Positions 1-64,000 of a stretch of DNA of 64,000 bases are shown here, one piece after another. Source of the stretch: Macrostomum lignano (taxonomy: Eukaryota); NCBI GenBank assembly GCA_002269645.1, contig NIVC01000095.1:186001-250000 (forward strand), written 5' to 3'. The notes beneath the pieces are model-generated. The model did not search any database. It was given only the letters and a program-made list of their open reading frames with translations, and was not told the origin of the DNA. The translations under genes were made by a program, and so were the position numbers. How positions within the stretch are numbered: position 1 is the first letter of the stretch; every line of letters begins with the position of its first letter.

Positions 1-339
1 CGCGGAGATGCAGAGAAGGCTATTAAAAAGTTATTCCGAAACACTGTATAAAATAAACCATACCTTGCGGCATTATATAAAAATTAGAAAATTGGCAATT
101 AACCATTAGAAGCTAAATAGAAGAAGTGTTATACTTTCTAGAATTCTTAGAAAGATAAGGATATTTGCTAATGCTATGTACATTGAGCCCTATCGCTTGA
201 CCCTTTGTCTGGGCTGGGGGAATGAGTGAGTGAGCGGCACAAACAACAGAAAAAGCAGACAAACTTCACATGCTTACAGTTTCTGTTCTGATTGAGTTAC
301 AGAGTTGAAACTTTACATTTAGATAGATAATGAGTCAAT

Positions 340-846
340 GAAGAATTGTGTCAAGTTTGAAGTCAATTGCTTTACGTGGAGCAAACTTATGGTAGCCAAA
401 AGTTAGTCATTTTAAAACCTATTTACCCTTTGCCCAGATCGGGAAAGAGAGGCAGGCGGGCAGAGGTTAGGCTGGCTGCCTTGCCAAAAAAACAGCCTAA
501 CTTTAAAAGTGCACAACGCCGTTCAGGATTAACTTTAAGACTTGAAATTTTACACGATTGTGTCAAAATAGTTGGAGATTGATTGTGTTAAATTTGAAGA
601 CGATAGGTAAAAGTGGAGCGGCGCTATGGAGGATTTAGTGAAAAAATCGCGCATTTTAAGCAGTTTTTTGCACTTTTAGGTGTGAAGACTCAAATTTAGG
701 AAATTTTAAGGTAGCCTAGACACTTTCTGTAGTGAATTTAGGGTGGGTGCAAAATTTGGTGTAGTTTGACTGAGCGGTTTGGGAGTCCAAAGCAATCAAA
801 ATTGTTCACACACAGACAGACAGTTTTGATTTTTATATGTAGAGAT
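340..846 (+). mobile_element. Possible non-autonomous Helitron/Helentron-like (HINE/DINE-type) fragment
   Basis: Ends ...aaatttggtgtagtttgactgagcggtttgggag...cacacacagacagacagttttgatttttatatgtagagat, resembling the 3' end of these elements. Related aagtttgaag/aaatttgaag motifs at ~354 and ~590. No coding remnant; left boundary uncertain. Confidence 0.3.
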
Positions 847-1976
847 ATAGGCTACATAGGAATAGGGGTTCAAGTGAGAAAAAATATTTTTGAATTCCAA
901 AATTTTAACCATGCCATGTTGTAGCCCTGTATGTTATGAGTGAAATGACACCAAACTTTTGGAAAATTGATCAAGTAATAAAAAAGTTATAAAGTTTTTT
1001 TTAGTACCCGGCCCGGAAGGAACCCAGAGAAACAGAGGAACACCGAGGTTGGCGAGAACACGGAGGCGAAGCAACAGCCTCCAACAAGACTCGAATGCTT
1101 GTATATTTGGTGACGAACACGGCATTTTATTTTTAAAAGAAGAAGAATAAAAAAAAATTTAGCGAGAGCGAGAACGCAGGAGCTCCTGAGAAAACGGGGC
1201 ATTAAAAACCCTCAGCAGGCGGAGGGGGGAGGGCCGCTGCACAAAGGAGGGTAGAGACACACAACGCACAACCCCCCCCCCACGCCAACCCCGCGCACGC
1301 ACAAAGGCCCAAACCAACCCCCCGGGGGTACTAAAGCTGGTCTGCTCAAAGGCACGCCTCAGAGCAAACCAAGGCAGTTTCAAAAAATGGTGTTTGTTCC
1401 CTATCTCAAATACACTAAAAACTGTGCCATTTTTGGGCAAAAAGCAAGTTTTTTGTAGTAAAATGTCTATAACTTTTTTTATTTCATAATAGATTTTAGT
1501 GTTTAAAATGTTATTTTATAGATTTTTAGATTCAGATATCTCTAGATATCTGGGGATTAGGACAAAAGAGATAAAGAAAAAAATTGCAGGAGTATTATTC
1601 TTTGGCTTTGTCATGGCATACTTTCCATTTACAATATCTTTATTACTTTCATATCAAAGTAGTACTTGTATACAATAATTAATAAGATTCTTGACTTCCT
1701 ACTATAAGAAGTATGCAAATGATTGACCATTATTTCCATGAAAATGTGTCTTCCAAAGTCCATTCTAGATGTCAAGGGTATCTTTAAATATATGTAGCTC
1801 ATGTCAATCTTAACCTATTAAAAAATATGATATGACAAGAGTTGCCAAAATTTTTTTGCAAACAACTCTTTAACTCTTGATGAAAATGTCATCCAAGAAT
1901 TGTTATACTGATGCTTAACTGATGATTTTTATTATGGCCAGAAGTCTATGAGATAGGGGCCTATATTATAAAAAAA

Positions 1977-2362
1977 TAATTAAAAGCAAAATACCCTGTC
2001 CATAGTCTAAACTTGGAAATCTAGAAATTTTCTATAATTGTACCTATATGGCATATAGGGAGTCTAATGATTTTATTCTGGTCTAGATAGCCTTAGTATA
2101 TATATATTAGGCCTAGCAGATATATTTATAATTTAAAAAATTAAAAAATTAAAAATTAAAAAAATCGGCTAATATTTATATTAGTAGATATATTTATATA
2201 TTAATATATATAATATAATATAATTTAATATTTATATATATACTAAGGCTATCTAGACCAGAATAAAATCATTAGACTCCCTATATGCCATATAGGTACA
2301 ATTATAGAAAATTTCTAGATTTCCAAGTTTAGACTAAGGACAGGGTATTTTGCTTTTAATTA
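1977..2362. mobile_element. Foldback/MITE-like palindrome with ~130-bp arms
   Basis: 1977-2106 (taattaaaagcaaaataccctgtcc...gccttagtatatata) is the near-perfect reverse complement of 2234-2362, around an AT-rich spacer of ~125 bp. Confidence 0.75.
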
Positions 2363-2539
2363 TATTTTTAATTATTTTATATATATAGAATATGATATAT
2401 ATATATTCATATCTTGTTGTTTGTCCAGTGCTGAAAAGAACTATTTAACCGCATTACATGTTGGAACAATCACAATGGTTGGAATATTCCCAGTCAGACA
2501 AAGTTTAAAAGGTGAAAAATCACTGCAATTAAATCACTA

Positions 2540-2654
2540 GGCTATCCTGTAGTTTCGCATGTTAAATTATTACCCCCACCCCCCACCACCCTTGAATAGA
2601 GGGCGAAATAATTCCGTAAAATAATTTAACGTGCGAAACTACTACAGGATAGCC
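2540..2654. mobile_element. 115-bp MITE with ~33-bp TIRs and 8-bp TSD
   Basis: Left TIR ggctatcctgtagtttcgcatgttaaattatt; right TIR aataatttaacgtgcgaaactactacaggatagcc. The direct repeat aatcacta flanks both ends (2532-2539 and 2655-2662). Confidence 0.85.
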
Positions 2655-4262
2655 AATCACTATTATCAGTAATTAGACTCCTGCATACAGTCAAAGAATT
2701 GCCTTTTTTGTTTTTACAGTTATGCTACGATTCCTATGTTAGATATTTTGTAGATGCCGAAAAATTAGGGGCTATTATATGACTTTTGGCATAGTACTAG
2801 TAATAGTAATAGTAGTACTAGCTAGTGGGCCTAATTACTACTACATTTTGTATATAGAATATCATATAAGCTTTTATTCTTCAATATAGTCTTGCGTATC
2901 CTTACTTAGGGAGACACGTACAATATTTATTCAAACATTATTACTCTGGTCAGGCTCAAAGCATCTTGCCTTACGGTTAAAGGCCGCAATAACGCAATTC
3001 AAGCAGGTCTTCATTTAAAAAAGTGCGGCAAGGATTGACTGAGATTACACGTTAAGAGATTAAAACAAAAGCATCACTTAAGAAACGTTCTGAGGGTATT
3101 TATTCTCATTGGTATTAACTATTCAAAAAAGCTCAGTACAAAAAATACCATACAGAAGACTGATTGTGTTCGAAAAAAGGCAAAACATATCGAAAGATAA
3201 ACATGTGCCGTGGGTCTGCCTCCTATCGAAAATCGAAAACAATAACAATTTTTGTGCTGAAAAGAAAACTTCCATAGTGTATCCGTGTCTCCGTAGTGTA
3301 TTTTTTCGGAAAAACCCTGCTTCCTAAAATTTTCCAAGAAACGTAGTTTCCAGTCTTACTTGAGTATAGTCCTTGATGCAACTGGGCGAGGGATAGAAAT
3401 TGAATTAACATCATTAATTTTGAGAATTTGGTTTGCGCGAAGAATGCACTGTAAGATTTCTGGACATGCAAACTTTACCAGTCTTTCGACCATCTTTTTA
3501 TTGAACTAGTACAGTGATCGTTTCTATATTGAAATCTGCAGTATATCTCAGCGTTCAACGCTGTTTAGGCCACGCGGCCTGCACAAATGATCGACTCTCG
3601 TGTTGGTCGCGCATTAAAAGTGCGGCACAGGCCCGCTGCGTGGCAGCTTTGATACGTACGTGCGATCGAACCGCATCACTGCTACCCCCTTGCCCTATAG
3701 AAGGCGAGGACAGTAAATAGAACGCAAGCGAAGACCAGCTTTCATGAATTCTCTCTCTCTTTGAAAAGTTAAATATAAGCTCGTACTCGACTCGCGCATC
3801 AGTTTGATATGAGACTCCATGCACCGACCTTTCCACTACTGGCCTGGCTTGGCAGTAGGCTTGGCAGTAGGCTTGGCAGTGGGCAGTAGGCTACCAAAAA
3901 AATTACCCCCAGGCATTTAAAACCGGTTTTTGTGTTCCATTCTTTGTTGTTGTAGAGACAGAAGTAGTGGATAAACTACACATCCTTTATACTAAATATA
4001 CCACCGCCAGCGGCGGCGACAGCAGCAGAGGTGATGGAAGGTGGCGATCAGGCAGCAATTGAATTATTCTCACAGGAATAGTACTAACTGAAACTATTCG
4101 CGCTTTTACTGTAGTACATGTTACAAATGACAGCAACAAAAAAAAACGCTGTTATAGTTCACAAATACATCAGAGTCCACAGGGTGCCGCCTCGACCTCG
4201 GAGCCGCGACATCAGCCTGCACCTGTCCTCGCCGGTAGGGCAGCTGAGGACACTGATGAGAT

Positions 4263-5354
4263 GGCTTCCAGTTAATTCGGCGACAAGCTAATTCGGCGAA
4301 AAACAATTCGGCGACAAGTCAGTTCGGCGACAGCCAATTCGGCGAATGCTACGAAAGCTACGAAACTAGAAAACGAAATTTAACATATTGCCATTCGTCC
4401 TTGCCATTTAAATAAAGGTTTGTTTTAACCATTTTAACGCATTAATTATTTCTTCTTGCACTGCAGTAGAGACACGGGCAGCAGCAGCATCAGCTGAGCA
4501 GTGTAGCTCAGCAGACTTTTCTGGGACTGTGACACGGGCTGCTTTTTTTCTACCTCTTTTTGCTGCCTGTATTCGTTGATTGCATTGCTTGCACTCTTGC
4601 ACTTCCAGTCGAATGAATCAACAGACTTGAGACGAGTATAGAGTCTTTTAGAGATGCCTGCACACAGAATAGAACTGACACTCGTATCACTGTACATGTA
4701 CATTGTATACCATACGTTAACTGTATTTCATGTATTCTACCAGCACCAAATTACTTTGGTATTTCAGTGGTACATGTACAAATACTTACCGGAATTACAT
4801 TCTATTTGCCACTTGTGACATACATCACAGTCAATGGCGGCAGCGTCATTGGTGACAGTCTTCTTGCATACAATGCAGTGGTCCATACTGTCCATTTGTT
4901 ACAATTATTGCAAATTCAATTTCTACTCTACCCATTCTGAGTTGTCGCGCATTGACGAGCTAATTTGCATCACCACATAATAGACAAAAAATCAATCGAT
5001 TGAATCCAAATGATGTACATGCTAAGACGGGCAAAGACCGCACACTCAAAATACGTAGCTCATTTTTTACTTTCGATCTTCGCTTTGTATATTTTAAAAG
5101 CTAACTTAACTTTGTGTTCCCTTTATTCATTATACTTTGTATACAGCAGTCGTGTGATTTGATAGCTCATTTGATAGCGATTGTGAATGAGCTTTTGAGT
5201 GGAACGCAGTTCATTGTGCATGTAATGTACATGCGATACGATGTTGATTTTGAAATCCGAGTAAACATGCAAACTCAAACTCAACGCAATGGATGACAAA
5301 ATGACACCGAACTGACTGTCGCCGAATTGGCTGTCGCCGAATTAACTGGTTCCC
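4263..5354. mobile_element. 1.09-kb non-autonomous DNA transposon (Mutator- or hAT-like) with TIRs, subterminal repeats and TSD
   Basis: Left end ggcttccagttaattcggcgaca with several aattcggcga/agttcggcga subrepeats; right end tgtcgccgaattggctgtcgccgaattaactggttccc. Flanking duplication gatgagat at 4255-4262 and 5355-5362 (8-9 bp depending on terminus choice). No transposase ORF inside. Confidence 0.85.
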
Positions 5355-6083
5355 GATGAGATGGCTCATTTATATAACTCTGGGTGAATTAAATTGTAAT
5401 ATAATGTTCATGTACGCTCGGACATGTATTTCCTGTATAAAGATCATTTCGTAATTTCAAGATGAAGAGTTAAAGTGCAGTTCCCCCTGTCGTCACAGAG
5501 ACATGCGATTTAGTCAAAATTCTGCATGCAGCTTTTAGGTTGAACAACAGGGGGTCGACAAACTCCGGCTAGCGAAGCCTCTCTATCCGGCCGTTGGGTC
5601 CTTGGGAACTTCACAACAGCAGTACGGTTCGGTTCGTAAGGTTCGTCTTCTTTTATCTCCTCTCCCCTCTCATCTTATTTATTCTCTCTCTCCATCTATT
5701 CTCCACTCTTGCCTCTAGCTAGATTCTCCCTTCTTTCCCTGCTCCTCACCTGTTTTGAATAAAAAGAATTCCCAAGCAAGGAGAATAACCAGCTATTAGG
5801 TTAATGAAGTTGGCCAGGAGAGTCCAGCTTTATTTGCAATAGTTTTGTCATTTGAAAGCGGAAGATATTTTTACATTGCTCATTGCTACGTGGGCAGAGA
5901 AATTTAAATGAAGATTTTGGCAGAATTGCATTTGCTCATCTGGTTGAATTGCCTTATTTGCGAAACGATTTAAACAAATAAATTGTTCCTATATGCAAAC
6001 TTAATTCCCCGCTTTGTTTCTCTGCTAGCGACTTTTTAACGACAACGGCTAATAAAACCGTCACTTGTTATTTTTTAGCGTTA

Positions 6084-9000
6084 TCATTCGCTAGCAATCT
6101 TTTCATTGGCCACCTCGAGCGTTGGCTGCGCAATCCTGTTTACTGTCTCCATTCCGACTTCGTTAGTAAATTCATTTGCAGTTTCGTTGGTAGCCTCATT
6201 CGTAGCCTTATTGGTAGTTTGATTGGTAGCTTGATTCGTAGCTTCGTTGGTAGTTTCGTTTGTAGCTTCGTTGGTACCTTCATTTGTAGTTTGGTTGGTA
6301 GCTTGGTTGGTACCTTCATTTGTAGTTTGGTTGGTAGCTTCGTTGGTAGCTTGGTTGGTAGCTTCATTGGTACCTTCGTTTGTAGATTGGTTGGTAGCTT
6401 CGTTGGTACCTTCGTTTGTAGATTGGTTGGTAGCTTCGTTGGTACCTTTGTTTGTAGATTGGTTGGTAGCTTCGTTGGTACCTTCATTTGTAGCTTGGTT
6501 AGTAGCATCGTTGATACCTTCATTTGTAGCTTGGTTGGTAGCTTCGTTGGTACCTTCATTTGTAGTTTGGTTGGTAGCTTCGTTGGTAGCTTGGTTGGTA
6601 GCTTCATTGGTACCTTCGTTTGTAGCTTGGTTGGTAGCTTGGTTGGTACCTTCATTTGTAGTTTGGTTGGTAGCTTCGTTGGTAGCTTGGTTTGTAGTTT
6701 GGTTGGTAGCTTCGTTGGTACCTTCATTTGTAGTTTGGTTGGTAGCTTCGTTAGTAGCTTGGTTGGTAGCTTCGTTTGTAGCTTGGTTGGTAGCTTGGTT
6801 GGTACCTTCATTTGTAGTTTGGTTGGTAGCTTCGTTGGTAGCTTGGTTTGTAGCTTCATTGGTAGTTTCGTTTGTAGCTTGGTTGGTAGATTCGTTACTA
6901 CCTTCATTTGTAGCTTGGTTGATAGCTTCATTGGCAGTCTCACCAGCAGCCACAGCCCCCACCTCTCCTACATCTGCAGCTGGCTCAGAACCAGGGTTCG
7001 CTCCTTCATCCAGACCGGCAGCGGAGTTGGTCTCATAAAGCGCTCCGTTGTGAACGAAAAAGTCGTCAATAATCTGTCGACTCATCTGAGCCAAATCGTT
7101 GTCGGCCAAATTCTGCACCAATTCGATCTTTTTTAATCCGCCGCAGTGTTCGATTTGTTTGCGCAACGATTCGAAACTTTGACCGCTGTCTTCGGATTTG
7201 CGTCTGGCAGCGCTGATTAGAAGTTCGCGAACGCTTAGCAGCACGCAGTGGGTGAGCTCGGTGTCCGACAGGGTCAGCGTCTCCAGGAAGCCTTCCAGAC
7301 AGTTTTCGACGACGAGATTTTTCTGTGAAAGACAACGGAGTGTGAGTAGGTGAGACGTGCGATTAGTGAATAGGTGCGATGAGTGATTGGTGGATAGGTG
7401 CGACGTGTGATTGGTGGATAGGTGCGATGAGTGATTGGTGGATAGGTGCGATGAGTGATTGGTGGATAGGTGCGATGTGTGATTGGTGGATAGGTGCGAT
7501 GTGTGATTGGTGGATAGGTGCGATGAGTGATTGGTGGATAGGTGCGATGAGTGATTGGTGGATAGGTGCGACTTTGAGTCGTAAATAGGTGCCATTTCCT
7601 GGATTCCTGGATAGGTGTCACGTGATTCGTGTACAATTGAGTGGAAGCCGCAGGATGCGGGATTATGCAATTTATAAAATATTTTAGTTGCAAAATAAAT
7701 AATAATTTAAATCGGCTAGTTTAAACATGTTCGTTTAACCTTGCAAATAGCTTACAAACTTGTTGCCCCTAGTGATCACAAAGTTCGGTACAATCCAGAA
7801 GGCTTCGCGTTTCTCGCGCTCGTCAGCTTCTAATAGAATTTGGCCAACGCGAGGCAGGAAACCAGCATCGGCGATCTGGTCCAGGAAGGTGTCCGGTCCG
7901 TCCGACGCGATGCTGGTGAAGAACAGCACCTGCAGGCGAACTTTGGCGTCCGAATGGTCAAGCAGAGGTCGCATCTTGGCTAGCAGATTGTCTGCCAGCA
8001 CGCAGTTTGGCAGCAGAGTCATGGACGAGGCGAAATTGCCAAACACTCGCAAAGCAGGTATTAACTCGTTGTCGTCTCCGCTTGTTAAACAGCGTCGCAA
8101 ATGATGAAGCACATCTTCCCTGAGTAGGAGGCTGGCTCTTGGCTCGCTATCTTCGATGAGGTAGGACATTGCCCAAAGTAGGTGAGGAACGAGAGACCTG
8201 AGAGTTGAGGTGGGCATTTGAGCTTTTGAAATGCACGGAGACTTTTTGATAGACAGATCTTCTGAAAGTCAATCGAAGTTTTACTGCCTGGCTTTCAAAG
8301 TGTAACTGTCATTCGTATTCGACCATTTAGAAAGAAAGCCAGGCCTATTATTAAGATTTGCATTCGTGACGACATGTGCGTATTGATGGCACTAAGGTAT
8401 CCGTGGTATGTTGGCTGTTGGCTTTGTGTGTTAGTTCTCCATCTGAAATAAGACGAACCTCCGAATACCGAAAAGACAATGGCACCCACCCAACAAGAGA
8501 CAGAGACTCCATTACAACAAGAGACAGGGATTCTACCACAACAAGAGACAGGGATTCTACCACAACAAGAGACGGGGACTCCATTACAACAAGAGACAGG
8601 GATTCTACCACAACAAGAGACGGGGACTCCAACACAACAAAAGACAGGGATTCTACCACAACAAGAGACGGGGACTCCAACACAACAAAAGACAGGGATT
8701 CTACCACAACAAGAGACGGGGACTCCAACACAACAAAAGACAGAGAACCCAATACAACAAGAGAACGGGACTCCAACACAACAAGAGACAGGGGCGCCAC
8801 CACAACAAGAGACAGGGGCGCCACCACAACAAAAGACAGGGACTCCAACACAACAAGAGATAGGGACTCCAACACAACAAGAGACAGGGGCGCCACCACA
8901 ACAAGAGACAGGGACTCCAGCACAACAAAAGACAGGGATTCTACCACAACAAGAGACAGGGACTCCAACACAACAAAAGACAGAGAACCAAATACAACAG

Positions 9001-11148
9001 GAGAACGGGACTCCACCACAACAAGAGACAGAGAACCAAATACAACAGGAGAACGGGACTCCACCACAACAAGAGACAGGGGCGCCGCCACAACAAGAGA
9101 CAGGGGCGCCACCACAACAAAAGACAGGGACTCCAACACAACAAGAGATAGGGACTCCAACACAACAAGAGACAGGGGCGCCACCACAACAAGAGACAGG
9201 GACTCCAGCACAACAAGAGACAGGGACTCCAACACAACAAAAGACAGGGATTCTACCACAACAAGAGACAGGGACTCCACCACAACAAAAGACAGGGATT
9301 CTACCACAACAAGAGACGGGGACTCCATTACAACAAGAGACAGGGATTCTACCACAACAAGAGACGGGAACTCCATTACAACAAAAGACAGGGATTCTAC
9401 CACAACAAGAGACAGGGACTCCACCACAACAAAAGACAGGGATTCTACCACAACAAGAGACAGGGACTCCAACACAACAAAAGACAGAGAACCCAATACA
9501 ACAAGAGAACGGGACTCCAACACAACAAGAGACAGGGACTCCAACACAACAAGAGACAGGGGCGCCACCACAACAAGAGACAGTGGCGCCACCACAACAA
9601 GAGACAGGGGCGCCACCACAACAAGAGACAGTGGCGCCACCACAACAAGAGACAGGGACTCCAACACACAACAAGAGACAGGGACTCCAACACAACAAGA
9701 GACAGGGACTCCAACACAACAAGAGACAGGGGCGCCACCACAACAAAAGACAGGGACTCCAACACAACAAGAGACAGGGACTCCAACACAACAAGAGACA
9801 GGGACACCCAACATTAAGAGACAGGGACACCCAACATTAAGAGACAGGGACACCCAACATTAAGAGACAGGGACACCCAACATTAAGAGACAGGGACACC
9901 CAACATTAAGAGACAGGGACACCCAACATTAAGAGACAGGGACACCCAACATTAAGAGACAGGGACACCCAACATTAAGAGACAGGGACACCCAAAATTA
10001 AGAGACAGGGACACCCAACATTAAGAGACAGGGACACCCAACATTAAGAGACGGGGACACCCAACATTAAGAGACAGGGACACCCAACATTAAGAGACAG
10101 GGACACCTATACACACCAAAAGACATGGACGCCTACACACCAAAAGACAGGGACGCCTACACACCAAAAGACAGGGACGCCTACACACCAAAAGACAGGG
10201 ACGCCTACTCATCAAGAGACAGGGACACCCAATATTAAGAGACAGGGACACCCAACATTAAGAGACAGGGACACCCAACATTAAGAGACAGAGACACCCA
10301 ACATTAAGAGACAGGGACACTCAACATTAAGAGACAGGGACACCCAAGATTAAGAGACAGGATGACCCACACACACCAAGAGACGGCTGGCCCCTCCAAA
10401 CACGCACCTATTGTTGGCTCCCTGAGGGTTTCGGCCTGCAACTACCAGCGTACACCACTGATCTCAGCTTACCTATGCGGATGATCCATCAGCTGCATCA
10501 GGTAGGGCACCAAAGTCTTGGCCACTTCAAAGCTGACTCGCGGCTCGTGATCGCGGAACAGATTCACTAGCAGCAGCGAAGTGGCATCCAACACGCCGGA
10601 CGATGGTCGAGAGTCCAGCAGCGAGGTCAGCGCTGGCAGGAGGCCGCAGACCAAAGTTTGGTCGCGCCATTCGGCACATTCGCCGACAATGTTGGCAAGA
10701 GCCCAGCAAGCTTGTTCACGAGTTCGATCGGCTGAAGCGCCAGCGTCCAGCAGCTTCACCAACGGCTGGCAGAGACCTCCTCGGGCTAGCAGGTCGAACT
10801 TCTCCTGTCGGCCAGACAGCAGATTGGTCAGCACCCAGGCGCATTCGTACTGCATGTCCGGTAGCTGACTATTGCCCAGGCCTTCAAGAATCGCATCGAA
10901 AGCGGGGCTGCGCAACAGTCTGGCATAGGAGCTTTCGCGATCGTCGCAGACACGTCGGCGCAGATTTTGTATGCCAAAAAATCGCGTCGGCGGATCGTTG
11001 CTGACTATTTGCGCGATTAACTCGTCGAGATCTTCGGCCTCGGGTGCTGGAGACTCTCCGACATTGGCTGCGGTTGGAGCCGAGGGGACAGCTGCATTCG
11101 CATTAGTCGATCAGTAGTGCTACCGGGAGTGCTCACTTCTTCAGACAT
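6084..11148 (-). CDS. Divergent importin-alpha (karyopherin alpha)-like ARM-repeat protein, no IBB domain, long C-terminal T/N/E/Q/A repeat tail
   Basis: Exons 11148-10473, 8197-7756 and 7322-6084 with GT-AG junctions in consistent phase (..HPH ag|g SLVPHLLWAMSY..; ..RGNKF|KNLVVEN..). Importin-alpha-type ARM motifs: QYECAWVLTN, REQACWALANIVGE, LWAMSYL, PALRVFGN, KREAFWIVPN, GGLKKIELVQN..RQIIDDFF. One base is missing near 11110; ~785 aa if restored. Confidence 0.85.
6150..6945 (-). repeat. Coding 12-bp tandem repeat encoding TNQA/TNEA/TNEG units
   Basis: Roughly 60-65 in-frame units (accaaccaagct, accaacgaagct, acaaatgaaggt) in the last exon of the importin-like gene. The frame stays open into a unique C-terminus (..EVANEKIASE*). 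Confidence 0.9.
7370..7572. repeat. 24-bp minisatellite in importin-like intron 2
   Basis: About 8 copies of gataggtgcgatg(a/t)gtgattggtg. Confidence 0.9.
8487..10378. repeat. Compound minisatellite in importin-like intron 1 (21-bp units, then 23-bp units)
   Basis: acaacaagagacagggactcc variants to ~9790, then acacccaacattaagagacaggg. Explains the long overlapping ORFs on both strands. Confidence 0.95.
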
Positions 11149-12212
11149 TGTGTCGAACTTTGAATTGCTTTGGTTAGCTAAAGTGCAATTGATGATTTCG
11201 AAGTTTTCGATTGAAATTTCGGCGTTGCTCGAGGCTTGTTTTCGCTCGGCTTGATGTGATGTGGTACTGTACGGCTTAGCTGAGGGACACAGACTTCGAT
11301 TTTCAATCGAAATTACCTAAGCCAGCGGCCATAGACGGTTTGCACAGGAGACTGTTACTATTTTTAGAGCATTTGTTAGTCCTGTGGATCTTCGCAGACA
11401 GAGAGTCGCTCTGAGAGAGAGAGAGGCTTTTGAACTTGAGGAATGCCAGTATATAAAACAACAACTTCAAATACTACTATCAAAAAGAGACAGTCTAGTT
11501 TCAAAAGGCTGTAGCTGGGAATACGCCAAAAACATGAGGATCCCTCCTTTCAGACTGTTGACCCTATGGTCAAAGCAGAACATTTTGTCTGTGACAAATT
11601 TGAGCGTAAAGCAACGCTTTGTAGTTTACGAAAAACCACGAAGTTTGTGTTGTTGTAGTATGTCACATGACTTCATGCTCGTTATTTTTTGGAGAATAAA
11701 TCTGACGTTTCATCGCAAAGTGTTGCTTTACAAGCTTAAAATGCAAGTTAGAAATGTCAAGAAGTCTCAAGAATGTCTCCGCAGCTGGGAGTCTGGGAGT
11801 GGAGTTCAAGAATACCCTTGACAACTCAAGGGTTGTTACGTCACAATTGAAGTCACGGTTTTACTGACATCCTAATTCTGTGCAACTGCCTGAGCGACTG
11901 TCATTCAAATTTACTATGCATGCGAAGTGTCAATAAAAGTCATAAAGAGTTATAAGAAAACTCAAGATACCATTTGATTGCATAGGTCATCTAGCAAACA
12001 AATTCTGCCTGTTAAACATATAGACAAGCCGTACAGTCTCTGCTCCGCCCTGCTCACACGAACGCTTTCAACTCAGCCAACGCCGCTGCTCCGACCGCGG
12101 AAACACGTGCCAATCCGATGCGCATAAATTCGCATCTGCCAACTGCTCAAGATAACAAGCTCCAGACTCGACTTAGCTCAAACACTCGAATATCAATCCT
12201 ACTCAAGCAATT

Positions 12213-12407
12213 ATGAAGTGGCAACTCGCTCTCGGACTTTTGCTGTGCGCAGCCCTGGCTGTCGCCGAGCCCACCCAGGAGGAGAAGGCTGAGGCCATGG
12301 CCGATCTGGAGGCTCTGTCCAACGTGGACGAGTCCAGCATGTCGGAGGAGGCCGTTCACAACGCCAAGAAGTTCATCAGGGCTAGGGTCAGGGTTAGGCT
12401 TGGTTAA
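12213..12407 (+). CDS. Small secreted prepropeptide (signal peptide, acidic pro-region, KK, cationic peptide ending in Gly)
   Basis: MKWQLALGLLLCAALAVA|EPTQEEKAEAMADLEALSNVDESSMSEEAVHNA-KK-FIRARVRVRL-G*. GC3-rich codons like the other genes in the window. TATA-like cataaat at ~12123. The 3' end could instead be spliced. Confidence 0.75.
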   Translation: MKWQLALGLLLCAALAVAEPTQEEKAEAMADLEALSNVDESSMSEEAVHNAKKFIRARVRVRLG

Positions 12408-12836
12408 ATGTAAACCGCAGCCACATCTCAGACCCAACTCGCTTCATCAAAGCTTGAGACTCGCTGGCACTGACGACAACTCACTCTGAACTCGGACTCC
12501 TGATGGCAAAACTATTGACTTGATCAGCAGTTTTACAAAAATATAACACCAATTATATTTACCCTCTGTTTAAGATCTCAGTAGAACTATAAGCTTTGTC
12601 TTACTGAACGTTTTTAATTTAACCAAGTCCAGTCTTTCCGTAGTGAACTGTTAATTTTACTTATTCACAGATAATTGTATACTTGTACTCAGTTAAGTCT
12701 CAGTTCGGTGCCTGAGCGCAAAAATCTGGCATTGCGTAAGGCATTGGTCGAGCATTGGAAAAAATTCTCAATATACATACGTATAATAGTATAATATAAT
12801 AGATATATTTTTCTATGGTAATTTATCGGTTGTAGG

Positions 12837-14548
12837 AGGACTGAGAACCATTTCTCAGTCCCCAAACGAGGCCTGAGAAATAGTTCTCAGTCCTGCTATA
12901 AACAGTTGTATTTAACATATGTAAACCAACAACAGGAAGTTCAAATAGTAAGATTTAGAAGCGTCTTGTAAGCACTCACTCGAAAACGATTTCAACGGTG
13001 TTGGTGTTACCATTGATGTTAAGCCTCATTTTCTTTGCAGGATTAGCAGTCTACGTTACTTTGTTCCATAGCTTCAACAGAGCGTTCAGGCTCGGTGTCA
13101 ATAGACAGACTTGATGACTGACCACCAGATTGAAGAGCATGCGATACTTTAACATGGTCTTGTACGTCAAACTGAATATAGCGCTCAATAGCTGTCGAAG
13201 AGTGTCCTGTAACACGAGCGATGTCCTCTCTAGCAAAGCCAGCACGGTGTAGAGTACTTGCGCAAGTCTTGCGTAGAGACTGATTAGTGTACCTCTCAGT
13301 CACTCCAGTTAGGGGAGCCGTTAATTCACGAACAATACCGTCGAAGCTGTGCCGGCCGACGGGTGCGTTTTGGTACCACCTGCCTTGCTGGATGCTGGCA
13401 TCGCTACGCATCCAAGCCAGGAACAAATTCTGAACCGTACAGTTTTCCGGTCTTTTGTCCACATACAGCTTGTAGATGCAGGGTAGACATATATCATGAT
13501 CAGCAGTATGAGATGCTTTAACGGTTTTCAATCGAACAAAACGTCGCTTTATGCCAGCGTTGTTGGTCTTCGTGGCTCTGTTCTCACAGTAAACTAGAAG
13601 TTCTTGACCGTCTTCATGCTGCAACTGGATCTCACAGCTATATCTCAGACCATGCAGCTCCGTGCCTCCACGCAAAGCGAACTGCTTGCCAAGGTAGAAC
13701 ACAAGCGTAAACAGCAGTAATTTCGGCGACGTTGTTGCAAGACGTCCTTTCTGCCACAACTCCTCCTCCAGAGTTGCGGGAATTGGGCTAGACGCATTTG
13801 TCCCCGGAACTAGGCCCTCTCTAGTAGCTTCTTTCATGGCAGCATCCAATGCCATTCTTGCATCCCTGCACGCAGCGTCCTTCCAGAGATTCAGTTCTTT
13901 CTTGAGCGTGTACTGCAGATAGTGTTGTATCATGGAAAATATGTCCCTAAGGGTCGTAGCATTGTATTTAGTGCCATCGACTTTTCGCACCTCGAGAATG
14001 AATATCTTTAATAGATAGTTCCAATCGCAAGCGTTCCATTCATGACGCTCCTTCAACACGAGAAGGCCAGTTGTATCACCATGTAGAATTCGATTGTGTC
14101 AAACCACTGGTCAAAAATTCTTACAGCCCATAGTTCCTTCCTTCGCGTATTTGGTGGGATAGCAGCGTCCAGCTTCCCATGTATTTCGTCAGTCGAGAGC
14201 GTAGCGAATCGATCACTACCAGCAGCAGGATTCGTTGCAGCGGATTCTTTACTTTCAAAATATCGTAGCACTAGATCTAAGTCGTCTTCCATGGTTCTAT
14301 TATATATGCAAATGGATGGACTGCTCAGTGCTCCATCTAGGTAGACGATTTATAACACTTTAGCCAGTCAGTCACATAGCTTGTGCCATAGACTAACTGT
14401 ACTGGATATTGATGCGTATTTTGCTTTCAGTAGGTTAAGTATACATTCTCCTCCTTTTTCCAAATATGTCTTCGCCTCGGCCTGAGAAATGCATCCTCGG
14501 ACTTACTTTTCCATAGCCACACTGGGAAAAGGAGGAGAATTTATACTT
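12837..14548 (-). mobile_element. Crypton-type (DUF3504) tyrosine-recombinase DNA transposon with hairpin-rich ends
   Basis: YR ORF inside. Left end has nested inverted repeats (aggactgagaac 12837-12848 / gttctcagtcct 12883-12894). Right end has a ~22-bp IR (14437-14459 / 14526-14548). ggcctgagaaat occurs at both ends. Exact termini not certain. Confidence 0.7.
13043..14292 (-). CDS. Crypton/DUF3504 tyrosine recombinase (one-base frameshift near 14087)
   Basis: N-part ..AIPPNTRRKELWAVRIFDQW joins, with +1 nt, ..LKIFILEVRKVDGTKYNATTL..VFYLGKQFALRGGTEL..TKTNNAG..WYQNAPVGRH..YTNQSLRKTCASTL..TGHSS..RY. This gives the YR catalytic set R-K-(H>Q)xxR-H-Y. ~416 aa if restored. Confidence 0.85.
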
Positions 14549-14756
14549 CAGCCACCCTGAAGAAAAAATCTCAATGGAATTTTCGCTTTGTGCTACTCTT
14601 CCTGTGAAGCTGTGGGAAAGTAGTATGGAGAAGAATCAACATAGACGATATCACTCGCATGGGCTTGTGATTTTTGTCTTTTGTTTTTTTAATAATCATA
14701 CGTCGTAGATCAACAACATTATTTTATTCTGAGGCGAAGAGCAGTGCGGTGCTATC

Positions 14757-15186
14757 ATGACAAAATCTCGAGCCCAGTGCGCAGCTTATGGCTGCAATTC
14801 CTATGCCTACAAGTGCCCGCATTTGACGCGATTTCATGCATTTCCTTCTGGAGACAGTGCAAGGTATGTAGTTCAGAGAACACATAGTTGACTCCTGTGG
14901 TATGAGTTTTCTTTTTTGATTTTAGAATCACTTTAGTGTTCAAACTCTTGCATCTTTCAGGTGCGAAGACTGGGCTCGGCGATTGTTTCGAGCTGACCTC
15001 CTGGGAAAAGCAAACGAACACAAATGGAAGAGAGCGGTTGTGTGCAGTTTACACTTCAGGGATGATTTGTACACCTGCCCAAATCAACGTCACGAGCCGG
15101 GAACGCGCCTTTTAAGCAGTGCATATCCTGCATTGAACCTTTACAAGGACGCTCCTCGGTTGAACGAAAACGAAAGCCACCGTTAG
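14757..15186 (+). CDS. THAP (C2CH zinc finger) domain protein, 5' exons; probably extends further
   Basis: Exon 14757-14863 (MTKSRAQCAAYGCNSYAYKCPHLTRFHAFPSGDSA), intron gtatgt..tttcag, exon from 14961 (RCEDWARRLFRADLL..VVCSLHF..LLSSAYPALNL). All THAP signature residues are present. One extra A in the A4 run at 15167-15170 gives NEKRKPPLVRR and extends the ORF past the apparent stop at 15186. Confidence 0.85.
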
Positions 15187-16050
15187 TTCGAAGAGTGTCA
15201 GCACGGCCAGACCCTTGCAGTCCTGCTTCTGCTGCGCTTCACGATCCTCAACCTTATCCCCAAGTACATTGTTTTCAATTTTGAATTTGTTTACTTAAGC
15301 GCTGCAGAAGTGTACTTTACATTCTTTCCATTTATGAACCTTTTATTGTTCTTAAGTCAAATTGTTTACAGTTTTTTGCTTATGCGGTATGGAATCGAAT
15401 ACTGGATGAGTGATTGTTAACCACCATAAGATCTTGCCACTTAAGTTTTATAACAATTGCATAATTTCAATTACACCGGCTGCTCTAGGAGCTCGCACAA
15501 GCAGTAAACTGCTGTCTGCTACTTTAATGTTATCAATTAGTTACAACTACTTATAAATGTTCACAGGAAGAGTAGCATCTATGGTGTTTTAATTCGAGAC
15601 GCATTCTACTAATCGATTGAGCATTCTGTGGTATTCTGTGAGTGTACGACTGACGAGACGAGAAGCTGCAATCTTGTCTTCACTTTCTATGGTATCCACG
15701 CCAGGTGAGCCTGAATCCGACGATGTGGACGCGCTGGGAGAGCTTCGAATTTCTAAGAAAACATCGACGAGCTAATTTGTTTCACAGCCTGTTTCATAGG
15801 GAGTACACAGTAAAAAGGGATTTACCACAAATATCTGCGCTAGGATATTGTACAGACCTTGTCGCTTTCCTAAGTGTAAGGAGACCGCAGCAGTCAAGAT
15901 CAGATACTCATATCGGGAATCCAAGATCCACTTGCGGAGCTTCCTACTTGCAACCAGGAATCGTAGCGTTTCAACATACTTAAAAGATTTAGGCATGCGT
16001 ATAAATAGTTTTCAAAACTTCGCGCGTATTTACGGGCAGAATAATTTTTA

Positions 16051-16465
<415 letters not shown>

Positions 16466-16635
16466 GTGACAAACATTTGGTGTATTAATTACCCCACGGA
16501 GATTCTCATTCAAATTACTTAACTGTGTACATCGCTGTCTATGGCATAGACTAAAAATAGTCGCTAAGGTAGGATGGCAGACACTAAACTTATCTAAAAG
16601 TTTTGTCCGAATCCAAAAAGGCCCCCTTGCCTACA

Positions 16636-16971
16636 ATGGACTTCACAGCCTCTTCCGCTGCCCAGCAGGCCGTCTCTGTGCATCGCGTATTCTTCCCGGT
16701 ACACGTGTACGTTCACTACACCGACATGCACAACTATGCCGATCGCATGGCCCAAATCCGGCAGCGACTTACTGAATACGAATTCTTCCCATTCCCGGTG
16801 ACCTTCACGCCTGTGTTGGCCTCGGGTACGGAATTCGACACCAACATATTCGACGTGTACGTTTTTGGCGGGCATCGTCGGTACAAGTTCGGCATATTCG
16901 ACGGTCGAGTGCCCAGTTTAGCTGAAATTGTTGACACCATCGGCTGGGCTGCGGTGCGCGGCGAAAATTAA
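16636..16971 (+). CDS. 111-aa protein, probably Rdx family (SelW/SelT/MIEN1-like thioredoxin-like fold) without CxxC/CxxU
   Basis: GC-rich codon-biased ORF from the ATG at 16636. VHVYVHYTDMHNYADRMAQIRQRL..NIFDVYV..DGRVPSLAEIVDTI follows the Rdx pattern VxIxYCxxCGYxxRxxxLxxxL..GxFEVxV..GxFPxxxEIxxxI. An upstream exon cannot be excluded. Confidence 0.65.
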   Translation: MDFTASSAAQQAVSVHRVFFPVHVYVHYTDMHNYADRMAQIRQRLTEYEFFPFPVTFTPVLASGTEFDTNIFDVYVFGGHRRYKFGIFDGRVPSLAEIVDTIGWAAVRGEN

Positions 16972-17104
16972 CAGGCTGCAGAGAGCTGATAGACACCTGC
17001 GATCCGGCCGTTTACCAATGCCAACAGTATGGAAACTTATTTACAGTTTGCCCAGGTCCGTTCCACTTCCAGTTATTAAAAATTTATCCTTCCAAGATGG
17101 GAGT

Positions 17105-17479
<375 letters not shown>

Positions 17480-18371
17480 ATTCTCTGTCGAGTATTTACT
17501 TTTAAGCCGTATTAAAGTTTAGGAAATTGTTGATAAATATCAGGCAACTTCAAACGCAATGCCTACTTCTTTAAGTGAAGAATTCTACAATCGGAAGTGT
17601 GCTCCTGACAAAGATGGCAGACTACCTTCTGATGTCAAGGATCGATGACAACTGCAGGGAATCTGCACATAAATGGTGCTCATGGTCAACTTAAAAAACA
17701 ACTGAAACTCTAAAAAATATTATTTTATCTCCAAGAGGTACGACTTTATAAAATTTTGAAATGCACAATTACGGCATCGTATGCGCATTAATAATTAGTT
17801 TTAACTTACTGAAAAGTTTAAATTTTTTATTGCTTTCTGAAATCATTCATCACATATTGTTCAGTGAAAATTATGCAATATACGAGCGTCTATTTTTTAG
17901 TTGTATTGTAGATCTACGGAGATAATTCTCTCTGGGGTTTAAACGTGTTAGTAGTGTGTGCCAAGGTAATATGTTTTTTGTTAGGTTAGCTAGGGAGTTT
18001 GTAGGCTTGAATAGATGTAAAATATGTCTGACTCTCGAAAAAGCAGGTGTAATAATTGTTTCAAATAGGAAATTACACCGCTTCTGCCAGGCATCGCTAC
18101 CTTCACGGAAAGATCCTCAAATTAAGGAATGACCATTCTGCCTCTGTGACTGCCTTGGCCCAAGAAACCCGGACCTCTCCAGACTTTTTCAGGCCCCAGA
18201 ATCTCTGCCAGCTCGTCTGTTACCGAAGGGCTACCGAGAGAGCAACCATCCACCTCCTGAAATCGAGGGGGAGGAACGCGCTGCGGACGCTGGCACCACC
18301 GGATCTCTCTGCAGCACCAGCTTCCCGTGATTGCCAATGATTAGCGGATTGAGTAATAAAGCCAGTAGCTC

Positions 18372-18602
<231 letters not shown>

Positions 18603-18829
18603 GATAGATTGAGGAACAACCAATAATCCTCAGGTCTGATATTTACGCTTTAAAGTAGTATAGCCAACAATCTTAACTTAGTTTTGAAAAACTCTAAACT
18701 CGTCGGGTTGTTATTGCAAACGAAAATCGTTTTTATAGGCTAGTTGGTTATATTTGTGTTGATTAAAAATCTGCTGCTTAAAAAGAGTTAATGTTTTTGA
18801 TCGATTCCTGCTCATATTCAGGTAGATCT

Positions 18830-19576
18830 TCAGACGCTGAACTTGACCCAGTTGGCGCCAGTCTCAATCCATTCATCAACCTGGGCATCCGTGAACTGCA
18901 GCAGACGGCACTTCTTAGTCATCGTGTTGAACAGAGCCCGCCTGGTGCTGCCCTCGCTGGTTGCAGCGGCGGCGCATTCAATCACGCTGTCCACTTCGAC
19001 GTCCTTGAAGCAGTAGTTAGCGTCGTAGTTGTAGCTGGTCCGTTTGAACTGGGTCCGTTTCCAGACGGCCAGCTTGAAAGCCGGAACAGTTGACTTGGGG
19101 GCGACGTATTCGCACATGAATCCGCGAAGGTTTGAGCACTCGGTGTCAATGAACTGCACAGTGGCAGTTGAGCTAGATATGCAGTCCTGGTTGCCAAGGC
19201 TACTAGGCATACCCATGTACCACAGGGAGGTGTTGTAGGGTACATTTCCATAGTCGTTGATCCGCTGCCAGCCGCCCTTAAGGGTGTCTCTCTCGTCCGC
19301 CAGGTCGCTGACTCCGTACCACAGCCTGCAGCCAGCACTCACTGCACTGGGCATGTTGTCCAGCACCTTCAACGATTCGTACTGGTTGATGAGTTCGCCA
19401 TCCATCGACTGGCAGATTTCGTTCGCCTGGCACCAGGTGTAGATATCGTTTCGTCTAGTATAAATACACTTGCCAGCCTCGATGGCGTACGGAGGTGGGC
19501 AGTCAAGAGCCGTTGACAGTTTAGCCAGCAATAGGAGGGTTAAAAGTGTCAGAAGGCTGGTTCGGCAGCAACCCAT
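18830..19576 (-). CDS. Secreted C-type lectin domain protein with C-terminal PAN/apple-like domain
   Basis: Intronless 248-aa ORF. Signal peptide (..LLTLLTLLLLAKLSTA). CTLD: CPPPY..GKCIY..TWCQANEICQSMDGEL..WYGVSD..QDC..CSNLRGFMCE. Then VDSVIECAAAA..ALFNTMTKKCRL. Confidence 0.92.
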   Translation of the reverse strand: MGCCRTSLLTLLTLLLLAKLSTALDCPPPYAIEAGKCIYTRRNDIYTWCQANEICQSMDGELINQYESLKVLDNMPSAVSAGCRLWYGVSDLADERDTLKGGWQRINDYGNVPYNTSLWYMGMPSSLGNQDCISSSTATVQFIDTECSNLRGFMCEYVAPKSTVPAFKLAVWKRTQFKRTSYNYDANYCFKDVEVDSVIECAAAATSEGSTRRALFNTMTKKCRLLQFTDAQVDEWIETGANWVKFSV

Positions 19577-19642
19577 CGCTAGAGCTCGCTAGCACTCTTT
19601 ATCGCGCCCTGATGCAGCGCCGACGACAAACAAATTAACTGA

Positions 19643-19649
19643 TTTTATA
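19643..19649 (-). promoter_or_regulatory. Candidate TATA box of the C-type lectin gene
   Basis: TATAAAA on the minus strand ~70 nt upstream of the ATG at 19576. Confidence 0.45.
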
Positions 19650-20634
19650 GACGGTCTAGACAATTAGTTCGGCAGCAACAATTGCTCTCTTCTGGAAAAA
19701 GAGAGAGCCTTTCGGCCCGTTTTGCTTGTCGGTGCGCTGCGTTTGATCTAAAAGAACATCCATGGACGACTCGGGTTAGAGCTCTGGATTAGAAGCTGGT
19801 AGCTCTGGATTGATTTTTACTAGCTTGCAAATAAAAATTGCAGAAAAATATCTTTAAAAAATCGCCAGTTTGTGTTCGTATTAAACCTTTGGCGCGTTCA
19901 TGAGGGCCAAAGCTCCAAGGCACATGGAGAGTGTACATGTCTGTTGATACGGAAGTCTGGTTATCTGTGCATCCTGAGCAAGCGTATATCCAGGGACTCA
20001 GAAACTCGGTTTCTAATTATCTAAGAATTTAAACAAATTCAGAGGCTTCTGAGGGTGTACAAGTTATCTGCAAATTAGCTCAGGCTTTCTGTTTGGAACT
20101 CCCTGAATCTCTATAGCGTGGCTGAAAAGTGAATTCCGATTTGCAGAAAAAGCAAACAATAAATTTGTTTCTACGACGTTTATTCTACGAGGTAGATCGA
20201 AAATCTACGATGTTACGTGCTTCTACGTGTAATTCTTCCCTTTTTTGTTTGCCGCTCCTGTTGCTCTGTACTAAAGCAGTTCACTAGAGAACTATAATGC
20301 TCAGCTCATAATCAAAACTTTATCGAGTCCATTATTTGCCGATTACTTATTATTTTTTGCCATCGAGTATTGACCAATGTCTCAACTGCTGAAATTATCA
20401 AAATAAGTAATAAGTAATTAGTAATTAGCAAAATGGCTGGTTAAATTAAAATAACAGTTAATATTATAAATTTTCAGTATTCTCAATACAGTTGGAGACC
20501 CAAAAACCAGATGAAAAAGTACCGACTTTCGAAGAATGACAATATTTATCAAAATTTTGCCTGAAACCCCTTTCAGAACTTTGCCTGAAATTTGTGTGTG
20601 AAAATTATTACATTTTATAAATACAAAAACTCTA

Positions 20635-21300
20635 AAACACCCTGCAGACTCTAAGACACCCTGTAGACTCTAAAACACCCTGTAGACCCTAAGTCACCCT
20701 GCAGACCTTAAGACATCATTAAGACACCATGAAGACCCTAAGACACCCTGCAGACCTTAAGATACCCTGTAAACCCTAAGACACCCTGCAGACCCTAAGA
20801 CACACCGCATGAAGATCCTAAGACACCATGAAGACCCTAATACACCCTGAAGACCTTAAGACATCATTAAGACACCATGAAGACCCAAAGACACCCTGCA
20901 GACCCAAAGACACCCTGCAGACCCTAAGACACCCTGCAGACCCTAAGACACCTTGCAGACCCTAAGACACCCTGCAGACCCTAAGACACCTTGCAGACCC
21001 TAAGACACCTTGCAGACCCTAAGACACCTTGCAGACCCTAAGACACCATGAAGACCCTAAGACACCCTGCAGACCCTAAGACACCCTGCAGACCCTAAGA
21101 CACCCTGCAGACCCCTTAGACACCCTGCAGACCCCTAAGACACCCTGCAGACCCCCTAAGACACCCTGCAGACCCTAAGACACCCTGCAGACCCCTAAGA
21201 CACCATGAAGACCCAAAGACACCCTGCAGACCCTAGGACACCCTGCAGACCCCTAAGACACCATGAAGACCCTTATACACCCTGAAGACCCGAAGACACC
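20635..21300. repeat. ~19-bp minisatellite
   Basis: gacaccctgcagaccctaa and variants. Confidence 0.92.
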
Positions 21301-21724
21301 CTGCCGGCTCCAAGACACTGTGCAGACATCTGGAAAGAGTTGCTCTTTGAAAAAAAAGCTTGAGTCACTTTGGAATTTCAGCACGCCGTTTCTGCTTCTA
21401 TTCAAATTCAAATCAATTCAAATTCCTGTCAGCCAAAAGCCACTGAGAAAGTTCTGTTAAGGAAACTGATAATAAGTTTGCAAATAATCTGAATGCTTTA
21501 TATATGCGGGGTATATTTTTATAACAATTCAGAAAATCCATTTTAGTACAGCTGGACATAATCTAGATCGAGTGCATAGGCAGAAACACAACTTGAAAAA
21601 GGATGGATTAAATTAATAACTGCTATAAGCAATAACCATATAATGCAGATATACCATCAATGATATTAACTTATATTTGGTTGAGTACTACATGTACACA
21701 TTCTCATTTGTTGGCATCACACAG

Positions 21725-22625
21725 GGGTGCGCCATCACACTCTAGGGGGGGGCTCTTACTCTAGGGGAGGGCGCCATCACACTCTAGGGGGGGGGGGCTC
21801 TTACTCTAGGGGAGGGCGCCATCACACTCTAGGGGGGGGGGCTCTTACTCTAGGGAGGGCGCCATCACACTCTAGGGGGGGGCTCTTACTCTAGGGGAGG
21901 GCGCCATCACACTCTAGGGGGAGGGGCTCTTACTCTAGGGGAGGGCGCCCTCACACTCTAGGGGGAGGGGCTCTTACTCTAGGGGAGGGCGCCCTCACAC
22001 TCTAGGGGGAGGGGCTCTTACTCTAGGGGAGGGCGCCATCACACTCTAGGGGGAGGGGCTCTTACTCTAGGGGAGGGCGCCCTCACACTCTAGGGGGAGG
22101 GGCTCTTACTCTAGGGGAGGGCGCCATCACACTCTAGGGGGAGGGGCTCTTACTCTAGGGGAGGGCGCCCTCACACTCTAGGGGGAGGGGCTCTTACTCT
22201 AGGGGAGGGCGCCCTCACACTCTAGGGGGAGGGGCTCTTACTCTAGGGGAGGGCGCCCTCACACTCTAGGGGGAGGGGGCTCTTACTCTAGGGGAGGGCG
22301 CCATCACACTCTAGGGGGAGGGGCTCTTACTCTAGGGGAGGGCGCCCTCACACTCTAGGGGGAGGGGCTCTTACTCTAGGGGAGGGCGCCCTCACACTCT
22401 AGGGGAGGGGCTCTTACTCTAGGGGAGGGCGCCCTCACACTCTAGGGGGAGGGGCTCTTACTCTAGGGGAGGGCGCCCTCACACTCTAGGGGGAGGGGCT
22501 CTTACTCTAGGGGAGGGCGCCCTCACACTCTAGGGGAGGGGCTCTTACTCTAGGGGAGGGCGCCATCACACTCTAGGGGGAGGGGCTCTTACTCTAGGGG
22601 AGGGCGCCATCACACTCTAGGGGGA
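21725..22625. repeat. ~44-bp G-rich minisatellite
   Basis: About 20 copies of actctaggggagggcgcc(a/c)tcac-actctagggggaggggctctt. Confidence 0.95.
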
Positions 22626-22755
22626 GTTATCACTCAGAATATCTAAGCAGATTTCCATCTAGGATGTACCTAATCTGCAAGTCATCAAAATTAATTTTTC
22701 AGAAAGCAAACTGAGCTGGATATAACAATCTTTACAAAATTCCCAAGTTAAGCAG

Positions 22756-23108
22756 TTAAATATCGTGCGTATTGAGGCCGAACTCCAACAGAGCAGATTT
22801 GTACTGCTGATGCAGGCCAGTCTCTTTCTCCTCAAATCCAAGCCATTCGCTCTTCAATTTTTCTATCAGCGAATCCAAGGACGAGTGCAGCATGTTCTGG
22901 TACTGGCTGTGCAGATTCTGCATCTTCAGCTCCAGCGAGCTGATCTTCTCGTCCTTCTCGCGAACTGTCCTCTCCAATTCGCGGCGAAGATCGGCGAGTT
23001 CGGCTGTGCGCTCGGCCAGGTCCTCGTTGGCTCGGTGCAGGTCCCGCTCCAGCTGGTTCACCTGGAGACCCATCTGGGCCTGCGTGGTAGTTGGAGGGGT
23101 TGGAAAGC

Positions 23109-23140
<32 letters not shown>

Positions 23141-23143
23141 TAG

Positions 23144-23226
<83 letters not shown>

Positions 23227-23227
23227 G

Positions 23228-23260
<33 letters not shown>

Positions 23261-23263
23261 TGG

Positions 23264-23327
<64 letters not shown>

Positions 23328-23355
23328 CGTCTGTCTGTCTGTCTGTCTGTCTTGG

Positions 23356-23412
<57 letters not shown>

Positions 23413-23881
23413 TGTGCCTGTCTGTCTGTCTGTCTGTCTGTCGTCTTTTTCTCAGCATGGTATTCTTTCTGCCTCTTTAAAAATGATTTCCGACAATAAG
23501 CTTTTGGCCCCTTTTTTACACCCACCTGCATCATCTTGTACTGCTTGCTCATGTAGGCATTCACATCGGCTGCCTCTTCTTGCATTTCTTCAAGCTCGCG
23601 CACGGCGCCGTCCTTCGTTGAAGCGGCCTCCACGCCGGCGGCCAGGGCTTTGCGGGTCAGGTCCTTGCGCTGCGCGATGCCCTCCCTGTGGAGTTTGCGG
23701 CGCGGTTAAGTCATGATATGCTTGTTCTTCTAGAATCAGATCAGAATGAGACTCAAGGTTAAAATCCATACCTGAGCGACATGTTTTCCTTGATTCCGCG
23801 AGCCACTTTCTCTTCCATCTCCAGGACTGCGGGATCCTTCTTCTTTTTGCCGCCTTTCTTTCTTTTCTTTTTTGGCGGCAT
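22756..23881 (-). CDS. CCDC153: Coiled-coil domain-containing protein 153 (dynein regulatory complex subunit 12)
   Basis: Exons 23881-23772, 23685-23526 and 23079-22756 (197 aa, phases consistent). [15 protein letters not shown] start; [16 protein letters not shown]; [10 protein letters not shown]; [24 protein letters not shown]; ..LLEFGLN. Confidence 0.85.
23110..23441. repeat. (GTCT)n microsatellite in CCDC153 intron 2 (GACA on the sense strand)
   Basis: Tetranucleotide run with occasional gtgt/tagt interruptions. Confidence 0.97.
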
Positions 23882-25028
23882 TTCGTGTCCAGAATGAGCT
23901 TGAATAGAATTTGTTTTTTGTTGAGTGATAGTATTTAGTTGAATTACCTAAGTTGTGATGTGTATATCACCTTTTTTCAATATACAAAACTTGACACCAA
24001 AAAGAGAAAAGAATAAAAAGGCAATAAAGCTGGAAAATAAATCCTAAGACACCGATATTTGTGACACAAATATTTTTGTTCCAAGGAATAGGTGTGAACT
24101 CTTGAATGTCTTCTGTACTCACTAAACAATAATGAATTAATATTGGAATAATTAGATCGAGGCGTTATTATCGAGGAGCAGCCTAAAATAAAATAAAAAA
24201 GGGCCAATTAACTGCAAAAACTCATGAATTTGCTTTGAATTCACTGTGCAACAGCGATTTTTCGGGACTGTTATGAGCTGATGGACGGATGGCCAGAGCC
24301 ATGCTTCTGCTCTAGAACGCGTGTGACTGATTGTTTTAAAAAATCAGATAAATATTTACTAAAAGTTGGATCTAGGCTAGGTTTGATTTCACTACATTGA
24401 TGTTTTTTATGGTAGTATCTACTGTTTAAGCTTGTTGTATTGTTTGTATAGTAGACAACTAAACCAGAAGTAAATGCTCCCATCATCCCGTTAGCAGTAC
24501 ACTTCGATAATTTATAGTTAATGGACTCATAGAGTCATAGTGTAACGGTAATCTTGATTGTAAGGAAAAAACAAACAGTTGCTGATTTTTCGATACGATC
24601 ACAATCACGCATTCTTCAAAAGCAAATATAATCACGCACGCGTCAGGCGAAAAAATTGCAAAGATGTCTTCTTTAAATTTGTACATGGGTCCTATATACT
24701 CAAAGATACAGTAACTTTTTTCTTAAAAAGTAATCAATAAACTAAGAACAATAAAAACGAATATCAGAAGTAATTAATTTTGAAGTCTGTGCAAATTTTA
24801 TGATTATATGCGTTGAAATTGTTATACTACTCATTGTAGCAAAAATTTAAAATAAAGGAAGAAATATTTGTTGTCTATAACATCATCAATCAATCATCAT
24901 CTCCTTTAACATTGAGAGCGTTGCGACTTGCTAGAATCAACATTATTGATCTCTGGATTGATTGCGCTTTAACAAGCGGAAATTTGTGCATAAATTCATA
25001 ATCCTATTATTTAAAATTTTGTCCTGCA

Positions 25029-28000
25029 ATGGCTTCTTTTACTGAATGGCTGAATTCTGGTTCTTATTCTCGCGATGATCTTGTTCATATTGCAAAGTTA
25101 GCTGAACAAGCTGAAAGGTACGATGACATGGCAGAAGCTATGAAGTCCGTTACCGAGAAGGGCCAAGAGCTTGGCAACGAAGAACGAAACCTTCTCTCCG
25201 TTGCTTACAAAAATGTCGTTGGAGCTCGTCGTTCATCCTGGAGAGTAATTTCCAGCATTGAAAGCAAGAGTGAGAGTGCAAATGACAAGTCCAACGCCAA
25301 ACTTGCCATGGGAAAAGAATATCGTCTTAAAATTGAGAGCGAGCTTCAGAAGATCTGCAAGGAAGTTCTGGTAGGTCAATTTTTTAATTTTTAGGGGCAT
25401 TTTAATTAAATTAATCAATGATAATGTTGATAGTGAATAGTGATAGGCCTACTGATAGGCAGCATTGGGCACCAGTCTGTTAATAAGCATTAATCCATTA
25501 ATAAGTGTTAAGATTTTTCATTAATGTTAACAGACCTTTAATGGACTGCCATTAAGATTTTTTGAAGTTGGGCCTTATAGATAACAAATTTGTGTTAAAA
25601 TTTTATTGAGTTAGGCCTAGGCCTAACCGCCTAATGACAAATTCATTGTTAGGCCTAACATTAATGGCAATGTCAATGACCAAAGATGCAAAGAAAGAAC
25701 AAAAATATAAGTCTAAAGAGAAGTTACAACATTATGAATGTATTTGAATTTGCCTTATATATGTGCAACTGCTAGCCAACTTGGCCATTGTAAATTGTGG
25801 TAGACCAGGGATAAGTTGCAAAAATTCCCACCCCAAAGAATACAGATGTAGTACTAATTAGATGACAAGGCATTTAGCCCTTTATAATAAGGTTATAGGT
25901 ACTCCTGCTGTTTATCAAAAATTGTGTTAATTTGCTTCAAAAACCAGCACGAAGACTGTCGACAAGGAAATTCTTATCCGGATCTCCACAAAGACGCTCC
26001 TCCCAGACAGCCACAATGAGGTCGCCGCACCGACAGGGATCGACCGGAGGACAGTCGTTAGCTAGCCAGTAGGCAGGGTCGATGACGGAGGCCGACAAGC
26101 AGGCAGGTTTGGTAGCATCGGAGCCAGGCAGGCAGGCAGGTTGAGTGACGTTGGAGGCAGTCAGGCAGGCAGGTTGAGCGACGTCGGAGGCAGTCAGGCA
26201 GGCAGGTTGAGCGACGTCGGAGGCAGGCAGGCAGGCAGGTTGAGCGATGTCGGAGGCAGGCAGGCAGGCAGGTTGAGCGACGTCGGAGGCAGGCAGGCAG
26301 GCAGGTTGAGCGACCTCGGAGGCAGGCAGGCAGGCAGGTTGAACGACGTCGGAGGCAGGCAGGCAGGCAGGTTGGGCGATGTCGCGTGCAGGCAGGAAGT
26401 TAAAAGAGAAGGCGTCGCAGGCGATGGAATCTGCATGCGACGCTTCTCTCAGTTTTTTGCTTGATTAGCACGGTTGGTGTGGCTAGCAGCAGCATGTGAG
26501 CCACCACAAATCCGACAGCAGTGCAGATAGTTGCAGGTGTCTCTCTGACATCCGGTAGCGCTGTTAAACAGTCCACAGACCGCTTGGCCTCGCGAAGCAA
26601 ATTGTTGGCGGCCTCGCAAAGCAAATTGTTGGCGGCCTCCGCGGCCAGTCTGGCTGGCTTGCCAACTATGAAGGTTCTTTGGGGCCATAAGGTGCTTACA
26701 AATCAGAGACAAAGGCGGCTGGGACCACTTGGAGGCGTTCGCATGCTGGAACTTACGCAGGTCGTCATCATAACGAAGAAGGACTTGCCAGTCGTACCCC
26801 CCATCAAGCAAATCGCCGATGTGGATAACGTGCTGCAAGTAGTCCAAGAGACTTTTTGGCTCACTATCGGTGTCGTGAGACGCTAGCTGTCCGGATTGCA
26901 GCATGGCATACATGATTTTAGCATTGGCAGAAATCCATTGGCCAACTGTCACAGAGTCTACGAGCGTACAGATTTTGGTCTACTGCTCTTGAGATTCTGC
27001 TTGGCTGTCTCACCCTGCACAAGAAGCTCGTCAGCCTGGCCAGGGGCATCAATGAAGTCGCAAATACAGAGCAGCCACCCGGATGTAACTCTAGCGTTGC
27101 TTGGAGCAAAAATAGCAGCATCAAGTTCACTATCATTCGACCACCTATCAGACTCAGCGCAAGCAGACTGGCTCAAAAATTCTGGTAGCTTACCGCAATT
27201 ATCTGGTGCCTTATCCACTGACCGTCGCAGCTCCGCCTCTTCTTTCTGCAGCCTTAGCAGTTCAATGCGCCGTCGGGTGAGCTCGATCTCCTCATCCAGA
27301 GCCGCGCCACCCAAAGAGGTGCCACCCCCCTTGGACCGCCGGCTGCTCCCTCCATCGGACGAGCCGTCAGAATCCCTCGGTGGCTCCCTGTGGGAAGTCC
27401 TGTTTGGGGTGTCAGCAGCTAGACGCTTGTTGGGAATCGCGTCGCACAGACGAGTACGTAGGGCAGCCTTGCTACCTTTTGTTGGTAATTTGCGCGCTTG
27501 CAATGCCGTCTTTAGTTGAGGCATGCTCAGATCGGTGACTGATTGCAGCTGACTAGAGGTGGCCATATTGATTGTAGCTGAGAAAAAAATCTGAGCAAAC
27601 ACGAACGCATGGCAAACAAGCGAAGGACCAGACTAAATAGAAATCAAGCTAGCACCCCCGCGACCCCCCGCCCCCCGCAGCACACGCCACCCCACACGCA
27701 CCCGCCCCAGCCAAGCGAGCCCCTCCCCCTGCAGTTTAAACGCCCTTACCACCAACACAGTGGCAAGGGTAACATAATTTGCTTCAGGGTTTCTTTCATA
27801 GGTAAGTTGCATTTTTGGTCAAAAAGTAAGTTGCATGGCCAGTGTAAATCAGGGGGTTGTACATGTATGATTTGCCTAAATAAATAAATGCCTAATTAAT
27901 CTCTTTGTTTATAATAATGATCATGACTAGGTAAATCCTAGTTCTATTATAGTAAGCCAGAGTCCAAGATGCAAAGTAGTGTATAGAAGGCATTCAAGAG

Positions 28001-31000
28001 TTATGAGCAATTTAGTGCAGTTCTCTAGGGTATAACTTATAGAAACTTTTAACAGGTAGTGGTAAAAACAAAGCATGACAACATCCTCAATCCACTAATA
28101 AACCGTGCTTTTGCTCACTACATGCTATCTATGGATGATGGATGTGTTATAGTTTACTTAAAATCTCCAATCCATTAAGTCCAAGGCTCCATAGAGTAAA
28201 AATGACACGGTGCTGCCCCTCTTTTGAGTGGATATTTGACATGTTGGTACAAACTTGGTTGCTTCAGAAGCGCAAGCTGACAAGATGTCTGGTTGAGCTG
28301 TGCTATCCATATAAAGCTTAGCATTGCCTGGCTTTGATAATTATGCTACATATATTCATAGTTTTGGTATTCAGCCCATAGGCATGTGTTACCATATCTG
28401 TTGGCATCTTCACATAAACATGGTGTGTCAAAAGTATAAAGTGAAGCTTAAAACCTAGGCAAAGACATTTTTTGTAAGTTATAACCTTGGGAACTGCACT
28501 AAATTGCTCATAACTTTTAAATGCCAGTAGATATTAACATAATTCAAAATGTATTGCATAGATAGATAAAGCCGCTTTCATGAAATGTCAATGCCATTTA
28601 TATATCTGACTCTAGGTATGAACTACATTGAAAATTCCTACTACTTTTTGGACACCCCTTGTAGATAACATTGGAGATGGCAGTTGCAATATCCTTGAAA
28701 GACTTCAGGCTATAGATAATAGCATCAATAAGATCCTAGTCTGTTTGATTAAGTGCTACTAGCAAGTAATATCTAGCACTGTTTCTAGCACATTTAGACA
28801 ACAAGATTCTGGTTGCAAAACAACTCAAGCATGGCAAGCTAGGAGTCCCAGCATGTCTACAAATCTTAAATGAGGGACTTCATTGACTTAGCACCAAGTT
28901 CAATGCAGAGCTCTGGCCACTCTTGATGAGCCTTTAGAGAAGTAAAAAAAGTGATACACAATTAAACAACATTTGCCAATTGCATCTTTAATGGAACGCT
29001 AAGCAGGTGATGTCTTAGCATCATCTAGAAAACTGTCCTGGATGCAGTTTTGCAATTTGTGAATGACACAAGACTGCCTTGGAACTTCCAGTTCCTGAAG
29101 AGCTATTCACATTTATGATCACTTATCTGTTGTGATGGTGACAATCTTCTGGCATACATTGAACTGGTCAATGGCTTCATTAAGGGCCTTAGCAATGTTT
29201 ACACTAGTTGATACTCTTTCAATAGGTGCATTGCATAGCAACACTACACTCTGAATTGAGAAGTTGATCATAAAGTAAGCAATTAAACTAACTACTGACC
29301 ATTTTCTCTTCATGGACATCTATTCAGCACTTGTACTGGCAATGTATTTAGCCTCATCAAGTGGCTCTTGTGTACATGCTGACAGACTTTGCAGTAGATG
29401 TCCAGGATAACTTTTTCAGCAAAAAAAATTTGGCCAGGCACTCTGTATTTTGGCAAAGCTTTTGCCATAAGCTGCAGAAAGCCAGGGTGTTCCACGACTA
29501 AGAAAGGCTAAAAATTGATTGCAATCATCCTCATTAAAGGCATTTAAGTTTGAATTTTATTAAAGTTAAGAAGAATCAAATTAGAAAGCATATTCAAAAT
29601 AAGTAGTATATAAAATAATTAAAAGAAATACAATATGACAAACCAATAGTGCATGTCAATTCTTGTGTCTTTGTGTCATCATCTGACCATTTCTGCTGTC
29701 AAACAGAAAACTCTTCTAGTGTTGGCTGCAACTTGCATTCCTGCATGCGGGTGCTATCAGCTTCTTCCAATTGCCACTTGCAATTAGTGTCTTTGGTTTG
29801 CAGATGCACAGCACAGACTCCAGACCACTGTGATGATTCTTAAGATAAAGGATCATGCCACTATTTAAGGGCTTTCTTGGGATCTTGGCCTTATGATGCA
29901 ATCTTATTGCTGTTGTTTAAATTTACCATTGTTTAAATTGGAGATCTATAAGGATCAATTTCATTAAGACTAGGTCTTTAGCCAATTATTAAAACCTGAT
30001 GAGTTCAGCCAATGGGCTTCCTGGATGAGTGCAAATTTAAATGCCCAACTTTGTTCACCCTATAGACATCCATAAACCCATTGGCCTATTACACTCACTA
30101 TTGAATGTTTGAGGCAGCTTAGCTATTAGTGCGTTGCCTAATGTGTGAACAATGCAGTCTTGCCATATGTATGTTGTAATTAGCTTTCCTAATTTCAATC
30201 CACCCTAGTCATGCTGTAGGTGATCAAGATTATTAGAAAATAATGACACGCATGCAAGTACAGTCTAACAAAATGGGGGATGGAAATCTGAATTTTCCTA
30301 ACACTAACTTTTTGTTTAACATAAATAAAAATTTGAAATGATTCTTAATGAAAAGTGCCAAAATTCAAAACCAAAATCAAAATTATTTCCATTCAAAATA
30401 AGGCTCAAATATCGACTTCAAAATTTAATTTCAATCCATCACTAGCTCCATGTTTATTTAGTGAACTCAGCTCCATATGACCTTAACATTTAATAAACTG
30501 AGCTCCTTGTGACCTTATTCAATAGTTTAAAGCCAGTGTACGAGTTATCAGTGTACAAGCTATCATATTATTCAATAAATTGCCATATGGTCTTAGTTTG
30601 CTGTAAACCTCAACCTCCCTTGTATCCAGTTTGTTACCTGGTCTTAAGTCTTCTTGTTGACTATTGAGGCTCGCCTTTCCTGAAGCTAATAAAGTAATTA
30701 TTTACCAAGTCCTTTTATTATTGATTGCTCCAGCGCGAAGTCATCCATCAGATCTAGTTACTTTCTGTTACTTTCATTAATTTTTAACTCAACCAACCGC
30801 CGCCAGACCCTGCTTGACGACTTTCTCATTGCCAACGCGTCCAATCCCGAGTCCAAGGTGTTCTACTACAAGATGAAGGGCGACTATTTTCGCTACCTAG
30901 CCGAGGTGGCCTCCGGGGTTGAACGAGACGCGGTTGTTGACAGCTCTGAGCAGGCTTACAAAGCCGCCACTGGCTACGCTGAGAGCGAGCTGGCCACTAC

Positions 31001-31396
31001 TCATCCAATTCGACTCGGCCTGGCTCTCAATTATTCCGTGTTCTTCTACGAGATTCGTAATTCGCCAACAACTGCTTGCGCGCTGGCTAAAAAGGTTGGT
31101 TTGTTTACCTTTGTTTACCTGTTGGCTTCTGGGCTTTTTTAATCAGCTGATTCTTAATCTGGTTGTTACTTTTGTTTTAATTTTACTGCTACTGCAAGGC
31201 ATTCGACGACGCTATCGCTGCCCTGGACGAGCTTGCCGAGGACTCGTACAAAGACTCGACTCTTATTATGCAGCTGCTTCGCGACAATCTCACTGTGAGT
31301 GGCGATTGTATTATAATTCTAGATTGATGGACAGGTCGATTGATTGGTAGGCAGACAGACAGACAGACAGACAGACAGACACTAAGACAGACACTA

Positions 31397-31449
<53 letters not shown>

Positions 31450-31474
31450 CACAGACAGACAGACAGACAGACAC

Positions 31475-31507
<33 letters not shown>

Positions 31508-32105
31508 TAGACAGACAGACAGACAAACAGATAGACAGACTGACTGACTGACTGACAGACAGACACACAGGCAGGCAGGCAGGCAGAAGGAGGGCAGAAG
31601 CAGAAGCAGAAAATAATTGCTGCAGGATGCTGGCATTGGACAAAGCTTATCAGTTGCTAGACGGGCCGTAGCCCAGTAGCCTAGCGCAGGCTCTGGTGTG
31701 CCAGCGGCCCAGGCTCGATTCCAAGTGCAGTCATATTAATTTGGGGCTAAATTAGAATCTCGGCTTGACTCTGCACGTGCAGTTAACGTCCTTGTGGGCC
31801 AACCCCCAAGGCACAGTGAAGTGTACATGCCTAACGATAAATAAAGTTAGGGCCGCTGTACACTCCTGTGTGAGTGTGCCTGTGCGTATGACTGCGTGCT
31901 TGTGTGCCTGCTCAGGGGAGTCAGCGAATGGGCAGTAATGCCTCTCGCCTTTTGTGTGACAATGTCGCTTAAAGTGCGCCAGGGTGCACGCTCGTCATGT
32001 TGCCCGTATGTCATAAAAACTTTCAAACTTCAGCTATGGACGTCGGAGTCGGAACAGGCTGCTGAGTCTGGCGAGCAGGGAGAGCCTGAGAAGGATAAAA
32101 ACTGA
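25029..32105 (+). CDS. 14-3-3: 14-3-3 protein
   Basis: Exons 25029-25370, 30807-31094, 31199-31294 and 32034-32105 (265 aa, all phase 0). Signatures [81 protein letters not shown]. Confidence 0.98.
26125..26395. repeat. 33-bp minisatellite inside the DIRS-like element
   Basis: About 8 copies of gcaggttgagcgacgtcggaggcaggcaggcag. Confidence 0.9.
26449..27566 (-). CDS. Gag-like ORF1: SAP domain, coiled coil, YDxxxR domain, CCHC/CCCH-type zinc finger (one-base frameshift near 26960)
   Basis: SAP-like [29 protein letters not shown]; [34 protein letters not shown]; [29 protein letters not shown]. Confidence 0.7.
28790..29950 (-). pseudogene. Decayed hAT (Ac/ZBED1-like) transposase
   Basis: Broken frames carry: a BED-finger-like piece (..[12 protein letters not shown]), [56 protein letters not shown], and DL*TCWDS*LAML (like DVxTRWNSxxxML). 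Many stop codons. Confidence 0.75.
31350..31580. repeat. (GACA)n microsatellite in 14-3-3 intron 3
   Basis: Tetranucleotide run. Confidence 0.97.
31663..32028 (+). mobile_element. tRNA-derived SINE in 14-3-3 intron 3
   Basis: tRNA-like head gggccgtagcccagtagcctagcg (A-box-like) ... ggctcgattcc (B-box-like). Body includes cggcttgactctgc; ends in an aaaactttcaaactt-type tail. Confidence 0.65.
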
Positions 32106-35100
32106 GAGAGTTTGAACTGAACTGAAACTCATAACGGACTTTATGTTAAAAACTGGACAAATATTAAAAAGTGATTATTTAATTGAAAAGTGTTGTGCAA
32201 TCGTGAGTTTGTGTCTGTGCTTGTTTCTAAAATGCATTATTATTATTATTTTGTGAAGTTGGCTCCGTATTCTAATATCCGGACAATTACTTAAATTAAA
32301 GCTTTCGTGCTCGGTTTTTTGTTATTGTTTTACTAATATTTATTTTTTCTATTTAATACCTGACTATCATAACTCTCACGTATTATATGTTTATAAAAAT
32401 TGCCGTATCGTACGCACTACACAATTTTAATGTTCCTAATTAGTTCTTTGCTTTTGGTATTTATTTATTTATTTATTTATTAAATATTTTAGACTACTTT
32501 TCTGTTAAGTTAATTTATGTTTACGCAAGTCGCATGACTACACTCAGCTTTTTTTTGCCGGTTTGGTATTTGGTATTTATTTAACCATATACTATCGAAC
32601 ATATGGAAATCCTGCACTTTGCATTCACTGTGTGTAGTCTTTTTTACTCACTAAACTGTCAACATCAATATTTCTGTGTTAATTTTCTACAACCAATTTT
32701 CAAATTCTAACAAATACAACGGGATCAACTAATTCAGCCGTGTGTTACCAATAGCTAGCCGACATAGCAGCCCATCGCTTTTAATTATTAAACTACAAGT
32801 GTTCTTTTTTAACACACTTTTTACACTTCCTGATGCATGCATCAGGAATTTACGTTTCCTGATGCATGCAATAAGCTGTTTGATTAATTGATAATACGCT
32901 CGTAATTCTCGGTATTGCATTTCAAATCGGCTTAGGTGATGTTGACATCTATTAGTAGTGGTTCTCATATACATGTACTAAAATGTATTGCTAAAAGTAA
33001 ACAGACGGAGACTATAGTTTACATGATGTACACAGATTTTCAGTATGTCCCGAATCCGACATTAAGTTATGTGGATGACAAGAAACTGTTAAGAAGATAC
33101 ACAGATCGGTGGTTTTCAAAATTGCACTAGTTATTCGTCCGCTACGGGGAAAAAACTTCGCTTTATTTGTCCGGCTCCGAGCTCATGTAACAACGAACAT
33201 TGCCAGAAAGTCCACCTAGACGCTTATAGACTTAACCATAGGGTTATAATTTTTGTAGCATTCTTTATTTTGGTGTAAACTGTGTGACTGACGCGCTATT
33301 ATTTTGCACTTTTTTCGCTAATAGATTAAAATGTTCACTTTACTGAAAATTGGAAAAAATCTAAACAATAACTTGCATGTATAAAGAACGTTTGGCTTAT
33401 CGACGCGAATATAGACTTTAATTACTTCAGATTAGACTAAATAAACTTAAGAAAAAACCTCATATACATAGAAAAAAGTTTTGCTTCAATAGCTAGTTGA
33501 AAATTCACGTGAGGACTGAGGAGATGTTCAAAGTGTAGGATATACTTCAAAACGCTTGAGTATTGAGTTCATTTTTTCCAACAGGCGGACGGGTGTCTTC
33601 AAGGCAAAATAGGTGCACCGCAAATATTTTTTAACAGTATTAATTTCGTCAGAGTTTTTTTACATTTTTTGAGCAAAAGTTTTGCTTGATGATACCTTTT
33701 TTATTTTACTTTTAAGATTTGTTTTAACTCTATAATTTAGACAGAATTTACTTTTAACTTTCGACCGTTTTTTATTTTTTTTTCTATTATTCAAAAATCA
33801 ACTTTGTATTATGTGACTGGTACGTACGATAAACATAATAAATAAATAGTGATAAATCAGCGCCTCAGTCGTATTAGTAGTATTGAATTTCATGGTTTTA
33901 AAAGAAGTAAATCTTGAAATAAAATTTAAGGCTAAGGTATGACTGGCAGGCTAGGCTACTGGCTAGGTTTTTGCAAAATTCTTTTTTTTGACAACTCGAC
34001 TCCCGAGTCGAAAGACACAAAGGGCTCGATACATCTTACATTTCTAATGTCTTACAAGTCACTTTATTTTCTAGGCAGAGTGAAGTTTTTACCTTAGTTT
34101 TAGTGTGCATCAGATATGTATTTTTGAGTTGCAATTCAGCAGCATTTCATTTAGGAAATTAGGCCTAGGCTTACCTTACCTATCATGACCTAAACTAAAA
34201 AATACTAGGGGGGGCCTAACTAGGCCCCTAACCCAAAGTGTCAAGCAGATTTTAGCCTTTTAGGTAGCCTTAGGCTTAGGCCTTGTACTTTAGTCTTTAG
34301 TAGTTTTTATAGATCATTTTAATAAACAAATAAGGGTTTATCTACAAAATAGACTTAGGACTAGGTGAATATCTGGCCTATATATTTTAAAATTAAACAC
34401 AAAAATGTATTGTAAGTTGTAGGCCTATCTATTAAATTAAGAAATATTTTTTGCTTATAAAGATTAGGCCCTAAATGAATTAAAAGTAAATTTGGAATGC
34501 AATTTTTTATCCTATATATGCCTTCTGGTAATAATCAACTAAAGAATAAATTATATAGCCCATATTGCAGAAGGGGGGGTGTATGCTGGAATTTTCCAGC
34601 CTACACTTGAGTTCTGTGGCATACACCAGTGTACATTTCTTCCTCTTGGCTGTGTATAGTGTAAGTGTAGTGTACAGTGTAGCATACATGATTAGCATAC
34701 AAATTAAAGAAATTTTTTATGCATTTTTCTCTGTTAAGTTATTTCAAAAACCATTTTTCTGCTACTATTTTCTCATTTACTAATCATTTTAATTATTGGA
34801 ATCATCATGACAATTGTCATTTTATTATCAATTTTTTGTAATTTAAATTTAAATTTAAATTTTCATTGATTTTTTACCATTAAACCGTTTATAATTATAA
34901 TACACTGTTCTGATTCTGACTTCTGGTTATATTTAGTTTCTGTTTTGTTTTTTTGGCGCACATTAGTTGGCGTACATTTAAAATTTGTTGGCGTATAATT
35001 AAAAATTCAATGAAAATGTGTCCGCCATACATAGAAAACCTTCTGCAATATGGTATATAGCTTATTATAGTTATAGCCAATTAGAAAACCATGCTATAAT

Positions 35101-35554
35101 AAACCCTAGGCCTAGACTAGGCCTATTTTGTGCATTGTCAACCTTGTTACTATAGCCTAACCTTGTTAGGAGTCAAATAAAGAGTCAGGTAGGAGTCAAA
35201 TAAGATCTTGATCTTGATCATTAAGATCTTTGCACTTTTTAAACCTTAATCTTGGTTATGAGATCTTAAAAAGTTCAAGATTTGTTACTATGTGACTATT
35301 GATAACTATGATGTTATCATATTTAAATTTGATAGTATACAAAGTTAGTTACTAGCTCAATATTATATCTACTATACTAAAAGACTGTTTTTCCTTTTAT
35401 TTTCATCATTATATTATACTCTAGATTGTCTAGAAAGTATACATCATGCTAGACAATTCTGGCATACATCTGCCAAGAAATGATATGCATTTTGGTTTGG
35501 CCAAAAATGGATATATCAATTTGCATTTAGGTATATAGCATAATGGGGAGTATA

Positions 35555-36840
35555 ACATTTACTTGCGGGAAGTTTGCTTACCGAACTTTGCTTGCAGGAA
35601 TTTTGCTTGCCGAACTTTGCTTGCCGAACTTTGCTTGCGGAATTTTGCTTGCCGAAGTTTGCTTGCCGAAGTTTGCTTGCAGGAATTTTGCTTGCCGAAG
35701 TTTGCTTGCCGAGCTTTGCTTGTCGAAGTTTGCTTGCCGAACTTTGCTTGCGGAATTTTGCTTGCCAAAGTTTTCTTGCTAAAGTTTGCTTGCGGAATTT
35801 TGCTTGCCGAGGTTTGCTTGCCAAACTTTGCTTGTGGAATTTTGCTTGCCGAACTTTGCTTGCCAAACTTTGCTTGCCGAATTTTGCCTGCCAAAGTCTG
35901 CTTGCCGAAGTTTGCTTGTGGAATTTTGCTTGCCAAAGTCTGCTTGCCAAACTTTGCTTGCAAGAAATTTGCTTGCAGGAATTTTGCTTGCGAGGTTTGC
36001 TTGCTGAAGTTTGCTTGCGGAATTTTGCTTGCGGAATTTTGCTTGCCAAAGTTTGCTTGCAGAATTTTAATGTCTGCTTCCTAAAAATTTGCAATAACAA
36101 TTGCAAGGTTTTAACTTGCCAGATTATTTTCTTGTTTGCTTGCTTGTTTGCTGGCTTGTGAAGTTGGTAAGTCAATTATTACATACTACAGTTGCTTTGC
36201 AAGTGGATTCTTATCAGCGTCGACATAAACTGACTTGATACTAAGCTTTCAAACTAGGTGTATAGAGTTTCATTCTAAGAATTAGTACAATATATACGAC
36301 TCGTATAATGATTAGAGATTCAATATAGGTAGTTAGGGATCAGTAATAGTAAAACTGTTACTGCAAGCAAAATTCGGCAAGCAAAGTTTGGCAGGCAAAA
36401 TTCCGCAAGCAAACTTCGGCAAGCTTATGTGCAGCAAGCAAATTTCCTGCAAGCAAAAGTCAGCAAGCAAACTTCGGCAAGCAAACTTCGACAAGCAAAG
36501 CTCGGCAAGCAAACTTCGGCAAGCAAAATTCCGCAAGCAAAGCTTGGCAAGCAAACTTTGGCAAGCAAAATTCCACAAGCAAATTTTGGCAAGCAAACCT
36601 CGGCAAGCAAAATTCCACAAGCAAACTTCAGCAAGCAAACTTCGGCAAGCAAAATTCCGCAAGCAAAGTTCGGCAAGCAAACCTCGGCAAGCAAAATTCC
36701 TGCAAGCAAACTTTGGCAAGCAAACTTCGGCAAGCAAAATTCCGCAAGCAAACTTCAGGAAGCAAACTTTGGCAAGCAAAATTCCACAAGCAAAAGTCCT
36801 GCAAGCAAACTTCGGCAAGCAAACTTCTCGCAAGCAAATT
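35555..36840. mobile_element. Foldback-like element: two inverted arrays of gcaagcaaa-core repeats
   Basis: Left array 35555-36062 (ttgcttgccgaagtttg / gcttgcggaattt) is the reverse complement of right array 36360-36838 (gcaagcaaacttcg / gcaagcaaaattcc). Unique loop ~300 bp. Confidence 0.85.
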
Positions 36841-39800
36841 TCATAGACTAAGCATAATGGCATAAGTTGCTATAGAATAGCTTAAAAGCATAGAATATGG
36901 TATAGTATAATTATAATAATTTTTTGAAAATCTACTTTATCTTGTTTTTTTACAAAAAATATTTTATACCATATTTGTAATATATGTAACTAGGGTTTTC
37001 TTCTGTCTTTATAAATGATTCTATAGCTGTCACCAAGTTGTTACAGGCATGTTTCCTATACACTAGGAAATCTCACAAACTGCCATGAAAGTTGTGCTAT
37101 AGCTCCTATAGTGCTTGTACTTTTATTGATAATTTCCTATATGTATATGTTACTAGTAAAACATGAATTTATCTACTAGTACCAGACTTCGGATGGTATA
37201 CATGTATGCCAGAATTTTCCGGCATATAGAGGGACCTAGATTACACATTGGCATACAACTTGGCGTACAAAGGCGCCTGGCGTGCCCTCTTGGCATACAG
37301 CTTGGCGTATAGAGATTGCCGAGACCAGCAGGTGGGACCAAAAGTTCCAAGTCCCAACAATCAATCTATATAATTAGCATACAAAAATGATTAAGTTTGC
37401 ATTTGGCATAGTTTCCATGTACATAGTTACAGTAGCAAAATTTTGATCAGAAAGAATAGCCAGCCTTTAACAAAAAAAATGTAAAACTAAATTTAAAAAA
37501 CCGGGTTTGACTTTTCCAAAAAAGTATCAGTAAAACAAAAATAGTTAAAATTAACTAGTTTTCTACAGTTTAATAAAAATATTTTCAGTTTTAATGTATA
37601 GGTTGTTTGAATATTGAAATTTTGCAAGCTTTTAATATTAGTTGTAATTTGTAATTTTTATTTTGGTGTATTTTTGTATGCAATAAAAAGTTTGTTGGTG
37701 TACATTTGCATGCATGAGCTACGGAAGCAATTTTTGTTCGGGCGTACAGCGGTACACGATTCTGACCCTGGTACTAGTAGTGTATATATATGTACTATAC
37801 TTCTGGCCTGAATGGTCTTATGGCACTGTGTATTCTATCCTTATACTCCTTTAAGGAATTTTATTCTCAGTCAGTCCTAGGCATTCCCTGGATTAGAGGG
37901 TCACAGCTTACTTGCTAGGTATTTTGCCCTAAGGCAAGTTTCTTAGACTCATTAATCTAGATTACTCTATTCTGTGGTAGAATTTCTGCCTTCTAAGGCA
38001 ACTTCTTAGATTCTGAATCTAGATATATAGTTCTTTTAGAACAGATCTAATTCTCCGAATCTTGGGGCTTTGATGCTTCTAAATAACTAAGTCAGTAAGT
38101 AGTATTGCCCAAGGTTTTGAATGGAACAAGTCTTAAGCACAAAGCAAGTTGATTCCTCTCTTGCTAGCTGCTTGTGTATTTATAGACCTTTTCAGTGTGA
38201 TTTTAAACAAAAAAGTTTATAATATTTTTAATATTTCCATACATGTGCAACAGTCGGCCAAGTCGGCCAATCCGGCTGATTGATTTGACGGCCAACTAGG
38301 TAAGTTGCAAAAATGCCCACCTAAAACCCCAAGTAGTATTTCTAAGTAGCTGATGAGGCATTTTGATTTAATAGGACAGTCATAGTACTCCCGCCATTTA
38401 CCCAAAGTTGTGTTAATTTTGCTTCAGGTTTTTTAGATGTAAGTCACATTTTTGGCCAAAAACTATGTTGCATTTTTGTTAGAACCAAGTCGCATGGCTG
38501 ACCAAATTTTGGAGGTTTGCGCATGTATGAATATTTTTAATATTATATGCATTTAAACAAATTAGCATACTTTCAAATACAATACTTTCTAAAAAACATT
38601 TCTAAAGCACAAGGCCTACCTCATATAATTTAATGCTTATGCCTATAGTGATTTTTTTAAAGCTTTTTTTGTATATTTTTAAAACATAATGTTTGCATAT
38701 ATTTTTAGAAAAATTAAATAAGTAATAATAAATTAATTAAAATTAATTGATTAGGCTAATAGTCATTTATACAAGTGTATTAAAAAATTAGCTAATTGTA
38801 TTTTAAAATAAAAGATTATACCTTAAATTTACTTTAAAAAATCATTTTTAGTTGAAAAAATTGCATTTGGAATTTTTAGAGCAAGGGTATATAGAAGGAT
38901 TGCCAAAAGTCATTTAAAATGCAATGCTAATTTCCAATATATTTGATTAGGCATATTTTTCATTTTTAAACATACAGCTTTCAAATCTATATTTGTTCAA
39001 ATCTGTTCAAATTTATATTTGAAATTTAAAATAAACTTCTATTGTCTTTACTTTTTTTAATAGGTTTTCTTTGTTTTTCTTAGCCAAAAAACAAATTTTT
39101 CTATTTAGTATTATAACTATATTGTCATTACTTTACTCCAAATAGAAAAAATAAATTTAAGACAAAGTTGGCCACTAAAAAAGTAGCAAAAATTTTATTT
39201 TGAGTCCCATTGTGCTTTAAGCACCCTAGAATTGAATTTCTCTTTAAATATTTGTTATAAAAACTATTTTCAAAGTATAAAATAGGCAAAATGCACTAGC
39301 CTACAAAAGTGCTAACAAATACATGTACAAAAAGTTTTGTGACCCCCATTGGATTTTGATTTTTTAAGGTAGGCATAAAAGGTAAAGAGTTTTGTACCTT
39401 CTACCCTACTTTTGCCTTTTTTATGCCTATTTTGTTCCACTTGTGCAGTGCATGTTTACCTGAGTGCTTCTGCAGGGTCAAAAGGTGAATTTAAGGCACA
39501 AAATAATTGATAGGGGCACAGATGTCATAGGGGAATTAGGTGTATTGAAAGTGCACAGTGTGCATTGGAAGCACAAAAGGTGAATAAAGTAGGAATTGGG
39601 GTATTGGTAGAGTGAAAGGTGAACAAAAGTTGTGCCATAGTGGAAGTGCATAAAAGATGTACAGTGGCATCAGAGGCACAAAAGTTGAACAAAAGGTGCA
39701 CAGTGGGTACTGTAGGTGTAGAAGCAATGCAAGGGGCATTCTAACTTGCAAAAGTTCTTCTCTACTTTTCCTCACTAATACAAAACTTTTCACCACTTTT

Positions 39801-40008
39801 TGGAACTTTTCCTTAGTTGTTGAAAGTCATTGGAACTTATCAGTATAGGGAATGTTTACTTTTGTGGTTTGCCAGAATCAGGAAGGGGATAGCAGCAATT
39901 AGTATGAATGTAAATAAAGCTTTTTCTATGTTCAATCTGTGGTTGCAATATATAAGTATGTAGCTGTTAGTTAATTTTTTATTATTAATTCCCATTAGAA
40001 AAGTTATT

Positions 40009-40339
40009 CAACTGCGTAGGCATAAAAGGTGAGCAAGGTGCACAAAAGAGGCATTTTAATGGCCTATTTTGTGCATATTTTGGAAATGCATATATTTACA
40101 CCATACATATACACCTTATGCACCTCTAATGCCCATACTTCCGCAACCAATCAAAGTTGACAATTCCCCCAATGTCTGACCACTTCACTGATTGTGCACT
40201 TTTCATGCCTCTTTTTAAAAATATTGGTGACATTTACGCATAAAAGGTGCGCTCAGGTGCATTTCCAAAACACACCCAAAATAGGCCACTAAATTGTCTC
40301 TTTTGTGCACCTTGCTCACCTTTTATGCCAATGCAGGTG
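40009..40339. mobile_element. ~330-bp MITE-like inverted repeat upstream of the RGS gene
   Basis: ggcataaaaggtgagcaaggtgcacaaaagag...ttttggaaatgca (40019-40090) mirrored at 40258-40329. No TSD found. Confidence 0.65.
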
Positions 40340-40660
40340 CATAACGTTTCCAACAGGACCTCTATTATTTGACCAATTTTAATTAAAAAATGTTAAAACT
40401 AAGTTTTATGTCTAATGTAAATTTTTAAGGGTTCATATGTTTGATAAAAGATTATGTTTTTTGCTATAATTCATTCTCTAAGCTGAAACAAATATTTGCC
40501 TATATTTGTCATCAATAATCTTAGTTTCAGCTATAAAAATTGATAATTTCTACACCTGGTCACCACTAGTGAGTTCCTGCACCAAAAATATATCAGTTTG
40601 ATAACAATAATAATAGTATAGATAGTGACCTGAAAGTGTAAGGCAACTGCTTGTTGCTAA

Positions 40661-43600
40661 ATGCAGCAGCAACAGACTCAGGCTGCCTGCAGCTCCGGCA
40701 GTGCTGGCAGCAGCAGCAGCAGCAGCAGCAGTGCAACATCCACCTCAGTAATGCGACACCACGCCAGACACGCTAAAGCAAAAACAGCACCAGTCACCAC
40801 TGAGGCTGGCCGCCCGCCGCATCCCAACGCTTACCAATGGTCCCGACTAGAGCGACTGTTAGAACGGCTACAACAGGAAGACGCAGGCATCTCTGTGCGC
40901 ACTGTTAAATCCTTTATGTCCTGTCAGCCGTCTTGCTTCACTGGGTCGGAGCTGTGCGGCTGGCTTCTGCGTAACACCGATGCAGAGGATGCTCAGGTTA
41001 GGGCATATCGAGTCTTATTGTCATTATTTTTCTCTAACAATCAATATTTTGAAACTTGCACTTGTCGATATATTGATATCCTCATTTTCTACCCTCTGTC
41101 TTCTGACTCGGCCTTTTTTATTTTGTCTCCGTTCTCCCTCTTAACTCCCCGGCATTCTCTCTCACTCCAAGTCACTTCTTCTCACTCCCTCTCACTCTCG
41201 CTTCCTCTCCCTTCACCACCCTTCCCCTCACTTCCTCTCACTCTCCGTCACTCCCTCTCGCTTCCTCTCACCCCCTCTCGCTTCCTCTCACTCCCTCTCA
41301 CTCTCCGTCACTCCCTCTCGCTTCCTCTCACTCCCTCTCACTCTTGCTTCCTCTCACTCCCTCTCACTCTCCGTCACTCCCTCTCGCTTCCTTTCACTCC
41401 CTCTCGCTTCCTCTCACTCTCTCTCACTCTCGCTTCCTCGCACTCCCTCTCACTCTCGCTTCCTCTCATTCCCTCTCACTCTCGCTTCCTCTCACTCTCT
41501 CACTCTCGCTTCCTCGCACTCCCTCTCACTCTCCGTCACTCCCTCTCGCTTCCTCTCACTCACTCTCGCTTCCTCTCACTCCCTCTCGCTTCCTCTCACT
41601 CCCTCTCACTCTCGCTTCCTCTCACTCTCTCACTCTCGCTTCCTCTCACTCTCGCTTCCTCTCACTCCCTCTCACTCTCGCTTCCTCTCACTCTCTCACT
41701 CTCGCTTCCTCTCACTCTCTCACTCTCGCTTCCTCTCACTCTCGCTTCCTCTCACTCCCTCTCACTCTCGCTTCCTCTCACTCTCTCACTCTCGCTTCCT
41801 CTCACTCTCGCTTCCTCTCACTCTCTCACTCTCGCTTCCTCTCACTTGGAGACAGTAGTAGTAGTGGCAGTAGTAGCAGTAGTAGTAGTATTAGTAGCAG
41901 TAGTAGTAGTGCTAGTAGTGTACTATTAGCAGTAGTACTTGGACTATTAGTAGTAATATTTGTTGTAGTTTTAGTAATATTAGTGTTGGTAGTGCCTTGG
42001 GCTAGGTAGGTAGTGCTACTACCAGTAGCAGCAGTCAATTTGCTAAACACATGCGAGCTACTGGCTAACTAATGACTCTCCGATCCGACCATTACCGCAG
42101 GAGGCCTGTCACGTGGCCAGCATGCTGGCAGCTCACGGTTACATCATCCCAGTCGAAGGCACGGCTCTGGTTGTACGCAACGATTCTTCCTATTATCGAT
42201 TTCAAACGCCCTGTCTGTGGCCCAGTAAATCACCAGATCGGCTGGACAACACTGACTATGCTGTCTACCTGTGCAAGCGAACACTGCTCAATAAGCAGCG
42301 ATTGGAATTGGCCAATTATGAGGCTGAGAATTTGGCCAGGCTGCAGCGCCTACTGTCTCACAAATGGGAGTTTATCTACCTGCAGGCGGAGGCCGAGGCT
42401 AAGGTTGATAGGTAAAGCTGATTTCAACTTTATTTTTGTTACAATGGATCTTTTGGATTGTAGAATTACCAAGCTCTATCATCTTAGTTCCACGTAAATG
42501 AGGCCAAATTATTGGGCCACCGCTACCCTCCCAGACCCAAGGCTCAGCCACCACCCTCCCAGACCCCAGGCTCAGCCACCGCCCTCCCAGACCCAAGGCT
42601 CAGCCACCGCCCTCCCAGACCCCAGGCTCAGCCACCGCCCTCCCAGACCCCAGGCTCAGCCATCGCCCTCCCAGACCCCAGGCTCAGCCATCGCCCTCCC
42701 AGACCCCAGGCTCAGCCACCGCCCTTCCAGGCTTAGCCACCACCATCCCAGACCCCAGGCTCAGCCACCGCCCTCCCAGACCCCAGGCTCAGCCACCACC
42801 ATCCCAGACCCCAGGCTCAGCCACCGCCCTCCCAGACCCCAGGCCCAGCCACCGCCCTCCCAGACCCCAGGCTCAGCCACCGCCCTCCCAGACCCCAGGC
42901 TCAGCCACCGCCCTCCCAGACCCCAGGCTCATCCACCGCCCTCCCAGACCCCAGGCTCATCCACCGCCCTCCCAGACCCCAGGCTCAGCCACCGCCCTCC
43001 CAGACCCCAGGCTCAGCCACCGCCCTCCCAGACCCCAGGCTCAGCCACCGCCCTCCCAGACCCCAGGCTCAGCCACCGCCCTCCCAGACCCCAGGCTCAT
43101 CCACCGCCCTCCCAGACCCCAGGCTCATCCACCGCCCTCCCAGACCCCAGGCTCATCCACCGCCCTCCCAGACCCCAGGCTCAGCCACCGCCCTCCCAGA
43201 CCCCAGGCTCAGCCACCGCCCTCCCAGACCCCAGGCTCAGCCACCGCCCTCCCAGACCCCAGGCTCAGCCACCGCCCTCCCAGACCCCAGGCTCATCCAC
43301 CGCCCTCCCAGACCCCAGGCTCATCCACCGCCCTCCCAGACCCCAGGCTCAGCCACCGCCCTCCCAGACCCCAGGCTCATCCACCGCCCTCCCAGACCCC
43401 AGGCTCAGCCACCGCCCTCCCAGACCCCAGGCTCATCCACCGCCCTCCCAGACCCCAGGCTCATCCACCGCCCTCCCAGACCCCAGGCTCAGCCACCGCC
43501 CTCCCAGACCCCAGGCTCAGCCACCGCCCTCCCAGACCCCAGGCTCAGCCACCGCCCTCCCAGACCCCAGGCTCATCCACCGCCCTCCCAGACCCCAGGC

Positions 43601-44876
43601 TCATCCACCGCCCTCCCAGACCCCAGGCTCATCCACCGCCCTCCCAGACCCCAGGCTCAGCCACCGCCCTCCCAGACCCCAGGCTCAGCCACCGCCCTCC
43701 CAGACCCCAGGCTCAGCCACCGCCCTCCCAGACCCCAGGCTCATCCACCGCCCTCCCAGACCCCAGGCTCATCCACCGCCCTCCCAGACCCCAGGCTCAG
43801 CCACCGCCCTCCCAGACCCCAGGCTCAGCCACCGCCCTCCCAGACCCAGGTGCAGCAGCCACTCAGCTTACATTATCAGTAGTTGCGCCTCCAGCTGCTC
43901 AATATGCAGACATCAGAGGCAAATTCGCACCCAGTTGAGCTCTGATATTGACAGCAGTTCTCACAGTGTCGCATCGGAGTTGGCAGTTTGGGTTGCAAGA
44001 GAGACAGCGGCGCCTCTGCGCTTATCATGGGCCCGCAGTCCGGAACAATGGACCGGCCCGTTAGTCACGCAGCGGACAGCTTTGAAAATAATTTTCTAAT
44101 TCCTAAATACACTGATACATAAAATTGTTCTGTGTATTTACGGGTAGCAGCTGTGCTTTTAGTGCCCTCTGTTCTGCTTACGAGCGGTCTGTAAATTTTT
44201 CAGACACTACAACAGACACTACCAGACACTACCACAGACACTACCAGACACTACCACAGACACTACCACAGGCACTACCAGACACTACCACAGGCACTAC
44301 AACATACACTACCACAGGCACTACAACATACACTACCACAGACACTACAGCAGACACTACCACAGGCACTACAACAGACACTACAACAGACACTACCAGA
44401 CACTACCAGACACTACCACAGACACTACCAGACACTACCACAGACACAACCACAGACACTACAACGGATACTGCAAAAGACACCACCACAGACACGCTAA
44501 TTAATCATTCTATCCGCCACTCTCAACCTGTGCAGGAAGCTGGAACGGCTCGAGCGCATGGTGCTGGAGAGTCAGGAGCGCGGCTTCTGGCTGCTCTACA
44601 GGCCGCCGCCTGGCGCAGTCGTGGCCACGGAGGTCGACATGCGCAAGCTGTGCCGGGCTAAACGGCCAAAGAAGGTGGCCACCAGGCCCGCCACCTTCCC
44701 CATACCGAGCGGCCGGCTCAGTCCCGTGGAGCCGTGTGAGCCAGCCGCGAAGGCTGACAAACTGCGGCAGGCACTGGCTAGGCGGTGAGTTAGTCTCAGG
44801 TGACAGACCGGCTGACAGACAGACACTAAGACAGACAGACAGACAGCCAGACAGACACTAAGACAGACAGACACTA

Positions 44877-44949
<73 letters not shown>

Positions 44950-45793
44950 CACTAAGACAGACAGACAGACACTAAGACACTAAGACAGTGAGGCCCAGTT
45001 CGTATACCAGAAATGAGGCAATTGCGGCACCGATTCCAAACGCCCGCCCCCTCTCAGTCGCGTGAAAGTGTCCAAAGCGGCCGAGAGCGCCATATGCTAC
45101 TATCAGCAGTATGCCGAATTTGACGCATTCATTGGCGGCGGCCTGCCCGACCAGAGCCAGAATCCGTGGGTATCGGACAGCGCCGACTATTGGGAATCTG
45201 AGCGTCGAACCCGGGACGTCCCGGCTAGGCGGGTGAAGCGCTGGGGCTTCAGCATTCACGAGCTGCTGCGCGACCCGGCCGGCCGGCAGGAATTCGAGAA
45301 ATGGCTACTAAAAGAGGTTAGCGCCGAGAATTTGGCCTTCTGGGAGGCCTGCCAACGGTTGCGCCACGCCCCGGCCAGTCAGGTACACAAGGAGGTCAAT
45401 CGGATCTACGACACCTTCCTTGGACCGGACGCTACGGAGCCGGTCAACGTGGCCGGCCCGGTGGCCGAAGCTGTCCGAAAACGGATGTCCAGCGCTACAG
45501 CCGCCTCAGCTGATCGTTACGCATTCGAAGCGGCCGAGGAGCACATATTTCAGCTGATGAAGTCCGACTCCTACGGCAGATTCCTTCGTTCAGACTTCTA
45601 CCGGCAATTGTTAGCAAGTGGTAAGAAAAAATTAAGCAGCAAAAAGCAGCAACGATTGTCTAGTAGCGACGCGGCGACCAACGCCGTTAACGTCAACACG
45701 GCGTCCGCTGCGGCCGCCAGACGATCGAGGGACGCTGGAACTGTCGACGCCGTAACAATTCCCGGGGCCGAAGGGACCGACGCCGCAAATTAA
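40661..45793 (+). CDS. RGS7: R7-family regulator of G-protein signalling (DEP-DHEX-GGL-RGS), RGS6/RGS7/EGL-10-like
   Basis: Exons 40661-40996, 42101-42411, 44536-44784 and 45058-45793 (543 aa, phases consistent). GISVRTVKSFMS..FTGSEL; AAHGY..YRFQTPCLWPS..TDYAVYLCKRTL; ESQERGFW; GGL (VSKAAES..NPWVSDS); RVKRWGFSIHELLRDPAGR..ENLAFW..LMKSDSYGRFLRS. Confidence 0.95.
41150..42030. repeat. CT-rich low-complexity repeat followed by a degenerate (AGT)n tract, RGS intron 1
   Basis: ctctcactctcgcttc-type units to ~41845, then agtagtagc/agtagtagt. Confidence 0.92.
42520..43850. repeat. 28-bp C-rich minisatellite, RGS intron 2
   Basis: About 47 copies of (g/t)ccaccgccctcccagaccccaggctca; explains the 533-aa Pro-rich ORF. 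Confidence 0.97.
44203..44495. repeat. gacactacca(ca) short tandem repeat, RGS intron 2
   Basis: 10-12-bp degenerate units. Confidence 0.9.
44805..44990. repeat. (GACA)n microsatellite, RGS intron 3
   Basis: Tetranucleotide run with gacactaa interruptions. Confidence 0.95.
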
Positions 45794-46049
45794 ACAAAAG
45801 TGCACTCGAGCACTACTTTAAGTAGCTTTTGATTGAGTTGTATTTGTTTCATATTTGATTTTTTAGTCAAAATGATATTCGTCTGTATTGGCTTGAAGAT
45901 ATAGGTAATAATTTTGTTAGTCTACAGACATTTAATTCGCAGAAATTAAAATAAAGAATAGTCAAATGGGATTTATTTATCCCAATTCCTAATTTTTTAC
46001 TCTTTAGCTTATGATTCGAAATGTAAAAAATACCATGGGATCAGAATCC

Positions 46050-46440
46050 TATGACCTCAAGTCGCAGATCCCCAACTCAAAAGTCCCAGATCTCCAACTC
46101 AAATAATCCCAAATCCCCAACTCTAAGAATCCCAGATTTCCAACTCAAAAAGTCCAGATCCCCAACTCAAAAAGTCCAGATCCCCAACCCAAACAGCCCC
46201 AGATCCCCAACTTAAAAAGTCCCAAATCCCCAACTCAAAAAGTCCCAGATCCCCAGCTCAAGAAGTCCATATCCCCAACTCAAAAAGTCCCAGATCCCCA
46301 ACCCAAACAGCCCCAGATCCCCAACTTAAAAAGTCCCAAATCCCCAACTCAAAAAGTCCCAGATCCCCAGCTCAAGAAGTCCATATCCCCAACTCAAAAA
46401 GTCCCAGATCCCCACTTCCAAATCAGATCCCAAAGATTCC
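46050..46440. repeat. ~22-bp minisatellite
   Basis: agatccccaactcaaaaagtcc variants. Confidence 0.88.
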
Positions 46441-46999
46441 AAATCTGGGCAAGTATTCTAAACGAGTCATTAGCACTTTCTTTTTCAAAACTCTAAAGAC
46501 TAAAACTATATCTAAGACTAAATATCGATATATTGGTCGTTAGTTTTACAGCGATAATCTAGATTAACTGTCATAACGTTTCATATTGTGATAAAAGTCT
46601 TTTAAGTACACATCCAATGTACTTATTATGCCCTCCGACGCCCAATGCCCTGTTTTGGTCTATGCAAATCATTATGCTTCTGAGAGTATGTAGTGATTTC
46701 CTAATCGTTTAGTTAGCTAATTGCATGCACTCTATTAATTTGAATTCGTTTCATTTTGCTTGAAGCATGCCATTGTATAATGGCCTAACCTTCAGCCTTT
46801 TGTATTTTGTATACATTTTGTTTAAATAGTCACCTGATACTTGTTTATCTAGTCGATTTTTTCTACTTTTTTTTCAGTTTTTGCAACAAACAACTAAACA
46901 AACACACAGGTCGCATTATTTTTGTATTTAATTATTATTTTGCTCGGGTCGCGTTAAATCCGTTGTGGGAGAGGGGATTAACGAAGCGTAAATTCTGTG

Positions 47000-47552
47000 G
47001 ATTAACCTGTGTGGAAATCCAACGGATTAACCTGTGGAAATCCAGCGGAATAACCTGTGGAAATCCTGCGGATTAACCTGTGTGGAAATCCAGCGGAATA
47101 ACCTGTGGAAATCCAGCGGATTAACCTGTGGAAATCCAGCGGATTAACCTGTGGAAATCCTGCGGATTAACCTGCGGAAATCCTGCGGATTAACCTGTGT
47201 GGAAATCCTGCGGATTAACCTGTGTGGAAATCCTGCGGTCTGCGGATTAACCTGTGTGAAAAATCCAGCGGATTAACCTGTGTGGAAATCCTGCGGTCTG
47301 CGGATTAACCTGTGTGAAAAATCCAGCGGATTAACCTGTGTGGAAATCCTGCGAATTAACCTGTGGAAATCCAGCGGATTAACCTGTGGAAATCCTGCGG
47401 ATTAACCTGTGTGGAAATCCAGCGGATTAACCTGTGGAAATCCTGCGGATTAACCTGTGTGGAAATCCAGCGGATTAACCTGTGGAAATCCAGCGGATTA
47501 ACCTGTGCGGAAATCCAGCGGATTAACCTGTGCGGAAATCCAGCGGATTAAC
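47000..47552. repeat. 21-23-bp minisatellite
   Basis: ggattaacctgt(gt)ggaaatcc(a/t)gc. Confidence 0.92.
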
Positions 47553-48084
47553 CACTTTTCGCTTAATATTTAAACAGATTGAATGTAAAAAGCGTTCATA
47601 AAGTGTCTTCTGCATATTTTCCTGATTATTGAATATCATCATCATCGCTTTAGCATCGGTGTATTTTGAGTTGATTTTATTTCACAAAACAGTTACTCAT
47701 TGCAAGTTGCGAGTATTTTCAACTCCCAGAGCTTTGCGGGGCAAGTTTTATAAATGCAAATTTAGATATATTATATCATTTAAAGCATATCTAATCCACA
47801 TTAACTTCTAGTCTGAATGCATCCAGTTTAGTATTTCTTATAAGTGTTGATATTTATTATATATATATTTATTTATTTAAAGCTAACTTCTTAGTCAATT
47901 GGTCCAAGTCATTTTTAATGTTAGCCTTGTGTTTGCTTTGCTTAAATACCTGAAAATTGTGAATTCACGGATTTCTGCAAATGGATCAGCGCACCCCTTC
48001 CTTTGAAGTCATTTAATAAATGTCACAATTTAAAAGTACACGTATATTTGTCTACTAGTTTTTCTGTTACCTATGATGTAGAGT

Positions 48085-48915
48085 TAGTTGGTCATAGATT
48101 CTAGAATGTGTGTACAGCTAGTTGGTCATAGATTCTGGAATGTGTGTACAGCTAGTTGGTCATAGATTCTGGAATGTGTGTACAGTTATTTGGTCATAGA
48201 TTCTGGAATGTGTGTACAGCTAGTTGGTCATAGGTTCTAGAATGTGTGTACAGCTAGTTGGTCATAGATTCTAGAATGTGTGTACAGTTAGTTGGTCATA
48301 GGTTCTAGAATGTGTGTACAGCTAGTTGGTCATAGATTCAGGAATGTGTGTAGTTGGTCATAGATTAGATTCTAGAATATGTGTACAGTTAGTTGGTCAT
48401 AGGTTCTAGAATGTGTGTACAGCTAGTTGGTCATAGGTTCTAGAATGTGTGTACAGTTAGTTGGTCATAGATTCAGGAATGTGTGTAGTTGGTCATAGAT
48501 TCAGGAATGTGTGTAGTTGGTCATAGATTCAGGAATGTGTGTAGTTGGTCATAGATTAGATTCTAGAATATGTGTACAGTTAGTTGGTCATAGGTTCTAG
48601 AATGTGTGTACAGCTAGTTGGTCATAGGTTCTAGAATGTGTGTACAGCTAGTTGGTCATAGATTCCAGAATGTGTGTACAGCTAGTTGGTCATAGGTTCT
48701 AGAATGTGTGTACAGTTAGTTGATCATAGGTTCTGGAATGTGTACAGTTAGTTGGTCATAGATTCTAGAATGTGTGTACAGCTAGTTGGTCATAGGTTCT
48801 GGAATGTGTGTACATTTAGTTGGTCATAGGTTCTAGAATGTGTGTACATTTAGTTGGTCATAGGTTCTGGAATGTGTGTACAGCTAGTTGGTCATAGATA
48901 TTAGAATGTGTGCAC
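48085..48915. repeat. ~34-bp minisatellite upstream of LIG1
   Basis: tagttggtcatag(a/g)ttctagaatgtgtgtacagc. Confidence 0.93.
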
Positions 48916-49029
48916 ATTTGGTGTAAAAAGTACATTGTTAATGGGAGAAAAAGTGTAAAGTAAAGTAATTGGTGTAAAGTAATTGCTTTATATTATCATG
49001 AAAATCTTAAACGTAACGCGGCACATTTC

Positions 49030-52000
49030 ATGCTACCTCGTTTATTAACGTTACTAGCGCCATCCTTAATACGTCAGAAAGGTGTGTCGGCTGTTTTCCT
49101 TCATTGCTCAAGCCCATTGTTTGTACGAAAACCGTCAATACTATCTATCTTAAACTCGCCCTGCGCAATGCCGCAACAGCAAAATGGAGGCCAGAAGCAG
49201 CAACAACGTTCCATCACTTCTTTCTTCTCGAAAACTGCCGCGTCTTCTGCGGCACAGTCAGATAGTAGTACTATTATCACCGATAGTACTCGACGCCCTT
49301 TATCGACCACACCGCCAACAAAGACTACTACCGACGCGAAGGTGAAGTCGCTGACTTCGAAAGCGGAGGCTTCGACGACAATTAAGAAAGAAAATAAATT
49401 GTCTTTAGATTGGCCAGATAAACAAGACAAGCGGAACAAGCGAAAGAAGGCTGAGTCTGAGTCCGGTTCCTCTGATTCTGAATCCAACGATGAGTCTTTG
49501 TCGTCGCCTCAGCAACAACAGGATTCTCCATCTCCGCCTGCCAAGCGTCGCCGAATGATTTCCTCCTCGTCATCTTCGGAATCTGCCGCTTCCGAATCTG
49601 CTTCCGATAAAAGCAAATCTAAATTGAAACCGAAACCGTCGAAATCTGACACAAAACCGAAATCTGACGCAAAACCGAAATCTGACACAAAACCGAAATC
49701 TGACACAAAACCGAAATCTGACACAAAACCGAAATCTGACACAAAACCGAAATCTGACACAAAACCGAAATCTGACACAAAACCGAAATCTGACGCAAAA
49801 CCAAAAGTAGCCAGGAAAAAATCTGCCACAAGTAAGCCGGAAAAGAAGCAGGCAAACAAAATCGCCGCCGAGGTAAAAGAGGTTGAAAAATCGGACCAGG
49901 AGAAGAAGACAGCAGCTGAAGCGCCGTCTGAGCAGCAGCCGAAGGAAGAATCGGGTTATAATCCCGGCAAAGCTCGCTACGATCCCATAGAGGATGCGAG
50001 CTGGTCGAGCGGCCAGCCGGTGCCCTACTTGGCTCTGGCCAAAACATTCGAAGCCATCGAGGCCACGCCTGGCCGGTTAAGAATCTTAGAGTTGCTATGC
50101 AATTTTCTTCGTTCAGTTCGTCTGCTCAGCCCTAAAGATTTGCTGCCGTGCGTCTATCTGTGCTTGAATCAGTTGGCGCCAGCTTACGAGGCTGTTGAAC
50201 TGGGCGTCGGTGACTCCGTGCTGATAAAAGCCATGGCTTTGAGCACCGGCTCTACCGTAGATAAAATTCGCCAACGTGCTCAAGTTGTCGGCGATCTTGG
50301 CGCAGTGAGCGAGTCGCTACGTTCGCGTCAAGCTGTGATGTGCCAGCCGAAACCTCTGACTGTTGCCGGCGTATTTCAGCGGCTACGCGAGGTGGCCGAT
50401 CTCTCTGGGAATGCCGCGCAGCAGAAGAAGGTGCTTAACACCTACCAGTAACTTTGATAGCTAATTATCTACTTGTGGTATCCATCGTAGCTAATCATCT
50501 ACCTGTGGTATCTATATGGTAGCTAATTACGAGTATCTACCTGTGGTATCCATCGTAGCTAATCATCTACCTGTGGTATCCATCGTAGCTAATTATCTAC
50601 CTGTGATATCTTTGGTAGCTAATTACTCAGCTGTGGTATCTATGGTAGCTAATTATCTACCTGTGGTATCTATGGTAGCTAATTATCTACCTGTGGTATC
50701 TTTGGTAGCTATTTACTCAGCTGTGGTATCTATGGTAGCTAATTATCTACCTGTGGTATCTTTGGTAGCTAATTACTCATCTGTGGTATCTTTGGTAGCT
50801 AATTACTCATCTGTGGTATCTTTGGTAGCTAATTACTCAGCTGTGGTATCTAATGTAGGCTCACAGCTAGTAATAGAGTTGACTATTTGTGGTGGTTAAT
50901 TGTCACATCAAAGTTTCTTACAAAACCCGCAGGTGTCAAAAATTCAATCCCTGCTAGTCTCCTGTCGCCAGTGCGAAGCCAAATACCTCATCCGATCTTT
51001 GTCCGGTCGTCTCAGAATCGGCCTGGCCGAGCTCTCCGTCCTGTCCGCTCTCGGCCATGCTTTTGTCCGGTCGCCGAATTTGAAAACTCCGGACGCTTCG
51101 CGTGGACAATCTGCGGATTCTTGGAAACGACGCCAAGACGAAGCGGCTCTGCTAGTGCGGACCGCCTACTGCCGCTGCCCCAATTATGACTTGCTGGTTG
51201 CCGCTCTGCTTGAGGAGACTCGGGATGAAGACTGGTGAGCCTGTTTAAGGCATTTGAATTCTTAGACGTTAAAACAGAATTCTTAGAAAGCGGGACTATT
51301 GGTTTAAGAAGTTTCTGTGGAGGGTCTAATGGATGAGATCTTGGAAAACAATTAAACCGTTTCTTAGAAAACAAAAGTACAGTAGTGGTTTCTTAGAAAA
51401 CGGGAAGTGGATTCTAAAAAAACATGAAGTGGTTTCTTAGCAAACGGAAAGTGGATTCTTAGAAAACGGGAAGTGGTTTATTAGAAAACGGGAAGTGGAT
51501 TCTTAGAAAACGGAAAGTGGTTTATTAGAAAACGGGAAGTGGTTTATTAGAAAACGGGAACTGGATTCTTAGAAAACGGGAAGTGGTTTATTAAAAAACG
51601 GGAAGTGGATTCTTAGAAAACGGAAAGTGGTTTATTAGAAAACGGGAAGTGGATTCTTAGAAAACGGAAAGTGGTTTATTAAAAAACGGGAAGTGGATTC
51701 TTAGAAAACGGAAAGTGGTTTATTAGAAAACGGAAAGTGGATTCTTAGAAAACGGAAAGTGGTTTATTAGAAAACGGGAAGTGGATTCTTAGAAAACGGG
51801 AAGTGGATTCTTAGAAAACGGGAAGTGGATTCTTAGAAAACGGGAAGTGGTTTATTAGAAAACGGAAAGTGGATTCTTAGAAAACGGGAAGTGGATTCTT
51901 AGAAAACAGGAAGAGGTTTATTAGAAAATGGGAAGTGGATTCTTAGAAAACGAGAAGTGGTTTATAAGACAATAGGAAGTGGATTCTTAGAAAACGAGAA

Positions 52001-52737
52001 GTGGATTCTTAGAAAACAGGAAGATGTTTATTAGAAAATGGGAAGTGGTTTCTTAGAAAAAGAATTTTTAATTAATTAAAATAATTCTTGAAAATTTAAC
52101 GTATTGCGTTCTCAGAAAACAAGTTTATTACTATCGGCAAAGCTACGAGAGCCACCTGGTTTTCCATAACAATTTTTTATTGTTAAAAAACGTAGAAAAG
52201 ATGAAATTGATTTGCCAATTTGATCTTGTTTCGATCAATAACAATGCTCGAACTCCATACTCGACCCCCTGCAGCTCCGGCGACTTGTCCGGCCTTCTGT
52301 CTCGCTGTCAGCTTCAAGTCGGCCTGCCCCTCAAGCCCATGCTGGCCCATCCAACCCGCGGCGTCGCAGAGGTGCTCAAACGATTCGAAAGCGTCGGCGC
52401 CTTCACCTGCGAGTTCAAATACGACGGCGAGCGCGCTCAGATTCACCGTCTGTCAGACGGCTCCGTTCGGGTGTACTCGCGCAATCAGGAGAACAACACC
52501 AGCAAGTACCCGGACATCGCCGCCAGGGTGCCCGACCTGCTGGCTGGCCGTCAGCCGGTTGACTTCATATTGGATGCTGAAGCTGTGGCCTTCGATACGG
52601 AGAAGCGACAGATACTGCCTTTCCAGGTGAGCTGGACAGACAGACAGACAGACAGGCAGGCAGACAGACAGAAAGACGGATAGGCAGACAGACAGACAGA
52701 CAGACAGGCAGGCAGACAGACAGAAAGACGGATAGGC

Positions 52738-52796
<59 letters not shown>

Positions 52797-52849
52797 TAGG
52801 CAGGCAGACAGACAGACAGACAGACAGACAGACAGGCAGGCAGGCAGGC

Positions 52850-52890
<41 letters not shown>

Positions 52891-52933
52891 GGCAGGCAGG
52901 CAGGCAGACAGACAGACAGACAGACAGATAGGC

Positions 52934-52966
<33 letters not shown>

Positions 52967-54707
52967 GCACGCAATCGCACACACTCTCACAGGGTGCACA
53001 GTGACCCTGACTTTCGTGGCGCTACATAACTAGCTAATAACGGTTTTAACTTTAGAAACTCCACCTTCTGCACCTCCCCCCCCCCCAGGTGCTAACAACC
53101 CGGAAGCGAAAAGACGCTGACGCGGGCTCAATCAAAGTCCAGGTGTGCGTGTTCGTGTTCGACATTCTGTACTACAACGGCGAGTCGCTGGTTGAGAAAT
53201 CATTAAGGCAGCGACGCCAAGTTCTGCGCGATGGGTTCAACTTTGCCGAGACAGAGCAGGCGGGTCACTTTGCCCTGGCCAAGTGGCAGGACTGCTCCGA
53301 CACCGAGGAGATTCAGGTCTTCCTGGATGAAGCTATTCGAGGAAACTGCGAAGGACTCATGCTTAAAGCCTTGGACACTGAGGCTACCTACGAGATTGCT
53401 AAGAGGTGCGCGCACAGTATCATGTGTCTACCTTGTCTACCGTGTCACCTGTCTACCTTGTCTACCGTGTCACCTGTCTACCTTGTCTACCGTGTCACCT
53501 GTCTACCTTGTCTACCGTGTCACCTGTCTACTTTGTCTACCGTGTCACCTGTCTACCTTGTCTACCGTGTCACCTGTCTACCTTGTCTACCGTGTCACCT
53601 GTCTACCTTGTCTACCGTGTCACCTGTCTACCTTGTCTACCGTGTCACCTGTCTACCTTGTCACCTGTCTATCTGATCTTACCTATCTACCTTGTCTACT
53701 TCTCACCTGTCTACCTTGTCTACTTCTCACCTGTCTACCTTGTCTACTTCTCACCTGTCTACCTTGTCTACCGTGTCACCTGTCTACCTTGTCTACCGTG
53801 TCACCTGTCTACCTTGTCACCTGTCTATCTGATCTTACCTATCTACCTTGTCTACTTCTCACCTGTCTACCTTGTCTACCTTGTCTACTTGTCACCTGTA
53901 TAACTTGTCTACTTCCAATATACTAAAAATGAGTTGTCAGCATATGTATGTACATCTATCTTATTTACCTGATCTACTACGAGCTCATCTATCTACCGTA
54001 TCCACTTCTTACGCTTGTATCAGATTTTAAACTGCTTTTCCTATCACGCATACTGGCAGTAATATTCCTAGACACAAAGCTCTTCATCCTACTCACGCGA
54101 ACTTTATCTAATAAGTAGTCTAATAAGCAAATCAATCAATTAATTTAACGCGCGCAGGTCGCACAGCTGGCTGAAGCTCAAAAAAGACTACGTCGACGGT
54201 GTTGGCGACACGCTCGACCTCGTGGTTGTCGGTGGTTACCATGGCACCGGGAAGCGGGCCGGCAAGCTTGGGGGCTTCCTGTTGGCCTGCTACAATCCCG
54301 ACGACGAAGAATACCAGACCGTCTGCAAAATCGGCACCGGCTTCTCCGACGAAGATCTGGACGCGTTCACCCGCGACCTGGCCGAGCACCGGGTCGCCGC
54401 GCCGAAGCCCTACGTCCGCTGCGGCGGCGCTTCAAATGCCGACGTCTGGTTCGACCCGGCCATCGTCTGGGAGGTGAAGGCGGCCGACCTGAGCCTCAGC
54501 CCCGCCTACATGGCCGCCATCGGCCTGGCCGACCCTCGCCGCGGCGTCAGCCTCCGATTCCCCAGATTCGTTCGCCGCCGCGAGGACAAACGGCCAGAGG
54601 AGGCGACTACGGCCGCCCAGCTGGCCGAGATGTACAGCAGCCAGGAGGTGGTCAAGTCTGCCGCTGCCACTGCCGGCGGTCAGAATGAGGATGAGGATTA
54701 TTACTGA
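49030..54707 (+). CDS. LIG1: DNA ligase 1
   Basis: Exons 49030-50430, 50933-51234, 52275-52626, 53089-53405 and 54158-54707 (973 aa from ATG1; 927 aa from ATG2 at 49168). PIP box QRSITSFF; [14 protein letters not shown]; [10 protein letters not shown]; [10 protein letters not shown]; [13 protein letters not shown] (KxDG); EGLMLKAL; [12 protein letters not shown]; [16 protein letters not shown]. Confidence 0.98.
50455..50855. repeat. ~30-bp minisatellite, LIG1 intron 1
   Basis: ggtagctaatta(tcta/ctca)cctgtggtatct(a/t)t. Confidence 0.9.
51385..52060. repeat. ~22-bp minisatellite, LIG1 intron 2
   Basis: ttagaaaacgggaagtgg(attc/ttta). Confidence 0.92.
52635..52968. repeat. (GACA)n microsatellite, LIG1 intron 3
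   Basis: Starts 8 nt after the donor site. Confidence 0.97.
53425..53900. repeat. 25-bp minisatellite, LIG1 intron 4
   Basis: ctaccttgtctaccgtgtcacctgt. Confidence 0.93.
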
Positions 54708-54744
54708 GCTCTGTTGGAGACTCCACCCTGCATCAGATTAGCTC

Positions 54745-55270
54745 CGAGTCTACTTCTCAATCTCATGAGTCTACTTCTCAATCTCATGAGTCTACTTCTC
54801 AATCTCATGAGTCTACTTCTCAATCTCATGAGTCTACTTCTCAATTTCACAAGTCTACTTCTCAATGTCATTCGTTCCGAGTCTACTTCTCAATCTCATG
54901 AGTCTCTTCCCAATCTCACGAGTCTACTTCTCAATTTAATGAGTTCCGAGTCTACTTCTCAATCTCATGAGTCTCTTCTCAATCTCACGAGTCTACTTCT
55001 CAATTTAATGAGTTCCGAGTCTACTTCTCAATGTCATGAGTTCCGAGTCTACTTCTCAATGTCATGAGTTCCGAGTCTACTTCTCAATTTTATGAGTTCC
55101 GAGTCTACTTCTCAATTTAATGAGTTCAGAGTCTACTTTTCAATCTCGTGAGTCTACTTCTCAATCTCACGAGTTCCGAGTCTACTTCTCAATCTCACGA
55201 GTTCCGAGTCTACTTCTCAATCTCACGAGTTCTGAGTCTACTTCTCAATCTCGTGAGTTCCGAGTCTACA
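54745..55270. repeat. ~21-28-bp minisatellite in the LIG1 3' region
   Basis: gagtctacttctcaatctcat and gagttcc-extended variants. Confidence 0.9.
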
Positions 55271-55746
55271 TGATTAGTTCCGCGTCTATTTCTCATTGCT
55301 TTTCATCTTTATTTAACTCACAATTGATGTATTTTTAACGGCATTTTTGTACTTGTACTTTTGTAACTGCTAAACTGTGGACTGTATTTTTTCAATCGTT
55401 CTTTATTGATTTAATTGTATTTTTGCGAACTACATTTATCTTCAACCAACTTATTTAAAGTAGTTAAACACATGGTTTTATAATTATAATAATAAACTTA
55501 TGTATCAATATTGTTTATCAACAAAACCGAAGCTTTGAAAATAAAGTTTCACTATATTGAAAGTGTAACTTGTACTTTTATACTTTATTAAATAATGAGG
55601 TTGATTTTATTTGTTTTGGATTACCTGTACTGTTTATAGTTGGCTAAAGGCCTGGCAATCTAATTGGGATCAGTACATGTAGGTCTCCTCAAGAACTAAA
55701 ATTAGTATATACATTCGCAATGTGCTGACGAGTAGCAGTCCAGGGT

Positions 55747-57249
55747 AGTAGATGTCATCATGGGACTTTTGGCGATTTCTATGCTTTTTCAATTTACGAG
55801 TATCCCCCTCGTAGTCTACTTCTACGAGGAAGTAGTCTACTCTAGTGTCATACTAGAGTAGTCTACTCTCGTAGTCTACTCTAATCATCCTTAGATCATC
55901 AACTACTAAAATCTATTTAAACATAATGCCCTAACACCTAAAACCAACCACCCCATCGCAATGCTTACAACTACTAATCTAAGCGGATTTTAAGCGATGA
56001 CACCCAACACCCAACGCCTGACACCCATCATCTGACACCTAACGCCTGACACCCATCATCTGACACCCAACACCTGACACCCATCATCTGACACCCAACA
56101 CCTGACACCCATCATCTGACACCCAACATCTGACACCCAACACCTGACACCCATCATCTGACACCCAACATGACACCCAACATCTGACACCCAGCATCTG
56201 ACACCCAGCATCTGACACCCAACACCTGACACCCATCATCTGACACCCAACATCTGACACCCAACACCTGACACCCATCATCTGACACCCAACATGACAC
56301 CCAACATCTGACACCCAGCATCTGACACCCAACACCTGACACCCATCATCTGACACCCAACATCTGACACCCAACACCTGACACCCATCATCTGACACCC
56401 AACATGACACCCAACATCTGACACCCAGCATCTGACACCCAGCATCTGACACCCAACACCTGACACCCATCATCTGACACCCAACATCTGACAGCCAACA
56501 CCTGACACCCATCATCTGACACCCAACATCTGACACCCAACACCTGACACCCATCATCTGACACCCAACACCTGACACCCATCATCTGACACCGAACACC
56601 TGACACCCATCATCTGACACCCAACATCTGACACCCATCATCTGACACCCAACATCTGACACCCATCATGACACCCAACATCTGACACCCAGCATCTGAC
56701 ACCCAGCATCTGACACCAACACCTGACACCCAACATCTGACACCCAGCATCTGACACCAACACCTGACACCTGACACCTGATAACTATGGAACAGCTCCA
56801 CCCGAAGAACTAAGAAATTACTTAAAAGGACAGAAAATTTATCGCTCAGACTTTATACTTCAAGAGCTTAACAACGACATCTGCGATGACCTGTGTATGA
56901 CTTTTCTGTATGCAAAGTCATGCTATATACAGTTATATAGTATCTGTGGTATGCAATGACGAAAAGCAGAAAGAGCTGCAAAGAAATTGCTCTAGGGTTT
57001 AGGTGTCGGGTGTTAGGTGTTGGTTGTCAGATGATGGGTGTCAGGTGTTGGGTGTTGATTTTTTACTGGGGGTTTTGGCACAAAAAAACAAAATCCCCTC
57101 AGACTAGTAGTTGTAAGTATTTTGATGGGGTGGTTGCTTTTAGGTGTTAGGGAATTAATTATGTTTAAATAGATTTTAGTAGTTGATGATCTAAGGGGGA
57201 TAAAGTAAAAAAGCATAGAAATCGCAAAAGTCCCATAATGACATCTACT
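55747..57249. mobile_element. 1.5-kb long-TIR element, candidate internally deleted Polinton/Maverick derivative
   Basis: Inverted arms of ~250-300 bp beginning agtagatgtcat..gggacttt and ending ..aaagtcccataatgacatctact. The 14-bp subterminal repeat is expanded on the left arm only. The unique core at 56780-56920 translates to an adenain-like protease segment. No TSD found. Confidence 0.55.
56020..56780. repeat. 14-bp minisatellite (ctgacacccaacat / ctgacacccatcat)
   Basis: About 55 units on the left arm; a few inverted units at 57000-57055. Confidence 0.95.
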
Positions 57250-58624
57250 CTGGATTATATATTTTATCACTCTTAACTATGAATATCAATAGAGCTTTAA
57301 GAAGGCAAGATGTATCAAAATCAATAACAATTCTGCTGAAAAATGAAAACCCTTCACCAAAAAATGAAATGAAATAGTGCATTCTTCGGCAAAACCTACC
57401 ACCTAAAGTTTCCCAGAAACGCGTAGTTACCCATCTTATGCTAAGTTTAGTCCAGTCCACTCAGATGATCTCGAAATACTCCATAAAAGCTGGACAATTG
57501 GCTTTAAATCGTTTTAAACATCGCATATGTATTTTGTCAACTCAACATCCTAATGGAATGCCAGTCCATAATTCCTGGCATTATTTTTGCAGGGAGGCAG
57601 CCCAGGTGATGTCCAATTTTAATTTCAATTTGAAGGAGTCGAAATCAAGATAAAAGCTATTCAACTTCATCACAAAAACACCGGGTCACATCTCTCACAG
57701 CGGCTGCTTCTACTGTTGACAAAACATTGAATACAATAGAACACAAATGTTTTTTATAACTACAGTTATGGCACTGCTCATTGAAAATAATAGGTATTTT
57801 CTTTTTATAAAATAAATGTCAAGTTTTTTGCATGCATAGTGTATATTATTGTTGAAAGTACAAAAATATTTTCATTTTTCAGAAATTTAAGTACGGCAGG
57901 TATGTTGCGCACCTGAAGCAATATTGATTGATGATTATTAATTTAAATACTCAAATAAGGCATTTCATGGCTTTTAAAAGGAATTGACTTGAATTTTGAA
58001 CCGAAATCTCTAAACAGACATATTCATAACTCAACACGCAATAAACTAAAAATAAGTTATGCTAAGATTGAAACAAGAAATGCCCTACTAATAGTAGCGA
58101 TCGTTTGAACTCATTGCCAATAAACACGACAAGCATAGAATGATAGAAATGATATAGGAAAGTAAAAGGTATCAAGAGAGCTGTCCATTTTGAAGCTGTT
58201 AGTCTCTATTAGCGTTCACATGTAGATAGATATGCATATAGAGGTTATAAATGTCACCTATACCTTTTTTCCTGGGAATATAACTAAAAAAATCCAGAAT
58301 ATTATGTCGCTAATGAGAACATGCTGTTTCAGTAATGTGTTATGTTCAGTAAATATCAATAAAACTTGTTATATATTAAGCTGGTTTCAATAAACGGCGC
58401 TTAAACATCAATTTGGGCAGACCATCGCTGACATAAGCTGGAAATTGTAAAGGTTGTAAAATTGAGCACTATTATAGATAGGAAAACCATTTTTAGTATA
58501 GGGATTGGATTATCACGCGGAATAGGCAGGTTCCTACATGGAAGGGGATTACCACATAGACTATTCGATTTTCACGCACCTTAGGAGGTTCCTAAAGTAA
58601 AATCAGGGATTCCCTGAATATGAT

Positions 58625-59195
58625 TGGGGATTCCCTTAATGAGATCAGGGTTTCCCTAATAGGATCAGGGATTCCCCTAATGGGATCAGGGATTCCCCTA
58701 AAGGGATCAGGGTTTTCCTAATAGGATCAGGGATTCCCCTAATGGGATCAGGGTTTCTCTAATAGGATCAGGGATTCCCCTAATGGGATCAGGATTTTCC
58801 TAATAGGATCAGGGATTCGCCTAATGGAATCAGGATTTTCCTAATAGGATCAGGGATTCGCCTAATGGGATCAGGATTTTCCTAATAGGATCAGGGATTC
58901 GCCTAATGGGATCAGGATTCTCTTAATAGGATCGGGGATTCTCATATTGGGATCAGGATTCTCTTAATAGGAACGGGGATTCCCCTAATAGGATCTGGGT
59001 TTCCCTAATAAGATTGGGGATTTCCGTAATGGGATCGGACTTTCCCGAATAGGATTGGGATTTCCCTAAAAGGATCGGGGATTCCTCTAATAGGATTGGG
59101 GATTATCCTAAAAGGATATGGACCAGGGTTTCCTTAATAGGATCAGGGATTCCCCTTGATCGGAGATTTCCCTAATAGGATCGGGGATTTTGCTA
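58625..59195. repeat. ~20-21-bp minisatellite
   Basis: ggatcagggattcccctaat(a/g) variants. Confidence 0.9.
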
Positions 59196-59358
59196 AAAGT
59201 ATAATCGATGATAGATTCAATAGAATCATAGATTTATAGCAAGTAGAATCTAAAGTAGATTGGGAATTAGGAATCTAAATAAAAGATTGGGATAATATAC
59301 AAGTACACTACTACTATAGGCATCTGTCTCAACGCTATAAACTTGGCCACAACAAACG

Positions 59359-60031
59359 CTACAGCTGGATCAGATCCGGCTGTCTGAACGCCTGCGGCTG
59401 AGCAGCTCCCTGAGCACCGCCGTTTGCTGACTGCTCAAGTCCTCGCCGTACCTCCCGAATAGCTGCCTCCGATGGTGGCGCAGAGCCGGCGACTGGACGG
59501 TCCAGTGCGCGCGCCAGCCTCAGCACCAGCGCGTCCCGGTGGCGCCAATTCGGACCCTTCAGCAGGCGCCTCGCCCAGGCGAACACGCGGGACAGCAGGT
59601 CGCGGGCCAGCTGGCTCTGCCTGGCCCCGGGCAGTAGCGGCCTGTCCGGCAGCATGTGCAGCAGCAGCAGCAGCGCCTGCAGGATGGCGCCTGGCGGCAG
59701 CCTGGCCGGCAGTTCGGCGCCACGGCTGAGCGCGTCGGCGATGCTGGCCAGCTGCGAGTCGGACGGCATCGAGGCGTCCTCCTCTGACGGGTCGGCCGGC
59801 AGGAGCAGCGGCGAGTCCGGGTCCCCGGTGGCCTCGAGCAGGCGGGTGACCTCGACAGGGATCGGGTGGACGGGCGGCCCGAGGTCTGCAAAGGGGGAAT
59901 TCCAGTTTTTATGATCTCGAGTAAACGGCTGGAGTAAATGCCACTGTCTCCTTGTCATCTAATAAGTTGAATATTCCAATTTAGCGTATTCTATATTAGA
60001 TTTAAACACCTAAATTTAAACACCTGCAGTC

Positions 60032-60068
<37 letters not shown>

Positions 60069-60115
60069 TTGTCTGTGTCTGTCTGTGTGTCTGTGTGTCT
60101 ATTTGCTTGCCTGCC

Positions 60116-60154
<39 letters not shown>

Positions 60155-60243
60155 GTCTGTCTGTCTGTCTGTCTGTGTGTCTGTCTGTCTGTCTGTCTGT
60201 GTCTGTCTGTCTGTCTGTGTGTCTGTGTGTCTGTGTGTCTGTG

Positions 60244-60302
<59 letters not shown>

Positions 60303-60375
60303 GTCTGTCTGTCTGTCTGTCTGTGTGTCTGTCTGTCTGTCTGTCTGTGTCTGTCTGTCTGTCTGTGTGTCTGTG

Positions 60376-60410
<35 letters not shown>

Positions 60411-60419
60411 GTGTCTGTG

Positions 60420-60503
<84 letters not shown>

Positions 60504-63500
60504 ACTCACTGGAGCAGGTCTCAGACGAGCCGGCGGACTCCAAGCAGTCCATCAGCAGGCGCCTGAAGCTCTGCCGGTCAGTCTTGAGCACGGGCTCCCT
60601 CAGCCGGCACAGACAGGCCAGAGGCAGGCCGTAGCAGCTGGGCACAATGTCTCCCTTTGGCACAGCAAAAATGTGCGGCCCGCCAATCAGGGCGATGACG
60701 AGGACGTCGCCGGGGGCGAATGCTGAGTCGGCCTTGCCGGCGGCCCAACGCTGAACCGCCTGCGGCCACTGACAAGGGCCCAGCGTGGCGTCCAGCATGA
60801 TGGTCTCGCTGCCGCCTATGGGGATGCGAGACTCCACCGGGGAGGCGTGCACGCCGCTGAACTCGCCGCCAGGCGTTGGCATCAGCTGCCAGCTGGCTGA
60901 CACCCGGCCAGTGTTGCGGAGGGTCAGACTGGCCTGTTGGGTTGGTTTGGGTTAGTGGGGGGGGAGGTAGCAGGCGTTGAAATGGCCTGAAATGTGTAGC
61001 ATATCTAAGCCCTTAATTAGTTCACACCTGTGTAGCTTACCTAATTACCTTTGATTAGTTCACACCTGTGTAGCTTATCTAATTACCCTTGATTAGTTCA
61101 CACCTGTGTAGCTTATCTAATTACCTTTGATTAGTTCACACCTGTGTAGCTTATCTAATTACCCTTGATTAGTTCACACCTGTGTAGCTTATCTAATTAC
61201 CTTTGATTACTTCACACCTGTGTAGCTTATTTAATTACCCTTGATTAGTTCACACCTCTGCAGCTTATCTAATTACCCTTGATTAGTTCACACCTGTGTA
61301 GCTTATCTAATTACCCTTGATTAGTTCACACCTGTGTAGCTTATCTAATTACCCTTGATTAGTTCACACCTGTGTAGCTTATCTAATTACCCTTGATTAG
61401 TTCACACCTATGTAGCCTATCTAGTAACCCTTAATTAGTTCACACCTGTGTAGCTTATCTAATTACCCTTGATTATTTCACACCTGTGTAGCTTATCTAA
61501 TTACCCTTGATTAGTTCACACCTGTGTAGCTTATTTAATTACCCTTGATTAGTTCCCACCTCTGCAGCTTATCTAATTACCCTTAATTAGTTATCTAATT
61601 GCCCTTAATTAGTTTACACCTGTGTAGCTTATCTAATTACCTTTGATTAGTTCACACCTGTGTAGCTTATCTAATTACCCTTGATTAGTTCACACCTGTG
61701 TAGCTTATGTAATTACCCTTGATTAGTTCACACCTGTGTAGCTTATCTAATTACCCTTGATTAGTTCACACCTGTGTAGCTTATCTAATTACCCTTGATT
61801 ATTTCACACCTGTGTAGCTTATCTAATTACCCTTGATTAGTTCACACCTGTGTAGCTTATCTAATTACCCTTGATTAGTTCACACCTGTGTAGCTTATCT
61901 AATTACCCTTGATTAGTTCACACCTGTGTAGCTTATCTAATTACCCTTGATTATTTCACACCTGTGTAGCTTATCTAATTACCCTTGATTATTTCACACC
62001 TGTGTAGCTTATCTAAGCCCTTGATTAGTTCACACCTGTGTAGTTTCTCTAATTACCCTTGATTAGTTCACACCTGTGTAGCTTATCTAAGCCCTTGATT
62101 AGTTCACACCTGTGTAGTTTATCTAATTACCCTTGATTAGTTCACACCTGTGTAGCTTATCTAATTACCCTTGATTAGTTCACACCTATGTAGCTTATCT
62201 AATTATCCTTGATTAGCTCACACCTTGCAGCTTACCCTAACCGCAGGGAAAAATCAATGCAACAAAGAAGCTCACCCTATAAGTATCAGAGAAGCTTAGC
62301 TCTCCAAACTGCACCTCGTGTCCGGGCTCCAGAGTGCACTGCGGCAGTACGGCATTCTCTAACGAGTCCAACCACTGCACGCCACGTTTTATAGTTCGTT
62401 TCTGCCGTTCAACATCCACTCTGGCCACCTGGGTGTTGAATGTGCAAGTTACCGGTTTGTGATCGCTGTATACATAACTGTGCTGGCTGCGATATTTTAG
62501 AGGCTCGCAGCGCACATCCTCCGCTCGGTAGAGAATGCGGTCACACCAGCTGGGCACGCGAACTTTCTCCGAGTCGAATCTCTGACTGCCAATCTCGTAT
62601 TTGTAGGTTGGCCAGAAGTCTATGCTGGCTTCTGAGTAGCTCTGTGGATAGGGGTATGCGATTCATTCATAAGCTCGGAATTACAAATATCACATCCTGG
62701 AAAGTCGAAATCTTTCACAAGCTCGAAGCTTCACGAGCTCGAAACAATTCACACAGTCGTAAATTCTTGCTAGTCAGCTACAACTTAACCCTCAGTTTAT
62801 CAACTATCAGTTTATCAACTATCAGTTTATCAACCCTCAGTATATCAACCCTCAGTATATCAACCCTCGGTTTATCGATCCTCAGTTTATTAACCACTCA
62901 GTTTATCAACCTTCAGTTTATCAACCCTCAGTTTATCAACCCTCAGTTTATCAACCCTCAGTTTATCAACCCCTCAGTTTATCAACCCTCAGTTTATCAA
63001 CCCTCAGTTTATCAACCCCTCAGTTTATCAACCCTCAGTTTATCAACCTTCAGTTTATCAACCCTCAGTTTATCAACCCTCAGTTTATCGATCCTCAGTT
63101 TATTAACCACTCAGTTTATCAACCTTCAGTTTATCAACCCTCAGTTTATCAACCCCTCAGTTTATCAACCCTCAGTTTATCAACCTTCAGTTTATCAACC
63201 CTCAGTTTATCAACCTTCAGTTTATCAACCCTCAGTTTATCAACCCTCAGTTTATCAACCCTCAGTTTATCGATCCTCAGTTTATTAACCACTCAGTTTA
63301 TCAACCTTCAGTTTATCAACCTTCAGTTTATCAACCCTCAGTTTATCAACCCTCAGTTTATCGATCCTCAGTTTATTAACCACTCAGTTTATCAACCTTC
63401 AGTTTATCAACCTTCAGTTTATCAACCTTCAGTTTATCAACCCTCAGTTTATCAACCTTCAGTTTATCAACCCTCAGTTCATCAACCCTCAGTTCATCAA

Positions 63501-64000
63501 CCCTCTGTTCATCAACCCTCAGTTTATCAAGCATCAATAGCCAGTCTTATGAAAAATTCAGCTAAAACAAATAATTGAAATACTTGAACTAATTCTGAAC
63601 TCACCAGAAAGATATTCCCATATCGAGCCTGAGCCCTGGCCCTCCTGAGCTCATCGTGGCGGGCCAGCAGCTCTTCCACAGCACCCGGTCGCTCCGTGTC
63701 AAACAGTCTGGCCTCCACAGCCTCTTTACTGACGCCAGACAGTCGGAAATTTAAATCGCCAAAGAAAAAAGTCACGTGACTTCCAACCGCGTCGCCAACG
63801 TGACTAAGCAGTTCGTAGCGACCAGCCGTGCCCTCAAACATCAGCTTTAGTTTCTGTTGAATATCGCGAAAATCGTTGTAGCGATTCTCCAGCTTATCTT
63901 CACCGGCTGCCAGGTGGCAGTTCACAAAGGTGAACTGAGTATCGCCCAGTTGAAATCGGACCGCGGTGCCGCCTTTGTTAGGACCGAAACCCATCAGACC
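59359..64000 (-). CDS. OCRL: Inositol polyphosphate 5-phosphatase, OCRL/INPP5B type (5-phosphatase, ASH, RhoGAP-like); 5' part outside window
   Basis: Exons >64000-63605, 62641-62276, 60933-60510 and 59885-59359 (phases consistent). [17 protein letters not shown]; [10 protein letters not shown]; [25 protein letters not shown]; ASH ([29 protein letters not shown]); RhoGAP-like ([26 protein letters not shown]). No C-terminal CaaX, which favours OCRL over INPP5B. Confidence 0.92.
60022..60502. repeat. (GTCT/GTGT)n microsatellite in an OCRL intron (GACA on the sense strand)
   Basis: Starts right after the donor gtgagt on the minus strand. Confidence 0.97.
61010..62225. repeat. 38-bp minisatellite in an OCRL intron
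   Basis: About 31 copies of gattagttcacacctgtgtagcttatctaattaccctt. Confidence 0.97.
62790..63530. repeat. 15-bp minisatellite in an OCRL intron
   Basis: cctcagtttatcaac units. Confidence 0.96.

What the first reader, a model, noticed from the sequence alone, without database searches (positions are those of the whole stretch)
12213..12407. Candidate new amidated cationic peptide: prepro-FIRARVRVRL-NH2
Seen: an 18-aa signal peptide, a 33-aa pro-region with 10 Asp/Glu, a KK site, then FIRARVRVRL-G-stop (4 Arg alternating with hydrophobic residues). Established: this layout, with a Gly amide donor, is typical of antimicrobial and toxin-like precursors and of neuropeptides. Strict R/hydrophobic alternation makes an amphipathic beta-strand. 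I do not recognise the mature peptide. Inference: an undescribed defence, gland or seminal-fluid peptide, or an RLamide neuropeptide. Caveat: KK is a weaker cleavage site than KR.
Basis: partly seen in the sequence, partly recalled or inferred. Interest (0 to 1): 0.75.

Follow-up and report, generated by a model that had tools for sequence, protein, structure and literature searches.

The report
Flatworm cationic secreted-peptide gene family
The ORF is a real small gene of the flatworm Macrostomum lignano, one of roughly 80 annotated but undescribed copies of a genus-restricted family whose precursors look like antimicrobial-peptide precursors and here would yield the amidated peptide FIRARVRVRL.

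Summary
Window 12213-12407(+) encodes an 18-aa signal peptide, a 33-aa acidic pro-region, KK, FIRARVRVRL, Gly, stop. The window is Macrostomum lignano contig NIVC01000095.1. GenBank already lists the protein as hypothetical, from an RNA-seq-guided annotation. I found no paper describing it.

It belongs to a Macrostomum-restricted family: 31 clusters at 90% identity and about 80 gene models, mostly in tandem arrays. All 13 genomic copies examined are intronless and end Gly-stop.

The signal peptide (97% nucleotide identity) and a 32-nt upstream block are nearly invariant. The C-terminal cargo is the most divergent part. It still keeps the pattern two hydrophobic residues then (Arg/His-hydrophobic)n in 13 of 13 close paralogues.

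More distant members carry other cationic cargoes: Trp/Arg-rich, Pro/Arg-rich, two-Cys and His-rich. Most end in G or GK. Pro-region negative charge tracks cargo positive charge (rho -0.80).

This is the architecture of host-defence peptide precursors (frog dermaseptin superfamily, Hydra arminins), not of a conserved neuropeptide. Processing, amidation, site of expression and activity remain inferred. Best reading: a secreted, beta-strand amphipathic defence peptide (about 0.5). A reproductive or gland peptide, a self-assembling material and a neuropeptide are not excluded.

The parts
11973..12695 (+). Whole gene unit, equal to the duplication unit shared with paralogue loci (upstream block, 5'UTR, CDS, 3'UTR)
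   Evidence: blastn of window 10000-15000 against loci L004-L008: homology begins at 11973-12098 and ends at 12350-12695, at 72-89% identity. Alignment A1.
12099..12130 (+). Conserved upstream block GGAAACACGTGCCAATCCGATGCGCATAAATT: E-box CACGTG (12104-12109), CCAAT (12110-12114), TATA-like CATAAAT (12123-12129). Probable core promoter.
   Evidence: 91% mean pairwise identity across 8 paralogue loci, against 64-65% further upstream. Single match in the window, 0 expected by chance. The 17-mer occurs once per gene copy and nowhere else in the fetched M. lignano loci. Caveat: some transcript-derived partial CDS read through it (P0012, P0035, P0017).
12213..12266 (+). Signal peptide MKWQLALGLLLCAALAVA (18 aa); predicted cleavage AVA|EP
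   Evidence: 97% nucleotide identity among paralogues. dN/dS 0.17. The cleavage site is inferred from the (-3,-1) small-residue rule; no signal-peptide predictor was available.
12267..12365 (+). Acidic pro-region EPTQEEKAEAMADLEALSNVDESSMSEEAVHNA (33 aa, net -9)
   Evidence: dN/dS about 1.16 while acidity is kept. Net charge across the family anti-correlates with cargo charge, Spearman -0.80.
12366..12371 (+). Lys52-Lys53 predicted endoproteolytic site
   Evidence: K53 is invariant and K52 nearly invariant in alignments A3 and A4. The site is KK, KKK or RKK, or a single K in the three most divergent cargo types, represented by P0028, P0044 and P0045.
12372..12401 (+). Cargo FIRARVRVRL (10 aa, +4; +5 counting the free N-terminus, with the C-terminus amidated), encoded TTC ATC (AGG GYN)x4
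   Evidence: The hydrophobic moment peaks at 180 degrees per residue (1.41, against 0.17 at 100 degrees), meaning a beta-strand amphipath. The pattern HH(BH)n is kept in 13 of 13 paralogue cargoes.
12402..12404 (+). Gly64, predicted amide donor
   Evidence: GGT is invariant in all 13 genomic copies. G or GK is the C-terminus of 21 of 28 distinct cargo strings in the family.
12405..12407 (+). Stop codon TAA
   Evidence: The stop directly after Gly is kept in every copy although its identity changes between TAA and TAG.
12537..12547 (+). AAAAATATAAC: conserved 3'UTR element, putative variant poly(A) signal (inferred)
   Evidence: AAATAT is invariant in A1 while the surrounding 3'UTR is only 50-57% identical. 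There is no canonical AATAAA downstream of the stop, only AATATA at 12540.

Best explanation
Window 11973-12695 is a small, intronless, transcribed gene of Macrostomum lignano. It belongs to a large Macrostomum-restricted family of secreted prepropeptides.

Proposed mechanism:
1. The 18-aa signal peptide directs the precursor into the ER and is removed after AVA. This is inferred from the sequence and is strongly conserved.
2. The anionic pro-region (net -9) neutralises and masks the cationic tail during transit. This is inferred, and supported by charge matching across the family.
3. A proprotein convertase or Lys-specific protease cuts after the invariant Lys53. This is inferred.
4. The terminal Gly is converted to a C-terminal amide by peptidylglycine alpha-amidating enzymes. 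This is inferred from the conserved G/GK-stop.
5. The released peptide FIRARVRVRL-NH2 (+5 at neutral pH) forms an amphipathic beta-strand with one Arg face and one hydrophobic face. It acts outside the cell as a membrane-active host-defence (antimicrobial or deterrent) peptide. This is inferred by analogy.

The family diversifies its cargo while keeping the signal peptide, as frog-skin and Hydra antimicrobial peptide families do.

My confidence by layer: real gene and secreted precursor about 0.9; cleavage and amidation about 0.65; defence function about 0.5.
For: - Organism and annotation. All hits are M. lignano BOX15_Mlig hypothetical proteins. The window is 100% identical to NIVC01000095.1. 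That annotation derives from RNA-seq-guided transcripts and TransDecoder ORFs (Wudarski 2017, PMC5730564).
- Gene integrity. 13 of 13 genomic copies are intronless and end Gly-stop.
- Conservation profile. Identity is 0.91 in the upstream block, 0.97 in the signal, 0.80 in the pro-region, 0.68 in the cargo and 0.50-0.57 in the 3'UTR.
- Substitution rates. dN/dS is 0.17 in the signal, 1.16 in the pro-region and 0.61 in the cargo, and the cargo has the highest pS and pN.
- Arg is kept at protein level. It is written AGG, CGT or CGC in different copies and is sometimes replaced by His, so this is more than a DNA hexamer repeat.
- Pattern conservation. HH(BH)n holds in 13 of 13 cargoes despite at least 16 residue changes, all within class. 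A rough chance estimate is 0.405^16, about 5e-7.
- Distant members. They share the prepro scaffold but carry Trp/Arg-rich, Pro/Arg-rich, two-Cys or His/Tyr/Arg-rich cationic cargoes of 6-37 aa.
- Amidation signal. G or GK is the C-terminus of 21 of 28 distinct cargo strings.
- Charge matching. Pro-region charge against cargo charge gives Spearman -0.80.
- Genomic organisation. The genes sit in tandem clusters. The family is found only in Macrostomum among 1.84 billion representatives.
- Processing machinery. M. lignano has a pc2 homologue and a GYIRFamide-immunoreactive (GYIRFamidergic) nervous system (PMC4490696).
- Activity of analogues. Synthetic amidated alternating peptides such as IRIKIRIK are broad-spectrum bactericidal beta-sheet formers (PMC4330034).
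- Parallel in Hydra. Hydra AMP families are genus-restricted, tandemly expanded and bipartite in charge (PMC10945409).
Against: - No expression site, peptide mass, cleavage, amidation or activity was observed. All of these are inferred.
- KK is a weaker convertase site than KR, and in three divergent cargo types (P0028/P0029, P0044, P0045) only a single Lys is present.
- The pc2 homologue described in M. lignano is reported as nervous-system specific. That fits a neuropeptide better than a gland product.
- The cargoes are very short: 6-10 aa, with some His-only and uncharged at neutral pH. That is short for antimicrobial peptides.
- Low synonymous divergence in the signal region (pS 0.10, against 0.37 in the cargo) could reflect gene conversion rather than selection.
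- The charge correlation uses 26 phylogenetically non-independent sequences.
- Rapid diversification, tandem expansion and lineage restriction also characterise reproductive proteins.
- Some transcript models run through the putative promoter block, so the start of transcription is not fixed.
Confidence: 0.5

Rival explanations
1. Reproductive or other gland secretion without an antimicrobial role. The peptides would be made in prostate, cement or other gland cells, and transferred to a mate or released to act on the partner's or the animal's own tissues.
For: A signal peptide, small size, lineage restriction, tandem expansion and fast cargo divergence are also typical of seminal-fluid proteins. 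M. lignano has many unannotated, rapidly evolving reproduction-related transcripts (titles and abstracts of PMC5977470 and PMC7336406).
Against: No family gene id appears in the held supplements of the seminal-fluid in situ screen. This is weak evidence, because that study used other transcript ids. Charge-matched anionic pro-regions and G/GK amidation signals on polycationic Trp/Arg and Pro/Arg cargoes are the specific signature of cytolytic or antimicrobial precursors.
Confidence: 0.15
2. Self-assembling beta-sheet material. The strictly alternating cargoes, (Arg-hydrophobic)n and (His-hydrophobic)n, would be released from a solubilising acidic pro-region. They would then assemble into fibrils or gels as mucus, rhabdite, adhesive or plug matrix. 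The His versions could be switched by pH or Zn2+ and might even be catalytic.
For: All 13 close cargoes have a perfect period-2 polar/non-polar pattern with maximal beta-strand hydrophobic moment. FIHIHF-G, GFHVHFH-G and FHLHLP-GK resemble the designed Zn-dependent catalytic-amyloid heptapeptides LHLHLRL and IHIHIQI (PMC10008563).
Against: Four to five like charges on a 10-mer oppose self-assembly unless a polyanion is present. The distant family members are not alternating, being helical-type, Pro/Arg-rich or two-Cys, so assembly cannot be the family-wide function. No structural-protein context was seen.
Confidence: 0.12
3. Neuropeptide or hormone precursor. FIRARVRVRL-NH2 would be an 'RLamide' acting on a receptor.
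For: The mature peptides would be short (6-10 aa), preceded by a dibasic site and amidated through Gly. M. lignano has a pc2 homologue expressed in the nervous system.
Against: The mature region is the least conserved part of the gene and the signal peptide the most conserved, the reverse of neuropeptide precursors. C-terminal residues vary (L, I, F, H, P) and cargo length runs from 6 to 37 aa. There are dozens of tandem copies with one peptide each. No homologue exists in other flatworms.
Confidence: 0.1
4. A secreted but unprocessed 46-aa bipolar mini-protein (acidic helix plus basic tail), or a precursor whose active part is the acidic pro-peptide.
For: No direct evidence of cleavage. AlphaFold models the whole chain as helices, at low confidence. 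The pro-region motif L-E-x-L-S-N-x-D-E is well conserved.
Against: Lys at -1 is invariant and terminal G/GK is strongly enriched; these make sense only if the tail is released and amidated. Pro-region dN/dS is about 1.16.
Confidence: 0.06
5. Artefact: a chance ORF, or an exon that is spliced at an AG|GT inside the cargo into a downstream gene.
For: Old ab initio models P0005 and P0062 do splice out of the cargo and fuse it to a serpin or a Cys-loop channel. AGG GTN codon pairs mimic splice donors.
Against: All 13 genomic copies and dozens of transcript-derived models end Gly-stop. The AG|GT strings are not conserved: the FIHIHF copies lack them, while Gly-stop is conserved. Downstream sequence diverges quickly.
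Confidence: 0.03

Closest known systems
Frog-skin preprodermaseptin (FSAP) superfamily of antimicrobial peptide precursors
   Same: A conserved signal peptide, an acidic pro-piece ending in a dibasic site, a single hypervariable cationic C-terminal peptide often amidated through Gly or Gly-Lys, and a multigene family. The frog side is from established knowledge; the flatworm side.
   Different: No sequence homology: no Pfam hit above threshold for any member, including none to a frog signal/propeptide family. The site is KK or a single K rather than KR. The gene is intronless. The cargo here is a 6-10-aa beta-strand alternator rather than a 13-34-aa helix. The host is a flatworm.
Hydra arminins and periculins (genus-restricted AMP families)
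   Same: Taxonomically restricted, tandemly duplicated families of secreted precursors with a bipartite negative/positive charge distribution (PMC10945409). The Macrostomum family shows the same properties.
   Different: No homology; the profile search finds only Macrostomum. Hydra cargoes are longer (about 30 aa for arminin, from my own knowledge) and some are Cys-rich. Hydra activity and expression are demonstrated, whereas neither is here.
Synthetic beta-sheet-forming antimicrobial peptides (X1Y1X2Y2)n-NH2, e.g. IRIKIRIK-NH2 (IK8L)
   Same: Eight to twelve residues, strict alternation of Ile/Val/Phe with Arg/Lys, and broad bactericidal activity (PMC4330034 and the Ong et al. references cited in it). 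The -NH2 design formula is recalled from the Ong et al. papers, not read. FIRARVRVRL, FVRVRVRL and IFRVRVRI have the same pattern.
   Different: Those are designed peptides, whereas these are gene-encoded with a precursor. The natural peptides start with two hydrophobic residues and use Arg or His, never Lys, within the repeat.
Designed Zn2+-dependent catalytic amyloid heptapeptides (Ac-LHLHLRL-NH2, Ac-IHIHIQI-NH2)
   Same: His/hydrophobic alternation, 6-7 residues, amidated C-terminus (PMC10008563). Compare the paralogue cargoes FIHIHF, GFHVHFH and FHLHLP.
   Different: This is a resemblance only, and it concerns paralogues rather than the window's Arg peptide. No acetylation is expected, and no assembly or catalysis has been tested.
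Flatworm amidated neuropeptides (FLPs such as GYIRFamide; NPFs)
   Same: A secretory precursor, basic cleavage sites, and Gly-directed amidation in the same animal.
   Different: Neuropeptide cargoes are conserved across flatworms. This family's cargo is hypervariable and the family is absent outside Macrostomum.

Membership tests
Secretory prepropeptide (generic) | N-terminal signal peptide with a positive n-region, a hydrophobic h-region and small residues at -3/-1 | tested here: met
   MKW-QLALGLLLCAALAVA with A-V-A before the cut. It is nearly invariant across the family. This was judged by rule; no SignalP-type tool was available.
Amidated peptide precursor (PAM substrate) | Gly immediately C-terminal to the mature peptide, followed by a stop or by basic residues | tested here: met
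   Gly-stop in 13 of 13 genomic copies. G or GK ends 21 of 28 distinct cargo strings.
Amidated peptide precursor (PAM substrate) | C-terminal alpha-amide on the mature peptide | not testable with these tools
   Needs mass spectrometry: expected M 1283.84 for the amide, against 1341.85 for the Gly-extended acid.
Proprotein-convertase substrate | Conserved basic (dibasic) site at the pro-region/cargo junction | tested here: met
   K53 invariant and K52 nearly invariant. The site is KK, KKK or RKK in most members and a single K in three divergent cargo types (P0028/P0029, P0044, P0045).
Proprotein-convertase substrate | Cleavage actually occurs at that site | not testable with these tools
   A pc2 homologue exists in M. 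lignano (PMC4490696), but no peptide data are available.
Frog skin active peptide (preprodermaseptin) family | Sequence homology of the signal and pro-piece to the family profile | tested here: not met
   Pfam scans of 12 members give only sub-threshold, unrelated hits. This is an analogue, not a member.
Hydra arminin / periculin families | Sequence homology; presence in Hydra | tested here: not met
   A profile HMM search of 1.84 billion representatives returns only Macrostomum-type sequences, as does.
Cationic antimicrobial / host-defence peptide (functional class) | Net positive charge and amphipathic arrangement of the mature peptide | tested here: met
   +4 from the side chains. The hydrophobic moment is 1.41 at 180 degrees against 0.17 at 100 degrees. 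About 4% of permutations reach that value.
Cationic antimicrobial / host-defence peptide (functional class) | Anionic pro-region that balances the cargo charge | tested here: met
   Pro-region -9 against cargo +4 plus the KK site. Family-wide Spearman is -0.80, n=26, non-independent.
Cationic antimicrobial / host-defence peptide (functional class) | Antimicrobial or membrane-disrupting activity; expression at a barrier or immune tissue; induction by microbes | not testable with these tools
   No expression or activity data were found.
Neuropeptide precursor | Mature peptide is the most conserved part and has orthologues across related taxa | tested here: not met
   The cargo is the most divergent coding part (pN 0.26, pS 0.37), while the signal has pN 0.02. 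There are no homologues in other flatworms.

The most novel reading that the evidence does not exclude
The alternating subfamily, (Arg-hydrophobic)n-NH2 and especially (His-hydrophobic)n-NH2 such as FIHIHF, GFHVHFH and FHLHLP, would be a natural, gene-encoded set of minimal self-assembling beta-sheet peptides. They would be kept soluble by a charge-matched acidic pro-region and released to form functional amyloid-like material, switchable by pH or Zn2+ and possibly catalytic. That would be a biological counterpart of the designed catalytic amyloid heptapeptides.
Probability: 0.08. Interest if true: 0.85.

Novelty: new variant of a known kind. Interest (0 to 1): 0.58.

Why it matters
To my knowledge, very few gene-encoded antimicrobial peptides are known from flatworms. 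My literature searches found none described for Macrostomum, a transgenic and RNAi-tractable model.

If the reading holds, this family would give that model a large, fast-evolving effector repertoire. It could be used to study host-microbe interactions, regeneration-associated immunity and gene-family birth.

The cargo itself is unusual among natural peptides. It is a strictly period-2 Arg/hydrophobic (or His/hydrophobic) amidated strand of 6-10 residues. That pattern has so far mostly come from peptide designers (beta-sheet antimicrobials, catalytic amyloids), and is thought to be generally avoided in natural proteins because it promotes aggregation (my own knowledge, not checked here).

The conserved 32-nt upstream block is also a ready-made candidate cell-type-specific promoter for transgenesis.

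If the family turns out to be reproductive or neuronal instead, it would still be a striking case of cargo hypervariation on a frozen signal peptide.

Tried and rejected
- Paralogues inside the window: tblastn found none; the gene is a singleton here.
- Pfam and PDB homology: only a sub-threshold Lock_Gag1-like hit on the acidic pro-region (14.1 bits against a cutoff of 27 for this protein), judged spurious. No PDB match.
- Literature: searches for Macrostomum with antimicrobial peptide, for neuropeptide/prohormone, for 12 family gene ids and for six peptide or signal strings found no description.
- Supplementary tables of six M. lignano papers (germline/neoblast, intestine, ageing, ploidy, seminal fluid, sex-limited evolution): six family gene ids gave no hits, or no files were held. 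Expression site therefore stays unknown.
- AlphaFold2 on the family alignment: pLDDT 64, all helices, uninformative for a processed 10-mer. No fold search was run on it.
- The bacterial promoter/terminator scan is irrelevant for a eukaryote and was ignored.
- 'Only a degenerate hexamer (telomere-like AGGGTY) repeat read as Arg-Val' was rejected. Arg is written AGG, CGT or CGC, and is replaced by His, with the pattern kept. Even so, 6-nt length steps suggest slippage helped to vary repeat number.
- 'Spliced exon' was rejected (see rivals).
- The three genomic copies of this exact gene (L001-L003) have identical CDS, but their flanks are about 99% identical, so this says nothing about selection.
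- Cluster look-ups found no Logan RNA-seq contigs for the close paralogues. The one Logan hit (L009, SRR31628392) looks genomic and is of unknown species.
Full report
**1.

Window 12213-12407(+) translates to MKWQLALGLLLCAALAVAEPTQEEKAEAMADLEALSNVDESSMSEEAVHNAKKFIRARVRVRLG*.
- an 18-aa signal-like segment ending AVA;
- a 33-aa pro-region with 10 Asp/Glu and one Lys;
- Lys-Lys;
- FIRARVRVRL;
- Gly;
- TAA at 12405-12407.

In-frame stops precede the ATG. The CDS is compositionally distinct: GC 0.60 and GC3 0.77, against flanks of 0.44 and 0.38. The cargo is written TTC ATC (AGG GYN)x4.

**2. Where the window comes from**

The window is Macrostomum lignano, a free-living flatworm.
- L003, from GenBank contig NIVC01000095.1 of assembly GCA_002269645.1, is 100% identical to window 2213-22407.
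- Two further contigs carry the same 64-aa gene, with flanks about 99% identical. This fits the species' hidden polyploidy (abstracts of PMC10733133 and PMC10468722).
- The protein is already in NCBI and UniRef.
- That annotation was built from RNA-seq-guided transcripts cut by experimental trans-splicing and poly(A) data, with ORFs called by TransDecoder (PMC5730564).

The gene model therefore reflects transcription, at least of the near-identical copies taken together.

**3. It is one member of a large family**

Three searches define the family: a single-sequence search, a profile search over 1.84 billion representatives and a broader profile search. They return 31 clusters at 90% identity. 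From the accessions listed plus the member counts, I count roughly 80 gene models.
- All are M. lignano 'hypothetical proteins', except one 929-bp Logan contig of unknown species (L009).
- Nothing was found in any other flatworm or animal.
- Copies sit mainly in tandem arrays. There are five genes plus a fragment within 20 kb in L007, and six models on one 985-kb contig.
- The window's copy is a dispersed singleton.
- The duplication unit is only about 0.6-0.7 kb, at window 11973-12695.

**4. Gene anatomy from the paralogue alignment (A1)**

*Upstream block.* A 32-nt block is 91% identical across eight loci, while the sequence further upstream is 64-65% identical.
- The block is GGAAACACGTGCCAATCC.ATG.GCATAAATT, at window 12099-12130.
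- It contains an E-box, a CCAAT motif and a TATA-like element.
- Its 17-nt core occurs exactly once per gene copy and nowhere else in the fetched M. lignano loci or the window.
- I read it as the core promoter.
- Caveat: several transcript-derived partial CDS run through it. For example, ETRANLMCIN in P0012 is its translation. Read-through from tandem neighbours or alternative start sites must therefore exist.

*Coding region and 3' end.*
- The signal-peptide region is 97% identical, the pro-region 80%, the cargo 68% and the 3'UTR 50-57%.
- The 3'UTR has one invariant AAATAT (window 12539-12544) that may be a variant poly(A) signal (inferred).
- All 13 genomic copies are uninterrupted ORFs of 62-66 codons ending GGT plus a stop. 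The stop switches between TAA and TAG.

**5. Selection acts on the peptide, not just on a DNA repeat**

Pooled Nei-Gojobori estimates are as follows:

| Region | dN/dS | pS | pN |
|---|---|---|---|
| Signal | 0.17 | 0.10 | 0.02 |
| Pro-region | 1.16 | 0.15 | 0.17 |
| KK plus cargo | 0.61 | 0.37 | 0.26 |

So the cargo is the fastest-changing part.
- All 13 distinct close cargoes nevertheless fit two hydrophobic residues followed by (Arg/His-hydrophobic)n and then Gly. Examples are FIRARVRVRL, FVRVRARIRL, WLRVRARVRI, IFRVRARIHI, FVRVHVRF and FIHIHF.
- At least 16 residue changes have occurred, all within class. A random non-synonymous change keeps class with probability 0.405, which gives roughly 5e-7 for 16 changes.
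- Arg is encoded by AGG, CGT or CGC in different copies.
- Length changes come in 6-nt steps, so slippage of the hexamer probably supplies the variation in repeat number.
- Caveat: the low pS in the 5' half may partly reflect gene conversion.

**6. The wider superfamily points to function**

With the same signal (M[KR]WQ[LF][AV]LGLLLC...) and an acidic pro-region, distant members carry quite different cargoes:
- GFHVHFH-G
- FHLHLP-GK
- FRIRIRWGRVARNVLRLL-GK
- WLLRRIRIRWRRVLRVASRVYRIYRYLPI-GK
- WRRRRRFRWRKAIRVAGKVAKAVL
- WRIKSACKIFRRLLHLARKCYAKK-G
- the Pro/Arg-rich FLRVRLPRVRMPRVRLPRVRLPRLRVRFRWSKK
- LFFRRRRRRHYFVYHSRRRYYRRRYHRRHHVHIVAYH-G

Three family-wide regularities follow:
- Lys at -1 of the junction is invariant.
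- 21 of 28 distinct cargo strings end in G or GK, the classical amidation signals. The count includes one truncated and one mis-spliced model.
- The net charge of the pro-region tracks that of the cargo, from -5/0 to -15/+14. Spearman is -0.80 over 26 non-independent sequences.

A frozen signal, a charge-matched anionic pro-piece and a hypervariable polycationic cargo form the signature of host-defence or cytolytic peptide precursors. Examples are the frog dermaseptin superfamily (established knowledge) and the Hydra genus-restricted AMP families (PMC10945409). It is the opposite of neuropeptide precursors, where the mature peptide is the conserved part.

**7. Proposed mechanism**

Shown:
- the ORF;
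- its conservation;
- the family architecture.

Inferred:
- signal cleavage after AVA;
- masking of the tail by the pro-region;
- cleavage after Lys53, by a convertase (M. lignano has a pc2 homologue, PMC4490696) or by another Lys-specific protease;
- amidation through Gly64, giving FIRARVRVRL-NH2 (M 1283.84).

The hydrophobic moment of the cargo is maximal at 180 degrees per residue: 1.41, against 0.17 at 100 degrees. This corresponds to an amphipathic beta-strand with an Arg face and a hydrophobic face.

Designed peptides with this pattern, such as IRIKIRIK, are broad-spectrum bactericidal beta-sheet formers (PMC4330034). I therefore favour a secreted, membrane-active defence peptide, at about 0.5.

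**8. Rivals**
- *Reproductive or other gland peptide (0.15).* This shares the evolutionary signature and cannot be excluded without expression data.
- *Self-assembling beta-sheet material (0.12).* The perfect period-2 pattern suggests it. So does the resemblance of the His paralogues to designed Zn-dependent catalytic amyloid heptapeptides (PMC10008563). Against it, the non-alternating distant members speak against a family-wide role.
- *Neuropeptide (0.10).* This fits the size, the dibasic site and amidation, but not the conservation pattern, the copy number or the taxonomic restriction.
- *Unprocessed mini-protein (0.06).* No cleavage has been observed, but the invariant Lys and the G/GK ends argue for release and amidation of the tail.
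- *Splicing or chance artefact (0.03).* The only family models with unrelated C-termini are old ab initio predictions (P0005, P0062). They splice out at AG|GT inside the Arg-Val codons and fuse the ORF to a serpin or a Cys-loop channel gene.

**9. Comparison with known families, and novelty**

No member reaches any Pfam threshold and none matches a PDB chain. The family is therefore an analogue, not a member, of the frog and Hydra families.

No paper in the searchable library mentions the gene ids, the signal peptide or any of the cargo strings. None describes Macrostomum antimicrobial peptides.

I classify this as a new variant of a known kind. It is an undescribed, lineage-restricted AMP-like precursor family, and its founding cargo type is a natural amidated (Arg/His-hydrophobic)n strand, which is unusual among natural peptides.

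Interest is moderate to high rather than exceptional. The architecture is familiar, the function is untested, and the sequences are already public as hypothetical proteins.

**10. What led nowhere**
- Supplement searches in six M. lignano papers.
- AlphaFold2: pLDDT 64, uninformative.
- The bacterial promoter scan.
- Logan transcript look-ups.
- Comparison of the three identical homeologous copies.

Noticed in passing
window 13043-14059 (-): A 338-aa ORF 640 bp downstream of the peptide gene with DUF3504 (2e-19), QRICH1 and weak Phage_integrase matches. It is a Crypton-derived, tyrosine-recombinase-like domain, either a mobile-element remnant or a domesticated gene.
   Followed up: partly
window 10469-10915 (-): A 148-aa ORF with three Armadillo repeats (Arm 5.5e-14), importin-alpha-like. 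It may be an exon or a retro-fragment.
   Followed up: partly
window 8486-10384 and 6084-7670: A 24-bp tandem array of about 80 copies is open in four reading frames. A neighbouring array with 12/36/96-bp periods lies inside an ORF that GenBank calls as a 552-aa gene. These low-complexity 'genes' may be repeat artefacts.
   Followed up: no
window 18830-19576 (-): A 248-aa ORF with a C-type lectin domain (1e-06), about 6.5 kb from the peptide gene. It is a possible immune-type neighbour, but no link was established.
   Followed up: no
window 40661-45793 (+): ORFs with DEP, GGL and RGS domains (an RGS7-like gene), interrupted by a 28-bp tandem array (42526-43847, 47 copies, GC 0.65). A DNA ligase N-terminal domain ORF lies at 49030-50451.
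   Followed up: no
L007 10872-10969; L008 12304-12401; L006 407-466; L007 2776-2835: Orphan fragments of the family: copies of the upstream region without a gene, and C-terminal cargo fragments (..AVDNAKKWLRVRARVRIG) without the 5' half. They indicate ongoing birth and death in the clusters.
   Followed up: partly
L005 6001-8935 (protein P0002): The GenBank model BOX15_Mlig004661g1 (85 aa, with a duplicated pro-region) is a chimera joining two tandem identical copies 2.7 kb apart. Several other models carry 5' extensions that are translated 5'UTR or promoter.
   Followed up: yes
L009 1-929 (Logan SRR31628392): The only non-GenBank relative has a prepro region about 56% identical and a Pro/Arg-rich cargo (RLPRVR repeats). 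A diverged version of the upstream block lies before it (GGAAAAACGTGGCCAGC...GCATAAATA). The species is unknown; it is probably another Macrostomum or an unassembled paralogue.
   Followed up: partly
window-wide: Tandem-repeat density is extreme (55 TRF rows with score >= 300 in 64 kb), with strong local GC swings from 0.31 to 0.65.
   Followed up: no

Follow-up and report, generated by a model that had tools for sequence, protein, structure and literature searches.

An upstream in-frame start codon in LIG1 (DNA ligase I) from the flatworm Macrostomum lignano and its possible part in a dual-targeted, nuclear and mitochondrial ligase

The supply of one DNA ligase to two compartments from a single gene has been described in yeast and in plants. 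In Saccharomyces cerevisiae, Willer et al. reportedly showed in 1999 that initiation at one or the other of two in-frame AUGs of CDC9 gives a nuclear and a mitochondrial form, and Sunderland et al. are said to have found in 2006 that the nuclear and mitochondrial targeting of LIG1 from Arabidopsis thaliana depends on context-dependent leaky scanning. Outside vertebrates, the ligase that acts on mitochondrial DNA has, to our knowledge, been identified in few organisms. Yeast has no LIG3 and uses the mitochondrial form of its LIG1 homologue, and in vertebrates it is LIG3 that carries a first ATG, used in about 10% of the initiation events, which adds a mitochondrial targeting sequence (MTS) to the protein (PMC4488670). 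Cells that would die from a Lig3 knockout survive if they overexpress yeast CDC9 or carry an MTS-tagged E. coli ligase and, therefore, diverse ligases can serve once they are inside mitochondria (PMC4488670).

The LIG1 gene of Macrostomum lignano, studied here in a stretch of 64,000 nucleotides (the window), can be compared with each of these systems. Like CDC9, it is a LIG1 orthologue with a short, basic and acid-free extension before the Met that stands ahead of the PIP box and of the nuclear localisation signal (NLS), which is putative in M. lignano, and what holds for CDC9, namely that a single gene supplies both compartments, is proposed for M. lignano LIG1 as well. The two differ in the length of the extension, which is 46 aa in M. 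lignano versus about 23 aa in yeast. Like LIG1 from Arabidopsis, it has an upstream AUG in poor context and a better downstream AUG, with none between them. The upstream-ATG device is also that of vertebrate LIG3, although the latter is a different paralogue, whose N-terminal PARP-like zinc finger (zf-PARP) and, in the alpha form, C-terminal BRCT domain are missing in the M. lignano gene. Furthermore, the import and function of CDC9 have been shown experimentally and the mechanism of Arabidopsis LIG1 has been tested by context mutation, whereas LIG1 from M. lignano and the other flatworms is known here from sequence alone. The gene and its two starts are laid out as follows (positions are those of the window):

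49030..50430, plus strand: LIG1 exon 1, with the extension, the PIP box, a disordered linker and the first part of the DNA-binding domain
49030..49032, plus strand: ATG1, the upstream in-frame start (catttcATGc; weak context, T at -3, C at +4)
49030..49167, plus strand: 46-codon N-terminal extension, a putative mitochondrial presequence
49168..49170, plus strand: ATG2, start of the presumed nuclear form (tgcgcaATGc; G at -3)
49204..49227, plus strand: PIP box QRSITSFF (PCNA-binding motif)
49429..49449, plus strand: basic cluster KRNKRKK, a putative nuclear localisation signal (by composition only)
49543-49554, plus strand: second basic cluster KRRR, NLS-like (by composition only)
50933..51234, plus strand: LIG1 exon 2, with GT-AG borders
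52275..52626, plus strand: LIG1 exon 3, with the active-site motif KYDGER
53089..53405, plus strand: LIG1 exon 4
54158..54707, plus strand: LIG1 exon 5, stop codon included

The gene comprises five exons with GT-AG borders, which code for 973 aa when read from ATG1 and for 927 aa when read from ATG2. Its product contains the Pfam domains DNA_ligase_A_N, DNA_ligase_A_M and DNA_ligase_A_C and has human LIG1 as its top match among solved structures (5e-231, versus 1e-43 for LIG3 and 1e-34 for LIG4), and the gene is a true LIG1 orthologue without LIG3 features. Its identity as a LIG3-type mitochondrial ligase was considered and rejected, given that the Pfam search of the product returned no match to zf-PARP or BRCT and that the catalytic core matches LIG1. 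Exon 1 shows 98% identity to a Macrostomum lignano UniProt entry, and a comparison of the N-terminal 142 aa with the protein collection gave no match (36 candidates shared words with it and none of them scored).

ATG1 and ATG2 are 138 nt apart, in the same frame and both within exon 1. An in-frame stop codon (TAA, 48961-48963) is located 22 codons 5' of ATG1, which is the first in-frame ATG after it, and the 135 nt between both starts contain no ATG in any of the frames. An earlier note on this DNA had claimed two in-frame starts, at 49030 with T at -3 and at 49168 with G at -3, and a PIP box QRSITSFF after the second one; coordinates and contexts were confirmed, and the PIP box was located at 49204-49227. 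The combination of a weak context at ATG1, a better one at ATG2 and an ATG-free stretch in between is a putative signature of leaky scanning. The recount of the peptide also bore out the note, which had described 46 aa with five Arg/Lys, no acidic residues and many Leu and Ser: there are 3 R, 2 K, no D/E, 10 L, 7 S and 5 P, which is a presequence-type composition (net positive, non-acidic and rich in Leu, Ser and Arg). The hydrophobic moment at the N-terminus of the extension is 0.33 in an 18-residue window and 0.47 in an 11-residue window, indicating moderate amphipathicity, and no clear R-2 or R-3 cleavage motif could be assigned in the extension. Residues 5-14, flanked by Arg, have a mean Kyte-Doolittle value of 2.2, a hydrophobicity that matches the core of a signal peptide.

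The explanation that we prefer, with a confidence slightly better than even, is that alternative initiation allows this one gene to give rise to two ligases, one mitochondrial and the other nuclear. Ribosomes starting at ATG1 would produce a 973-aa precursor, whose 46-residue basic, acid-free N-terminus would act as a presequence and take ligase I to the mitochondria, where it may participate in the replication and repair of mtDNA. In other initiation events ATG1 would be skipped owing to its poor context (T at -3), probably aided by a very short leader or, as an alternative to skipping, some transcripts may begin between ATG1 and ATG2, and the start at ATG2 would then give the 927-aa nuclear, PCNA-binding form. 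That ATG1 is part of the mRNA, that ribosomes use it, that the peptide is imported and cleaved and that the ligase serves mtDNA maintenance are inferred steps.

Most of the argument comes from other species. LIG1 shows the same one-exon, two-start layout in Echinococcus granulosus (34-aa extension; L001), Paragonimus (49 aa; L003), Calicophoron daubneyi (49 aa; L004) and the nematode Trichinella papuae (31 aa; L007), with extensions that contain no or one acidic residue, along with 3-9 basic ones, and are mutually dissimilar in sequence. Together with M. lignano, five of five species have T at -3 of ATG1 and an inter-ATG stretch free of ATG, and the product of the no-ATG shuffle probabilities over four flatworms is 2e-4. 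A basic, acid-poor extension is present too in LIG1 from Hymenolepis microstoma (judged on the N-terminus of the protein model only). None of these extensions (Echinococcus, Hymenolepis, Paragonimus, Calicophoron and Trichinella) can be aligned with the M. lignano peptide. The query for harvesting flatworm LIG1 sequences was a probe joined from P0039 (N-terminus) and P0007 (rest), which was used for harvesting only. The extensions from the other flatworms and Trichinella are database predictions, and we know of no discussion of them in the literature. The two-start LIG1 layout, previously known from yeast and plants, is here found, as predicted from gene sequences, in flatworms and Trichinella, and its recurrence with unrelated extensions that are nonetheless basic and acid-poor speaks for a functional signal at the N-terminus, of the type of CDC9 and Arabidopsis LIG1.

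The feature is not universal in flatworms, since schistosome LIG1 lacks ATG1: the schistosome models begin at the PIP-box Met, and the 44-codon open stretch 5' of MSQKSIL in S. japonicum contains no ATG. The possibility that the AUG of a spliced leader provides the upstream start in S. japonicum was considered and rejected, because no codon of that stretch ends in AG and an in-frame acceptor is therefore impossible. The dual-targeted LIG1 that the earlier note had proposed is supported in part: it gains from the two-start layout, the leaky-scanning features and their recurrence in cestode, trematode and nematode LIG1, but not as a trait of all flatworms.

The comparison between species is biased towards extensions, since the models of species other than M. 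lignano tend to adopt the longest ORF. In a set of 98 LIG1 models from animals, all with a PIP-box Met, 77 begin at that Met and have the PIP motif at their N-terminus, and 15 of the 18 whose extension is at least 26 aa long have at most one acidic residue in the first 20. MTS-like extensions are also seen in the models of bivalves, starfish, one bryozoan and two frogs. Regarding transcripts, a flatworm one from Logan (L005) begins 45 nt 5' of its PIP-box Met and is frameshifted, and because of this reach and the frameshift it is uninformative on an upstream ATG. An arthropod-like Logan transcript (L006) has an MTS-like ATG1 inside the RNA, with two out-of-frame ATGs preceding ATG2, which makes it a poor fit to simple leaky scanning.

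How much of the M. lignano pattern could have arisen by chance? Of the dinucleotide shuffles of the 135-nt inter-ATG stretch, 8.5% left the frame open; 2.6% were open, without D/E and with at least 5 K/R, and 0.6% were ATG-free in addition, with a looser rule giving 1.4%. The probability of zero ATGs between the starts was 0.20 in these shuffles. Among the real ATGs elsewhere in the window (n=1588), 1.3% pass the test of an open frame, no D/E and at least 5 K/R. Base composition accounts for part of the lack of D/E, which 46% of the shuffles share. Frame 3 of the inter-ATG stretch is open as well and, given this and the rates of about 1-3% in shuffles and real ATGs, the pattern in this single sequence is unusual, yet not compelling. 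The coding-versus-non-coding score of the extension is -14.8 bits, versus +37.8 +/- 12.8 in windows of coding sequence, and its GC3 is 0.37 versus 0.63 for coding sequence, although GC3 is also low in the first coding windows 3' of ATG2 (0.43-0.54) and is 0.37 or lower in 6% of the coding windows. Codon usage and GC3 of the extension are thus non-coding-like, which leans slightly against coding.

The region upstream of the gene bears on whether ATG1 belongs to the mRNA, and it contains the following elements:

48077..48916, no strand assigned: minisatellite with a 34-bp unit, ending 113 nt 5' of ATG1
48989..48995, plus strand: TATA-like element TATATTA, with no other such element in the 113 nt of unique sequence 5' of ATG1
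48998..49048, plus strand: upstream ORF, out of frame, with A at -3, overlapping ATG1
49172..49179, plus strand: possible trans-splice acceptor gcaacag, with the exon start at 49180, in frame; no YTNCAG match

The room for a unique promoter is limited, because the minisatellite ends 113 nt before ATG1. If TATATTA were the promoter element, transcription would start near 49020 and leave a leader of about 5-12 nt. A scan for E2F sites as a guide to the location of the promoter gave nothing useful. The upstream ORF is relevant only if transcription begins 5' of 48998. The spliced leader (SL) of M. lignano, CGGTCTCTTACTGCGAAGACTCAATTTATTGCATG, ends in ATG and is joined at acceptors with the motif YTNCAG; about 30% of the genes are SL trans-spliced, with an enrichment for conserved and stem-cell (neoblast) genes (PMC8629364). 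From 48880 to 49260 there is no YTNCAG acceptor. Apart from the CAG acceptor that leads to 49180, a second in-frame one would place the exon start at 49078, likewise without a YTNCAG match, and the pyrimidine tracts of both are mediocre. An SL joined at 49180 would bring its own AUG, in frame, as a start shortly ahead of the PIP box.

These observations also leave room for other explanations, of which the one that deserves most attention, in our view rather unlikely, is that ATG1 lies outside the mature mRNA, either because transcription starts 3' of 49030 or because the SL is joined 3' of ATG1, in such a way that the extension would be promoter or outron DNA that is open by chance. This would account for the resemblance of its codon usage and GC3 to non-coding DNA and for the open frame 3, and it is in line with a 30% share of trans-spliced genes enriched for conserved and neoblast ones and with in-frame CAG acceptors that would place the exon start at 49078 and 49180; moreover, a single-locus chance of about 1-3% is not negligible when many genes are scanned. 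However, neither acceptor has the YTNCAG motif or more than a mediocre pyrimidine tract, the 113 nt of unique DNA 5' of ATG1 with their TATA-like box suggest a start just before ATG1, and chance does not predict the recurrence, in four other lineages, of an extension that is open, basic and free of ATG and whose own start has T at -3. If ATG1 were indeed outside the mRNA, the finding would come down to an ordinary upstream ATG.

A more improbable alternative is that ATG1 is in the mRNA and sometimes used, with an extension that is neutral, fortuitous and devoid of a targeting function, or with ATG1 dampening translation from ATG2, and that another enzyme (e.g., LIG3, if present) ligates in mitochondria. 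The merely moderate amphipathicity, a codon usage without sign of coding constraint and the similar LIG1 extensions of frogs (which have LIG3) and of bivalves and starfish (for which LIG3 is assumed), where an extension need not make LIG1 the mitochondrial ligase, speak for it, but a neutral extension should carry the usual acidic share, while those of independent lineages are repeatedly basic and acid-poor, and it would not keep the inter-ATG stretch free of ATG. The extension might also sort the protein to a place other than the mitochondria, as an ER signal peptide or a membrane anchor would, and the Arg-flanked residues 5-14, with their Kyte-Doolittle value of 2.2, do look like the n and h regions of a signal peptide. 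Nonetheless, we are aware of no rationale for a secreted or ER-resident replicative DNA ligase, the further basic residues R33 and K34 and the Ser/Pro-rich tail suit a presequence, and the CDC9 presequence from yeast has a similar hydrophobic start, which makes this last explanation highly improbable.

Frogs, as vertebrates, have LIG3, and its presence in bivalves, starfish and the bryozoan is an assumption; since frogs with LIG3 show MTS-like LIG1 extensions too, the extension alone does not imply the loss of LIG3 that the earlier note had tentatively suggested. In the literature searched for LIG3 in flatworms (including Schistosoma, planarians and Macrostomum) only one indirect statement was found: LIG3 is reported, at second hand, to be missing from Schmidtea mediterranea (PMC6114478). 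A broader reading, which draws on the MTS-like extensions before the PIP-box Met in flatworms, Trichinella, bivalves, starfish and a bryozoan, is that dual LIG1 forms made by leaky scanning, far from being peculiar to yeast and plants, are ancestral and still widespread in invertebrates, that in much of Metazoa the role of a mitochondrial ligase falls to LIG1 and not to LIG3, and that flatworms rely on LIG1 alone. In this reading, the ratio of the two forms in M. lignano might also be tuned by the upstream ORF overlapping ATG1, or by trans-splicing at 49180, with the nuclear form starting at the AUG of the SL. We put it forward tentatively, as a possibility that may well turn out otherwise.

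Why do vertebrate mitochondria use LIG3, and why did LIG1 lose its mitochondrial duty in evolution? These questions have been raised in a review (PMC4488670), and the CDC9-like second start in M. lignano, with its counterparts in cestodes, trematodes and a nematode, suggests that in many animals this task has stayed with LIG1. Transgenesis and RNAi are established in M. lignano, and the dual-ligase idea is therefore directly testable in this organism. For parasitic flatworms, a single ligase serving both nucleus and mitochondria would, if true, be a point of vulnerability.

The LIG1 gene model, built by tblastn with homologues and subsequent inspection of the junctions, has five GT-AG exons and gives a product of 973 aa from the first in-frame start (ATG1) or 927 aa from the second (ATG2), in which the three ATP-dependent ligase domains and no others were found; this protein matches structures of human LIG1 at 5e-231, as against 1e-43 for LIG3 and 1e-34 for LIG4. 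The coordinates that the earlier note gave for both ATGs, their shared frame and the 46-codon extension between them proved exact on re-reading the window. Since an in-frame stop lies 22 codons 5' of ATG1, at 48961-48963, ATG1 is the earliest possible AUG of the LIG1 frame.

LIG1 and its surroundings in the window (coordinates, strand where assigned, feature)
40661-45793, forward: R7-family RGS gene, upstream neighbour of LIG1 (DEP, DHEX, GGL and RGS domains)
46059-46414, 46990-47553, 48077-48916: tandem repeats in the LIG1 5' flank
48998-49048, forward: out-of-frame upstream ORF of 16 codons overlapping ATG1, A at -3
49030, forward: ATG1, context catttcATGc, T at -3
49168, forward: ATG2, context tgcgcaATGc, in frame with ATG1
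49204-49227, forward: PIP box (PCNA-binding motif) QRSITSFF, 11 residues after ATG2
49030-50430, 50933-51234, 52275-52626, 53089-53405, 54158-54707, forward: LIG1 exons
50458-50852, 51384-52060, 52635-52967, 53425-53912, 54746-55269: tandem repeats in the LIG1 introns and 3' flank
63527-63994, reverse: inositol-5-phosphatase-like ORF (Exo_endo_phos2), downstream of LIG1

The LIG1 exons are islands amid tandem-repeat DNA, all introns and both flanks being full of mini- and microsatellites with periods from 4 to about 160 bp, (GACA)n among them. The 3.2-kb gap from the RGS gene is mostly minisatellite and leaves only 113 nt of unique DNA immediately 5' of ATG1; the RGS gene itself has, in introns or exons, low-complexity repeats of great length that are rich in GC and strongly skewed (65% GC at 42-44 kb). 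Within LIG1 exon 1, an 18-nt tandem repeat (49640-49806; 9.3 copies, 97% matches) gives (KPKSDT/A)n in the disordered segment that joins the putative nuclear localisation signal (NLS) to the DNA-binding domain. This exon is 98% identical to the shortened public M. lignano model, UniProt A0A1I8HIP1, which, compared with 49030-49815, is devoid of the whole N-terminus (both ATGs, PIP box and NLS) and also omits exon 3 (52275-52626), the bearer of the active-site motif KYDGER; due to these two absences, it is a defective gene model. From the exon-1 match, the window would derive from this free-living flatworm or a very close copy.

The extension has a moderate hydrophobic moment (0.33 over 18 residues, 0.47 over 11) and fairly hydrophobic residues 5-14, and two basic clusters resembling nuclear localisation signals lie 3' of the PIP box. 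When the 135 nt separating ATG1 from ATG2 were shuffled with dinucleotides preserved, the frame stayed open in 8.5% of shuffles, was open without D/E and with at least 5 K/R in 2.6%, and additionally contained no ATG in 0.6%, while 1.3% of 1588 other real ATGs in the window passed the open, acid-free and basic test. Base composition accounts for part of the lack of acidic residues, since 46% of shuffles also lack D/E, and frame 3 of the stretch is likewise open; at this single locus, the two-start pattern is thus only moderately beyond chance. A codon-usage score trained on the remainder of the gene gave the extension -14.8 bits (mean of coding windows +37.8, of non-coding windows -38.5), and its GC3 is 0.37 versus 0.63 for the LIG1 coding sequence. 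GC3 is low (0.43-0.54) in the first windows past ATG2 as well, and 6% of coding windows have a GC3 no higher than that of the extension, so that this test speaks weakly, and not decisively, against the extension being coding.

Several flatworm LIG1 proteins have an N-terminal extension ahead of the Met preceding the PIP box (the PIP-box Met, ATG2 in M. lignano); annotators favour the longest ORF, which biases gene models towards extensions.

LIG1 N-termini in harvested flatworm proteins
Paragonimus skrjabini miyazakii: MINRFRPFLRLRLGSVAVSLSVATNLSFVARKLRVSKYSIKLAQQSSVV-MSQKSIAFFF
P. westermani: extension like that of P. skrjabini miyazakii
Calicophoron daubneyi: extension of 49 aa
Echinococcus granulosus: MLVGHLTPICSLSFCIARLFRVSSSRSAVFLCNS-MPQRSIQSYF
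Hymenolepis microstoma: MFLGRLRPVCSLSPYILQSC...

All these extensions are basic, with 0-1 acidic residues. Genomic DNA was checked for E. granulosus, Paragonimus, Calicophoron and the nematode Trichinella papuae, and in these four and M. lignano the extension and the PIP-box Met share a single exon and frame, ATG1 has T at -3 (5/5), and no ATG in any frame lies between the starts (5/5); at -3 of ATG2, the five species have G, T, G, A and A (G in M. lignano). The shuffle probabilities of lacking an inter-start ATG are 0.20, 0.045, 0.10 and 0.23 in the four flatworms (product 2e-4). Leaky scanning requires a weak first AUG, a second one that can be used and none in between, and the recurrence of these features across species is the strongest support for the predicted dual start. 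None of the flatworm extensions could be aligned with the M. lignano peptide. The schistosomes lack ATG1, their models beginning at MSQKSILSFF. In S. japonicum (locus L002, 1869-2000), the frame 5' of MSQKSIL is open for 44 basic, acid-free codons (FNLASSRSLFAPSLVFLFSNYRGFLFKTFVSRTYFYRLRYNTYL), with neither an ATG nor a possible in-frame trans-splice acceptor among them; this could be what is left of an extension since lost, a stretch read from a non-AUG start, or an effect of T-rich composition. A convergent STIL gene follows LIG1 in three trematodes (3' ends of L002-L004: S. japonicum, Paragonimus and Calicophoron), an arrangement that the trematodes have conserved but that the window does not show.

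More widely, among 98 animal LIG1 models starting with Met and having the PIP box near a Met, the first residue is the PIP-box Met in 77, and 21 have an upstream extension. At most one acidic residue occurs among the first 20 positions in 15 of the 18 extensions of at least 26 aa. These belong to the flatworms, Trichinella, a bryozoan, three bivalves, three starfish, two frogs and an arthropod-like Logan transcript. Either an extension 5' of the PIP-box Met or an alternative N-terminus, resembling a mitochondrial targeting sequence (MTS), is present in the models P0031, P0077, P0079, P0086, P0087, P0091, P0092, P0094, P0117, P0142 and P0143 and in the bee isoforms P0120 and P0146; besides bees, these cover Trichinella, the bryozoan, bivalves, starfish, the arthropod-like transcript and the two frogs. 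In the arthropod-like transcript, the MTS-like ATG1 is present in RNA, but two out-of-frame ATGs intervene between the starts, which is at odds with simple leaky scanning. The contig of this transcript opens (L006, 1-38) with TTTGGCGCC, which is a perfect E2F-type site and lies 30 nt 5' of its ATG1; a scan around the flatworm LIG1 starts turned up nothing comparable.

Yeast CDC9 and Arabidopsis LIG1 are dual-start ligases and the model for a mitochondrial long and a nuclear short form. Beyond the sequence layout, we infer every step of the mechanism: the long form, from ATG1, would enter mitochondria by import, and the short form, from ATG2, would go to the nucleus, either because some ribosomes bypass the weak ATG1 (leaky scanning), aided if a TATA-like box at 48989 sets the transcription start at about 49020 (a leader of only some 5-12 nt), or because some transcripts begin between the two ATGs. 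Vertebrate LIG3, together with CDC9 and Arabidopsis LIG1, would be an analogue of this split. About 10% of initiation events on LIG3 occur at the first ATG, adding a targeting sequence; in yeast, a form of the LIG1 homologue serves in mitochondria, and loss of Lig3 is rescued by ligases from diverse sources if they are able to enter mitochondria (PMC4488670).

Trans-splicing could produce a different outcome. About 30% of M. lignano genes, with conserved and stem-cell genes enriched among them, are trans-spliced to a 35-nt spliced leader (SL) ending in ATG, and the published acceptor motif is YTNCAG (PMC8629364). No YTNCAG lies near the LIG1 start; plain CAG acceptors 3' of ATG1 would begin the exon at 49078 or 49180, both in frame with LIG1. 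As the leader ends in AUG, a junction at 49078 could leave a shortened extension, and one at 49180 could remove both genomic ATGs, the leader AUG then starting the nuclear form. The 16-codon upstream ORF is relevant if transcription starts 5' of 48998, and overlapping upstream ORFs or ATGs also occur elsewhere.

Overlapping upstream ORFs and ATGs in other species
L001 2970-3098: ORF in E. granulosus, ending 5 nt ahead of ATG2
L003 253-264: out-of-frame ATG opening a short ORF in Paragonimus
L007 1497-1535: out-of-frame ATG opening a short ORF in Trichinella

ATGaATGa is common to the latter two. These ORFs could be a shared damper of ATG1 that feeds re-initiation at ATG2, or chance. A CDC9-like dual-start LIG1 is the best reading and slightly more likely than not, mainly because the design recurs in other flatworms and a nematode; this lends partial support to the interpretation put forward in the earlier note.

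As for LIG3, the Dugesia japonica genome paper (PMC6114478) places it among the genes reported by Grohme et al. as missing from Schmidtea mediterranea and mentions a match in D. japonica; the literature searched yielded nothing on flatworm LIG3 beyond that paper's sentence. Frogs, being vertebrates, have LIG3, and since frogs are among the animals with the extension, a LIG1 extension is no sign of LIG3 loss. Bivalves and starfish are also assumed to have LIG3. If true, the dual-start LIG1 of M. lignano would be a further, so far purely predicted, case of a known dual-targeting arrangement, and it would matter more if the broad pattern holds and LIG1 is a mitochondrial ligase in many invertebrates.
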